A stretch of DNA of 62,083 bases, filler included, from Asterionella formosa (Eukaryota), in assembly GCA_002256025.1 (NCBI GenBank). It is 28 parts of 28 records of this genome, joined end to end, with 100 filler letters (N's around TTAATTAATTAA, not from the genome) between each part and the next. Parts side by side here need not be neighbours in the genome. Positions count along the whole stretch, not along the records: positions 11,151 to 13,281 come from NKIB01000370.1; 27 more parts are not named here. One strand, given 5' to 3'. The notes below the pieces were generated by a model. It was not told where the DNA came from. It was given only the letters and a program-made list of their open reading frames with translations, and made no database searches. Positions 1-62,083 of this stretch are shown in pieces. The position numbers and the translations under genes are program-made. The first letter of the stretch is position 1. Every line of letters begins with the position of its first letter.

Positions 1-1175
1 ACCAGGAGAAAGAATGTCTATTGGTATTAGCGGACCCTACGCAAAATCCGCTGTGGGAAATCAGTATTGGGTGATGGCCATGGACGATTATACAAGGAAA
101 CGCTGGAGTTATTTTATCAAGAAGAAAAGTGACTTTGGAACTGTCATTGAAGCGTTACTTACAAAACTTGCTGGTGCAGTACATAAGACTAAATTTGTCC
201 GATGTGATGACGCAGGTGAGAACTCCAAGCAACCAAAGAAAGTATGTGAAAACCAAGGTGTCAAGATGGAATTTACGGCACCTCATACTCCGCAGCACAA
301 TGGTGTTGTGGAAAGTGGTTTTGTTACAGTGCGTCAGAGAGCACTCGCTATAATGCTAAGTGCGAAGTTTCCAAATGAATATCAGGGGCTATTGTGGGCA
401 GAAGCGGTACATACTGCGACAAGATTGATGAACAGTACAGTGAATTCAGTGATTAAGAAGAGTCCCGATGATGTGTTCTATGGAGAAACGAATACAAAGC
501 GGCCCTACAAGCTCTACAGGCAATTTGGAGGTGTTGGATGGGTTACTATAAGAGAAGGTGTCAAGAAATTAGATGCATTTTCCATCAAGTGTGTCTTTTT
601 GGGATACTCAGATGACCACTCCCAAGATACATATTGCATGTATAATCACGAGACAAACAATACTGTGGTCAATACACCTGTCGTTAAGTGGAGTGAGTGG
701 CATGGGACAAATGTACCAACAGATAGACTAGAGAAAATGTTCAAACCAGTCACCAACCAACAGGATACGGAGATATCAGAACGAGAAGATAATGAAGAAT
801 CGCATGACGAGTTTTATGACGAGTTCGAAAGTCGAGAAGTGTCGGACAATGAAGATGAAGATGATGACAAGCAAGAATTGGGGAGGAAAACTGAACAATC
901 AACTAAGATAGATGGTACTACGAAAACTGAAGATACAGGTACCAATACCCCAATTGTGAAGACTAAACGTGCAGAAAGTGCTCAGTCTAAGCAAGCGAAA
1001 TTGGCATGTGAAATGCGAAGATTGGACTCATTGTTCAATCCTACGAGTGCAAAAATTGTGAAATTTTCAGGAGATACTGAGATGCCGTGTGTCATCGAGG
1101 AGGATGACGACATGAAAAGGAAGTTACGAAGAATACACAGCTGAATTTTTTGTACAATGCAAGTCTGCCTTCCCA
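1..1175 (+). mobile_element. Ty1/copia LTR retrotransposon fragment (integrase core and linker), truncated before RT
   Basis: ORF 14..1144 has rve motifs (GPY...YWVMAMDDYTRKRWSYF, VRCDDAGEN, FTAPHTPQHNGVVES, LWAEAV, KCVFLGYS). It frameshifts to NFLYNASLPS and similarity then stops. Confidence 0.92.
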
Positions 1176-2131
1176 CGGGCTGGCTCTCTCTTCACGTAGA
1201 CTCTTACGTGCTCGTAGTACTACCTAGTACCACTTACTTTCTCTCTTGTCTCTGCTTCTAGCCTTCCTGCTAGATAGACTCATTGACCTTCCTGTCAATT
1301 AACACACTGTTTCCTCTGTTGATAAGAATCTAAACTCAAATAAAATTATAAGCTAAACTAGCTAAATGTTTCCTTTCCATGCATCTTTGCTTCCCGCAAA
1401 GTCCTTCTAAGACTCTCTTCAAGTTTCCAGCATTTCCATGGAAATCTTCAATCTTTGATCTTGTTAGACAGCTGATTGACGTGGCAATGCAATATTCTAC
1501 TCGTTCGATTACAATCGAGTCCACAATCCTTGTGACTCGGGCTAAAATTCTTGACATTCTCATAGGTTGAATTGAATTTACTGGCCTGCTCCAGCAAGTT
1601 GCGGTCATTTTGCTTAAACTAACATTTTAATCTGGGAAAAAATAGCTAAATCTTTAGTTCCAGCAAAATTAACGCAACTTGCAGATTGGCTGGAGTACCC
1701 AGTCACATCTGAACTGCATGTATTACGGTACCGTAATTGGTAAAATTAAATCCAAGTTGTATTTTCCTTTAGCCCTCTGCTATGTGTCTACTCGGTCATT
1801 TTAATACTACTGGCATGGTATTGACCTGAAAATACAAGTGGAAGGACCGTGTTGTAACAGTGTTTCACTGCGGGTTTAATTTTTTGGTTTAATTAAACCA
1901 AAACTGTACTCACGATCATCGTAGGAATATACACTGTACGAGTACATATCAGATATTACACGGTAGCTACCAGGTACCACCTGGTATGGTACCAGGGCAC
2001 CGTACACAAAAATTAAACCCCATCCTCATTTATGTACCATTGGTACCTGGTACCTGGTACCAGGTATGGTACCATGGTACATGAATGAGGTATGCAGCAT
2101 CGGTAGACTACAGGTACTTCTTACCTGCAGG

Positions 2132-2231
2132 NNNNNNNNNNNNNNNNNNNNNNNNNNNNNNNNNNNNNNNNNNNNTTAATTAATTAANNNNNNNNNNNNN
2201 NNNNNNNNNNNNNNNNNNNNNNNNNNNNNNN
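2132..2231. other. Artificial contig spacer (first of 27): 44 N + TTAATTAATTAA + 44 N
   Basis: Identical 100-bp spacers start at 2132, 4363, 6594, 8824, 11051, 13282, 15506, 17732, 19955, 22178, 24401, 26622, 28843, 31062, 33280, 35498, 37713, 39930, 42147, 44363, 46579, 48796, 51011, 53226, 55441, 57656 and 59870. The core gives stops in all six frames. Contigs are about 2.1 kb and roughly size-sorted. Confidence 0.99.
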
Positions 2232-3976
2232 CGTGAAATCAAATCCAAGTCGCCTCGGAGTGCAAAGACAGACAATGCTGCATTGAAAATAAATCTCATT
2301 CCTTCAGCTGCTCGCCCAGACAACTTCGTCGTGGCAAGCTGGTCGCTGGCCACATCTTGTGCCGCCCAATCAAGCATACGAAAGATGGCAACGCTATTGC
2401 TGATCGATGCCTTAATTGCGTTGCGATACGTCATGGCATCTCTTGGAATGCGGTTTCGTCGCATTTGATGCAACAATTCACTCGCCGCATCATCTGTGTT
2501 CGACCATTCTTGTTCCTTTCCTTTCTCGAAATACTCCAGAACAACTCTTCCTTGTTCGTCTCTCAAGACGGTACCAAACTCATCCATAACAGAAAGAGCA
2601 GTGTTGTAACTGACAGTATCAGGTTCGGTATCAAGTCCCTCTTTGTCATGCAGTTGTTGCATTGTTTGCAACAGCGACAACGCCATTTGGATTCGATTCT
2701 GTCTACTTTTTCGGCTCGACGAGACACACGCAGAAAGTGCTGCGTTGTAGACCCACGTGTTTGGTTCTGTAAAATTTCTCATCCGATTCAATAATTCCAA
2801 TGCCGTGTCATATTCATTGCAGCGCGCACACGCCGAAATGGCGGACGAGTAGGCATACACGTTGGGTACTGGAAAGGCCCATTTCTCAGTTTGAACGGAC
2901 TGTTCCATGGCATGTAACAACGACAGTGCTGCTTTCCACTGGTATCCCTTATCAAAAGTGCTCATGATAGTGCTGCACGTTACAATATCGGGTGATAATC
3001 TGACAAATTTCATATACTCCAATAAATCCATGGCGGCCTGAGATCCAAAGTGTCGTCGTCCAGAGGATCCAAATACCAAAGTCGCTCGTTCGTTCAAGCG
3101 CAGGGCTGCACAGCAAACAATATTGTTGGGTTCAACACACGACTTGAGTACTTTCATGCCCTCTTCAAATTGCCAACATGGCGATTTTCCTTCTTTCCAA
3201 TTGTTCGTGACTGCCTGTTCATCCACAATGGACTCCGTGAGGAGGTTCAACAGAGTGCTGGCTGTATATGCATCTCCTTGTATGCCAGACGTTTGATATA
3301 GCTCTAGCGCCGCTTTTAATTTCTGTCGACTGCCCAATGCCTTGAGCATTGTATTCAATTCAAAGGCCCCGAGTGGACATGATAATAAGTGAGGATGCTC
3401 GACGGCTAGTTTCCACACTTGCTTCAATTTGTTAACATTGGCTGCTGTACGCGACAATGATTCTACAGCCTCCCCAAAGATGCGAGGCGACAAGAGCGCT
3501 TGGTTTCCTTGACAAAATCCGATCGCTGCCTTGACCAGCGCGAGAATGAGTCGATAGTCTCCAGAGGTGGATGCTGATCGGATTGACTGAACCATGGATC
3601 GTTCCAGCGCTTCTATAAGGAGTGCTTGGTCGTCGCCCACCAGGCTAGGTGGGTTCTGTAAAAAGTAGACAAGCGATTTGATTGGTTTGGTGACGTCTCC
3701 GTTGTTGGTAATGGCTTTGTGGATGTTGTAAACATAGGACCAGAGAATTTCAGTGACAGTTCTTGAATCGTCCATTGGCAATCTGCGCTCAAATGTCCTC
3801 GTAGGTGCGGTTTGTACTGACAAGGAGCTCTTCGAATTGGAGCATGTTGATGACGACCGAGGCAGTATTGAGCTTCGCCGTTGACTTGCAAGCGGTACAA
3901 ATGCGGTGTTTGAAGAAAGTAATAGAGGCACCATTAAGCATTTCACAAAAAGTCGTGTAATACGTGCCGCCTTCAT
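2232..3976 (-). CDS. Pentatricopeptide-repeat (PPR) protein with probable plastid-targeting presequence, 3' partial
   Basis: PPR motifs PDIVTCSTIMSTF, PNVYAYSSAISAC, PNTWVYNAALSAC, PDTVSYNTALS. From ATG 3976 there is a hydrophobic segment ending SNTA-FVP (ASAFAP-like), followed by a Ser/Arg-rich transit-like stretch. Confidence 0.9.
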
Positions 3977-5117
3977 CTTGCGAATCAGGATCAGTTCGTC
4001 GCTGGAACAGAATGCAGGGACAGCGAGAGAGCCTTCAAGACAAGCTGTGATTCCCTGCGGTGGACAACGCGTGCAATTCGGGCTTTTAGTATTTGCTATT
4101 GAACGACCATATGATGGAGCTGGAAGAACATTTTTATGCATAGAATCATGATCGAACGAGCAGATCATCGAGGCTGCAAAATATTTGGGACGAGGCTACC
4201 GTAGATACATAACGGTATGGAAACACGTACAATGTACTCGTAGTACTAACAAGGCATCAAAAAGCAGGACACATTATATTCATTGACATATTTTATTCAC
4301 TTTTGCTTTGTGAATTCCTCAAAATCAGCCATCAACAAGCGATGATGCATTTATCTTTGTTGNNNNNNNNNNNNNNNNNNNNNNNNNNNNNNNNNNNNNN
4401 NNNNNNTTAATTAATTAANNNNNNNNNNNNNNNNNNNNNNNNNNNNNNNNNNNNNNNNNNNNATCTAATATATAAAATAGGAGTGAACTAAAACAGTTTT
4501 GACAACTGGCATAATTTATTTTAGATACCCACTACTAATTTAGTTGAAATCAGCTGAACATTCAATTGCTTGGTGCTATACATACCTGCTACCCCTAATG
4601 TTGTTTTGCTACTACCAATAATCGAGAAGGTCTACCAAATGATGCCTTAATAATTGTCATCATTGCTCAAAATAAACAATGATGGTCATTGGGTTGCTTC
4701 TGAATAATTATTCCCAATAAATGATTAGCTTAATTAATAAGAAAGCATGTATGTAAGCTTGTCGATGTAGCCATATGCACGGCACACTTTTCCAGTTGCT
4801 ATTGTTGTTTTCCCAACAACCAGGTAATAAATGAACTCACTGCTGCTGCTCGCGTCATGGAATGATGCATGATATGTTATGTGTATTTATATGTCAATTT
4901 CACGTGAACTTCCCCAACATTTCTGTTTGAGGCAAAGAATGGAAGTAGGTCCCACCCAAGGATGAATCAAAATCGGCGTCAGTATTCGCAATCGACCACA
5001 CAACAATTCGTACAGCATCTGACAGTGTTTATACACACAATGCTTCCGTTTTTGGAAAGAGTATAGATATTGATGCCGAGGCACTGTCAAGTGACCTCGT
5101 GCTGTAGTTATGTGGTC

Positions 5118-6011
5118 CTATTCATTGGCTTTCACTACTGCCGCTGTCGCTGCTTGCAACAATGCCCTTCTGGCAGCTCGTTCTTCTGGAGTCGCATGTT
5201 CACGAAGGGCTTGACTTGCCTTGCGACGAGCCACAAGGTTCGTCACGATATACCACTTGTTCGTCGCATCCAATTTCAAAAAGCGACCACCATAAGAATG
5301 AACATAATTGACCAAGCATTGCGACAAATCCGTTTTTTCATTCTTGGGAGATGACTTGTACCATTGCTGCAAGTTTCCGACTTCATCTCGATAGCGTTTG
5401 TTGCCTCGGTGATGATTGGACCGCCCACCGCGACCCAACAACACGTCCAATTCGGTTGGGTGTTCCACATAAACCAAGACGTGAGGTTCCTTTTTGCGAC
5501 GTGCACCACCTCGTTGTTGTTTCTTTTGCTGTTGTGCCTGAACAATCGATCGTTCAATGGCTTGTTGGATCGACCAGTCCAAGGATGCATTACCCGTTTG
5601 AACGTCCAACGACGAGGACACCAAATCCAGCGACGTGCCAGCCAAGACTGCATCGGTACTGGTAGAGTGGGGCGTCAACACCGCCGAAGCAGGACGAAGC
5701 ACCTCGGCATTGTTTTGAGAGGCGGAGCCATTCGCAAAGACCACTCCAAACATTGTATTGTATTCCTTGTCCCAATCCGTAATGGGGACGGGGGGACGAG
5801 CTTTGGGCCGCCCTTCTGATTCCAAGAGGGCCGGGACCTTGTCGTGTTCTTCATTCTCGGAATCTGATTCTTCCTCGGCAAAGACGCGCACCTGGTTGAT
5901 ATCGATCTCGACATGAGACTGAGTGTATTCTGCCACCCAGTCCTTCGATGTGAGCATGTCCATGGTCGTAGACTTGAGTGGACGCTTCCTCGAACTTTCG
6001 TCAGAGCTCAT
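5118..6011 (-). CDS. DUF6824-domain protein (diatom-expanded family)
   Basis: DVLLGRGGRSNHHRGNKRYR...GGRFLK...W...ARRKASQALRE signature. The first true ATG is at 6011; the ORF track starts at GTG 6053. Confidence 0.85.
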   Translation of the reverse strand: MSSDESSRKRPLKSTTMDMLTSKDWVAEYTQSHVEIDINQVRVFAEEESDSENEEHDKVPALLESEGRPKARPPVPITDWDKEYNTMFGVVFANGSASQNNAEVLRPASAVLTPHSTSTDAVLAGTSLDLVSSSLDVQTGNASLDWSIQQAIERSIVQAQQQKKQQRGGARRKKEPHVLVYVEHPTELDVLLGRGGRSNHHRGNKRYRDEVGNLQQWYKSSPKNEKTDLSQCLVNYVHSYGGRFLKLDATNKWYIVTNLVARRKASQALREHATPEERAARRALLQAATAAVVKANE

Positions 6012-6695
6012 GGGGACGACTGGATTGTTGCTGGCCGATGTAGTGAACGCCACTACGCACTTTTAGGAGAGAAAGAAGAACGTCGTTGACCAGGTACCGA
6101 GGCAACGGTGGCCATGCAGGGAAAATTACTCATCATCAGTACCTGGTACCAGGTACCAGGTTCAAGCGAGGTACTGGTACCCGGTACTGTATTCCGGTAT
6201 GTAGATATAGTACGTCTGACAATCGAACAAAATATGCCAGGTAGTTGCTTATGGCTGCGAGAAGAATGTGAAAGAAGTCGTGGAAAGTGTCAGTGCAAAC
6301 AACCACCAAACGGGTGCAAACGGCTGATGGCTGTGTGCCTTTTTGGTGATACTCCGATTGCCCGTATGTATACTCCTTCCTCCAATACACGTACAACCGT
6401 ACCCGTATTTAGTTTACTACCGTGCTGGTAGTCCTACTGTACTCCGTACAGAGCAGTTTATACGATCGGTATCAGGTGTTGCTCATGCATACCAGGACAT
6501 AAATCGGCCTATTATATGCTCTGTCCATGGCGAAATCCAGAGGATGCATGAGCGACGACCCAAGAATGAAATACCGCATGCGTGGATTGCACANNNNNNN
6601 NNNNNNNNNNNNNNNNNNNNNNNNNNNNNNNNNNNNNTTAATTAATTAANNNNNNNNNNNNNNNNNNNNNNNNNNNNNNNNNNNNNNNNNNNNAC

Positions 6696-7703
6696 CTTGC
6701 TCCACTTCCAGGGCTTCAGCCTCTGCGGTGTGAGCAATACCTGGAGGATGTCTACAATGGTATTATCAACATTAGCGATCCAAATGATTTCAAGGTCTAC
6801 GCCCGTCGTATTCAAGGGATAACTGACAATCCATTCTGGGTTGCAGTTCATGAAGAAAAATTTGACAGTGTCCGCTGGGGAAGTATATTTGTGTTGGGAC
6901 GATACTACGAATCGAAAATGAACCAAGCCTTTGTTGATATTCTCCGTCAAAGCTCACCCGAAGCACGTGTCATTGATGTAGGAGGTAACATTGGTTGGTT
7001 TACATTGCTCTCTAGATCCATGGGATTTGCCGTAGAGGCCTTTGAACCCTCAAAGCGAAACTCGGCTAGACTATGTGAATCGATGCGCATGAATCGATGG
7101 TCCAATGTTCTAGAGAAAACATATGACAACATTTTGCCGCTGTCAGGAGGAGGTGCGGGGCGATACGTGAATGTTTATGACGTTGCATTGGGAGAACGTG
7201 ACGGAAACCAAACGTTCAACTTTCATCCAACCAATCCTGGCCAAGGGTCTCTTAGTAAAATGGTAGAAACAAATGTAGACCATCTTTGGAGCCAACATTC
7301 GAAACGGTCAGATGTTGTTGAAGTGGCAACTTTGGACTCCTTTATTCGTAGTAAGGGGTGGTTTGAAGAACCCATTGAGATCGCTATCCTCAAAGTTGAC
7401 ATTGAAGGGTATGAGCCACATGTATTCGCTGGCGCCCAACAGCTTTTGAAATCTCACATGATTAAAAATATATTGCTTGAGCTCTCGCCCGATATGCCTC
7501 GTAACAACAAATCTCCGAACATTCAAATGATAAACAGGATTTTAGAGGCAGGCTACAGAGTTCACATGTTTGGAGGATACCAAGGTCCGAATATGCCAAA
7601 CCCTTTTCCAGCAGCACCCACAAACAAGTTGGCGAAGTTGCTAGTGGAGTTGACTATGGAAAGGAAAGTAAAGCAACTGAATTTGTGGTTCAAGATTGCT
7701 TAA
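6696..7703 (+). CDS. FkbM-family SAM-dependent methyltransferase, 5' partial
   Basis: VIDVGGNIGWFTL, AFEP, VATLDS and ILKVDIEGYE motifs. The frame is open from the contig edge. Confidence 0.9.
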   Translation, partial: LAPLPGLQPLRCEQYLEDVYNGIINISDPNDFKVYARRIQGITDNPFWVAVHEEKFDSVRWGSIFVLGRYYESKMNQAFVDILRQSSPEARVIDVGGNIGWFTLLSRSMGFAVEAFEPSKRNSARLCESMRMNRWSNVLEKTYDNILPLSGGGAGRYVNVYDVALGERDGNQTFNFHPTNPGQGSLSKMVETNVDHLWSQHSKRSDVVEVATLDSFIRSKGWFEEPIEIAILKVDIEGYEPHVFAGAQQLLKSHMIKNILLELSPDMPRNNKSPNIQMINRILEAGYRVHMFGGYQGPNMPNPFPAAPTNKLAKLLVELTMERKVKQLNLWFKIA

Positions 7704-8924
7704 CATTGCAAGGCTTCTGAGCTACACAGCATAATTGATGGAGGAATTTGACAATGGAATTCATGAATTGTATTGCATGGCCTATTGATATTTGGCGTGA
7801 CCTCGGAAGAGGAATCCGTCCCAAAATGGACTTCATCCAGTTGGCGGAGGCCAATCTGATGTCAACCGAATTCTTTTTCATCTCATAGCGTTATTCCATG
7901 GTCAGCTCTGCGTTGTTGTAAACGCTTGGTCAACTCTAAACAACATCCGCTCGTATTTTCATTGTACACAAGTTTCCATTCCCTCAAACCACGTGTTTTG
8001 AATCCTCCTTGCATCCAAAGAAACAAGAGAATTGAATGTGAACTCCTCATAGTCACTAGCATAAATGATCAATCAATGATTACGTTTCACCATATCTGCT
8101 ATGCTAGTTTCATGAATACTGTTTCTCTGGTATCAAGGAACATTCCGTGAAAAATTGAAATTTTTTTATTTATAATACCTTCTTGGCGTGTTTCGAGAAT
8201 CCAGGGTATTGATTGTTGCCAATGTTGGCAGTACTCCCATGTTTGTTCAACCACAGTACAATCATCACTTTGGGATGCTGATCCATTCGTGATCGAATCT
8301 TCATCCAATATGTTTGAAACGTTTTGTCTACTTGCATGAAATGAATGTAATACCATTCCTGGGATGAAATGTTTCATCATTAAAATCAATAAATTGAATA
8401 CCATACTGGTCAAGAAGTTGTTGAGGAATTGTTAATTGTTGCGTTTTCGCTTGAAGTTGAGAGAATCTTTTCAATGGGGGGGGGGGGGGGGGGTGGTGGG
8501 GGGGTAGCATTAGACAATGCTCCCATTCAATCCAGAAGCAAGTCATGTGATTTGTTAGGATAGGGAATGAGAGCGAGTGGGCAGTCGAATTGACAGTGGC
8601 AGGGCCCAGCTTGATGAACAAGAAACAAAAAAACCCTCAGAGGGATGGAACTCTCTATTTTGTGCATACATAGCTATAGTACGTCTTAGATCATATCTCC
8701 TTAACAGGATTACAAGTACTGCGGAATATTCTTCATCTACAATACTTTCTTGGTCTTTTGCTCCTTGACGAAAACCATTTTGGCAAGCCCCTTGATAATG
8801 AGCGATCCCCAAAAGATCTGTAANNNNNNNNNNNNNNNNNNNNNNNNNNNNNNNNNNNNNNNNNNNNTTAATTAATTAANNNNNNNNNNNNNNNNNNNNN
8901 NNNNNNNNNNNNNNNNNNNNNNNT

Positions 8925-9161
8925 GGCGTTACCCAATTTGGCGCCATCCTTCCTGCCGGTACAGGAGGCATTCTTGCCATTGGGGCCACTCAAGAGCACA
9001 TTGTTCCATGCAGCCAAGCCATTATGGGAATGAAGAAGGTCAAGAAGATGACAGTCACTCTCACTTGCGATCACCGCCAAATTTATGGATCTGATGCTGC
9101 TCTCTTTTTGAAAACATTGGCCGATATTATGGAAAACCAGCTGGGCAAACTCACCGCTTAA
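8925..9161 (+). CDS. Dihydrolipoamide acetyltransferase (pyruvate dehydrogenase E2, plastid/cyanobacterial type), C-terminal fragment
   Basis: Manual translation (absent from the ORF track): GVTQFGAILPAGTGGILAIGA...MTVTLTCDHRQIYGSDAALFLKTLADIMEN..., stop at 9159-9161. Contains the catalytic DHRxxxG motif. Confidence 0.9.
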   Translation, partial: GVTQFGAILPAGTGGILAIGATQEHIVPCSQAIMGMKKVKKMTVTLTCDHRQIYGSDAALFLKTLADIMENQLGKLTA

Positions 9162-9615
9162 TACGTCATTAAGTGGACGCCATAGGGTAACAACATGACG
9201 AACCCGCCTCTCCCACAACACACACACAATAAGAATAAATATTTAATTTAGATCCGGCTATTTTATGAAAGATTTCGCAACTCAATTAATCTATTGTTCT
9301 ATGTATGTATAAGAAAATATCTGACGAAGCCCACCACCCCTGCAACAAAAGGTGTGGATCAATGGGAATGTTCCCGATCGAAACCCCCCCCCACTTAACA
9401 CGCTGTCACGGAATTGCAAGTTTACTTGTAAGTGCATAACATTTGGATTCATCTCCAATGGAACCCCACCTACCAAGTATATTGTCCATCGCGAAATAGC
9501 CCCTTTCGATCAAAGTCATCTTTCGTTGACTGTCTGGGAGCAGGAGGAGAGCACCAAAATCACAACCGAAATTCATGAATTTTTACATTCCATTTTTGTT
9601 CATTAACCACATCAT

Positions 9616-11050
9616 TCAGTCATCATCTTCATCGGTTTCTTCCAGCTGTGGATATAATTTCCAGCAGGTTAGTAGCGTGACAGCGACAAGGAAGGATAAA
9701 GGAATAAAGGTAAGGTCCAGTACATGTTCTAGGCCCATCAATCCAACTCCAGAAATGATAACGTCACCCACGACGCGCCCGAACGTTCCTGCCTCCGTCG
9801 TCAATAATCCGGAATTGAACGTTCCCTTGGCCCACCGACGGGGAAGTGTCTTAGACAGAAGGGACATATTGGGCCCTTCCAACATGTTTGCACCGACAAA
9901 TATAAAAATATAACAAACCATATATTGAATTTTCGAATAATGCGACGTGGAGTAGGAGATGATGCCGATGGTTCCCACCAACATCAAGCCCAATGTTCCG
10001 AGAATAATGTCACGGTCTGCGTACATTCGACTCAGTCGAGCCACGCTCATATTAGCAGGAAACATGAGGAGCCCTAGACAAGCAAGGAATCCTCCAGACC
10101 GAGTCACATTCCAATGGAAGTACAAGGTAGTGATCGTCGCTGTGGAACTCATCAAACATTCCAAAACCATCTTAAGTACAAAACAATTGATAAGCGTTGT
10201 CATGGCTGGAATATTTTTCCAAAGTGGAGTCAGTTCTGTGAGTTGTGTGGCGCGTTCGACCGCAACTGTAACTGCGGCACCATTCAGCAAGGGCGTCTTA
10301 TCGTTGATCGAGTGAACTAAGTGTGTTTCATAGCCCTTTCGTTCTGGTTCTTTAAAATGCATCCAACAGGCAATGAGATAGGTCAACCACAAGAAAAACA
10401 TAATGTATCCGGGTGCAGTTTCGACTGTCCACCAAAGGGAGTCTAGTGGATTTTGGGGAGTAGTCAAATTTGCAGCGACTGCCAACGCCGGTCCGGCAGC
10501 CATTCCAAGAGCACTCGCAGTCACAAAGGCTGCACTAGCAGCCGTTCTTTCGGTTCGTGAAAATGCGTCCGCGATGTACCTTCGATTGATGGCTCTTGCA
10601 CCACCAAATCCATTCAGGAGGCGTCCTACCAAGATGAGTGTGACAGAATTGAATGGCAGTGCGAGGGCGTAGAGAATATCCCCCAACATCGCGCATGCCG
10701 CTGAAAATAGGAGGGCATCCTTGTAGGAATGGTTGGACCACCAGCTGTATAGCACCGATGCCACCATGGCAGCGCACGGTGTCATTCCTATAATGACCCC
10801 CGCCAATGCCTCTGACATGCCGAGGCGCGCGGCGTAGTCCCCTGACGTGGGAGCCACAATGTAATAATTGGTCATGTAGAGGAAGGAACTCAAGAGGTTG
10901 AGCACGTCTGAGAATTGGCGTCTTTGACGGCCGTTTTTTCCAATATATTCATAATGCATGGAATCGTTGATGTCAGAGTCTGCGTCGACGATAAAGGCCT
11001 GCACTGCCATGGCTTGGGCATATCCAGAGGATTGCCTGAGGTGGCGCCGC
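9616..11050 (-). CDS. SPX-MFS family membrane transporter (vacuolar phosphate transporter-like), MFS part, 5' partial
   Basis: LNLLSSFLYMTNYYIVAPT, GRLLNGFGGARAINRRYIAD, LEGPNMSLLSK and FNSGLLTTEAGTFGR motifs, with multiple transmembrane segments. Confidence 0.85.
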
Positions 11051-11150
11051 NNNNNNNNNNNNNNNNNNNNNNNNNNNNNNNNNNNNNNNNNNNNTTAATT
11101 AATTAANNNNNNNNNNNNNNNNNNNNNNNNNNNNNNNNNNNNNNNNNNNN

Positions 11151-11402
11151 GTAGGACTGAAGCGCGTCCAGAAAGATACGCTCCTTTTCGGCTACTGTGA
11201 GACGAATGAGTTCCCCACTTTCCGGATCGACGACACAGTATTCCTCGTCAGGAATGCATTCTTCTTCCTGCAAGTTATTCTCAAAGAATCGTCCAGACTT
11301 GGCGTCGTAAGCGATTTCTCTCGTTCCGCTCGTAATGGTGATCTTTTCGTCGCTTCCTTCTTCGGCCATTAAAAGTGGACCAGCAACACGACCAGCTGTC
11401 AT
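11151..11402 (-). CDS. PGRL1: PGR5-like protein 1 (PGRL1) N-terminal fragment lacking a signal peptide
   Basis: EEYCVVDPESGELIRLTVAEKERIFLDALQSY. Near-identical to 45805.. on another contig. Confidence 0.75.
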
Positions 11403-11409
11403 CGTTGTC

Positions 11410-12206
11410 TTCCTTAAAGTTCGATGATCTTAAATTCATTTACCGGTACTGTCCCGCTGTAGTAGCAGCAGTCATAGACATATGTATATGGTGTTCTATT
11501 TATACAATCCTAAAACTATGATGATTTACTATGGTGTTCTATTGCTTGCTTATTACTCCGACTACCGGTACCGCTTTTCAGTTTCACGATCATACAATCC
11601 TAAAATTATGATGATTTACTGTCCCACTGTAATTGCAACAGTCATGAACATATGGTGTTCTATTTGTTTTTAGTTTTACGATCATTCGATCCTAAAACTA
11701 TGATGATTTACTGTCCCAATGTAATTGCAACACTCATTAACATATGGTGTTCTTTTGGTGTTTTTTACGATCATACGATCCTAAAACTATGATGATTTAC
11801 TGTCCCACTGCAGTAGCAACAGTCCTGAACATATGGTGTTCTGTTGCTAGTTTACTACTCTGACTACCCCCAGTATATCACTTACTACCTGCTACTGGCT
11901 GGTACTCTGTATATATATATGATATATTGTTATTGTCATATGATGTACCGGTACACAGCATGAAGAGCTCCCGCCCGAAAAAAGGGCTTAAACAATTTGC
12001 TACCAAAACCCTGGCGGCTATTTAACGGTCTAAATAATTAGTTTCAACGGACGTAGAAAATACCGGTACACGTACCGGTAGTCGTGGAAAACAATGGACA
12101 TATAGTGCATTGAGTATTTTCGAATTATGTATATGCGAGTATGATCATCTCAACCATATCAGATGTTCCATATCGAGAGCGCCTTTGAATTTTATAAATG
12201 TATAAC

Positions 12207-12237
<31 letters not shown>

Positions 12238-12911
12238 TTACAAATTTTATTTCTATATGCATGGCATACTTTTTTTTTCAAATCGTTCTGTCATGTTAAC
12301 AAACAATGCCTGCTTCTTCATGAAAAGATACATCGTCGTAAAGCACATCAAAAGAAAAGAAAATTTTCGCAATACATAACGAAAAACATTGTGACTTCGA
12401 CACATTACGCATTCGAAGGATGGAGAATGTTTAAGGTAATGAAGCCATCAATGTGGTAGCTACTTGGATGACAATCGTTGGGAGACAGGCAGCACAACAA
12501 CAAATTGTTAACTAAACGCAGCCACATTTCCTTTTTTCTCAGTTGATTAACAGCTCGTTTCGCTTGTTGGGGAGCACCAATGTAAAACAAAAACAAATTG
12601 CGTAAGTGCTCTTGTCCCTCGTTGGACCTCTTCACTTCTGTTGGAACAAAGCTGACAAAACGTTTACCTTCTCTCAAAGTTAAGATGACAAAAATGTACC
12701 GGTAAGTTTATTCGACAACATTGGATACCCGAAACTTACTTATTCAAGAATTTGGCTTACTGACAAGTTACTATTACAGACTTATGCATCAGTTGCATTG
12801 ATTTGTGGTAAGTGAAGCAAGAGGATACGATGGAATTGCGTGTCATTGTTTCAATGCAACATGACTACTTGCTAACAAATCATTCCTTCTCATTGTTTCT
12901 GTAACTGCATA
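11410..12911 (+). repeat. Dispersed AT-rich repeat family, copy A
   Basis: Collinear with 15640-17130, 24501-25000 and the reverse complement of 44463-45770. Confidence 0.9.
11440..11850 (+). repeat. Tandem ~90-96 bp minisatellite at the edge of a dispersed repeat family
   Basis: Core ATCATACRATCCTAAAAYTATGATGATTTACTGTCCC recurs at about 11500, 11589, 11681 and 11770. Confidence 0.85.
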
Positions 12912-13381
12912 GTTTGCTGCAATGTCAATTGAATCCTCGACTCAAATAAAAGAACTCTGCAATACAGTTGAATGGTGAGTGTGTTCTTGTTGTATACCTA
13001 AATGCTAGTATGGCTTGTCAGCTCACGCATTGTTGTTGACAACAGGCAGGGACAATGAGGTCCGGAATGAACTGTGTGTTGCTTTCTGCTGTTGCTAGTT
13101 CTATCATATACATTACTGACACACTGTTATTATGAAAATCTCTGCAGGTTAATGAAGAAGCAAGTCATTTCAAGGACAAGAAGGAAATCAGTGTGTGAGG
13201 ATGCATTCATGTTGCAACTTCGTAGAATGATGCCTCTTCAAGAATGAATAATTTCCCCCTTCTAAATGCATGGCTTCTCCTNNNNNNNNNNNNNNNNNNN
13301 NNNNNNNNNNNNNNNNNNNNNNNNNTTAATTAATTAANNNNNNNNNNNNNNNNNNNNNNNNNNNNNNNNNNNNNNNNNNNN

Positions 13382-14778
13382 ACATGTCGATGATTGTGCA
13401 ATTGCTGGAAAGCCAAATGATATTAATTGGTTCAAAAATGAAATCAAGAAACACTTCACAATTAAGGAGCTTGGCCCTTTGAAGAAGCATTTGAGAGTGT
13501 GGTACGATTGGGGCCAAGATTAAGTGGGACGCTACTTGGAGTCGAGCATGGAGGATTTTGTGCATGTTATGCTCCAAGATTATCATGTTATTTTTTAGAA
13601 AGTATCCAAGATATGCATCAACCCCAGCATTTCCAGGAATTGTTCTCAGAATGAATTCAGACAATGTGATTCTCCATAAAGAATATTGTTCAATGGTTGG
13701 AAAATTGTTGTATTTTGTTAAGAAAGTTGGACCAATATGTGCAAATGTATGTCGTGAACTTTCTCAACATTTAAAGAATCCAGGTGATGCCCATTGGAGT
13801 GCTGTTGAAAGTTTGTTAGGTTTCATTGCAACTGATGAAAGGAACAGAAAATTAAAAATAAGACCACCACATGAATTACGAGTTCAAGACATGGTAGACA
13901 GCTCATTTGGGGACAATCCAGATTCAAGGAAATCGAAAAGTGCATATTTGGGTACGATTGGTGGTGCATCGCTAGTGAATTGGATTTCGAAAGGACAGAA
14001 GATTGTTACTGTTTCCAGCACTGAAGCAGAGTATGTGGCTCTATCAGATGGATCAAAGGAAACTACTTTTATAATGAATCTACTCAATGAAGTTGAATAC
14101 GTGAAAATGCCCAGTATCATTGCAGAAGACAATACAGGTGCAATTTTTCTATCAAAGAATCAGCAGGTAGGTTCACGAACTAAGCACATTGATGTGAGAT
14201 ATCATTTCATTCGAGAAAAGGTGAAGGCTGGGGATATTAGAGTTGACTATGTGCACTCATGCAACCCACATTATGAATGGGACCATGGATTGTTGGTTTC
14301 GAGATCAGAGAGGGTGATAAAATATATGGAATCCAACGAATCGAGAATCAATATTCTTAGTAGTGATTAGAAACCAAGACCCAAAACATTTCGACATTTA
14401 TTGACAAATGACTGGAGATGCTTACTTATTGACAAATGACGGGACTGGAGATGTTTACTTATTGACAAATGACTGGAGATGTTACTTATTGACAAGTGAA
14501 TCAGATGCTCACTTATTGTCAAAAGAATAAGTGCTGCTCACTTATTGTCAAATGAATATGCTTACTTATTGTCAAAGTAAGCAAGATCATTCTTGACAAG
14601 ATCAAGGAAAGTGTGAGAATTCTTGTTCGGGATTACATGAGTAATCAGGCAAGAACAAGACCTAGATAGACTATTAACAGAAAGCTCACAATATTACAAA
14701 GTGTAAAGTGAAAATATGTTTTCAGCTTTAGAGATCTTAAAAGTAAGATCTGTGATATTTCAACTAGAAAATTTAACA
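13382..14778 (+). mobile_element. Degenerate Ty1/copia 3' end (RT end, RNase H, PPT, putative 3' LTR)
   Basis: YCSMVGKLLY, DSSFGDNPDSRKS, WISKGQKIVTVSSTEAEYVA, EDNTGAI and RTKHIDVRYHFIRE motifs. A purine tract AGAGAGGG is followed by TG at 14315 and ...TTAACA ending at 14778. Confidence 0.88.
14398..14580 (+). repeat. Tandem CTTATTG(A/T)CAA motif repeats inside the putative LTR
   Basis: About seven copies of TTATTGACAA/TTATTGTCAA spaced about 23-33 bp apart. Confidence 0.8.
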
Positions 14779-15250
14779 TCTCTGGTCGTGAATGGTTTGA
14801 CTGGGTCGAAGTGAACTGGGAGAAGGGAGATGGATCAAGTTCCTACACAGTTCCTGCAAAACTCTTTCTTTGGGGAAATGTTATTTTCTCCAACTCAACA
14901 ACCATTCTCTTAGCATGTATTTTCGAAACTATACTTCGAACCAAGTGCTAGATATATCAACCAACAGGAAATGATATCTCAAATTGGCTTAGGAATGGCA
15001 AAAATTCATGGAATGAAACATTACCCTCATCTGATGAGGAAGTTTGGATCTCCTCTTAATTTCTTTGGTGGATATTTGGAGTCTTTTTTGAAAGACAAAT
15101 TGAAACGAGCGACCCAGTAAGCGTGTCAACGAAAAATTACATCGATTAAAGCATGACATTTTAACAAGGTCATATGAAACACGGCAGTTTGCCTTGGCAC
15201 GAAAAATTGTTTTTGCAAGGGATTCATTACATACGGAAAACGAACAGAAG
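14779..15250 (+). pseudogene. Plavaka/CMC-like transposase remnant
   Basis: Manual translation GMAKIHGMKHYPHLMRKFGSPLNFFGGYLESFLKDKLKRATQ* fits the KxH..H....FG.P.N....E...K pattern of these transposases. Confidence 0.45.
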
Positions 15251-15639
15251 AAGATAAGTAAAGGTATATGAATTTCTTGGTAGGATGATCAGTTGTCACT
15301 CCCTAGCGATGACAAGTGGAATGATTGTTTGTGATAATGATTGCTTGCCAAGTGATCATTATATCTTTGAGTAGTTAGTAATCGTCATGTGCAGTGAACG
15401 TATGTTCATAATCATTTAATTAAGAGATTATAGAGAAGAAATCATTTCTACTAAGAATGGTCCCGCGCAAAGCGAAAACATTTATTCCGTTTTGTTGACC
15501 ACCAGNNNNNNNNNNNNNNNNNNNNNNNNNNNNNNNNNNNNNNNNNNNNTTAATTAATTAANNNNNNNNNNNNNNNNNNNNNNNNNNNNNNNNNNNNNNN
15601 NNNNNTAACTGTTTTCGTTTTCATACTTATAGTTTGATT

Positions 15640-17731
15640 ATCTTAAATTGATTTACTGTCCCTCTGCAGTAGCAACAGTCATAGATATATGGTGTTCTAT
15701 TGCTTGCTTATTACTCCGACTACCACTTTTCAGTTTCACAATCATACAATCCTAAAACTATGATGATTTACTGTCCCACTGCATGCAGTAGCAACAGTCC
15801 TGAACATATGGTGTTCTATTGGTTTTTAATTTTACGATCATACGATCCTAAAACTATGATGATTTACTGTCCCACTGCATGCAGTAGCAACAGTCCTGAA
15901 CATATGATGTTCTATTGGTTTTAGTTTTACAATCATACGATCCTAAATTTATGATGATTTAGTTTTACGATCATACAATCCTAAAACTATGATGATTTAC
16001 TGTCCCACTGCAGTAGCAACAGTCCTGTACATATGGTGTTCTGTTGCTAGTTTACTACTCCAACTACCCCCAGTATATCACTTACTACCTGCTACTGGTA
16101 CTCTGTATATATATATGATATATTGTTATTGTCATATGATGTACCGGGACACATGAAGAGCTCCCAACCCAAAAAGGGGATTAAACAATTTGCTACCAAA
16201 ACCCTTGCGGCATTTGAACGGTCTAAATAATTAGTTTCAACGGACGTAGAAAATATCGATGCAAACAAATTTCTGAAACAATTCCGGTACATGTAGTTTT
16301 GGAAAACAATGGACATATAGTGCATTGAGTATTTTCGAATTATGTATATGCGAGTATGGCCATCTCAACCATATCAGATGTTCCATATCGAGAGCGCCTT
16401 TGAATTTTATAAATGTATAACACTTAATATAAATATATATATATATATTTACGAATTTTATTACTGTATTCATGGCATATTTATTTTTGAAATCGTTCTG
16501 TCATGTTAACAAACAATGCCTGCTGCTTCATGAAAAGATATGTCGTAGTAAATCACATGAAAAGCAAAGTAAGTTTACGCAATACATAACGAAATACATT
16601 GTGGCTTCGACACATTGCGCCTTCGAAGGATAGAGAATGTTTAATGTAATGAAGCCATCAATGTGGTACTTGGATGAAAATTGTTGGGAGGCAGGCAGGA
16701 CAACATCAAATTGTTAACTAAACGCAGCCACATTTCCTTTTTTCTCAGTTGATTCAACAGCTTGTTTCGCTTGTTGGGGAGCACCAATGTAAAACAAAAC
16801 CGAACCAAATTGCGTAAGTGCTCTTGTCGCTCGTTGGACCTATTCACTTCTGTTGGAACAAAACTGACAAAATGTTTACCTTCTCTCAAAGTTAAGCTGA
16901 CAAAAATGAACCGGTAAGTTTTATTTGACAACATTGGATACCCGAAACTTACTTATTCAAGAATATGGCTTACTGACAAGTTACGATAACAGACTTATGC
17001 ATCCTCAGTTGCATTGATTTGTGGTAAGTGAAGCAAGAGGATATGATGGAATTGCGTGGTCTTGTGTCAATGTAACATGACTAGCTAACAAATCATTCCT
17101 TCTCATGATTGTTACTGTAACTGCATGCATAGGACAATAAAACCGATCTAACGGAATAGCCGGCGAGTTCACAATGACACTAACAGCAGGGAGAGAGACA
17201 CGACATTAGTAAGGCATTGCTTGGCACTAGCTCGGCACAAGATTCAGAAAAGAGGAAGAAATGGGTGAGACAGGAACAATATACATCGAGCCGAGTAGAG
17301 AGAGAAACGTTGGGTCGCTGGCATGTAGATTAATAGATAGCATAGCTTAATTTGATAGTTACATTACGATCCATTTCAATCTATTTTGAAAAATGCTTGG
17401 GATTAGAATTATGATCATGTTTACGATAGATTTACGATGAACCAATTTACATGATAGCATAGAGTTGAGCTGATTTTAGGATGCTTTGTAGTAATGATTT
17501 ACATCAGGCGATCACGAGAAGTGAAAATAATATGAGAAGGTTTATGATATTGACAAGAAATGTTGTTGATCAGTTGATATACATTGTGTGATGATAATGT
17601 TCTTATTACCATTATACTTCAAGGTCGGTAAAATATTAAGATAAATCATCATAGTTACAAGATACCATGATCATATTTTTGATCCAAAAATTATCATATA
17701 TACAAGATACCTTGATCATATTTTTGATCCA
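15640..17731 (+). repeat. Dispersed AT-rich repeat family, copy B (with ~95-bp tandem units at 15640-16050)
   Basis: Collinear with copy A and with 24501-25570. Confidence 0.9.
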
Positions 17732-17831
17732 NNNNNNNNNNNNNNNNNNNNNNNNNNNNNNNNNNNNNNNNNNNNTTAATTAATTAANNNNNNNNNNNNN
17801 NNNNNNNNNNNNNNNNNNNNNNNNNNNNNNN

Positions 17832-18413
17832 GAAGCTGTGTATTTGTTGCAATTGTCCGAGAAGCATGACGACATGAGCGACCTTCGTGACCGCTGTATC
17901 AAATCGTGTGCCATAGCATGGCATCGTACCCTGGTTTCACATGTGGAACATGCCCCTGTCGATGATGATCCTTATGATATTATTTCATCACCCCTCAAGG
18001 CAGTATTGTTGGAAAAGGCACTCCTTCAGGCGTATGCTGATTTTTCCGATGTTGAGAAATCAATGGATTCAGCAAATAAGGCCGAGTCTAAACTTTTAGC
18101 CTCTAAAGATGAACTCATTGCTGCCAGGGACAAGAAAATTATGGAGATGCAGCATGCTGCGTCACAGCAAATGGAGCAGTACGTAAAATTGCTGAGTGAG
18201 CTAGCAAGATTCAAGCGGGTGCCCTGTGAGCATGACTTTCCTAAGAAGAGGGATTGTACTTTTCACAAAGATGCTGCTGGCAGTAAGAAGACTCCATATG
18301 GCAAGACAAAACCATCCAAGATGCCAGTGCATAGCACTGCCATTGATCTTGAAGGTTACCTCTTTGGGAGTGGCAGCAATTTATTGCCAGTCTACTACTA
18401 CAATGGCAGTTAA
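17832..18413 (+). CDS. Hypothetical protein C-terminus (coiled coil, possible BTB-associated tail), 5' partial
   Basis: The frame is preserved in the second copy 48896..49477, which has only substitutions. It contains a coiled-coil segment. Confidence 0.55.
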   Translation, partial: EAVYLLQLSEKHDDMSDLRDRCIKSCAIAWHRTLVSHVEHAPVDDDPYDIISSPLKAVLLEKALLQAYADFSDVEKSMDSANKAESKLLASKDELIAARDKKIMEMQHAASQQMEQYVKLLSELARFKRVPCEHDFPKKRDCTFHKDAAGSKKTPYGKTKPSKMPVHSTAIDLEGYLFGSGSNLLPVYYYNGS

Positions 18414-19677
18414 ATCACAGCTCCCTATTTTGTGTTGCTGTTCTCAGGAATTTAAGCAAACACTTTGATAACAAGGCGATTAAAAAAAGAGGGAAGTTGG
18501 AACATCAATGAGAATCAGGCAGAAAAGAAAGAAAGAAAAGTGAACAAAGTACCAGTTGTCTTCAGCAATTTTTGTTTTTCCCTCTTGGCGAAAAAATTGC
18601 ATCAATTTGCAGCAACTCAAGTGCCAAGCAGCTTATTTTCAGGACAGATTACATCGAAAACATACCATTTTTCTTTTTTGAGGGTTGGCTTACTCAAAAA
18701 ATGCATTGAATTAGTTATTTAGATGTGAGTAAAAACTCGCAATCACTAATTAAATTATAAGCATCTAAATAAATTTCCAGAAACCAATTTAACATTTCTT
18801 GTCATTGACAATTTAATGTGCTGTAATTCTTTTGGTCCTCAAAGTCACTAGTATATAATTATTTAGTTATCATTTTGCAATTCTTTTGTACATTTAAAAC
18901 ACAAGAGAAGACAGGTTGTGGTTGTGAGCAGCTGGAGAATCCTTTATTATGTTGTTGCAACCTTGACCATGACGAAAATACAAATTATCTCCACGAAAAG
19001 TGAGAACAACGCTTTGCTACTTGTTATGGTACCTATATATTAAGAACGACATGGAAAATACAATCATAAAAGAAGTAAAGTATTAACACTAATAATGGCA
19101 ACGAAAATTGAGATCACCAATAACAACATAAAGTCGCATTTTTCTTGCGAGGTGAAGAACTCCCTCATTTTTCACACCACGGAAATAATTGTCATTTAAA
19201 ATACATCTTAGAAAAATGGTTGCTATGCTGTAGAACTCATGTAATTTACTTACCGGTAGGTCTGCCATCAGTATTGTAATCAGGGAAATCTCTTCGTTGT
19301 CCTGGCCTTGAGTAAAATCAGTCAAATTCAGTCACGGCAGTGTACATTGGGGGGTCCAGGACAATGAAGTACTCCGTATACGGTACCAGGTACAACGGGG
19401 CACATAAGATACCGGTATGGTGTTTCTTGAATGCCCTTCGGCACAGCACTTTTCATTCATCGGCGGTTTATACATACCGGTATAAAGATACATAAATCAT
19501 ACCAGTATCACAGGAATTGTTTCAACTTCGTTTTCTTTCTTAGCTATCGTCCGTTTCTCCACATCCTTTGTCCCCATCATTAACTTCGGAAAGGCTTCCC
19601 TTCCTTGTCATCTCCCCCTCTTGTTATTCTACAAAAGAACACCTTCGTATTAACTACATAGTAAGAACCCATCTGTC

Positions 19678-19954
19678 ATGTCCACTCAAGATTTCGCCTT
19701 CGTTTCCGGCACGGTCCTTGCAATATTGATTGCACTTCCAGTGTTTCGTGAACAGTCCTGGCGATTTGTCGAGACTTGGATTGGTCGTATCCAAAACGCG
19801 TTCTTATCTCCAGAGCAATCGAAAGACGACGGTCCTGTGGTTTCTGCGTTGTACATTTACCCCGTCAAGTCCCTTCGCCGGGTTTCCTTGAGTATTGCAA
19901 ACGTTGACAAGCTCGGCTTGGTTGGGGACCGTCGCTTCATGCTGGTCGTTCCTG
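19678..19954 (+). CDS. MOSC N-terminal beta-barrel protein (mARC-like), 3' partial
   Basis: VSALYIYPVKSLR...GLVGDRRFMLV motif, preceded by an N-terminal hydrophobic anchor. Confidence 0.88.
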
Positions 19955-20054
19955 NNNNNNNNNNNNNNNNNNNNNNNNNNNNNNNNNNNNNNNNNNNNTT
20001 AATTAATTAANNNNNNNNNNNNNNNNNNNNNNNNNNNNNNNNNNNNNNNNNNNN

Positions 20055-22177
20055 ATGACCGGGCTGAACACTCAACAGTCACTCGGCAACGATCAATACC
20101 CGAAGAGCATCACCGAATCAAATAATGTTCTCAGCAACCATCGGTTTGACGTAACAAATAAATCTGTCTACAAGAAACCAGATAATGATAAAGAGAGGAA
20201 ACATAAGGATGCAGGCAGGGAAGACGAAGATGTGAACTTATCGTTTGCACAGTTAGAAGGAAAATGTTACTGCTGCGGAAAAGCAGGTCACAAATCCCCT
20301 TCGTGTCGAGACAAGAATAAACCCAAAGAGGAATGGGCTATTAACAAGGCTCAAAGCCATGCACAGGCACAGGCTAATACATCCGACACAAGTACAGTTA
20401 CCTCTGTTAATTCCAACAACCCACCGTCATCACAAGCTTCACAACAAGCAAATGCCAATCAATTTGGATGGATGGGAGCTCATATGAAACTACAATTTTA
20501 CCAAGCATCTGAGATGCGTGACTGGATACTATTGGATAATCAATCAAGTGTCACAGTCTTTTGCAATCCAAAAATGGTTAATAACATTCGAATGTCAACC
20601 AACGGAAGCATGCACCTGGCCACAAATGGTGGATCCATGGTAACTAATATGAAGGCTGATCTTCCAGAATGGGGAGAAGTATGGTTTAATGAAAAGGCTA
20701 TCACAAACATCCTCAGTTATGCCGAAATGGCAGATAGGTACAGAATTACCTACGACTCTGAGAAAGAAGATGCATTCATTGTTCATTTGCCTGACAAAAC
20801 AGTTCGATTTGAAAGAATTGGGATTAACTTATATGTTTTCAAGCCAACTACAAGAATTAGAGTGGAGAATGCTCAAATGTTAAATACACTTGAAGAAAAC
20901 AAAACTTTTTACACTGAACATCAATTTCAGAGAGCTAAGCGAGCTCGTGATCTATTCCATGCCTTGGGTACACCATCAATTAATGATTTCAAGGCAATAA
21001 TTCGTATGAATACGATCAACAATAATCCAGTGACTACCGATGATATCAAAATTGCAGAGAAAATTTTTGGACCTGACATCGGAACACTAAAAGGCAAGAC
21101 AACTCGTCGCAAGCCGCTGCCAGTCGTGAACGACTACATCGAGATTCCTAAGGAGCTTATCCAAGCTCAACGCGAAGTGACTCTTTGCATGGATTGAATG
21201 AAAGTCAATGGACAATCATTTCTCACAACAATTTCTCAAAACATTATGTATAGGACAGCGCAATGGGTCAAGAATCAGACAGCTGAAGTCTATCGAGATG
21301 CTTTGATTCAAGTATTCCGTGTGTATAATACCGGAGGATTTAAAATTACAACAATCCACTGTGACAACGAGTTTCGACCTTTGATGGAACAAATTTCCAA
21401 TGAATTTCAAGTCACTATGAATTACGCAAACCCACAAGAACATGTTCCCGAAGCGGAGCGAAATAATCGAGTGATTAAAGAACGCGTGCGCGCAGCTTAT
21501 CATCGATTACCTTTCAAACATTTGCCGCGACTGATGATTAAGATTCTAGTGACAGAATCTGCAAGGAAACTGAATTTCTTTCCGGCAAAGAACGGGATAT
21601 CCCCGTATTACAGTCCTCGTATGATTTTACATCAACGAAACCTGGACTATGCTCGACATTGCCAGTATACATTTGGCACTTATGTCCAAGCACATGAAGA
21701 ACCTGTGTTTTCAAACACAAATGCACCTCGCAGCCTAGATTGCATTTTTCTACGCTACAATGACAATGTGCAAGGAGGTCATGAATTGTTACACCTACCT
21801 ACGAATTCATTGATCACTAGACGAACAATTACTCCTCTACCACTTACCCCAGCAATCATGAATCAAGTACATGCCCTTGCTGTGCAGGAAAATATGCCAG
21901 ATGGTCTCAAGATAGCAAATCGAACGGGGCAACTATTTTATGATAGTGCTTGGATTGCAGGAGTGGATTATGATAATGAAGCATTTGAAGATGCACAAGA
22001 TGAAGATTATGAAGATCAAGATGCTAGTGACAACGAAAGCAATGATGAAATTCTCGGAGAAGAAGACTATGACGAAATGACTCCGGATGAAATATATGAA
22101 GCAGAACAGCTCGAATTAAATGACAATACTCAAGAGGATGACCCTGAACCTGACGAGGGCAACAATGAGAATAATAT
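20055..22177 (+). mobile_element. CoDi-type copia gag-protease-integrase fragment with one in-frame stop
   Basis: CCHC knuckle CYCCGKAGHKSPSC, protease WILLDNQSSV, integrase HCDNEF and EHVPEAERNNRVIKER. ORFs 20055..21197 and 21198.. are in the same frame, separated by TGA. Confidence 0.92.
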
Positions 22178-22277
22178 NNNNNNNNNNNNNNNNNNNNNNN
22201 NNNNNNNNNNNNNNNNNNNNNTTAATTAATTAANNNNNNNNNNNNNNNNNNNNNNNNNNNNNNNNNNNNNNNNNNNN

Positions 22278-24400
22278 ATGGAATCCACAGACTGTCAACC
22301 TTTCCCTCATACAATCTGTGGAGGCGGAGGACATGATTGGCGTCGAGCCTTTCTTGTCCCAAATATCGTCCATCTACTGCTTTAAGGAGATGGCGGAGGC
22401 TCTAAGAGATGTTCGATACATTAAATTAACCCAAGTGGACGTACCGGCCACCAGGACTTTTGTCTCGTCAGACCGGCATGCTCAAGTGAATTATGAGACA
22501 CTCAGCAAAAGGTGGAATATCGGATTGACTCAAGCGAAACAGACCCTAGAGGTCACCACTCAGAAGGGCATTCGGTCAGCAATACTCCCATTGAGCAGGC
22601 GGTACCGAACAGATAGGATGTATGGCCAGCGGAAGTTACGGAACCAACGGTTCTACACTGACACCATTTTCGGGAAATGTAAATCACTGTCTAACAACAC
22701 ATGTGCTCAAATCTTTGCAAATGAAGCGTATTTCGTAAAAGCGTACCCGATGGAGAAGAAGTCTGGCGCGGGTTTGGCGCTCCGACAATTCATTCGTGAT
22801 TACGGAGCACCTGAGTACCTCATGTCTGACGGGGCGTCCGAACAGACTGGACCGAAAACGGAATTCATTAAGAACGTAAGGAAGTATGGGATAGAACATC
22901 ACGTGAGCGAAACTAAACAGCATCGACAGAATCGAGCGGAGTCAGTCATTCGTGAAGTGAAGAAGCGATGGTTTCGACAAATGATGAAGCGTCGGGTTCC
23001 GAAGCGTTTGTGGGATTACGGAATCGTGTGGGTATGTGAAACAATGTCTCTCACTGCTAACTCATCATTTGCGCTGGAAGGTTGGACTCCTATAGAACAA
23101 ATCACAGGCGAGACACCCGACATATCCGAATACTTGGATTTCGGGTTCTACGATTGGGTGTGGTACAAGGATAATGCAGGGGTTGGCGAAAACATGTTCG
23201 GGCGCTGGCTTGGTGTGTCTCACGGAGTCGGTAACCTAATGTCGTATTGGATTCTAACCATTGCTTGTCGCGTTATCTCACGCACTACAGTGCAGCGTAT
23301 CACTCACCTTGAACTGACAACTAGCGAGGTCAACGACAGATGCAAGGAGTACAATGAGAGGATAAAGGAAATAATGCGTGAAGACAACCACCAAAATGCA
23401 GGCGACGAGGAGGAGCGACAATTGCAGGATTGGGATGAATACTCGGATCTGCAGGACAACTCAGTATTTGGCGAAGAGATAAACAATGTTGTGAGCGATC
23501 ACCAAATACCAGATGCCGATGACACTTTCACGCCCGATATTTTCGAGGATACATACCTCAACAAAGAGATAGCGATAGCGAGGGGCGTTGGAGATGACAA
23601 CGACGGTGTTCAGTTTGGCAGAGTCACCAAGAGATTGCGCGACGCCGATGGTAGACCTATCGGCAAGGCTCACGAAAATCCTTTGCTTGACACCAGAGAG
23701 TATGAGGTCGAGTTCTTTGACGGACACTCAGAGGCATTGTCTTCTAACCTTATTGCTCAGAATTTGTTTTCACAGATAGACGAGGAGGGCGAACGACACG
23801 TACTTCTCGACGACATTATCGACCATAGGCGGAATGCGACGGCACTCGACAAAGAGGACGCGTTCATCACAATGTCTAACGGTGTCAAGCGGCGGAGACA
23901 GACGACTCAAGGGTGGCAACTCCTGTGCCAATGGAGGGACGGGAGTACCACTTGGGTCGCACTTAAGGATATGAAGCAATCGTACCCCATACAGGTGGTG
24001 GAGTACTCAATTGCTAATCGTATTGATGACGAGGCAGCGTTCGCGTGGTGGGTGCCGACTCTTCTAAAGAAACGGGACCGAGTCCTAGCAAAGGTAAAGT
24101 CTAAGTATTGGCAGCGAACTCACAAATACGGTATACGGATACCGAAGTCCGTCGAAGAGGCGTTAGCGATTGATAAAGCCAATGGCAACACATTATGGTG
24201 GGACGCCATCTGCAAGGAAATGAAAAACGTGCGACCGGCATTTGAAAAGTGGGAAAAGCGAGAGGGAGACCTTCCGCCAGGGTACCAAAAGATAAGGTGT
24301 CATTTCGTGTTCGACATCAAAATGGGCGAAAACTTTCGGCGTAAGGCGAGACTAGTTGCTGACGGCAGCCGGACGGAAACGCCCGCAGCCCTGACGTATT
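22278..24400 (+). mobile_element. CoDi-type copia pol fragment (integrase, chromo-like segment, RT start), uninterrupted
   Basis: FYTDT, SDGASEQ, QNRAESVIRE, GETPDISEY integrase motifs; IIDHR...GWQLLCQWRDGSTTW; WWDAICKEM...CHFVFDIK...RKARLVADG marks the RT start. Confidence 0.93.
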
Positions 24401-24500
24401 NNNNNNNNNNNNNNNNNNNNNNNNNNNNNNNNNNNNNNNNNNNNTTAATTAATTAANNNNNNNNNNNNNNNNNNNNNNNNNNNNNNNNNNNNNNNNNNNN

Positions 24501-25570
24501 CACATTGCGCCTTCGAAGGATGGAGTAGCTATGTTTAAGGTAATGAAGCCATCAATGTGGTACTTGGATGACAATCGTTGGGAGGCAGGACAACAACAAA
24601 TTGTAATCTAAACGCACATTTCCTTTTTTCTCAGTTGATTCAACAGCTCGTTTCGCTTGTTTGGGAGCACCAATGTAAAACAAAACAAAATTGGTAAGTG
24701 CTCTTGTCATTGGACTTATTCACTTCTGATGGAACATAACTGACAGACACCCCACTTTACCTTCTCTCAAAGTGAAGCTAACGAAAATGAATCGGTAAGT
24801 TTTATTCAGCAACATTGGAAACCTGAAACTTACTTATTCAAGAATTTACTGACAATTTACTATTACAGACTTATGCATCACTTACTTTGATTTGGCTGTG
24901 GTAAGTGAATCAAGCAAGAGGATACAATGGAATGGCGTGATGTTGTGTCAGTGTAACATGTCTAGCTAAGAAGTCGTTCCTTCTCATTATTACTGTAACT
25001 GCATAGGACAATAAAACCGATCAAACAACGGAATAGTCGGCGAGTTCAGAATGACACTAACAGCAGGGAGAGAGGCACAACATTAGTAAGGCATTGCTTG
25101 GCACAAGATTCAGAAAAGAGGAAGAAGAGGGTGAGACAGGAACAATATACATTGAGCTGAGTAGTGAGAGAAACTTTGGGTCGCTGGCATGTAGAATAAT
25201 AGATAGCATTGCTAAATTTGATAGTTAAATTACGATCCATTTCAATCTATTTTGAACAATGCTTGTGATTAGAATTATGATAATGTTTATGATAGATTTA
25301 CGATGAAACAATTTAAATGATAGCATAGAGTTGAGCTGATTTTAGGATGCGTTGTAGTAATAATTTACATCGGGCAATCACGAGAATTGAAAATAATATG
25401 AGAAGGTTTATGATGTTGATGAGTAAGGTTGTTGATCAGTTGATATACATTGTGTGATGATAATGTTCTTATTATCATTATACTTCAAGGTCAGTAAAAT
25501 ATTAATAAATCATCATAGCTATAGGATACCTTGATCATAGTAGTTTTGATCCAAAAATTATCATACGAAA
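24501..25570 (+). repeat. Dispersed AT-rich repeat family, copy C
   Basis: Collinear with 16610-17700. Confidence 0.88.
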
Positions 25571-26721
25571 ATCCTGTGCCACTTAGCGTACGATACCCTT
25601 GATCCTATATTCATGATACTTTTTATTTGCAGACGAAGGTGAATCGATGATGGTCTTGTAAATACAATAAGTAATTCATGGTCATGAGAAGAGCGGTTGA
25701 AATTCAAAGAGAAGTAGTGATTTCGACTTGAGTTGTTGTTACTCAATTGCTGTATTTGTGTGAATACTTTGTTGTAACCGTTATGAGTCAATATGGATCA
25801 ATATTAGAACAATATGATCAAATATTATAAGTGTAAACATGCTTATCAAATATTCATAAATAAAGTATGTACCTGTAACAAAATAACAAAATGCATATCA
25901 TGCACAGAAGAATTCTGTGCCAATTATTGTACAATACGCTTGATCTTATATGTATGATACTTTTTATTTGCAGACGCCCCCCCCCCCCCTTCCCCCTTTT
26001 ACAAGCAGCTTGTGCCGCCTTCCTCCCTAATGCTGCATGGCTAAGATGATCACCTTTCACGAAAGGTGGTTGTGGACTCACCTATCCTAACAAAACTAGG
26101 GAGGCACAGGTCTTGTTGTCGGCAGGTAGCACAATGAACTACTTGCCTTGAAAGAGGGGAGTACGAATGGGCTATAAAACATACTAACATTTTACAATAT
26201 ATGTTCTAAATAGTATAGAATTAATTGAACCTGACCTCGATTTTTTGACGCGTTTTTCGTAGAATCGCACCTCTATTGGAGTGTTTGCTCTGGACCTTCC
26301 TTTTTCGTTGACCCTTCATTACTGGTACCGGTAGTCAATACAGTATGCATAAGAAGAATGATATATATAGAAGGATTAAAATTGGCAACTACATTTGAAA
26401 AAAGTTTTTCAACTTTTTTCGATTTTCACTCATGGCTATCTCGAGCAAAATGCAGATGCATGAGGACCCATTTTTCTTCGAACCATCTATTCTTAACATA
26501 TGTACAAAGTACGATATAAAGTAGAACAATGGCAACTTGCATTCAATTATGGAATCCGCAACCCCGAAAGTGGCGATGATGGAAAGGAAGAATACAAGGG
26601 CATGCTCGTTTTGAGGATTGCNNNNNNNNNNNNNNNNNNNNNNNNNNNNNNNNNNNNNNNNNNNNTTAATTAATTAANNNNNNNNNNNNNNNNNNNNNNN
26701 NNNNNNNNNNNNNNNNNNNNN

Positions 26722-28842
26722 TGCCACCATTAGCAACAAATCCCAGATGCAAAAAGCATTGAGTGAAGCAACAGATGAGTACATGAATAAAATGCTAGAC
26801 AGCAAAAATAACAGCAAACGTACCTCCAAAGGAACAATTTCTTTGATCATTGATGCTGCCAAGGAAAGGAATGGAATACCTGCTAATGTGAAGGTTAGTT
26901 TTGAAACAGTCAGAAGCAGAGCAGCAATCAAAATAAAGAAGAGAGGTGAGGTTCAGAATGGTCAGCATCATATAAGCAAACATGGAAATCAATCACCAAT
27001 GAACGAGATTGAACCTTACCTTGTTGGACTCATTCAACATAACTTGCAAAAATGAGGGTCCCAATCTCTGTTTCTGAAGGACTGATGCTTGCCAACTCTT
27101 TGATTGCTGGTACTGAAACTATGGCAAAGGTGAACAATTGGTGAGAAACAAATTGCATTCCATTCCAAATCAACAAAAAGCCTGAACTTGGGAAATCCTA
27201 TTGGAAAGGATTTATGAAAAGAAATGCACAGTTAGTTACAGCAAAGAAGGGAGTAAAGTTTGAGAGCAAACGTGCAGATTGGTGTACGTACCAGTCCTTC
27301 TTGTCAATGTATAAAGACGTCTATAAAGAAATGGTGGCTGGAGGAGTTGCAAGACGAAACCCAAGCAAACAATGGTACTCAAAAGAGGGGTTAGTAGTTG
27401 AGGAGCAGGAAGCGTTTGGGTTAGCAAGTGAATATGAGCTAATCAGACCTGACCGTCTCCTCTTTGTGGACGAAGTTGGTTCCAATACATCCCAAACAAA
27501 AGATGGCAACGTTGGTGACGAAAAATTTCTTTGCATTGCAGGTGGCCGTCCTCAAATCCGGGCCTCGACCAAAGATGCACACTTTACTGTCCTAGGATTC
27601 ACTGCAGCCAATGGTCAACCAATCATGTGCGCAATTATTTTTGCCGCAAAAGCCCTGGAAGACGAATGGGTGCTTGGCCTAGATCCGTTTGCTGCTTAGG
27701 AAGGAGAAGATGAAAACATACATGGCAACAGCGGAAAGGGAAAACGATATCCACAAGGACCAGTCTATGATGTGGAAGGGAAACAGTTGCCTACATACTG
27801 CTGTGTGTCGGAAAACGGCTCAATCACTGCAGAGCTTCTGGTTGGCATGCTAAAGCACATGGATGACTCTGGCATCTTTCCTCGAAACAACGGGCCCCCA
27901 CCATTCCTAATACTTGATGGACATGGGTCTCGATTTGACATTTTGTTCCTTGAATACATAAACAACCCAGTACACAATTGGACAGTCTGTATTGGTGTTC
28001 CTTATGGTACAAGCTACTGGCAGGTTGGAGACAGTAGTGAGCAAAACGGTTGTTTCAAAATGAACATCACAAAAGCAAAACGCAAATTGCTCACCTTAAA
28101 AGCAGATCACAGGCAAGAGCTTACAATTAACAAGGTCGACATTGTTGGACTGGTGAATACGGCATGGGACAATTCCTTTGCAAATATTGCCACAAACAAG
28201 AAAGCAATTTATGAACGAGGATGGTATCCCCTGAACTATAATGTCTTGCTTCACCCTGAAATTCAACTAACCCAACCACAACAGAACATCAATGCGCCCA
28301 CAGAGACTGCCACTCTCCCTCCTGATGAGTTAAACCTCCAAACTGGCTTTGCTGGAACAATTGTTGGAAGAATTAACGATTTTTGCAAACGCGAGGATGT
28401 GCGAAATGGAATCGACCGGGAGGCCCAAGCTAGAAAGAGAAAGGAGACAGCGGATTCACACATTGAGGGACACAAGAAGAGGATAACAGCAGGACTACTG
28501 GCCTCTGCACAAACCTTTGCTCTTGGGCCAAATATTCTTGCTGCTACACTGGAACGGAAGCGAATTTCAGACATTGTCATTAGTACAAAAGAAACAAAAA
28601 GGCAACAAGAATTCAATACACTTCGCGGAAAAGTACTTACATTGAAGGAACAGAACAAAACAAAAGAACAGATGTCTGTGCCAGAATTGAAATTAATGGT
28701 GCGTTGGTACAAACGATCAGGTGATTTGCCGGTTCCACAAACAAGGCAAGCTCTGATTACAAGATTCGACGACACCAATCACCGTGGTGACCAGCAGCCG
28801 CCATTCCCTCTCCATGCACCTCCTATTGCTGTGGTTGTTGTT
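26722..28842 (+). pseudogene. pogo/Tc5-like (DDE_1) DNA transposase with frameshift and stops
   Basis: LFVDEVG, HFTVLGFTAANGQPIMCAIIFA, ENGSITAELL, FLILDGHGSRF and PYGTSYWQVGDSSEQNGCFK motifs split across several ORFs. Confidence 0.85.
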
Positions 28843-29011
28843 NNNNNNNNNNNNNNNNNNNNNNNNNNNNNNNNNNNNNNNNNNNNTTAATTAATTAANN
28901 NNNNNNNNNNNNNNNNNNNNNNNNNNNNNNNNNNNNNNNNNNGCAATCTATTTTCTTCAGCAGCAGTTTGTGCTGAAAGTCGAATGAATAGCTCAAGAGA
29001 GGAATTGTGGA

Positions 29012-30054
29012 CTAGACTATCAGAAGTTGCTGATACACTGCTGTGTGATTTGGGTGGGCTATCTTTCCATCTTTGTAAAGAATGAGTCTCAAACCAGGTT
29101 TTCTTAACCATAGAAAATATCCCAAAGCAGTTCGGGATGTTGTAGGAGCTGAACTCGGGAATGGACTTGGATGTTCATCTACAAACTCATTTCTCAACGA
29201 GCTGGCTGTGCTTGTATCTATCGCAATGGAGTCGGGATTATTTCCTTAAATGTCTCGGGCGTTGAGGAACTCTGATGGAGTCTTTTGGAAAATTGTGTAA
29301 ATATCTGGAGGGGCGTCAAATGTGAACGTTCCATTGCTGTCTGTCACAGTGGTCATTGCAACGGTTACATTTGGATACTTAAGCTCAATGGACACACTTC
29401 TGATAGGAATGTCCCCGCTATCATTGTTATCAATATCTTCGAGTACCTGCCTGGCAATGGTGCGTAGTTGTAGCAATGACATTGCTGGTATGGTCATATA
29501 GCGTCACAAGCACTCCGACTAAGTTGGTATCACCACTGTCATTGTTGTCTGTATCTTCCTTGACACAGCCGGAAATTGAGCCAAGTTTCTGTGCACTAGG
29601 AGCAGGACTGATGACGGGCTGAAGACCTGGACGTTTGTCTACAAACTCATTGTTAAACGAGCTGCCGGATCTAATGTCAATGTCGATTGAATTGACATCA
29701 CTACCGACATTGTCCCAACGTTGACGAATCCTGTCGTCGGGGTCTTCTGATCAATTGTGTATACACCTGGAGGGGCGTAAAAATGAACTTTCCAGCACAG
29801 TCCTTTAACGTCGTCATTGCAGGGTTGTTGTGCTGTTGACTTCTTTGTGGCTTCATCATTGGACTTAGAGTGTCATTCAGGTTGCGCTTTGCTGATTGCA
29901 GTTCATGCTCATCCAACCTTCCCAAAGATTGACCCTGAGTTGACACAACATCCCCCAAAGATTGACCCTGAGTTGACACAACATCGTTGGGATGTACCGT
30001 CGCTTTCCCTCTGTTGCTCTTTTTATGGAAACCAGAGAAGATGATAAGGTCCAC
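29012..30054 (-). pseudogene. Disrupted gene with SdrD B-like/Cna-B-type repeats
   Basis: Repeated segments such as VLEDIDNNDSGDIPIRSVSIEL...TTVTDSNGTFTF and N(E)FVDE..PS.AP, interrupted by stops and frameshifts. Confidence 0.5.
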
Positions 30055-31161
30055 AATAATCTCGCCTTGACATCATGTATACTGAGCGAAGGTCGATGGG
30101 TGATCATTCAAGTGCGCAAATGCGCTCTGTATCATCGAATTACAGCGCCGTAGAACGCCGACAGCTTTGGTTGAGGCATCAGAGTGCGTTGATTCGAACA
30201 AAATAATGTGCATGTGTATGAGTAGCAGCCGTCACGGCAGTGTCAACGAGCCAACTGATTTCCGTGTAGCAAAAAATATTGGTGGTTTGTATGAAGGCTA
30301 TGTAGGCTAGGGTTTCAGGGTTCATAAAAAGAGGGGGACGAAATATCGAAATAGGGGGACGAAATATCTTTTTCCTATATATATAAAAGAAATAGAAATG
30401 TTATAATATGTGCCGGAGTAGTAAGACACGACCGAGGGTGGAGACTGCCTGCGAGTATACTTGTGTTCGAGGCAATTCACAAACTAACTGAGCATAGCTA
30501 TCGGCGGGATTTTCGACACTACATCACCCTTTCTGTGAAGGTTGCTGCATTTGAACCCCTAGGCAAAAATTAAAATATTGCTTAGGGTTGCGAAAATTCC
30601 CTGGAATTAAGAATTTAATTAGCTATTTTTGAATGACGTGATTCCATTTGAAATATTTGAATCAGTGGAAATTTGCGAATACGTACATAGATTCCTTGTC
30701 AAAATCGCTAAATATATATATTGACACTCTCAGTCGCTGTATGTATATATATGCTAAAAATACGATCAACAAGTATGCATGGACACTCTATACTCCGATT
30801 AACGATTTTATATGCTATGCATTGAATCCGTTCGACATATTCAAATCGTTTAATATACACATATATAAATAAATATATATATTTAGGTTCTACATCGCTT
30901 CATGTGCATACACAAGTACTACAATGTATACTCGTATCGACGAATATGGGTCATGTATACGACCCGGCGGCTCGGCAAATATTTGAAAGTGCACCCAAGG
31001 AGCGGTACGCGTACCGGTATGTCCAATGATGATCATCTACTGGTACCCGTCGTGAATATAGNNNNNNNNNNNNNNNNNNNNNNNNNNNNNNNNNNNNNNN
31101 NNNNNTTAATTAATTAANNNNNNNNNNNNNNNNNNNNNNNNNNNNNNNNNNNNNNNNNNNN

Positions 31162-33279
31162 TTCTTGTGTAGACTAGCTACATTTGATCATTTCCATATT
31201 TCATACTGCTATACAGGTGCATGGATGACTCCTCCCGCCCTTTCATTAGATATGCAGCCATGTTGCGAGATTTCTACAGGACCTATAGGATTGGTAGTCT
31301 GTTGGTCATCATTTCCGCATTGTATATAGCAGTAGGAGTCATGTATGCATGCATGCTGCGATAATTCTTACAAGACATAAAAATTTGGTAGCTTGGGGGT
31401 TATCACTTCCGTACTGTATACAGGGGGGAAGGGGTTGCATGCATGAGCAACTACTCCGGTATAAACTATGATCTTTAATCAATTAATTTTGATTCATTTA
31501 TCCTATACCTTTGATCATAACATATTGATCATATGATAAACGGTGTCGTTGATGAGAAAATGAACAATCAAAATTTATTTTCAAGAATCAGGATTAATTG
31601 ATCTTAAAAATATGATCAAATGATCCTAAAAACATGAGCATATTCAGTTTTCCACTGCACTATTGTGGTATTTCCATGATGGAATTAATTACCAGCAATT
31701 ATACAGTACTACCGGTAGGCCATATGAATTTTGGTCAATATGTCTATATTCATAAATGTATGATTTTGACCATTTGAAAAATTGGTGATGACTCCCGTTT
31801 ATTAAGGGGCTAAATTAAATCAGCCACTGACTTGTAGGTACAAGAATTGACACAAAAAAAACAGGTCGTGGAAAACTATGAAGTCATCATGAATTGTATA
31901 TATTTGAACTATGTATAATCAAAATTGATATTAGTATACACAGGTTGTGCCGTATAATGAGCATGTTTAAAACTATGCAAATGTTTAACTATGTATACAT
32001 TTAAACTTCTTACAAATCTTTATATATATGTATTCATGGCTGAAACATTTGAAATTATGTTTTCATGTTCCTTGTCATGCACACACTTTGCTCCTGAAAT
32101 GAAGGATCATCACACATGATGACGCGGAAAACGAAAGTGATAATAAAGCACAATGATACTTGCGGCTTAGAAGAGAAGGGCGGAATCAATTGATGGTAAG
32201 TCAAGAGCAAATGCCTTTCATGTTCCTTGTCATGCTGCATCCACTTCCTCAAATGAAGGATCTCAAGCAACACATGACGCGAAAAACTGAAGTGACAATA
32301 CAGCACGATAAGAATGAGTGAATATGATGGAAAAGGGCGGAATCAGTTTTGTCAAGAGCAAATGCCAAGATGATCAATTGCTGGGATTACAAATACGGAA
32401 TGACTCGTCCCCTTTCAGTGATTCAATAGCTCCTTTTCGATTTGGTGGCTGGCCAACCATCAATGTGGACAAAAGAAATTGGTAAGTGCTGCCTATCAGC
32501 CATCTTTGGATCAATCTACAACTGTTAGAATAACTGACACATATGTGTTGCTTCTTTCAGGATAATGGTAGACAAACAGTATTTGTAAGTTACAAAGAGC
32601 AGCGTTGGAGCCCATTTATTGATCGATACCTTGTTTCTCATTCAATCTTCGACTGACACATCCTTCTACAGAAATATACATCAGTTACTTCCTTAATTTG
32701 TGGTAAGTGAAGCAAGATAGAAGCGAAATGAATGTTGTTGTGTAAGCAAAACATGAACAGCTAACAATGAATTGCTTCTCTTTGTTAGTATGGCTGATTG
32801 GAACAACAAAACGGATTCAATAGTGCGTGAATGAAAACTCAGATCCGTCAGGAGTAAATGGAACAAAGCAGGGGAACAACGGCAAGGAAACCAGTACAAC
32901 AACCTTAAGAATTGGATTGGGGGGAAGGTGGAAGTGAAAGCGGCACCAACAATCATTGCGATGAGAGCATTGTAGAACATTCTGTAGCCACTTAAGATAT
33001 AGAATCATAGAACCATTCTTAGCTAAATATAAATCTAAATTTCGATCAATTTCATCCTATTTTAGACAGTGATATCGATGAGAATTACTACGATCATGCT
33101 AAGATAGATGTATGACAAAAGTATACACATCATATGACCATGTTTAACTAATTATATGATGCAATGGTATTATAACTATGATAGTCTCATCATACTTCAA
33201 GCTCGGTAAAAGTTTACTGCATGATCATAATTATATGATACATTGATCATATTTTTGATCGAAAAACTATCATATATGT
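31162..33279 (+). repeat. Diverged member of the AT-rich repeat family; 31162-31806 also matches 37066-37712
   Basis: Shared blocks (AATTGGTAAGTGCT, ATTTGTGGTAAGTGAAGCAAGA, ATACTTCAAG..CGGTAAAA, TTGATCATATTTTTGATC) occur in the same order as copies A-C. Confidence 0.75.
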
Positions 33280-33381
33280 NNNNNNNNNNNNNNNNNNNNN
33301 NNNNNNNNNNNNNNNNNNNNNNNTTAATTAATTAANNNNNNNNNNNNNNNNNNNNNNNNNNNNNNNNNNNNNNNNNNNNTA

Positions 33382-34150
33382 TCAAAAGATCGTCCATACC
33401 TTAGAGCTGATGGCATTAGAGTTACAAAGAAAAGATGCACATTTTTCCATTCCTGTAAAAGTCCCTTTGTAATTCGGGAATTATTCCATACCAAAACAAA
33501 TTTGACCACAATTGAGATTGGTGACTTAAAACACACACAACATAATGTTGTCAAGGATGGCATAAGAAAACGTATTCACAAATACTAGCTATCAGTCTGT
33601 GTTAATTGCTTCCCTGAATAAATTGACCATGTTACATTGCTGAGGCTAGGGCAAAAGGAATTCCTGTTGATGAAAAATTGAAAAAGTACATGAAATAACA
33701 ACTCACTCGGTTACGCAATAAATCGGTTGGGCTAATAAATGGTCAAGGCAATAACTGGGGAGGAATCGCTGCTGTCCTTGAATCATATAAGAAGTAAAAT
33801 ATCTTTAATTTCACGCAACATTCGATGTACCTACTTGGCATAGACTGTCGACCAGAAGATGACTCTTTGGTAGCTAGCTGTACTAACATCCGAGAATTTG
33901 TTGCTGAATGCGTGCAGACAGCAATTCTGGGCAATCCAATCTTCTTTGCTGCTGATGCATCTTACAGACTGACACAAGAAGGAAACGGCGTTTTTCCAGT
34001 TACTACAACCAACTTGGCTTAACAAACAAAAACGATTGCATGTGGAGTGATAAACCATGAACTCCACAAAGCGCAATGATTCATATTTTTGTTGATTAAG
34101 TCTGCCTTGGAAGAGCTCGTTAGATATAGGAAGACTAATATAATGATATC
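33382..34150 (+). pseudogene. MULE (Mutator-like) transposase N-terminal half
   Basis: Manual translation gives a WRKY/FAR1-like Zn segment CTFFHSC...IEIGDLKHTQH, then FFAADASYRL...FPVTTTNLA*QTKTIACGVINHE (first catalytic D). Contains stops. Confidence 0.65.
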
Positions 34151-34259
34151 TATTATAATCAGCACTACTACTAGTGCTTTTCTAAATTTATCATCCTTTA
34201 ATATCTAGGTTACCTCCACATTATCATCCTTTAATATCTAAGTTACCTCCACGTTTCAC

Positions 34260-35437
34260 ATTTTTGATTCGTCCAGAACCTTTATTCTTAATACTAGGCT
34301 TTAGATGCATTGTCTTTGGAAAGGTAGAAATAATTCCACGGTCACATGCAAAAGCACATGCATGTTTAAATCACGCGTTTGCTAAATACGATGTGTGACA
34401 ATGGCAAGATATGAGGCCTTCATTGCCCATTGCTTTCAAGCAATTAATCGAAATGGGTCCCAATCCACACGCTCCCAAATTTTCTAAAACGTTAATTAAA
34501 GCATCGTTTTCATTCTTGGAAACAATAGGTTCAATAAGGTGAAACCTGTGGGTGAGGGAAAGGACATCATCAAATGTGTGGTTAGCAGAATAATGTTCAG
34601 GATTTCGGAGAAGGCACTTGTACTCATCATGGATTTTGTTCTTCTTTATCAATTGCATAACAGTTAGTGCAGTAACTGATTCTGTGTTCCCGATATTAAG
34701 ATATCGCTTTCGAGATTGGGATAGTTGACTGTGCTGTGATGAATGAAGTTAGTCGTTAAAGGCTTCCTGTGGTCGAAGAATGGTTTATCACCACTGTTGA
34801 TGCCCTCTGAATTGTTGTTGTGTGCAAGCGAACCACCACGAAGTAGATTGTAAGTGTTCAATTCAATTCTGCTGTGAATGGTGGGACCCCATTGTTTCAA
34901 CCATGCAGTTGCAACTTTCTAAAATTTGTTTGTGTTGATCCACTTGAAAATCATCGAATCGCGGAGGATTGGAACTAGCTGTATCAAGGGACTTCTTTTA
35001 TACGCCTCGAAGTCTTTACCCATTCTCTTCTTGAATTTGTCATATTTCTTGAACTTTCCTCTATGCTTCTTTACCCATGCATTCCAGGCTTGATAAGAGC
35101 ACATACCAAATGTAAATTTGGCATTTGGCCAAATCTTCTTGACAGCCTTGTGACAAGCTAAAGTATAATCAGTCATCATCTGTAGTATGACAAAGTCTGG
35201 TGAGTCCGGTTCCCAGCACCAAAGAGTGTCGCCAAGGGGAAGAGGAAAATTGTCAGTGCATTCTGGAGTGTTGCCTGCAGGTGACAATGGCAGGATCGAA
35301 AAGTTAATGGGATCTACCCCTTTCTCCCCAGAAGAGGAAGCACTATCATCTGACGAACTATCTCCTGAAATCTGCAAGATGCTATCATCTTCCTCAGAGG
35401 AGGATGAATTGTGAGATGAGTTGGAAGAACTAGACAT
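34260..35437 (-). pseudogene. MULE transposase C-terminal half with SWIM-like finger
   Basis: MMTDYTLACHKAVKKIWPNAK...C (second D), NNNSEGIN (catalytic E), CHCH...*FKHA (SWIM-like). Contains stops. Confidence 0.65.
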
Positions 35438-37065
35438 TTCGTATTTGTGGAGCGACTTTTGACAAAAAGTAATTCATGGATACACACGACAATTCCANNN
35501 NNNNNNNNNNNNNNNNNNNNNNNNNNNNNNNNNNNNNNNNNTTAATTAATTAANNNNNNNNNNNNNNNNNNNNNNNNNNNNNNNNNNNNNNNNNNNNTTG
35601 GACAATCTTGGATTCCTTTTTGTACTCGTGGTTCAGCAACGCTTGGAAAGAAACTTCTTCCATCCAGGGCATTAACCCCAGAAACAAGGAGCCCATGAGT
35701 ACCCGGTAGTTGGTTCCTGCTAGATAGTGTAGATATATTGTGGTGTGGTGGTTGGGACCTTTTTGTTTGGAGAGGGATCATTACCATCCATCCTCATGAG
35801 GCCAATGATGAAATCGATTACTTGTACCAGGTACCGTATGTTTCTGGTGTTAAGCACTGGTTCTTCCGTTTGTCAGCTTACGAAATGGTATCCTGAGCAT
35901 AAAACACATTTATTAATATCATGAATATGTACATATACAATTGTAAGTACGTACAACGCAGCATGCGCTCTTGCTAAAGGCAAGACACGCACGAGGGGGT
36001 CTCATGCCTGACACGAGTATACATATGTTCGAGGCTGTATGGCGCGAGTACCATGGTACCGTAGGTTGACTGTACGAGTGGCAACCCCAGTGCTGCAAGA
36101 AGGTCGGTCACCCTAGTACCAGTAAAGAACTGCTGTGACCCACTGAGTTCTCCTATTCGTTTGATTAGTTCGACTAAACCTTTTCCATGCCTTGCGAGAA
36201 TCAAACTTCCAGGTCTTGTTAACCAAAGGAGTCAGCAGGTTGTGGATCTGTCGGTATTCTTATTGAAGGTCGAGGTACTGAGATACAAACCCTTTTATGT
36301 GGACAAAATTTGCCAGTAATAGGTCACAGCAGTAATTAAATTTTTATGTATAATTGCATATAATTTTATATACCATTATGATCACGGATTACCCCATTTG
36401 GTTTTCGCAAAATTATTTTTAAGAATTTTCGCATCCAGTATTTGTATCACAATCACACATAAATGCATTCAGCCAAATTAAATGATTGCGCCTAACAACA
36501 CAGCTGCAATGTCGTCAGTATAGCTCCCTTGACTTCATCAATGAAGAAGTCAATGGGTGGAGCATGTGAGGAAAATCGGGGTTGAGGTTTTCTTGACGCC
36601 AACGTGGATCTGCTTGGCTGAACTCCTTGCAGATGAAGGCATTGAGTAACCTGGGCCTGTGAAGCCGAAGGATAAAGAAAAATATGCGACAAGGGTGGTG
36701 AGATAGTGTCTAGGGGGGGGAGCAGAAGTTATCATAGCTGAACGCATTCGAAACTTGTGTAGACAATAAATGGTGCGTGGCATGCCATGGCTGCTCTTGG
36801 CTGACAGCTGCCAAGTCAAGTACAAACACAACAAGCAAGGGTGCACAAAAGACAGTCCAATTTTAATCGACTGGCTGATACTTAGTTGTGAGACTCACCA
36901 TTCTGCAATAGGGTGGACTTTGATCATTGCTTCGTTCAAAGCACAATCAATTCGAATGCTGTCCAGTGAAACAGCCAATGAAAACAATTGTGTTGGCGAA
37001 AAAGCGCAGAACAGATCGAGAGATTTCATAGGAATTAAAATAACAGGGCATATATGATGCACTGC

Positions 37066-37712
37066 TCCTTGTGTAGACTAGCTATAATTGATCATTTCCA
37101 TATTTCATACTATACAGGTGCATGGATGACTCCTCTCGCCCTTTCATTAGATATGCAGCCATGTTGCGACAATTATTCAGGACCTATAGGATTGGTAGTC
37201 TGCTGGTCATCATTTCCGCATTGTATATACCAGTAGGAGTCATGTATGCATGCATGCTGCGATAATTCTTACAAGACATAAAAATTTGGTAGCTTGGGGG
37301 TTATCACTTCCGTACTGTATACAAGGGGAGGAAGGGGTTGCATGCATGAGCAACTACTCTGGTATAATCTATGATCTTCAATCAATGAATTTAGATTCGT
37401 TTATCCTATAACTTTGATCATAACATATTGATCATATGATGAACGGTGTCGTTGATGAGAAAATGAACGATCAACATTTATTTTCAAGAATCAGGATCAA
37501 TTGATCTTAAAAATATGATCAAATGATCCTAAACACATGAACATATTCAGTTTTCTGCTGCACTATTTTGGTATTTCCATGATGAAAGTAATTACCAGCA
37601 ATTATACAGGACTACCGGTAGGCCATATGAATTTTGGTCAATATGTCTATATACATAAATGTATGATTTCGACCATTTGAAAAATTGGTCATGACTCCCC
37701 CCGTTTATTAAG
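37066..37712 (+). repeat. Repeat copy near-identical to 31162-31806
   Basis: Direct alignment over about 650 bp. Confidence 0.9.
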
Positions 37713-37968
37713 NNNNNNNNNNNNNNNNNNNNNNNNNNNNNNNNNNNNNNNNNNNNTTAATTAATTAANNNNNNNNNNNNNNNNNNNNNNNNNNNNNNNN
37801 NNNNNNNNNNNNTCGTGCAAAACGGTTTTTGAGTTGCGGTATCAGGGGGTAGGCGGGTACCAGAAACCATCCTCATGCAGCAAACTTAAGTTTAAAAAAG
37901 ATTATCTTTCCTTCTTCACATTTTTCGCTCACAAAATATTGGTCTACTGTCACGCAAAAAGCCTGATC

Positions 37969-39924
37969 ATGAGAAAATTAACCTTTCTACATATCTTCAT
38001 TCTGTCTATCAGGAACTTGTATGGACAGCGCCCCAAGTCAATGAAGCTGGTCATCGAAGATCATGATGTAATTGACCAGCGTCCACACACCAATTTAGCA
38101 GAAGTCGGTACCGATGTTGATCTCTTGCGTCAGCTAGTTGATCGCAAAGCGGTCGACATTGAAGACCCAGCATTCAATGATGCCAATACTTGGTATCCGA
38201 ACCAAAGTACCTACCTTCAGGCCAACGCAGGAGCCCGATTGAATACAGCATCAAGTGCTGAAACGCCTCAGCAAAAGAAGCGACGTTTGGATGAGGAAGA
38301 TCCTGACGACTTCATTCAGCAGGAGTTTAACCCCCTAGAGAAGCACGCAATTTGCTTCAACGAGCCATACAGGACAAACTTTTCGGCCATTGACCAGAAT
38401 GGACTGTATAAGGATTATCAGCACATCTTTGATTGGGGAATTCGAAACACCATGGGTCCGCCATTGCAAGGATACTCCGAAGGTGGTCTTTCCATCAACC
38501 GCTTGCCTGGAATGTTTCTACGAATGTGTTTTCACGACAATGCTATTGATCCAAAACAGCCACATTTCCAAGATTACATAGACAATTTCATTCGAATCGA
38601 TAGTCACAACCAAACGAGGTGGACGGGTCCCATGCAATTCCTAGAAACTTCTGGCGCTGATGCTTCCAATCTAGTGTGCAGGGTAGAACGATTCCATCCC
38701 AACCAGAACCTTGAAGGAACGGCCTCACGAGTACTCTTTTCCCTTCAGAGCAAGGACATTCAGGGTATAGTTGACACAGCTGGAAATCCGACCAACATGG
38801 TTGGAAAGTACAACTTGTCCTATGCAGACTTGCTTCACAACGGATGTCTCGCTGCCACGAAATACCTTCGCCGAGACAAATTCAGCTCTAGCAACTCCAT
38901 CAATTATGAAGCACCTTCCATGTTATTTGGTCGCAAAGATGCATGTCGTTATAAGTGGAAGGAAGGGAAGCGAAAGGCGCTTTGTGGTCCCACCGAGCTG
39001 TTGCCTGGCTTAGCCTTAACAACGAAGGAATCCAATGATTGGTTCATTGATCGAGGCATGACTCCGTGTCAGTTTATGGCGTTGATGTGGACTCACAGTA
39101 CTTTGGCCCCCATGGCAGACAATGTGGGTAACACATGCCCACTGACAAAGCTTCCCTGTGGAGAAGAGTTGGATTACTTTACGGCCTTCCTGCAGCCAGG
39201 TCAGCACCGTGTGGCAAGCGTTGATGCCATTGAAGAAGACAAAGAGGCTCCGAATTGCAATTGGACGATGGGGGACACTCCAGCTCGAAGCCGAGGACTT
39301 TCCCAACAACGATTCGATCACGGTCAACGAAGGCTGAAAAAATCAACACAGATGTCTTCTACCATCGAGGTTGAACGAAGCCTACAGTTCCCGAAAGGTG
39401 CAGCTTCCGCGAGCAAGAAAGATGGTCCACAACATCAGTTTAAACGGAACTCGGTAAAAGTAGCTAGTCACGCTCATCATCAAGGTGTAAATGCACAGAT
39501 GCCAGTTGTTAAAAAAATGAAAAAGGGTCGCCCAAAGATTCCAGCAACCGGTGGTTATCTTGATGAACTGCCAACGATTTCAAAAGGAGCAAATATGGCA
39601 GACAAATCTCACTTTACTGGTGAGGAAAGCGAACTGAAGACATGGCCTCTGACGGCTATTGATTGCACCTTATCATTGGACGTGACATCGAGAGCAGCAC
39701 TTGATAATCCGATGGATGAAAATCTCCGAGTCCTCAAGGATGTCATCCAGAATTTTCATATGAATTCTCCAGAACAGGTGTTGATTTGTGCCCTCCACAT
39801 GCTGGGGGGTAGAGGGGATTCACATGATTGTGACGACATTCCCGGCTCAAAATCTTGCACCGAAATAGGTACTGACAAGGTTTCAAATGACCATATGTTT
39901 GGCGGATACTATGGGCATCCTTAG
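37969..39924 (+). CDS. Secreted heme peroxidase (non-animal peroxidase superfamily), divergent
   Basis: Signal-like start MRKLTFLHIFILSI; distal motif FLRMCFHD; GADAS, LSYADL, FGRKDA, LPG; proximal motif FMALMWTHSTL. Confidence 0.8.
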   Translation: MRKLTFLHIFILSIRNLYGQRPKSMKLVIEDHDVIDQRPHTNLAEVGTDVDLLRQLVDRKAVDIEDPAFNDANTWYPNQSTYLQANAGARLNTASSAETPQQKKRRLDEEDPDDFIQQEFNPLEKHAICFNEPYRTNFSAIDQNGLYKDYQHIFDWGIRNTMGPPLQGYSEGGLSINRLPGMFLRMCFHDNAIDPKQPHFQDYIDNFIRIDSHNQTRWTGPMQFLETSGADASNLVCRVERFHPNQNLEGTASRVLFSLQSKDIQGIVDTAGNPTNMVGKYNLSYADLLHNGCLAATKYLRRDKFSSSNSINYEAPSMLFGRKDACRYKWKEGKRKALCGPTELLPGLALTTKESNDWFIDRGMTPCQFMALMWTHSTLAPMADNVGNTCPLTKLPCGEELDYFTAFLQPGQHRVASVDAIEEDKEAPNCNWTMGDTPARSRGLSQQRFDHGQRRLKKSTQMSSTIEVERSLQFPKGAASASKKDGPQHQFKRNSVKVASHAHHQGVNAQMPVVKKMKKGRPKIPATGGYLDELPTISKGANMADKSHFTGEESELKTWPLTAIDCTLSLDVTSRAALDNPMDENLRVLKDVIQNFHMNSPEQVLICALHMLGGRGDSHDCDDIPGSKSCTEIGTDKVSNDHMFGGYYGHP

Positions 39925-40029
39925 TGCTTNNNNNNNNNNNNNNNNNNNNNNNNNNNNNNNNNNNNNNNNNNNNTTAATTAATTAANNNNNNNNNNNNNNN
40001 NNNNNNNNNNNNNNNNNNNNNNNNNNNNN

Positions 40030-41925
40030 TTGTCTCTCGTCGCCATTGCACCTTTCTTGCCAGCAGAAGCGACGAAGCGAAAGCCATGGAAGCACCAACG
40101 CGCCTTCCCACTAAAATCATCCGCTAGTTTCACTATTGACAACATGACATGCACACACTTTAAACAGCCGCTCAACCATTTCGTATCCATAGGAAAGAGC
40201 CCGAGCTATTTGCAGAGATATTGTTTGTACGATGGGTTCATGACCAACTTAACTACTGATCCAATCTTTCTCTACACTGGCAACGAATCTCCCTTGGAAC
40301 AATACATCAACAATACTGGGTTGATATGGGAGCTAGCGCCAACCTTCCAGGCCCAAGTTGCCTTCTTCGAACATCGATACGAAGGAGAATCCCTGCCAAG
40401 AAACATATCCAATGATTGCATGTCCTACGCATCGTCACAACAAGCCCTTGCAGACTTTGTAACGCTGTTAGATTTCCTTAATCCTCAATCCAAACGACCG
40501 GTGATTGCATTCGGTGGGAGCTATGGGGGGATGTTGAGTTCATGGTTGCGCATGAAGTACCCCGACATGATCGCTGGAGCAATTGCAGCATCAGCTCCCA
40601 TTTGGGGCTTTCCCAGGAATCGACCCACCGCGATTGACACTGCTTGGACAGTTGTCACAACCGGCCTGACTCTGTCGTTTCCACCCACACTGGAAACGCG
40701 AAAGGATAATCACTGTGTGGAGAATCTGCAAGCAGCGTGGCCTCTGATTATGTTTCTGGGAGAGACTCAACAAGGGAGAGACGAATTGGCTAAAGCATTT
40801 AGGTTGTGCGATCCACTGGAGGACATGGATAGTGTACTTCAGCTGCTCGAATGGGCGCAGAGCCCGTGGTTTGATCTGGCAGAAAGTAGTTTTCCATATC
40901 CGTCATCATATATTACATTCGCCTTGCATATGGGATTAAATGATCTGCCAGCCTGGCCCCTTCAGGCAGCTTGCTGGAATGTCAGCCACCTACACCAGGA
41001 ATGGGGTATCCAAATAAACGGGAACAGGGAAGCAACTGCAGTGAAGCACTCAATTAAATATGGAGATTCAGGACTGGTTCTTGATGTTGACTGGAACAAT
41101 GTATCGGTGCATGATGCATCATCCTGGTCATACTCTGAAACAATTGTTGGCTTACTTTCAAGTGTTAGAGATGCTGTTGGAATTTGGTTTAATGTCAGTC
41201 ACAACCTTGGTTGCTTCAACATAACACCAGCTATCAACATGAATGCAAAAGAATGGGAAAACATCAGTGTTGACTACAATCAAGTCACAGAAACCAGCAA
41301 ATCTCAATCACTGCGAAGGGTGGAAAGGAAGAAGGGTGCAGATGATGCGCAGAAATGTCTTGAAAAAATGAAAGCTGAAGGCAGTTGGAATTCACTTTGT
41401 TGCAATGAAGATATGAATATAATCATTACAGATGCTAGGGGTCTTGGGCATGATATGTTTTGGCCTCCTTCTTTTCCAAGAGGTACTGAAACATATAACG
41501 ATATCATTCACGACTACTCTGTTGATTGGTGCATTGACCCTGATGGGATCTTTGGCTATCCTCAAGTTCACGATCCCTGGTCCACATGGTTGGATCTTTA
41601 TTATGGTGGGCTTCGCATTGGTTCCCATTCCAACATTGTTTTTTCCAATGGATTATTGGACCCCTGGAGTGCAGCTGGTGTTTATGCAGACGAAATACCC
41701 CCATCAACTGGCTATGATGGTCCAATGGTTCAAAATATCACCACCGATGGTAGTATGATTGCACTAATTATTGAGTTTGGTGGTCACCACACTGACTTAA
41801 TGTACAGTGATCCACTTGATCCAGGTTGTGTTGTAAAGGCAAGAGAAATTGAAAGACTGCACATCAAAAAATGGATTGAGGGATGGCATGGGGGTAAAGC
41901 CAGCTTGACTTGTTCTAGAGACTAG
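40030..41925 (+). CDS. Lysosomal Pro-X carboxypeptidase (peptidase S28), 5' partial
   Basis: PIFLYTGNE, EHRYEGES, QALADF, nucleophile GGSYGG, SNIVFSNGLLDPW and GGHHTDL motifs. Confidence 0.95.
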   Translation: MSLVAIAPFLPAEATKRKPWKHQRAFPLKSSASFTIDNMTCTHFKQPLNHFVSIGKSPSYLQRYCLYDGFMTNLTTDPIFLYTGNESPLEQYINNTGLIWELAPTFQAQVAFFEHRYEGESLPRNISNDCMSYASSQQALADFVTLLDFLNPQSKRPVIAFGGSYGGMLSSWLRMKYPDMIAGAIAASAPIWGFPRNRPTAIDTAWTVVTTGLTLSFPPTLETRKDNHCVENLQAAWPLIMFLGETQQGRDELAKAFRLCDPLEDMDSVLQLLEWAQSPWFDLAESSFPYPSSYITFALHMGLNDLPAWPLQAACWNVSHLHQEWGIQINGNREATAVKHSIKYGDSGLVLDVDWNNVSVHDASSWSYSETIVGLLSSVRDAVGIWFNVSHNLGCFNITPAINMNAKEWENISVDYNQVTETSKSQSLRRVERKKGADDAQKCLEKMKAEGSWNSLCCNEDMNIIITDARGLGHDMFWPPSFPRGTETYNDIIHDYSVDWCIDPDGIFGYPQVHDPWSTWLDLYYGGLRIGSHSNIVFSNGLLDPWSAAGVYADEIPPSTGYDGPMVQNITTDGSMIALIIEFGGHHTDLMYSDPLDPGCVVKAREIERLHIKKWIEGWHGGKASLTCSRD

Positions 41926-42246
41926 CTCATTTGTGGTGTCATCATTCTATCATTAGATTGTACTTCATACCATGAAGATTTGATTTCCCATTGCATGCCA
42001 TATCATATTGTGTCACTTTCGGGTATATTCTGGTACAAACATTTTGCGTGTCCGTCCTTCTCACCTTGCTATCTTTATGGCAGCAAGAAAGCCGCATCGT
42101 CAGGATGGTCACGACACCCCCAGTATTATGAGCATACCTGGTACTANNNNNNNNNNNNNNNNNNNNNNNNNNNNNNNNNNNNNNNNNNNNTTAATTAATT
42201 AANNNNNNNNNNNNNNNNNNNNNNNNNNNNNNNNNNNNNNNNNNNN

Positions 42247-42385
42247 CTAGATTTGTCCTTCAATTCTTTCACTGGCACACTTCCGACTGAGATTGGTCTT
42301 TTGACAACAAGTCTCAGTGGACTAGGATTGAGTAACAATTCATTTACTGGTTCAGTTCCCCTAGACTTTGGTCATCTAATATTCG
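42247..42385 (+). CDS. Plant-receptor-type LRR fragment
   Basis: Manual translation LDLSFNSFTGTLPTEIGLLTTSLSGLGLSNNSFTGSVPLDFGHL. Confidence 0.7.
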
Positions 42386-43289
42386 TTGTGCACGTGTGAG
42401 GGACAGAATCAAACAATGTAAGTATGACATTACCGTATTTGGATTAATGTTTACTTGGATGACAATTTAACTACGAATATACATAAATACATTTATTTTA
42501 CATATAATAAGGTGAGTTAAAAGTATGTACATAATAATAATGTAGTAGTTCATTTCATCATTGTGCATCGTAATTGCAGAGGTGGTTGGCAGCCAGCCAG
42601 CAGTTCGTTTGGATTAGGCTTTACATAGCTATTACAGTGCTCTGGATGCTTCCGGTTCCAGAACTCATCAAGGCTTTTTATGCTGCTGGGTTGGCTTGGC
42701 TTGGGTATCTCTTCACACAACTGCAGCGTTGTGAACCAGCAGTTCAGCTGCTACTGCCATTGCCACTACTTGCAGGAGCAAGGGACAGTCGAATCCTGAT
42801 TCATCATTAGAATCAGAAGACAACAACACTTGAGTTGGATCCAGCGACGAGTGAAACTACCAGTATTCCTGACTTGGAGGCTACCTCATTTATTAGAAAA
42901 GACCAACAAAGCTATGCTTGCATGGCTTGGTCACCGTGATCTCAGTCTCGCTACTGCTTGTATGGTACTTGATGGATTCTGGAGAGAACCTCCACTTGGA
43001 TCATTGAATCAAACTTTATCACAAGAAAGGAACCTCGATTATCGAATGGCTAGACGTGAGAAGCGTCTACAACGACGACATTGAAACCAGCCACACAGCA
43101 AATACAAATTTATTGTTTCTAGACCAAAGCTTAAAAGTCTGCATACCGGTATTCGCTTCAAGCTGTTCACCAGCCACAGGTGGCATTGATTGTTCTCACA
43201 TGTGATTCAACTATGGTACCCTTACTGAAGCTTTGAGGGAAGCTGCCAAGTTCTTTCTAGTCTCGATCTGGAACCTGACTTAATCATGG

Positions 43290-44347
43290 AGAATGCAAAC
43301 CACGATCAAATAATGAACAACTTGCACTTTAGTACAGTTTATTTATTTATTCATTTATTTGCCAAGCCGCAGCTTTCCTTTTTGATGGCAATCTATCGTG
43401 GTACCGGTACATACATAGCTATCAAACATGGAAGGACCTATATACATTACCGGTTCTATTCATCATCAGTGCAACTGCCCTATTAAATATCACTTGAATG
43501 CTGATTATTCTACTTTGAAACTTGTCCTTGGACATCATTACACCGGTAGCAGATTCTGCTACTGGTACTTAGTATGGAGTAGCACATTCGGCTATTGGAT
43601 CCTCATCAGAATAGGAGTCCTTGCGAAGAATGAATTTCTATTTGGAAATATCCTGTATATGATAATCATGTTATGTCAAAGCGCCAATTTCATTTTTTCA
43701 AATAATTCCAATGGAACCATATACCGACATTATTACCGGTAGTAGTTATGCTCAAGTGGGCACAGAATCATTTCGTCTGCTGCCTTATGATGCAGAAATA
43801 TTTCGTGCATGTCATGATTCTGGTCGAACAATCATATAAGTGATGTGGTTGGCTTATATTAATTTCCATCACGATCCAAGTCGTAGAGTCTACACAAGTT
43901 AATACCGTTGTAGGACTGGTATGGAATAATCTATAGAAGGTGGAAATATACATCTTAGGTTTGCCGGTAGTTCAATGTACCAGATATCTGGGAGTACCGG
44001 ATATCTCCACGGATATAATAATAGAAGAATAACTCCACATGGACATTAAAAGTCGCTCCACATTGGGGGTTCAGCCAGTATGATTGCTAATATCTTCACA
44101 TATATGCATAATTTTATCATTTTTACATCTGTGATAGGCAGGAAGGGTTACATAATGATGTATCACGATATATTAGCACATGGGTAGCATGTGAAGTATC
44201 TAACTAGAAGTAGTAGTATTTGTTGAATATATGAGCTTATTTGTTAATCCTTGTGTGTAACTCGTTCTCCAAGTCGACACCAAAGTATACAATGAGGGTT
44301 AGTCGAGTTCTCTCATTATTGAGTTCTTATACATATATGATATAACA
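43290..44347 (+). mobile_element. Highly decayed copia RT/RNase H end and possible LTR
   Basis: Only weak echoes are visible: KPQLSF (cf. RPDIAF), AIKHGRTY (cf. AVKRIGRY), IANIFT (cf. IADIFTK), then a purine tract and ...ATAACA. Confidence 0.3.
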
Positions 44348-44462
44348 CTAACCCTATATACANNNNNNNNNNNNNNNNNNNNNNNNNNNNNNNNNNNNNN
44401 NNNNNNTTAATTAATTAANNNNNNNNNNNNNNNNNNNNNNNNNNNNNNNNNNNNNNNNNNNN

Positions 44463-45770
44463 TTTGTTCCAACAGAAGTGAAAAGGTCCAACAAGCGACA
44501 AGAGCACTTACGCAATTTGGTTTTGTTTTACATTGGTGCTCCCCAACAAGCGAAACGAGCTGTTGAATCAACTGAGAAAAAAGGAAATGTGGCTGCGTTT
44601 AGTTAACAATTTGTTGTTGTCCTGCCTGCCTCCCAACGATTGTCATCCAAGTACCACATTGATGGCTTCATTACCTTAAATATTCTCCATCCTTCGAAGG
44701 CGCAATGTATCGAAATCACAATGTTTTTCGTGATGTATTGCGAAAACTTTCTTTTCTTGTCATGTGCTTTACTACAACGTATCTTTTCATGAAGCAGCAG
44801 GCATTCTTTGTTAACATGACAGAACGATTTCAAAAATATATATGCCATGTATATAGTAATAAAATTTGTAAATATATATATATATAAATATATATATATC
44901 AAGTGTTATACATTTATAAAATTCAAAGGCGCTCTCGATATGGAACATCTGATATGGTTGGGATGATCATACTCGCATTTACATAATTCGAAAATACTCA
45001 ATGCACCACATGTCCATTGTTTTCCACGACTACGTGTACCGGAATTGTTTCTGAAATTTGTTTGCATCGATATTTTCTACGTCCGTTGAAACTAATTATT
45101 TAGACCGTTCAATTGCCGCAAGGGTTTTGGTAGCAAATTGTTGAAGCCCCTTTTTTGGTTGGGAGCTCTTCATGTGTAACGGTACATCATACCGGTATGA
45201 CAATAACAATATATCATATATATATACAGAGCACCAGTAACAGGCAGTAAGTGATATACTGGGGGTAGTCGGAGTAGTAAACTAGCAACAGAACACCATA
45301 TGTTCAGGACTGTTGCTACTGTAGTGGGACAGTAAATCATCATAGTTTTAGAATCGTATGATCATAAAACTGAAATTTAAAAGAACACCATATGTTCATG
45401 ACTGTTGCAATTACAGTAGAACAGTAAATCATCATAGTTTTAGGATTGTATAATCGTAAAACTAAAATTAAATCGAAAACTTTATGTTCAGAATTGTTGT
45501 TACCATAGCTTACTGCAGTGGAACAGTAAATCATCATAGTTTTAGGATTGTATGATCATAAAACTGAAAAGCACTAGTCGGAGTAATCAGCAAGCAACAG
45601 AACACCATAGTAAATCATCATAGTTTTAGGATTGTATGATCGTGAAACTGAAAAGCGGTACCGGTAGTCGGAGTAATAAGCAAGCAATAGAACACCATAT
45701 GTCTATGACTGCTGCTACTACAGCGGGACAGTAAATGAATTTAAGATCATCGAACTTTAAGGAAGACAAC
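44463..45770 (-). repeat. Dispersed AT-rich repeat family, copy D (reverse complement of copy A, tandem units 45290-45735)
   Basis: Collinear in reverse with 11410-12650, including the junction to PGRL1. Confidence 0.9.
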
Positions 45771-45804
45771 GACAACAGCTGGTCGTGTTGCTGGTCCACT
45801 TTTA

Positions 45805-46578
45805 ATGGCCGAAGAAGGAAGCGACGAAAAGATCACCATTATGAGCGGAACGAGAGAAATCGCTTACAACGCCAAGTCTGGACGATTCTTTGAGACTAAC
45901 TTGCAGGAAGAAGAATGCATTCCTGACGAGGAATACTGTGTCGTCGATCCGGAAAGTGGGGAACTCATTCGTCTCACAGTAGCCGAAAAGGAGCATATCT
46001 TTCTGGACGCGCTTCAGTCCTACTATGCCACTGGAAGGCAAGCTCAAGGATGACGAGTTTGACCTATTGAAGGAAGATTTGCAATGGAATGGATCTGACA
46101 TGGTTGTCATAAAGCGAAAGGAAGCCACATATCTCGCCGCCATGCAGGCATACTTGAAAGGTGAACCGATGATGCCAGATGCTGAGTTTGACGCATTGAA
46201 GACGGAGCTCAAGGAAACTGGATCGAAGTTTGCAGTCTCAACATCTCCAAAATGCTAGATCGACACTGGAATTTGCACTGTCACATTGAAAGAAGACCAA
46301 TGCAGATCAAATCTTCTCTACCTTCCCGCCATTATTGTTCTCACAAGTGTTTGGCTTGGTATTGGTTTCGAACTCTTGTCGACTGTGTTGAGAATCAACC
46401 CGTTGTTCTTCCTCCTCATTGGCACTCCGTTCCTCTACACCGGATCTAAATTTATTACAGAGGAGATTCTCTTCCCTGGTAAATTCATTGCTTTCGGGCC
46501 TTGCCCCAGCTGTGAAGTTGAGAACCGCGTCTACTTTGGAAAGATCTTGGGTGTGGAGGGTTTCACTGACATTGCTAA
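45805..46578 (+). pseudogene. PGRL1: PGRL1 pseudogene (5'-truncated, frameshift near 46040, TAG at 46256-46258)
   Basis: FLDALQSYY, EFDLLKEDLQWNGS, MQAYLKGEPMMPDAEFDALK, PKC, a TM region and GPCPSCEVENRVYFG occur in successive frames. Confidence 0.85.
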
Positions 46579-46678
46579 NNNNNNNNNNNNNNNNNNNNNN
46601 NNNNNNNNNNNNNNNNNNNNNNTTAATTAATTAANNNNNNNNNNNNNNNNNNNNNNNNNNNNNNNNNNNNNNNNNNNN

Positions 46679-47682
46679 TTTTTTTTCAGAACACACCATT
46701 TTGTCTGAAGAAGACCAAATGCCATTTCTATTCTTATCCTTAGCTGTGAAAGGAAAAAGTTAAATGTATCCTGTGTTGGATCATCACGTTGTGAGCCAAC
46801 AAAGGGAACAAGCATTACATCAGACAATGTGTAAGCTGCATCGCCGACCAGATAAAAACCTGTGTTGAATGCTGCAACTTGATCGAAAATGGAAGTTTTT
46901 TCAAAAGCTACTTGGTCACTGCATTTTCCCGGTGCAATTACACCAAAATAAATAAATCTTGAGTCAGCATCACAAACAGCCTGGACATTGATTCCATAAG
47001 TCATGTAGTGACCGGAAAAAAATGAACCAGGGTTGTTGCCACTTTCAACTATAGTCGGGCGGTTGATGGTGGCAAGGAAGCCGTCAATAGCACCAACACA
47101 TCCTCTCATCACGCCCTCTGAGCTTTTGCATTCAAAGCTGGAAGCCAATTTGATAAATTCTTCTTTTTCTTTTGGAAAAATAATTTCGAGTTCTTCACAG
47201 TTTAGTACAGCATCAATGAACAAATCACGACATCGATAAAGTGAAGCAATGCTACAACCGTAGGCATGACGAATGTCGATGTACCTGCCACCAGCCAGCC
47301 ATCGCAAACCAATGGCTACCACAATTTCGGGAATTATGGGCTCAGAAGTGCCACATTTGGAATAATTCCCTGCAATCTGAATTTCCAGCATGGAGGTGAG
47401 TTTTTTGAATGCTCTGTGTGACATTCTGTATGTCTTCTCGAAAGCAATCTCGTGATTGAGTTTCTCGACATGTGATTGCCAGGAGATTCTTTCGTGGTGC
47501 CACTTGTGCCTTCGTTGTCGTCGTCGTTCAGATGACTGAAGCTGCCGTTTACAGCGTCGCCTTTGTCGTTTGGATGAGTGTTCTTTTTCCTCTGCTTCCT
47601 TAGTTAAATGACAGAGGAAGAAGAAATCAAGATCACTACTGTCATCGTCATTATCATCAAGTAAATCAAATGGCGACGACAT
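46679..47682 (-). mobile_element. PIF/Harbinger (HARBI1-like, DDE_Tnp_4) transposase, 3' partial
   Basis: FEKTYRMS..AF, GLRWLAGG, GCVGAIDG, INVQAVCD, GKCSD, LVGDAAY and FNFFLSQLRIRIEMAFGLL motifs. Confidence 0.93.
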
Positions 47683-48459
47683 GATTCATGCAAATGTGTG
47701 TTTTTAATATTATATTTAGTTTCCCGGTAATTATATTTTGTTGTTGCTTGATATCAAGACCATCATTATATTCTGGAGGGATATACACATGATCTTCGCC
47801 AGCCTGTTGCCGTTGAAGATTCATTTTACTCCATGATACAATGTGATCACAAATTAGTGATACAGTGACACTTTTGGAATGAATGAAATTCAGTTCAAAT
47901 CGAGTTACCGTTGCTGATACATTTTCAAAAAAATTCAAATTCCGTGATACACGAAAAAAAATGATAAGAACGACCCTAAGTCATAAAGATTGTTGCATAG
48001 CGGTGGCTTACAGTGCATATTTTTCTATCCATACATGAATATATTTTCCCCCCAAACCGTGATTATTTTTACTACGTTTATAGTACAGAAGCTATTTTCG
48101 TATTACTTTACCTTTTTTGCGCGATGCAGTATGCTTTTGGCGCTTGCATCATCAACGAATTCTTCTGATGCATAATGTATTCGAAAGCATTATGACGTCG
48201 TACACACATTTAATTATACGAAATTAATTCAATGGGAAGAATATTAAGGTTCCTGCATTTGAACCCCTAGCTCGAGGTAGGGTTAAAAAACAAATGTTAA
48301 GTCAGAGTAGTCAAACATAGACTTCTTACGAGTAAAATGTATATGTATATCGCTAAACGGAGCTTTCACCAATACACACCCTTTCCACATGCTTAAATAC
48401 AGTCATTTATCAAAGTAGGGGTATAGGTCAACGCTATATATCGTCAGGATATAGGATCT

Positions 48460-48583
48460 GGCGAGAAACTGCAGAGAGGAACTTCGGTTTTTTTAACTAT
48501 GCTGAAAATAGTGGATTTTACCGGGCTAACTCGTTTATTTGGCCTAGTAAAAAAACCGAAGTTCCTTTCTGCAGTTTCTCGCC
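48460..48583. repeat. 124-bp inverted repeat / MITE-like hairpin
   Basis: Arms GGCGAGAAACTGCAGA(G/A)AGGAACTTCGGTTTTTTTA of about 36 bp with one mismatch. Confidence 0.85.
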
Positions 48584-48895
48584 GAAAGTTAACTTCTGGG
48601 GCTATATGAAGATTACCTATGTACCGGTACTTAACTCTTCTTCAAACCCTGCCAACGTTGAGCTATCGTCGTCCAAAAATTCGACAATATCGGCCTTTTC
48701 AACGGTCACCCAAACGTCGGAATCAGAATCACTAATCGCCGAAACGTCATCATCGGAATGGTAGTCTTGTGCTAAAATTTGTAGTCGTAAAATCTNNNNN
48801 NNNNNNNNNNNNNNNNNNNNNNNNNNNNNNNNNNNNNNNTTAATTAATTAANNNNNNNNNNNNNNNNNNNNNNNNNNNNNNNNNNNNNNNNNNNN

Positions 48896-49477
48896 GAAGC
48901 TGTGTATTTGTTGCAATTGTCCGAGAAGCATGACGACATGAGCGACCTTCGTGACCGCTGTATCAAATCGTGTGCCATAGCATGGCATCGTACCCTGGTT
49001 TCACATGTGGAACATGCCCCTGACGATGATGATCCTTATGATATTATTTCAGCACCCCTCAAGGCAGTATTGTTGGAAAAGGCACTCCTTCAGGCACATG
49101 CTGATTTTTCCGATATTGAGAAATCAATGGATTCAGCAAGTGAGGCCGAATCTAAACTTTTAGCCTCCAAAGATGAACTCATTGCTGCCAGGGACAAGAA
49201 AATTATGGAGATGCAGTATGCTGCTTCACAGCAAATGGAGCAATACGCAAAATTGCAGGGTGAGCTAGCAAGATTCAAGCGGGTGCCCTGTGAGCATGAC
49301 TTTCCTAAGAAGAGGGATTGCACTTTTCACAAAGATGCTGCTGGTAGTAAGAAGACTCCATATGGCAAGACAAAACCATCCAAGATGCCAGTGCATAGCA
49401 CTGCCATTGATCTTGAAGGTTACCTCTTTGGGAGTGGCAGCAATTTATTGCCAGTGTACTACTACAAGGGCAGTTAA
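48896..49477 (+). CDS. Second copy (probable allele) of the 17832..18413 hypothetical protein
   Basis: Near-identical translation. Confidence 0.55.
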   Translation, partial: EAVYLLQLSEKHDDMSDLRDRCIKSCAIAWHRTLVSHVEHAPDDDDPYDIISAPLKAVLLEKALLQAHADFSDIEKSMDSASEAESKLLASKDELIAARDKKIMEMQYAASQQMEQYAKLQGELARFKRVPCEHDFPKKRDCTFHKDAAGSKKTPYGKTKPSKMPVHSTAIDLEGYLFGSGSNLLPVYYYKGS

Positions 49478-50733
49478 ATCACAGCTCCCTATTTTGTGTT
49501 GCTGTCCTCATACCGAATTCAAGCAAACACTTTGATAGCATGGCAATTCAAAATGAAAGGTGGAACATCAATGAGAATCAGGCAGAAAAGAAAAAAGAAA
49601 GTGAACAAAGTACTGGCTGTCTTGAGCAATTTTTTGTTACTATTGCATCATTTTGCAGCAACTCAAGTGCCAAGCAGCTTATTTTCAGGATGGATTACAT
49701 AGAAGATATACCATTTTCCTATGTGAAGGTTGGCTTACTCGAAAAAATGCATTTTTATTAGTTATTTAGATGTGAGTAAAACTTGCAATCACTAATTAAA
49801 TTATTAGCATCTAAATAAATTACTAGAAACCAATTTAACATTTCTTGTCATTGACAATTTAATGTGTTGTAATTCTTTTGGTCCTCATAGTCACTAGTAT
49901 ATAATTATTTAGTTATCATGTTGCAATTCTTTTGTACATTTAAAACACAAGAGAAGACAGGTTGTGGTTGTGAGCAGCTGGAGAATCCTTTATTATGTTG
50001 TTGCAACCTTGACCATGACGAAAATACAAATTATCTCCACGAAAAGTGAGAACGACGCTTTGCTACTTGTTATGGTACCTATATATTAAGAACGACATGG
50101 AAAATACAATCATAAAAGAAGTAAAGTATTTACACTAATAATGGCAACGAAAATTGAGATCACCAATAACAACATAAAGTCGCATTTTTCTTGAGAGGTG
50201 AAGAACTCCCTCATTTTTCACACCATGGAAATAATTGTCATTTAATTCATCTTAGAAAAATGTTTGCTATCCTCTAGAACTCATGAAATCTACTTATGTC
50301 TACCATCAGTATTAATTAGGGAAATCTCTTCGTTGTCCTGGCCTTTAGTAAAATCAGTCAAATTCAGTCACGGCAGTGTACATTGGGGGGTCCAGGACAA
50401 TGAAGTACTCCGAACACGGTACCAGGTTTGTCTCCGATGTACCAGGTACCTGGTACATAAGATAGTGTTTCTTGAATGCCCTTCGGCACAGGACTTTTCA
50501 TTCATCGGCGGTTTATACATAAATATATATGAATACGATATATATACCGGTATCACAGGAATTGTTTCAACTGCGTTTTCTTTCTTAAATTAGCTATCGT
50601 CTGTGTCCGTTTCTCCACATCTTTTGTCCCCATCATTAACTTCGGAAAGGCTTCCCTTCCTTGTAATCTCCCCCTCTTGTTATTCTACAAAAGAACACCT
50701 TCGTGTTAACTACATAGTAAGAACCCATCTGTC

Positions 50734-51010
50734 ATGTCCACTCAAGATTTCGCCTTCGTTTCCGGCACGGTCCTTGCAATATTGATTGCACTTCCAGTGT
50801 TTCGTGAACAGTCCTGGCGAATTGTCGAGACTTGGATTGGTCGTATCCAAAACGCGTTCTTATCTCCAGAGCAATCGAAAGAAGACGGTCCTGTGGTTTC
50901 TGCGTTGTACATTTACCCCGTCAAGTCCCTTCGCCGGGTTTCCTTGAGTATTGCAAACGTTGACAAGCTCGGCTTGGTTGGGGACCGTCGCTTCATGCTG
51001 GTCGTTCCTG
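50734..51010 (+). CDS. MOSC N-terminal protein (mARC-like), second copy / probable allele, 3' partial
   Basis: Differs from 19678.. by two amino acids. Confidence 0.88.
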
Positions 51011-51631
51011 NNNNNNNNNNNNNNNNNNNNNNNNNNNNNNNNNNNNNNNNNNNNTTAATTAATTAANNNNNNNNNNNNNNNNNNNNNNNNNNNNNNNNNN
51101 NNNNNNNNNNCGGTTGTCGTGTTGCGCAGGGGAAGCGTGAGGGAAACCAGCAAATATTCAAACGAATAAATGCAGTTTGACAATAACCAAAGTAAGACGC
51201 AAATCAATAACAGATTAGTCTAGTTTCAATTATATGTTTCATAATCATTGGGCATCGTCTGCAAAAACGCGCTAGCCTGTCTAACATGCACCAAACAGCA
51301 GCAAGACGAGCGAGAAGACCCTCATCATTCAGATATACCTGAATGTGGACTGAACACATCGCTCAAAAATCCTTGTTATTCCAATAGAAGAATCGCTACA
51401 ACGCAGCATGACTCGCCATCAACCAACTGCCAAAAGAGACCCAACCACATCCGCTTGGACCCAATCCGGCAGCAAGTTACAAATCGAATCGTCAATGCAA
51501 AAATGAAGGGGGGGGACCCGGAAACCCATCAGACATTTTAATACCACAGCCTCACCATCACACGTACGTCAAACATTGGAATACCCAATGGCACTGCACC
51601 CCTGGCACCAGGGAGCAAGGGCACATGAGAA

Positions 51632-52130
51632 ATGCATAATTCTCACACTTTCCTTTCCAATATAGAGTATCACCTGAAATACGTTGAATCAAATTGGCTG
51701 ACATCCTTGTGGAATGTCACCAACCACATAAAGGCAACAATCCACATTGAGGATGCCTGGGAACTACAACCACAACGGACATATGACAAGTGCATTATGG
51801 ACATTTTTCACAGCAAACATCTAAATCTGCAGCCCAAATAATTAAAGCAACTGAATGCATCTCGCTTGTTCCTACAGGTAATAACCGTTGCAGACCTAAC
51901 AGATGGCTCTGGCACCAAGATCATTGTGGACTATCTCCAGTGACAGTGTTGTCCTGATAGAACAAGCACGTTGGAATGGACTAAGAAGGACCGTCCTTCC
52001 CCCTTAGTATGGAGGTTATGAAGAAGATGCTTTTAAGATGCTTATGAACATCAAGTGCAATGCATAAACTTCGAAAACCGTTAGGACCATGGCTAACCCA
52101 AGCCTGTAAGCATCAAAAATGGAGTTTCCA
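51632..52130 (+). pseudogene. Non-LTR retrotransposon remnant (post-RT region)
   Basis: WLTSLW...QPQRTYDKCIMD...*LKQLNASRLFLQVITVADLTDGSG resembles the region downstream of RT in diatom LINEs. Contains stops. Confidence 0.6.
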
Positions 52131-53325
52131 TTTGGATGGGACAACTATAGATTTAATCTGACAAACAGAGGAAGGAATCTTTTTGGTTCATTCACAATGC
52201 AACTCAGCACAAGTTCACTCTCATACTTATAATGTGACTTTTACACAACCTCAACATTTAATTCCAGTTTCAATTCATAAAACTTCCACCAAGTATTATG
52301 AGATATCAGGATATCCCTGGACAGGCGGAGTTCCTCAAACCTTTTGACAATATTGTGGATCACAACAACGGCTGCTATCACAAACTCAACACTTCTCAAA
52401 CACCTCCAAATCTTTCCTGGAATAGGCGATGGGGGACTTTGTTCTTCCCAGGGACCTGGTTCTTTTCAGGGAAAACCTAGGTTCTGGCCATGTAGTCTTG
52501 GCCTCGGACGGCTCTTTAATTGCCAACTCGGAGAGTGCCTCTCACGGTTGGAAGTTATATGATTGCCGATCAAAAATACAGGCTTATGGGCAGAAGCTGT
52601 AGCACCCCCACACCCACAGGACCAGCAGATCAATTCAAATTCAAGTTCAAAGAAAAAATTTTCTTTTCCCATTGGAGGACTTTCTTGTACTCTTGAGGAA
52701 GTGTACAAGAAAATTTTTGACCTTGAACCAATTGTAAAATCTATGGGATGATTGATCGCTAGGATTCGAATCGTCAGAAACACATGGTATTCATTATGAG
52801 AATAAATATATACCCCATTATATTCATCTGCAGCTAGCTACTGTACTAACAATGAATGGTCATTTATTCTTTTTCGAGGAGGAACAGTCAAAATGTAGTT
52901 GAACAAAATTGGTGATTAGGAATACAAGGTGTTACAGGGAGAGGTAGGAGGTTGCAAGCATCTAAAAATATACAAAGGTATTAGGAATTTTAAGGAACCT
53001 CAAGTCCATGCATTGGCGTCGAACAATGGAAGAAACTACAGCCTGACTATTCGATGAGAATGGGGGATTTCAACTCCACTGAAGCGAAGATTTCTCTGCT
53101 GATTCCAATTTTTACATGTCCCATCCAGATAACACCTAGCCCATTGCTAAAAGCTTTCGGTACAAGAAAGCCATTTTGTCATGATATGCGATTACTTCAT
53201 TGATCTCAAGACCTGATAAAGCGTCNNNNNNNNNNNNNNNNNNNNNNNNNNNNNNNNNNNNNNNNNNNNTTAATTAATTAANNNNNNNNNNNNNNNNNNN
53301 NNNNNNNNNNNNNNNNNNNNNNNNN

Positions 53326-54068
53326 GGTGATGCGCCTTGTTCCATACATTCTGTCTCAAGATGAACAGCCAAGGCAAGGAGAACGCAATAGTCTTGCAAC
53401 ATGGATGCAATGAGTACCTGGTTTGGTGCCTCCCTCTCTTCTTTAGCGTTTTTTGTCCAACACAGCTTGGCCATCAGAGTGAAAGGAAATCGAAGATTCG
53501 CAGTTAGGTTTATTTTTGTTAATTGCACACAATCGTCAATTCGGCCGACCATGTGGAATTGAAAGGCACACAGTGCAGGCAACTGATACCGATGGATACT
53601 GTCCTTGAATGAATGAAGGATATGCATTGTATTGGAGAACTCTTGGGATTCTAGGGGTCGCCTTGCTTGTGATGGTTTCCCTTGTCTGCGCACTTCCTTC
53701 TTTTTTACTGCCTTGATGAGATTATTGACAGGCACAGACCTTGTTGGATTGCCACTGTGCATAATAGCATTCCAAGTGGAGAGTCGATTTGGCATAAAAT
53801 ACGACAATGCCTTTTTGTAGTATTCCAGGGAAGAAGACCGGCCATGTGTTGGATTGTCATCATTGTTTGGATCAGGACGGCCATAGACTTTCATAGCCAT
53901 CCATTTGTAGATATCCTCAGGTGTAACTTCCCCAAGTTCCTCTGGACTAAACTCGTAGCTTTTAGAATATTCTATGCCATCTCTGTATGACATCATAGCA
54001 ATTAGGACACTCTTGTAAACAGGGGATTGTGTAGGTTCATTTACTCTTCTTGTTGGCATTGTCACCAT
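53326..54068 (-). mobile_element. Crypton (CryptonS-like) tyrosine recombinase, 3' partial
   Basis: SLEYYKKALSYFMP, GNPTRS..VN.LIK, QGKPSQARRPL, catalytic-R segment QFHMVGRIDD, and WTKNAKEEREAPNQ. Confidence 0.78.
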
Positions 54069-54589
54069 GTTGATATTTAGTTTAATTTTTTACTTCAATC
54101 CCATTTCATACCATGTTGTATCGTGGTAGAATTTCTTGGACAATACCATGGCATACTGCAGGGTTCCATTGGTCCGTTGGTAGAATATTCTACCAAAATG
54201 TGAAAAAAAATTCTACCCCCAGTACTACTGGGTAGAATTTTTGCCTTTGTCTATACCATATTTTTCACCACGGTCAAGCAAGGGCGGGGTACCGGACAGT
54301 ATTGACCTGTCCAGAGTAGAACACTACCGGAGCCCTACAGAAAAATACTACTTTGGTAGAATTTCGTCAATAATGTCATGGTAGTAGTGAGAAGATACTC
54401 ACAACCAACAATGGGCATGGGCCATGACAGGTCATCTTGAATACCGGTAGGCTGTTTCTTCATAAGATAGTCGTATTAATACGGGGATGTAGAGTACATA
54501 CTGTATATATTTATGATCCATAATGTCCCATTCATGATAAACGATGTCCAATTATTCTTGCTGGTGGTTTCTCATGTGCCGGTTCTAGA

Positions 54590-54940
54590 TGTAGTACCTG
54601 GTACCAGGTACTGTAAATACCCACTACGTAGTTCTATGTACCCCTTGTACCAGGTATCTGGTACTACCACCGGTAGACTATGCCGTTGAGTTCGCATTGG
54701 TTGTAATAATTTGTATTCCCTTGTTGTTAGGTACCGGTACCAGGTACCGGTATTTATGATCATAATGGTACCTGGTACCAGGTACCCCGGAAATCCGGTA
54801 CCAGTGGTACTAGGTACTCCAGTATACTATAAGTAAACGCCGTACAATACCAGGTACCAGTACTGGTATGTACCATTTGGGTAAACTCTACTGTACAGTA
54901 CCTGGTACCAGGTTCCATCCTGTGCTTTAAGTACCAGTAT
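54590..54940. repeat. Dense array of TACC(W)GGTA / GGTACC palindromic micro-repeats
   Basis: Example: TACCGGTACCAGGTACCGGTA at 54732-54752. Similar arrays occur at 1965-2130 and 6090-6200. Confidence 0.85.
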
Positions 54941-55121
54941 GGGGTCTACTTTATTAAATATCACATCAATATTCCTGCCCAATTTTTACATGCGAATAAA
55001 CGACCGGTGTAAATACAACTCTTGCTTTGCTTATCCTTCCTTGTTTCAGCATTTCTGTTTTAGAATTATTGTGTTAGCTGATCGAGCGGATCGTTCATCC
55101 ATTCCAGCAATCGTTGCAAGC

Positions 55122-55431
55122 ATGTGGAAGCCAATAGTCATCGGTCTCCTCTTGCCTCGGTTGACGTTCTCTCGTCAAGTCAATCGAAACTTGCGAATCC
55201 TCAACGACAGCAGAGCCCGCGTGGAATTGTACTGGATCCACCCAACGACAAAAGCGCTCTCTCTGTTGACAACGCCTTTTATTTACGACGGAGCAACGTT
55301 TCCGCTGCAGACGTATGTTGGCCATGAGTTTGAAGTCCGTGAACTCGCTAACGCCAAGACTGGGGAATGCTACGGTGGAGAGCAGACCTGCAAGATTGGG
55401 CACTTCGCCATTTCAGAAAATGACGATCAAG
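55122..55431 (+). CDS. First exon of a secreted protein with a VHL-beta-like domain
   Basis: Signal-like MWKPIVIGLLLP, then N.S...VELYWI...QTYVGHEFEVRE. A GTAAGT donor follows at 55432. Confidence 0.6.
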
Positions 55432-55540
55432 GTAAGTCACNNNNNNNNNNNNNNNNNNNNNNNNNNNNNNNNNNNNNNNNNNNNTTAATTAATTAANNNN
55501 NNNNNNNNNNNNNNNNNNNNNNNNNNNNNNNNNNNNNNNN

Positions 55541-56001
55541 ATCTTTAGTGTTTTTTGAATTTTATTTTGTAAGTTATCACCAATTGAATTACATCCGAGA
55601 TCAATTGTAGTCAAGACAGTATTGACCTTGAGAGCCTCTGCAATGGCCATGGCTCCGTCAACACCAATTGAATTATATCTGAGATCAAGTGTAGTCAAGA
55701 CAGTATTGTCCTTGAGAGTCTCAGCAATGGCCTTGGCTCCGTCATCACCAATTGAATTCACAAAGAGATCAAGTGTAGTCAAGACAGTATTGACCTTGAG
55801 TGCCTCTGCAATGGCCTTGGCTCCGTCAGCACCAATTGAATTATCATGGAGATTAAGTGTAGACAAGACAGTATTGACCTTGAGAGCCTCTGCAATGGCC
55901 TTGGCTCCATCAACACCAATAAAATTATATCGGAGATAAAGTTCAGTCAAACTTGGATCATTCGCTTTCAACCGTTTGACATCTTCTTCCCATCTAGGCA
56001 T
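55541..56001 (-). CDS. RNI-like (28-aa, NLRC3-type) leucine-rich-repeat protein, 3' partial
   Basis: LKANDPSLTEL cap followed by 84-bp tandem units LxLxxNSIGxDGAKAIAEALKVNTVLTT. Confidence 0.9.
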
Positions 56002-56155
56002 TGTCAATGTCGTTGTCTGTACGTTCAGGTACAGCGCAGTCTGGGCGCCAGTATAAATAGCCGGTACAAATACATTGTAAACACAGTCCACAGCTACTTG
56101 GTACGGGTGTATTGTTGTTACATTGGGGTACATACATGTTGTACATAATGGTATA

Positions 56156-56904
56156 CCTAATACAACATAGGACTAACTTCCAGTCTATATCAAGATTTAG
56201 GGAACCTCTCGTCTATCAATATTGTTTGATGCAGTTTTTGGGTTCATGGTAAGAACAGAAACTCTGAGGAGCTGGTTATGAAAGGAGAACATTTACAAAT
56301 GGATTTCAATTCTTGCCAAGTCCACAACACCAGAAGGTATAATGAAAATTGTTCCATTGAGGAAGCAATATTTGTTTGTCATGCATACTAAAACAAGGAG
56401 ACAAGATTTGTGTAGAAAAATATGCACTGTAAGCCACCGCTATGCAACAATCTTAATGACTTTAAAAAAATTAGATCTTCATGGTTTTATACACTCCTGA
56501 ATCGAAACTGATTTCTTATTCGTAGAAAAGAGTGCATCGTGTAACATACACTTCGTACTTGCATCAGGTTTCGATTGTTATATTACTTGAATATTTTTTA
56601 GTCGGAAGATGGAGTAAAATAACGGTGGCTTACAGTTTTTAAGTGGTTCCTAATACAACATAGGAGTATCTACCAGTCTATATCAAGATTTAGGGAACCT
56701 CTCATCTATCAAGATGTTTGATGCAGTTTTTGGGTTCATGGTAAGAACAGAAACTCGGAGGAGCTGGTTAAGAAAGGAGAACATTTACAAATGGATTTCA
56801 ATTCTTGCCAAGTCCGCAACCCCAGAAGGTATAATGAAAATTGTTCCATTGAGGAAGCAATATTTGTTTGTCATGCATACTAGTAAAACAAGGAGACAAG
56901 ATTT
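56156..56904 (+). repeat. ~255-bp direct duplication (56156-56410 / 56649-56904) flanking a ~238-bp insert with 14-bp inverted repeats
   Basis: Direct alignment of the two copies. Inverted repeat ACTGTAAGCCACCG (56426-56439) / CGGTGGCTTACAGT (56623-56636). Confidence 0.85.
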
Positions 56905-57229
56905 GATCAAATCAAAACATTTGAAAAAGTATTTGTTAATAGTGCAACAACTGGAAAGAAGTGGAAGCCAGAAGCAACTTGTATTCCAAAATACAAATTA
57001 AATACAAATAATTTTCTCCACAATTGGCAGCATCACAAGAAAAAACAACTACTATGCATTATACATTGGATCCGCTAATTGATGCATTCCACATGCTACA
57101 AAGAGACCTGCTCCAGGGTCCAGCCTTGGACCTCCAATCAACTATCTTGTCCAACAGATTCTTGTCAGTGATGCTGCTTCATTTGAAGTAGCCAGTAATT
57201 GTTTTACTCTTATTACCATTGAGCTCCAA

Positions 57230-57445
57230 GTGAATAATATTTTCAACATGGATGAGACTTTCATTCTTGTCTACCCTGGTAAAGACAAGGTACTTTTACA
57301 AAAAGGTCCTTGGTTTCAGTTGAAAAAGACAAAAAGCGAGTCACACTGGCAGTCACAGCTAGTCTTCTTTCTTCACAACTTCTTCCCACCATTCATCATT
57401 GATACTGGATCATTTGGAGCAGATCTGATGACCTCTTGGAGCTAG
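57230..57445 (+). pseudogene. pogo/DDE_1 transposase remnant
   Basis: NIFNMDETF and PPFII.TG motifs. Confidence 0.55.
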
Positions 57446-57757
57446 TTATTTTCAACAAATCAAATTTATGACTTAATATTCTTTTTTAATTGGAAGAGAC
57501 AAGAGAAGGGACACAGTAGAGGACAAATGATAGCCATACAAAGTTACAATATTGGGGTGTTGGAACCTCTTTAATGCCTGAAACAGTATGATAGTAGAAT
57601 GAGAAACATAAAGACTTGAAATGAAATGCAATATTTGATACCATAAATGAGCTCANNNNNNNNNNNNNNNNNNNNNNNNNNNNNNNNNNNNNNNNNNNNT
57701 TAATTAATTAANNNNNNNNNNNNNNNNNNNNNNNNNNNNNNNNNNNNNNNNNNNNTC

Positions 57758-58087
57758 GAAATCGATCTAACGACGTTGGAAATCACCGAGCTGCGCACCT
57801 TGGCCCGCGAACAAGCTGGCAAAGGCCCCGGTCCGGAGTCTTCGATCCTGAAGATCAAAGGCACCGAGATCCAACAGCGCTTGACTGAACTCGCCATGGA
57901 AGCGGTTGGCAATTATGCCGCCCCTTACGTGCGCGGCTTCCGCGACGAGGGCGACAATATGGGCGTTGGCCCTGATTACGCCCACTGGACCTCGCCGAAC
58001 TATTTCAACATGCGCAAAACCTCCATCTATGGCGGTTCCAACGAAATCCAGCGCAATATCATCGCAAAGATGGTGTTGGGGCTGTAA
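57758..58087 (+). CDS. Bacterial acyl-CoA dehydrogenase C-terminus (pimeloyl-CoA dehydrogenase-like), 5' partial
   Basis: ESSILKIKGTEIQQRLTEL...YFNMRKTSIYGGSNEIQRNIIAKMVLGL, with GC-rich bacterial codon usage. Confidence 0.93.
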   Translation, partial: EIDLTTLEITELRTLAREQAGKGPGPESSILKIKGTEIQQRLTELAMEAVGNYAAPYVRGFRDEGDNMGVGPDYAHWTSPNYFNMRKTSIYGGSNEIQRNIIAKMVLGL

Positions 58088-58106
58088 GCTTTCACTCTTC
58101 TTTGAG

Positions 58107-58144
58107 AAACAAAGGCCAGAGCTTACGCTCTGGCCTTTTTGTTT
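58107..58144 (+). terminator. Rho-independent terminator
   Basis: AAAGGCCAGAGC-TTAC-GCTCTGGCCTTT followed by TTGTTT, about 20 bp after the stop. Confidence 0.85.
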
Positions 58145-58482
58145 GTGCCCGAGACAAGCGATGCGCTCTGCGCAGGAGGGGGCGGTTTGGTAGGGCGTCA
58201 CCACCTGTGTCGCTGTAGTTTTGGAAATAGTTCTTTTCACTTAGACAGCCTTTGTCGCAGGCTGTGCCTACGCAAAGGCCGTGCTCGAGTTTGAGCGCGC
58301 AAGATGAGGCGTCAAGGGGCGCGCCGATGGCGCGTCGGCGAAGCCGATTTCACCCCTTGACCCCCCAGCTTGCGCAGAGAGAATTGTCGGGCGGCTTCAA
58401 GGCAAGCGGAGCGACGCATTGAGCCGTTCCAAGTCATTTGGCCAATGCCCTACATGAACAAGCTCAGGAATTGCATGGCTTT

Positions 58483-58510
58483 GGTGCATTCCTATCGGAA
58501 CGCACCCTAC
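58483..58510 (-). repeat. GTAG-family REP-like palindrome
   Basis: The minus strand reads GTAG-GGTGCGTTCC-GATA-GGAATGCACC. Confidence 0.65.
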
Positions 58511-58523
58511 GCCGCGAAGCGCG

Positions 58524-59426
58524 CTACTGCGGCCGTGCTGCCAAAGCGAGGATGCAAAGCCCAAACTCCACCTTTGGAAATCGCTGGTAGTATTCGTTCC
58601 AGCCAATGGGCTCCTTCGGTGCTGGGTATGGGTTCAGGTCAGTCATTAGCTCAGGGGCATCGTAGTGGGGTCCTTGCATTAACTCTAAGGTGCCAGCAAG
58701 AGACAGACATAACAATGTTGATTGTAAGGTAAATTTTGATGATATGACGGGCGAAGCCGTATCGAATTCACCCGACTTCTCATCATCGTCGCGAAGGTCA
58801 AATGATTTCGCTAAAAATGTTGGATGAGAAACCAGCCCTGCGACCCGTTCGATCTGATCAAGGTTCGATCCATCATTGGCTATTCCTAGCCACGGTATGT
58901 TAAGTTCTTTCGTCCGTTTTTCTACAAAAGTTCTAAGCCTGCCACGACTAATGTGTTGGTGCCAGAATCTGTTGGCAGCCTCTGGCGTCTTGGCACCTGA
59001 ATACTCGGTCCGAACAGCGGGCTCCAAAAGGATTTTGCATTTCAGAAGCGACAATTCATAGAGGTTTCGCAGAAGCATTCGCGCGTCAACGTCGAGACCG
59101 CGGCCGCAAAGTACGCGAATGGCCAACGCCATTCGTTTCGCGCGAACGGCAAACATGTAATCGAGGACCGCCTCTTTGTCGGCAGCAATGGCCGTAAAGT
59201 AGTATATGGCACGGTAACGCGCCAAAAAGATCGCTTCATTCAAGAGGCTGAAGTAGGAGCCGATTTCACTCTCTTCGGCCTCATCGTTTATCTCATACCG
59301 AAGCGCATCCCCCGGAAGTCCGTTGCTCAACTCCATGCCACTCATATCATAGACACCCGACACTGCCTTCAGCAAAATGGCTGCGCGGTCCTCTGGTTCG
59401 CTAGTCATGTGGGAAAGCTGCCGCAT
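58524..59426 (-). CDS. Bacterial hypothetical protein, DUF5677/HEPN-like helical domain
   Basis: Long ORF with likely start at ATG 59426 or 59408. Contains AIRVL..RG..DARMLLRNLYE and a later LVSHP. Confidence 0.55.
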   Translation of the reverse strand: MRQLSHMTSEPEDRAAILLKAVSGVYDMSGMELSNGLPGDALRYEINDEAEESEIGSYFSLLNEAIFLARYRAIYYFTAIAADKEAVLDYMFAVRAKRMALAIRVLCGRGLDVDARMLLRNLYELSLLKCKILLEPAVRTEYSGAKTPEAANRFWHQHISRGRLRTFVEKRTKELNIPWLGIANDGSNLDQIERVAGLVSHPTFLAKSFDLRDDDEKSGEFDTASPVISSKFTLQSTLLCLSLAGTLELMQGPHYDAPELMTDLNPYPAPKEPIGWNEYYQRFPKVEFGLCILALAARPQ

Positions 59427-59778
59427 CGATATAACATGACGATGAAGTATAATTAGTGCTTCGCTCGAATCAAGCTGGTCGCCAATCCAGAGGTTAAGCC
59501 TGGCGGCAGCTATGTGGTTTGGCCTCGCGAACACGAAGACAAGTTCGCCTTGGGCTGAAAGCACCACTGCAACTGAGTTCGGACAGTCGACCTTAAGGTT
59601 CTGCTGCTGGCTCGCTGTAAACCAGTCCACCCCTATCAACCAGCAAAAGGCACTCTGATCGAATGGCGCGTACGCAAAAAAAGACCAGCCAAACAAGCCA
59701 GTGCCGCGCTCACAAACTTGAGACCCGTTTAAACCCTGAAACGCCAGCGCTTTAGCGGCCCAGCACACAAAGGCAAAA

Positions 59779-59869
59779 TGTCAGACGGTCTATAAGCCGG
59801 GTTTTGTCCAAGGGTTTGACCCCTCTGTGCGACCATTCATCTGGGACCTTGCTCGCGCAAGGCCTCTTG
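59779..59869 (-). ncRNA. rnpB: RNase P RNA (bacterial type A) 3' end, alphaproteobacterial
   Basis: The minus strand reads ...CCCAGATGAATGGTCGC...GACAAAACCCGGCTTATAGACCGTCTGAC, the conserved rnpB 3' motif. Cut by the contig end. Confidence 0.92.
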
Positions 59870-60345
59870 NNNNNNNNNNNNNNNNNNNNNNNNNNNNNNN
59901 NNNNNNNNNNNNNTTAATTAATTAANNNNNNNNNNNNNNNNNNNNNNNNNNNNNNNNNNNNNNNNNNNNAAATGCGCCATTGGCTATTTCAATTTTCGTT
60001 GTCCATATTAGTGTTATTACAAACCATTCTTTTATGATTATTTTTTCTTTATCGTCCTTAATATATGTACCTAATAGCAAAGCGTCATTCTTAAAATAAT
60101 TGCATCTCAGCAAATTGCAGGAATTGAACTACCGTAAAACCTGGTGTCTCGTATCCCACAGATACCTGTACCCCCCTTTGTACATCTGGCGCAACACTCC
60201 CAACTATTTCCTGTGTACAGAAAAAATAACACAACATAAACGTATTCTATTTATTGTTATGTATTTTCGTATATTACCGGTACCCTACTGTTTCCGGTAA
60301 AGTATCATCACCTGTAAAATATCGTCACATATACCGGTTGGCAAC

Positions 60346-60738
60346 ATGATAATTGCGGACGACATTCGTGATGGCGAAATCCTTGGCCTCAGAGGTACCA
60401 CCAATGGAAGAAGCTGTGAGCAGCATGCCTGCTGTGGGGCAATTGTGAGGCCGAATGATTGTGTTCGGTTCAAGGCAGCAGTGGTCCCGATTGATGGAGT
60501 TGATCAGGCAGGTATCAAGGCTGTTCTGATCCTTGATGGGACGGAACTTTGCACGGTTGGTTTCCTTGGCAAGAATATTGCAGCTTTGAAGAAAACAAGT
60601 GACAAGTTTGTCAACAAGTTTGCTCAAGTTATTGAACTCTATGACTCTAGTGAAAATGCTGCCAAAAGGGCAAAAAGCCACAATAACCTTGGAGTTTGTT
60701 CATTCCGGCTTCTTGAGGACATCCAGATTCAGGAATAG
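60346..60738 (+). CDS. Small HIRAN-like protein with GRSCEQHxCCG Cys/His motif
   Basis: Intact 130-aa ORF with the pattern ILG...GRSCEQHACCG...VRF...AGIKAV...C.VGFL. Convergent with the transposase. Confidence 0.6.
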   Translation: MIIADDIRDGEILGLRGTTNGRSCEQHACCGAIVRPNDCVRFKAAVVPIDGVDQAGIKAVLILDGTELCTVGFLGKNIAALKKTSDKFVNKFAQVIELYDSSENAAKRAKSHNNLGVCSFRLLEDIQIQE

Positions 60739-60977
60739 ATGTTATGAAAACTGGACAAGCCTTTGAATACTTCAACCAATCTACACTAGAATGTTAATAA
60801 TAGTATTAGAAATTAGCATTTTCAGCATTAGAATCACTCCGTTTTGGGTTTTTTGTAGTCATCAGCTTAATTTATTTGCCTATTAGGAAATGCCATCCTG
60901 AATCTAATTGACGATAATGATTGTTTCACTAAAACTAAATGTTAAAATAGATAATCAAATAATCCAATCCTTATTGA

Positions 60978-62083
60978 CTAGTCAACATCAGCAAAGCCCT
61001 CATATCCAATGCTCTTCCAGGTATTGGTGATTGTTTGAATTGAGACTCTAGCCCATGCCATCTCTACCCATTGTGCAATGTGGTGCCTTTGCACCTTGGG
61101 ATTATCCACATTGGCAACCATGTAGTCTTCCCAATATCCTCTCATGTAGTCCTTGAAGGGCTTATTAACTCCTACATCCAACACTTGAAGTCTAGATGTG
61201 TAGCCTGGGAGGACGAAATCAATCTCAGTGCCGCAATTTTTAATTGCATCAACACAACGTCCTACCTTGTGGACAGTAAAATCATCCATAAGAAGGTGAG
61301 TAGGCTCACCGCCTTTTCCCAACGCAAATGGTTGCCAAACTTTTTCGATCCATTGTAAAAATATGTCTGTATCAACCCAAGCTTTGGGTTGACAAGCGTA
61401 TTTAATACTGACCGGAAAAAGTTGTTGATTGTTGTCTAGTAATCCCAATTGCCTGGAAATACGTCCATCCCTTGTTCCTGTAAATACAATGAATGGTGGC
61501 AACTTCTCACCACTCATTGTCACCCCTAACAACACAGTGCAACGATTCGAATTTCCTGTTGTTCGAAGCCCAATGGTCCTTTCGCCTCGGGTTGCCAAAG
61601 TCTTTGATCCAAACATGTCAAAATTGATGTTTGTCTCATCAATATTGACAATGTTTCCAGCAGGAAATTCGAACGCAGCAATTTGATTGTTGACGTAGGA
61701 AACAAAATCTTGAATTGTCTCCTGATCCAGCCTTGTATTTTGGGCGACACGAGTCACACGCCTAATGACAATGTCCTCACGGGCAAGCCAGCGCTTGATC
61801 CGTTTTTCAAGTGCCTTCAGCGACACATTTTCGTTCCCAGGTTGCCTCTTAAGCTCAACACTGAGCATCCTGGTGGTGCAGGCCCTATCTTGAAGCCGCA
61901 ACTGGTCAAAAAGAGTCTTCAATCCTTCGAAATCAGCAGCACTTTTTGGAGAGCGGCCCGGGTGAGCGATTTTTTTCATCAACACCTGCCTCTGAATCAC
62001 ACCTTCTTCCTGCAGAGGAATCTCCGCCACCTCCGCCGGAACCACAACCATTGCACCATCCAGCATGGACTTCCAGCTCCGGA
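60978..62083 (-). mobile_element. pogo-like (DDE_1) transposase, 5' partial; putative terminus TA|CCGTAAAAC at 60130-60140
   Basis: IVNIDET, RCTVLLG...GEKLPPFIVF, AWVD...W, LLMDDFTVH and GYTSRLQVLDVGVNKPFK motifs in an uninterrupted frame. Confidence 0.93.

Follow-up and report, generated by a model that had tools for sequence, protein, structure and literature searches.

The stretch of DNA analysed here (the window, positions 1-62083) consists of 28 contigs of 2,131-2,114 bp each, sorted by length. Each joint between contigs is made of 44 N, TTAATTAATTAA and a further 44 N, and these N44-TTAATTAATTAA-N44 spacers explain the 58 TTAATTAA words in the window. The content is of eukaryote type, with Pfam matches to DUF6824, PPR repeats, an FkbM methyltransferase, an MFS transporter and an S28 peptidase, together with a copia-like integrase, a Harbinger-type DDE_Tnp_4 and a pogo-type DDE_1. 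The top named relatives of the S28 peptidase are diatoms (Cylindrotheca, Nitzschia, Seminavis, Mayamaea and Pseudo-nitzschia; 44-53% identity), and contig 6 is matched by 18 run rows from 11 studies, namely an algae metagenome (0.95 of words; possibly the source) and freshwater, lake and river metagenomes. The source of the window is a freshwater diatom-like alga, available as a fragmentary assembly. Besides the pogo-type element described below, the window holds other mobile elements, a Harbinger-type DDE_Tnp_4 transposase at 46681-47685 (minus strand) and a copia-like integrase fragment at 2-1144 (plus strand). In total, the data comprise ~69 kb, of which ~59 kb are window contigs and 9.4 kb are related contigs from public assemblies.

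The most conspicuous word in this DNA is the palindromic octamer TACCGGTA, or TA-CCGG-TA. It occurs 24 times in the window, where 0.18 would be expected on the basis of 100 dinucleotide shuffles (the largest shuffled count was 2, and 0/100 reached 24), and under an order-2 Markov model it is the top enriched 8-mer other than homopolymers, at 56-fold. The hexamer ACCGGT is observed 32 times in the window where 6.56 are expected. TACCWGGTA occurs 19 times, ~41-fold above expectation, and in TACC-N-GGTA words the centre base is A or T 19 times, C or G twice. That TACCGGTA would have enriched CCWGG companions had been predicted in an initial annotation of this DNA, and the prediction is borne out by the individual counts (TACCAGGTA 11 and TACCTGGTA 8, versus TACCCGGTA 2 and TACCGGGTA 0). 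In a survey of TA-X-TA words, TACCGGTA and TACCWGGTA were prominent, besides AT-rich simple repeats and words from a tandem repeat in contig 6. One or both motifs are found in 15 of the 28 contigs, and intact units number ~43 per 59 kb, with decayed units extra; this density comes from 2.1-kb contigs, likely a repeat-biased sample, and may overstate the genome average. Length variants of TACCGGTA are few beside its 24 exact copies. TACCGTA/TACGGTA, which by analogy with Sleeping Beauty would be the product of full overlap, is only 2.3-fold enriched, and several such words are element ends. Runs of at least eight G or C are ~87-fold enriched (21 eight-letter G words, both strands counted, over the whole window).

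According to the initial annotation, there are seven sites at which one of two homologous copies has a TA and the other has TACCGGTA. The copies are members of repeat families; they are not neighbouring loci, being separate contigs joined by spacers. For polarity and INDEPENDENCE, contigs 6, 8 and 21 provide three copies of one repeat family. One public run (X1) has 197,227 short pieces that match contig 6 at 88% identity or more, a depth that does not equal copy number but suggests that contig 6, like contigs 8, 12 and 21, belongs to a repeat family that is large and diverse. Four public runs were used for contig 6 (window 11151-13281), all made up of short assembled contigs of about 80-300 letters. 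Contig 6 contains a tandem repeat of ~92 bp (11500-11850), and in contig 21, its homologue, the short ORFs at 45805-46258 match no Pfam family. The sites that bear on the origin of the motif are as follows.

11441..11448, no strand: TACCGGTA in contig 6 only; TA alone in contigs 21 (45733) and 8; clean 6-bp gain.
11563..11570, no strand: TACCGGTA, also at 45659; contig 8 (15721) and other tandem units lack it.
11946..11953, no strand: TACCGGTA; an older site common to three contigs, decayed to TACCGGGA in contig 8 and to TACCGTTA in contig 21.
12061..12080, no strand: two TACCGGTA units; a 28-bp TA-to-TA deletion adjoins the first, and the second is that at 12073.
12073: TACCGGTA, clean 6-bp gain versus 45033; in contig 6 only, none in contig 8.
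19251..19258, no strand: TACCGGTA in contig 9; TA alone in contig 23 (50297); 6 bp plus one adjacent substitution.
45190..45197, no strand: TACCGGTA in contig 21 only; TA alone at 11939 and 16135; clean 6-bp gain.

Three of the seven listed sites (11441, 45190 and 12073) are therefore clean, and two are clean apart from one substitution, namely 19251 and 11563, the latter having gained 6 bp with one substitution in its pairwise alignment with 15721. The remaining two are less clean, as had been stated from the outset; 19410 and 50465 differ by 8 bp (CCGGTATG), and the flanks of 19475 and 50522 are diverged in pairwise alignment. In all five clean or near-clean gains CCGG is flanked by a duplicated TA, and the empty copies carry a single TA. 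Since the inserts at 11441, 45190 and 12073 are each private to one of three copies, they are best read as derived insertions; deletion would demand two identical, precise losses at each site. The three-copy comparison thus favours the earlier claim that these are gains and not deletions, and it agrees with the further claim that the inserts fall on different copies, with 11441 and 12073 private to contig 6 and 45190 private to contig 21. The CCGG was also said to be mostly untemplated by the flank, and no local template is present at 11441, 45190 or 19251. The 6 bp at 12072 are missing in two contigs of another public run (X2). The ~28-bp deletion reported at 12061, which had been taken to yield the motif there, is real, but the motif is probably the older of the two: in the loose-end consensus from three runs, copies read ...GTACCGGTACAC or ...ATACCGGTACAC at this place, from which it follows that the motif was probably present before the deletion, which spans one TA to the TA of the footprint. 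In nine pairwise alignments, 6 of the 23 indel rows of 5 bp or more contain one or other motif, corresponding to 5 of 21 distinct events, a count that leaves out two gains split by the aligner into 3+3 and 4+2.

A TA|CCG terminus beside a pogo transposase at 60130 had been proposed as the matching element end. Scanning public metagenome contigs with the 20 bases that follow this TA returned five loci, three of which (L001, L002 and L003) contain the same element. The other two (L004 and L005) were rejected as element copies, as they are chance matches in unrelated sequence (8.4 kb in all, with 0 TACCGGTA). The element in the window has these parts.

60132..62083, plus strand: pogo-type element with left end CCGTAAAACCTGGTG... 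after TA (60130-60131); runs off the contig; 97.7% identical to L001 75-2028.
60978..62081, minus strand: pogo transposase (DDE_1), its N-terminus past the contig end; the full 408-aa form lies at L001 920-2146.
60346..60738, plus strand: second ORF of the element, 130 aa, conserved, convergent, without a Pfam family; L001 288-680.

The left end reads TA|CCGTAAAACC at 4/4 insertion sites (window, L001, L002 and L003), and the sequence before the TA is unrelated from site to site; that four independent sites diverge exactly at this point identifies the terminus at 60130 as a true element end. The whole element is present in L001 (81-2516; 2,436 bp), where terminal inverted repeats at 81-106 and 2491-2516 are 96% identical over 26 nt; the copy in L002 has an internal deletion. 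TA stands on the left side in 4/4 copies, and CA, not TA, lies next to the sole right end seen (L001). Beside the element in L001 (2517-2560), the flank appears ~30 bp shorter than in contigs 6, 8 and 21, which looks like a flank deletion. A second pogo end was looked for in the window, and none was found. The 14-nt palindrome at 1721-1734 looks as if a right tip and a left tip of pogo type met across one TA, which may be chance or may reflect two truncated ends with a common TA.

The transposase matches DDE_1 (PF03184) at 81.9 bits in the 408-aa L001 protein and at 80.9 bits in the window fragment (cut-off 22). At the N-terminus, residues 11-66 score 22.2 bits with HTH_Tnp_1, for which the cut-off is 24.1, and 17.3 bits with BrkDBD, for which it is 23.4, in both cases below the cut-off, and candidate catalytic motifs picked by eye are IDET (187), MDDF (306) and LDVG (342). 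Viral contigs yielded no pogo transposase. Relatives of the 130-aa ORF number 57; they are similar in length, reach down to 41% identity and are all metagenomic. C24, H27, C30 and C69 are invariant in a 9-member alignment, and the product of the ORF is possibly a zinc-binding accessory protein. A second, shorter family has ends of the same kind.

L003 3688-4335: 648-bp MITE with CCG...CGG ends, flanked by TA left and right; its inverted repeat, perfect over 28 nt, begins CCGTATAC.
18795..19383, minus strand: member of the CCG-ended MITE family that lacks the left inverted repeat; right end CCGTATACGG... next to TA 19384-19385; paralogue at 49841-50419.

L002 and two window contigs, 9 (19383) and 23 (50419), also carry ends of this family. 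The family is short, has perfect inverted repeats and a target duplication, and occurs in several copies; we judge it non-coding from its size. As read from their termini, therefore, there appear to be at least two families, one pogo and one MITE, with CCG...CGG ends and TA duplication, the one pogo right flank seen being CA. The inverted repeats of both contain runs of six or seven C. A general search for TA-flanked inverted repeats found the L003 MITE and the L001 pogo element and nothing else, and a window search for TA-CC...GG-TA pairs with inverted repeats found only stacks matching stacks. The MITE end has 0 matches in the viral genome collection and 0 in the prokaryote genome collection.

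Element ends and motif are physically associated. The CC(G)/(C)GG of the footprint corresponds to the terminal bases of the pogo and MITE ends, and the pogo copy in L003 is inserted at the TA of a TACCGGTA. Three of eight independent element ends adjoin a footprint unit through a common TA, compared with 55 of 4,151 TAs (1.3%; P about 1e-4); the eight comprise the left ends of four pogo copies and four MITE ends, paralogues 19385/50421 being counted once and the CA-flanked right end of L001 excluded. A unit-rich stretch that is hypervariable from copy to copy is the site of 2/4 pogo insertions and of all MITE right ends. Two further units lie inside the pogo element itself.

60275..60282, no strand: TACCGGTA within the pogo element, common to the window, L001 and L002 copies.
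60332..60339, no strand: decayed footprint TACCGGTT inside the window pogo copy; the same place has TACCGGTA in L002 and TA only in L001.

That pogo copies differ by TA or TACCGGTA at this place adds another independent gain, this one inside a transposon. The site that the pogo element occupies in L001 is empty in contigs 6, 8 and 21. In the ~69 kb, sites in three states (empty, filled and footprint) were looked for and only two-state sites were found, the counterparts of filled sites being empty wherever they could be read; the joints and loose ends of short assembled contigs on contig 6 gave no readable element-filled site, and the window pogo flank, compared with MITE copies in search of an empty site, gave no clean alignment.

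The units also occur in stacks, with nine stacks of two or more units in the window and a mixed stack in L003 (CTGG, CCAGG, CCAGG and CCGG units). The main stacks and hot spots in the window are listed here.

2044..2079, no strand: five-unit stack in which CCTGG, CCTGG, CCAGG, TGG and CCATGG follow one another, each between TAs.
6140..6186, no strand: stacks TACCTGGTACCAGGTA and TACTGGTACCCGGTA.
19384..19482, no strand: hot spot beside the MITE end, with TACCAGGTA (19384) and TACCGGTA (19410, 19475); the units in contig 23 differ (50440-50455, 50545).
54442..54940, no strand: densest hot spot, with 3 TACCGGTA and 9 TACCWGGTA; mixed array TACCGGTACCAGGTACCGGTA at 54732-54752.

With arrays collapsed, G precedes the outer TA in 19/24 half-flanks at CCWGG loci and in 15/44 at CCGG loci, on a background of 25%. 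Since their target contexts differ, the two classes point to a second agent; the CCWGG class favours G-TA-C contexts, which suggests that it derives from a second element. TACCWGGTA is probably the same kind of scar, written by another element that is absent from the data. Repeated termini after TA|CCWGG or GTAC|CAG were sought in the window and in L001-L003, and no element with ends giving CCWGG was found there; nor do the data include any clean gain of CCWGG together with the matching empty site. Read as TA + CCWGG + TA, the word would require CCA/CCT ends, or CC ends and one added A. An equally good parse, GTAC + C(A/T)G + GTAC, would call for an element with CAG ends that targets 4 bp; we know of no rule in this superfamily for a 4-bp palindromic GTAC target. 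Repair of the very-short-patch type at CCWGG was rejected as a source, because it gives substitutions and not insertions with a duplicated TA.

The position of the units in the genome and their condition are also informative. Only 2 of 43 motif sites in the window lie in ORFs of 120 aa or longer, which cover 47% of bases; for TACCGGTA alone the figure is 1/24, compared with 33% of TAs (P 9e-4). As TACCGGTA contains no stop codon in any frame, this scarcity in ORFs indicates avoidance or removal, as expected of insertions. The commonest one-letter neighbours of TACCGGTA are those produced by CpG transition, TACTGGTA (7) and TACCAGTA (6), the other 22 neighbours occurring 0-3 times, and one CpG-transition pair is seen directly between copies (19498 versus 50545). 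The presence of CpG-decayed neighbours implies that the scars are of varied ages.

During excision in this superfamily, the non-transferred strand is known to be cut 2-3 nt within the element, and the 3' overhangs left by this cut are end-joined into a dominant canonical footprint. We infer excision here, and consider it likely that TACCGGTA represents the excision footprints of TA-targeting pogo-type transposons with CCG...CGG ends and of their MITEs. The initial annotation had arrived at the same reading, the excision of CCG-ended pogo elements, and it draws support from the element ends, the MITE, the three-copy polarity, the recurrence in other assemblies and the excess of CCWGG. On insertion, the target TA would be duplicated; excision by the transposase would leave both flanks with 3' overhangs made up of the outermost 2-3 bases of the element; and end joining would then produce TA-CCGG-TA, either by annealing of CCG with CCG through CG and a 1-nt fill-in, or by direct joining of CC to GG. 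TACCGGTA would result equally from a stagger of 3 nt followed by CG annealing and from one of 2 nt followed by plain joining, the stagger and the repair route being what we infer. Because every footprint has two TAs, later insertion and excision at the same place would stack units into arrays, and the scars would gather in non-coding DNA and then decay at CpG. A hairpin (P-nucleotide) origin was rejected by reasoning, as a TA-ended flank would give TATA and not TACCGGTA.

Several other explanations have to be weighed against excision. Replication slippage could have expanded founder motifs or chance GGTACC words as 6- or 7-bp repeats (GGTACC, GGTACCW), so that many copies would not be separate transposon events, and it would account for the concentration of TACCWGGTA in stacks, for the nine stacks of at least two units and for the G that precedes TA in 32/38 half-flanks when arrays are left uncollapsed. 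We consider it improbable as the general origin, given that it leaves the first unit at an unrelated TA unexplained, that CCGG is untemplated locally at 11441, 45190 and 19251, and that 21/24 TACCGGTA lie outside pure CCGG/CCWGG arrays (21 singletons, with the two-unit array 12061-12080 and one mixed array making up the rest). Unlike units within one stack (CCTGG, CCAGG, TGG, CCATGG and CCGG) argue in the same direction. Slippage may add units within arrays, and would explain at most such extra copies. The trivial possibility that the units are linker or adapter remnants from library construction or assembly is suggested by the very short contigs of a metagenome-type assembly, and can be all but dismissed: motifs and elements recur in other public assemblies (L001-L003), the stretch is found in the 18 run rows from 11 studies, and TACCGGTA is absent from the unrelated L004 and L005.

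The units might also be functional palindromes, with TACCGGTA and TACCWGGTA serving as dimeric transcription factor sites or methylation-related signals under selection in non-coding DNA; their palindromic form, their non-coding location (2/43 in ORFs) and their strong over-representation are what such sites would show. Selection, however, offers no account of why exactly 6 bp are gained at a TA that is duplicated every time, nor do the irregular stacking, the CpG decay without sign of constraint, and the appearance of motifs as insertions in repeat copies and within a transposon fit this view, which we regard as very improbable. We give an equally low probability to a process other than excision, such as a TA-site nuclease with templated repair, or abortive integration that leaves element tips behind. 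The great uniformity of the footprint (24 exact copies, few length variants) would suit such a motif writer, but uniform canonical footprints are the norm for this superfamily, and CCG-ended, TA-duplicating elements exist and are physically associated with the motif. The HIP1-like motif-writing process offered as a fallback in the initial annotation, to which this rival corresponds, is not needed.

If excision is the correct explanation, the diatom genome would bear the mutational signature of one transposon family in the form of thousands of 6-7 bp insertions at TA, mostly non-coding, and these would be a direct record of cut-and-paste activity and of its repair route, by end joining and not by copying from the homologue, in a group whose transposon biology is little studied. 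The scars would supply regulatory and indel variation as well as short palindromic arrays, and motif density would be a marker for contigs of this diatom in freshwater metagenomes. The intact 408-aa transposase, the defined ends and the matching MITE would together make a candidate tool for diatom genetics. More tentatively, and as a possibility that we would not yet favour, footprints may themselves be preferred new targets (the TA in GGTACC), so that cycles of insertion and excision seed and lengthen irregular (GGTACC/GGTACCW)n arrays; scars would then be a leading class of insertions of at least 5 bp genome-wide, and CCWGG would be written by an unseen element with either CAG ends and a GTAC target or an unusual 5-nt cut. 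Were footprints preferred in this way, transposons would drive the birth of microsatellite-like hot spots.

In the accessible portions of the literature searched, the motif words returned only primers and barcodes, queries on diatom transposon excision footprints returned only an unrelated Kolobok transposon lineage, and no report of footprint-rich genomes, footprint arrays or comparable over-representation was found. Footprints of Tc1/mariner elements, including Sleeping Beauty, Tc1/Tc3 and mariner, have a duplicated TA that encloses a few terminal bases, with a dominant product formed through annealing of 3' overhangs. The diatom scars are alike in having a duplicated TA with a few terminal element bases between, and unlike in that the end bases are CCG and not CAG, that the scars are among the top over-represented words, and that they form arrays. 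With CCG rather than CAG ends, the favoured product would be 4 bp (CCGG), with a 2-nt overlap, and not 3 bp. HIP1 of cyanobacteria is a palindromic octamer present far above its expected frequency, and to our knowledge it lies in genes too and has not been described as an insertion with duplicated TA flanks. TACCGGTA is likewise an over-frequent palindromic octamer, but it lies in ORFs in only one of its 24 copies (vs 33% of TAs) and arises as a 6-bp gain.

Closer relatives are found within the pogo superfamily. Passer, a transposon of this superfamily, left footprints of 0-4 bp in cell assays, according to the accessible part of the report (PMC9976928). The diatom element resembles such transposons in its DDE_1 transposase, its inverted repeats and its TA target (left side), and differs in that it has ~50% identity or less to any named relative, that it carries a second conserved ORF of 130 aa, and that its activity is a prediction. 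In Arabidopsis, the autonomous pogo-like element Lemi1 and the MITE Emigrant have common end sequences, and empty Emigrant sites with extra bases matching the element ends were interpreted as excision footprints, as set out in the accessible text (PMC1636448). Two such empty sites are reported there for Arabidopsis (PMC1636448), as against dozens per 60 kb in the diatom, where footprints appear to be re-used as targets. The mechanism is of a textbook kind, and the pogo and MITE families are new members of established groups; the scale of the scarring, the re-use of scars and the arrays are unusual.
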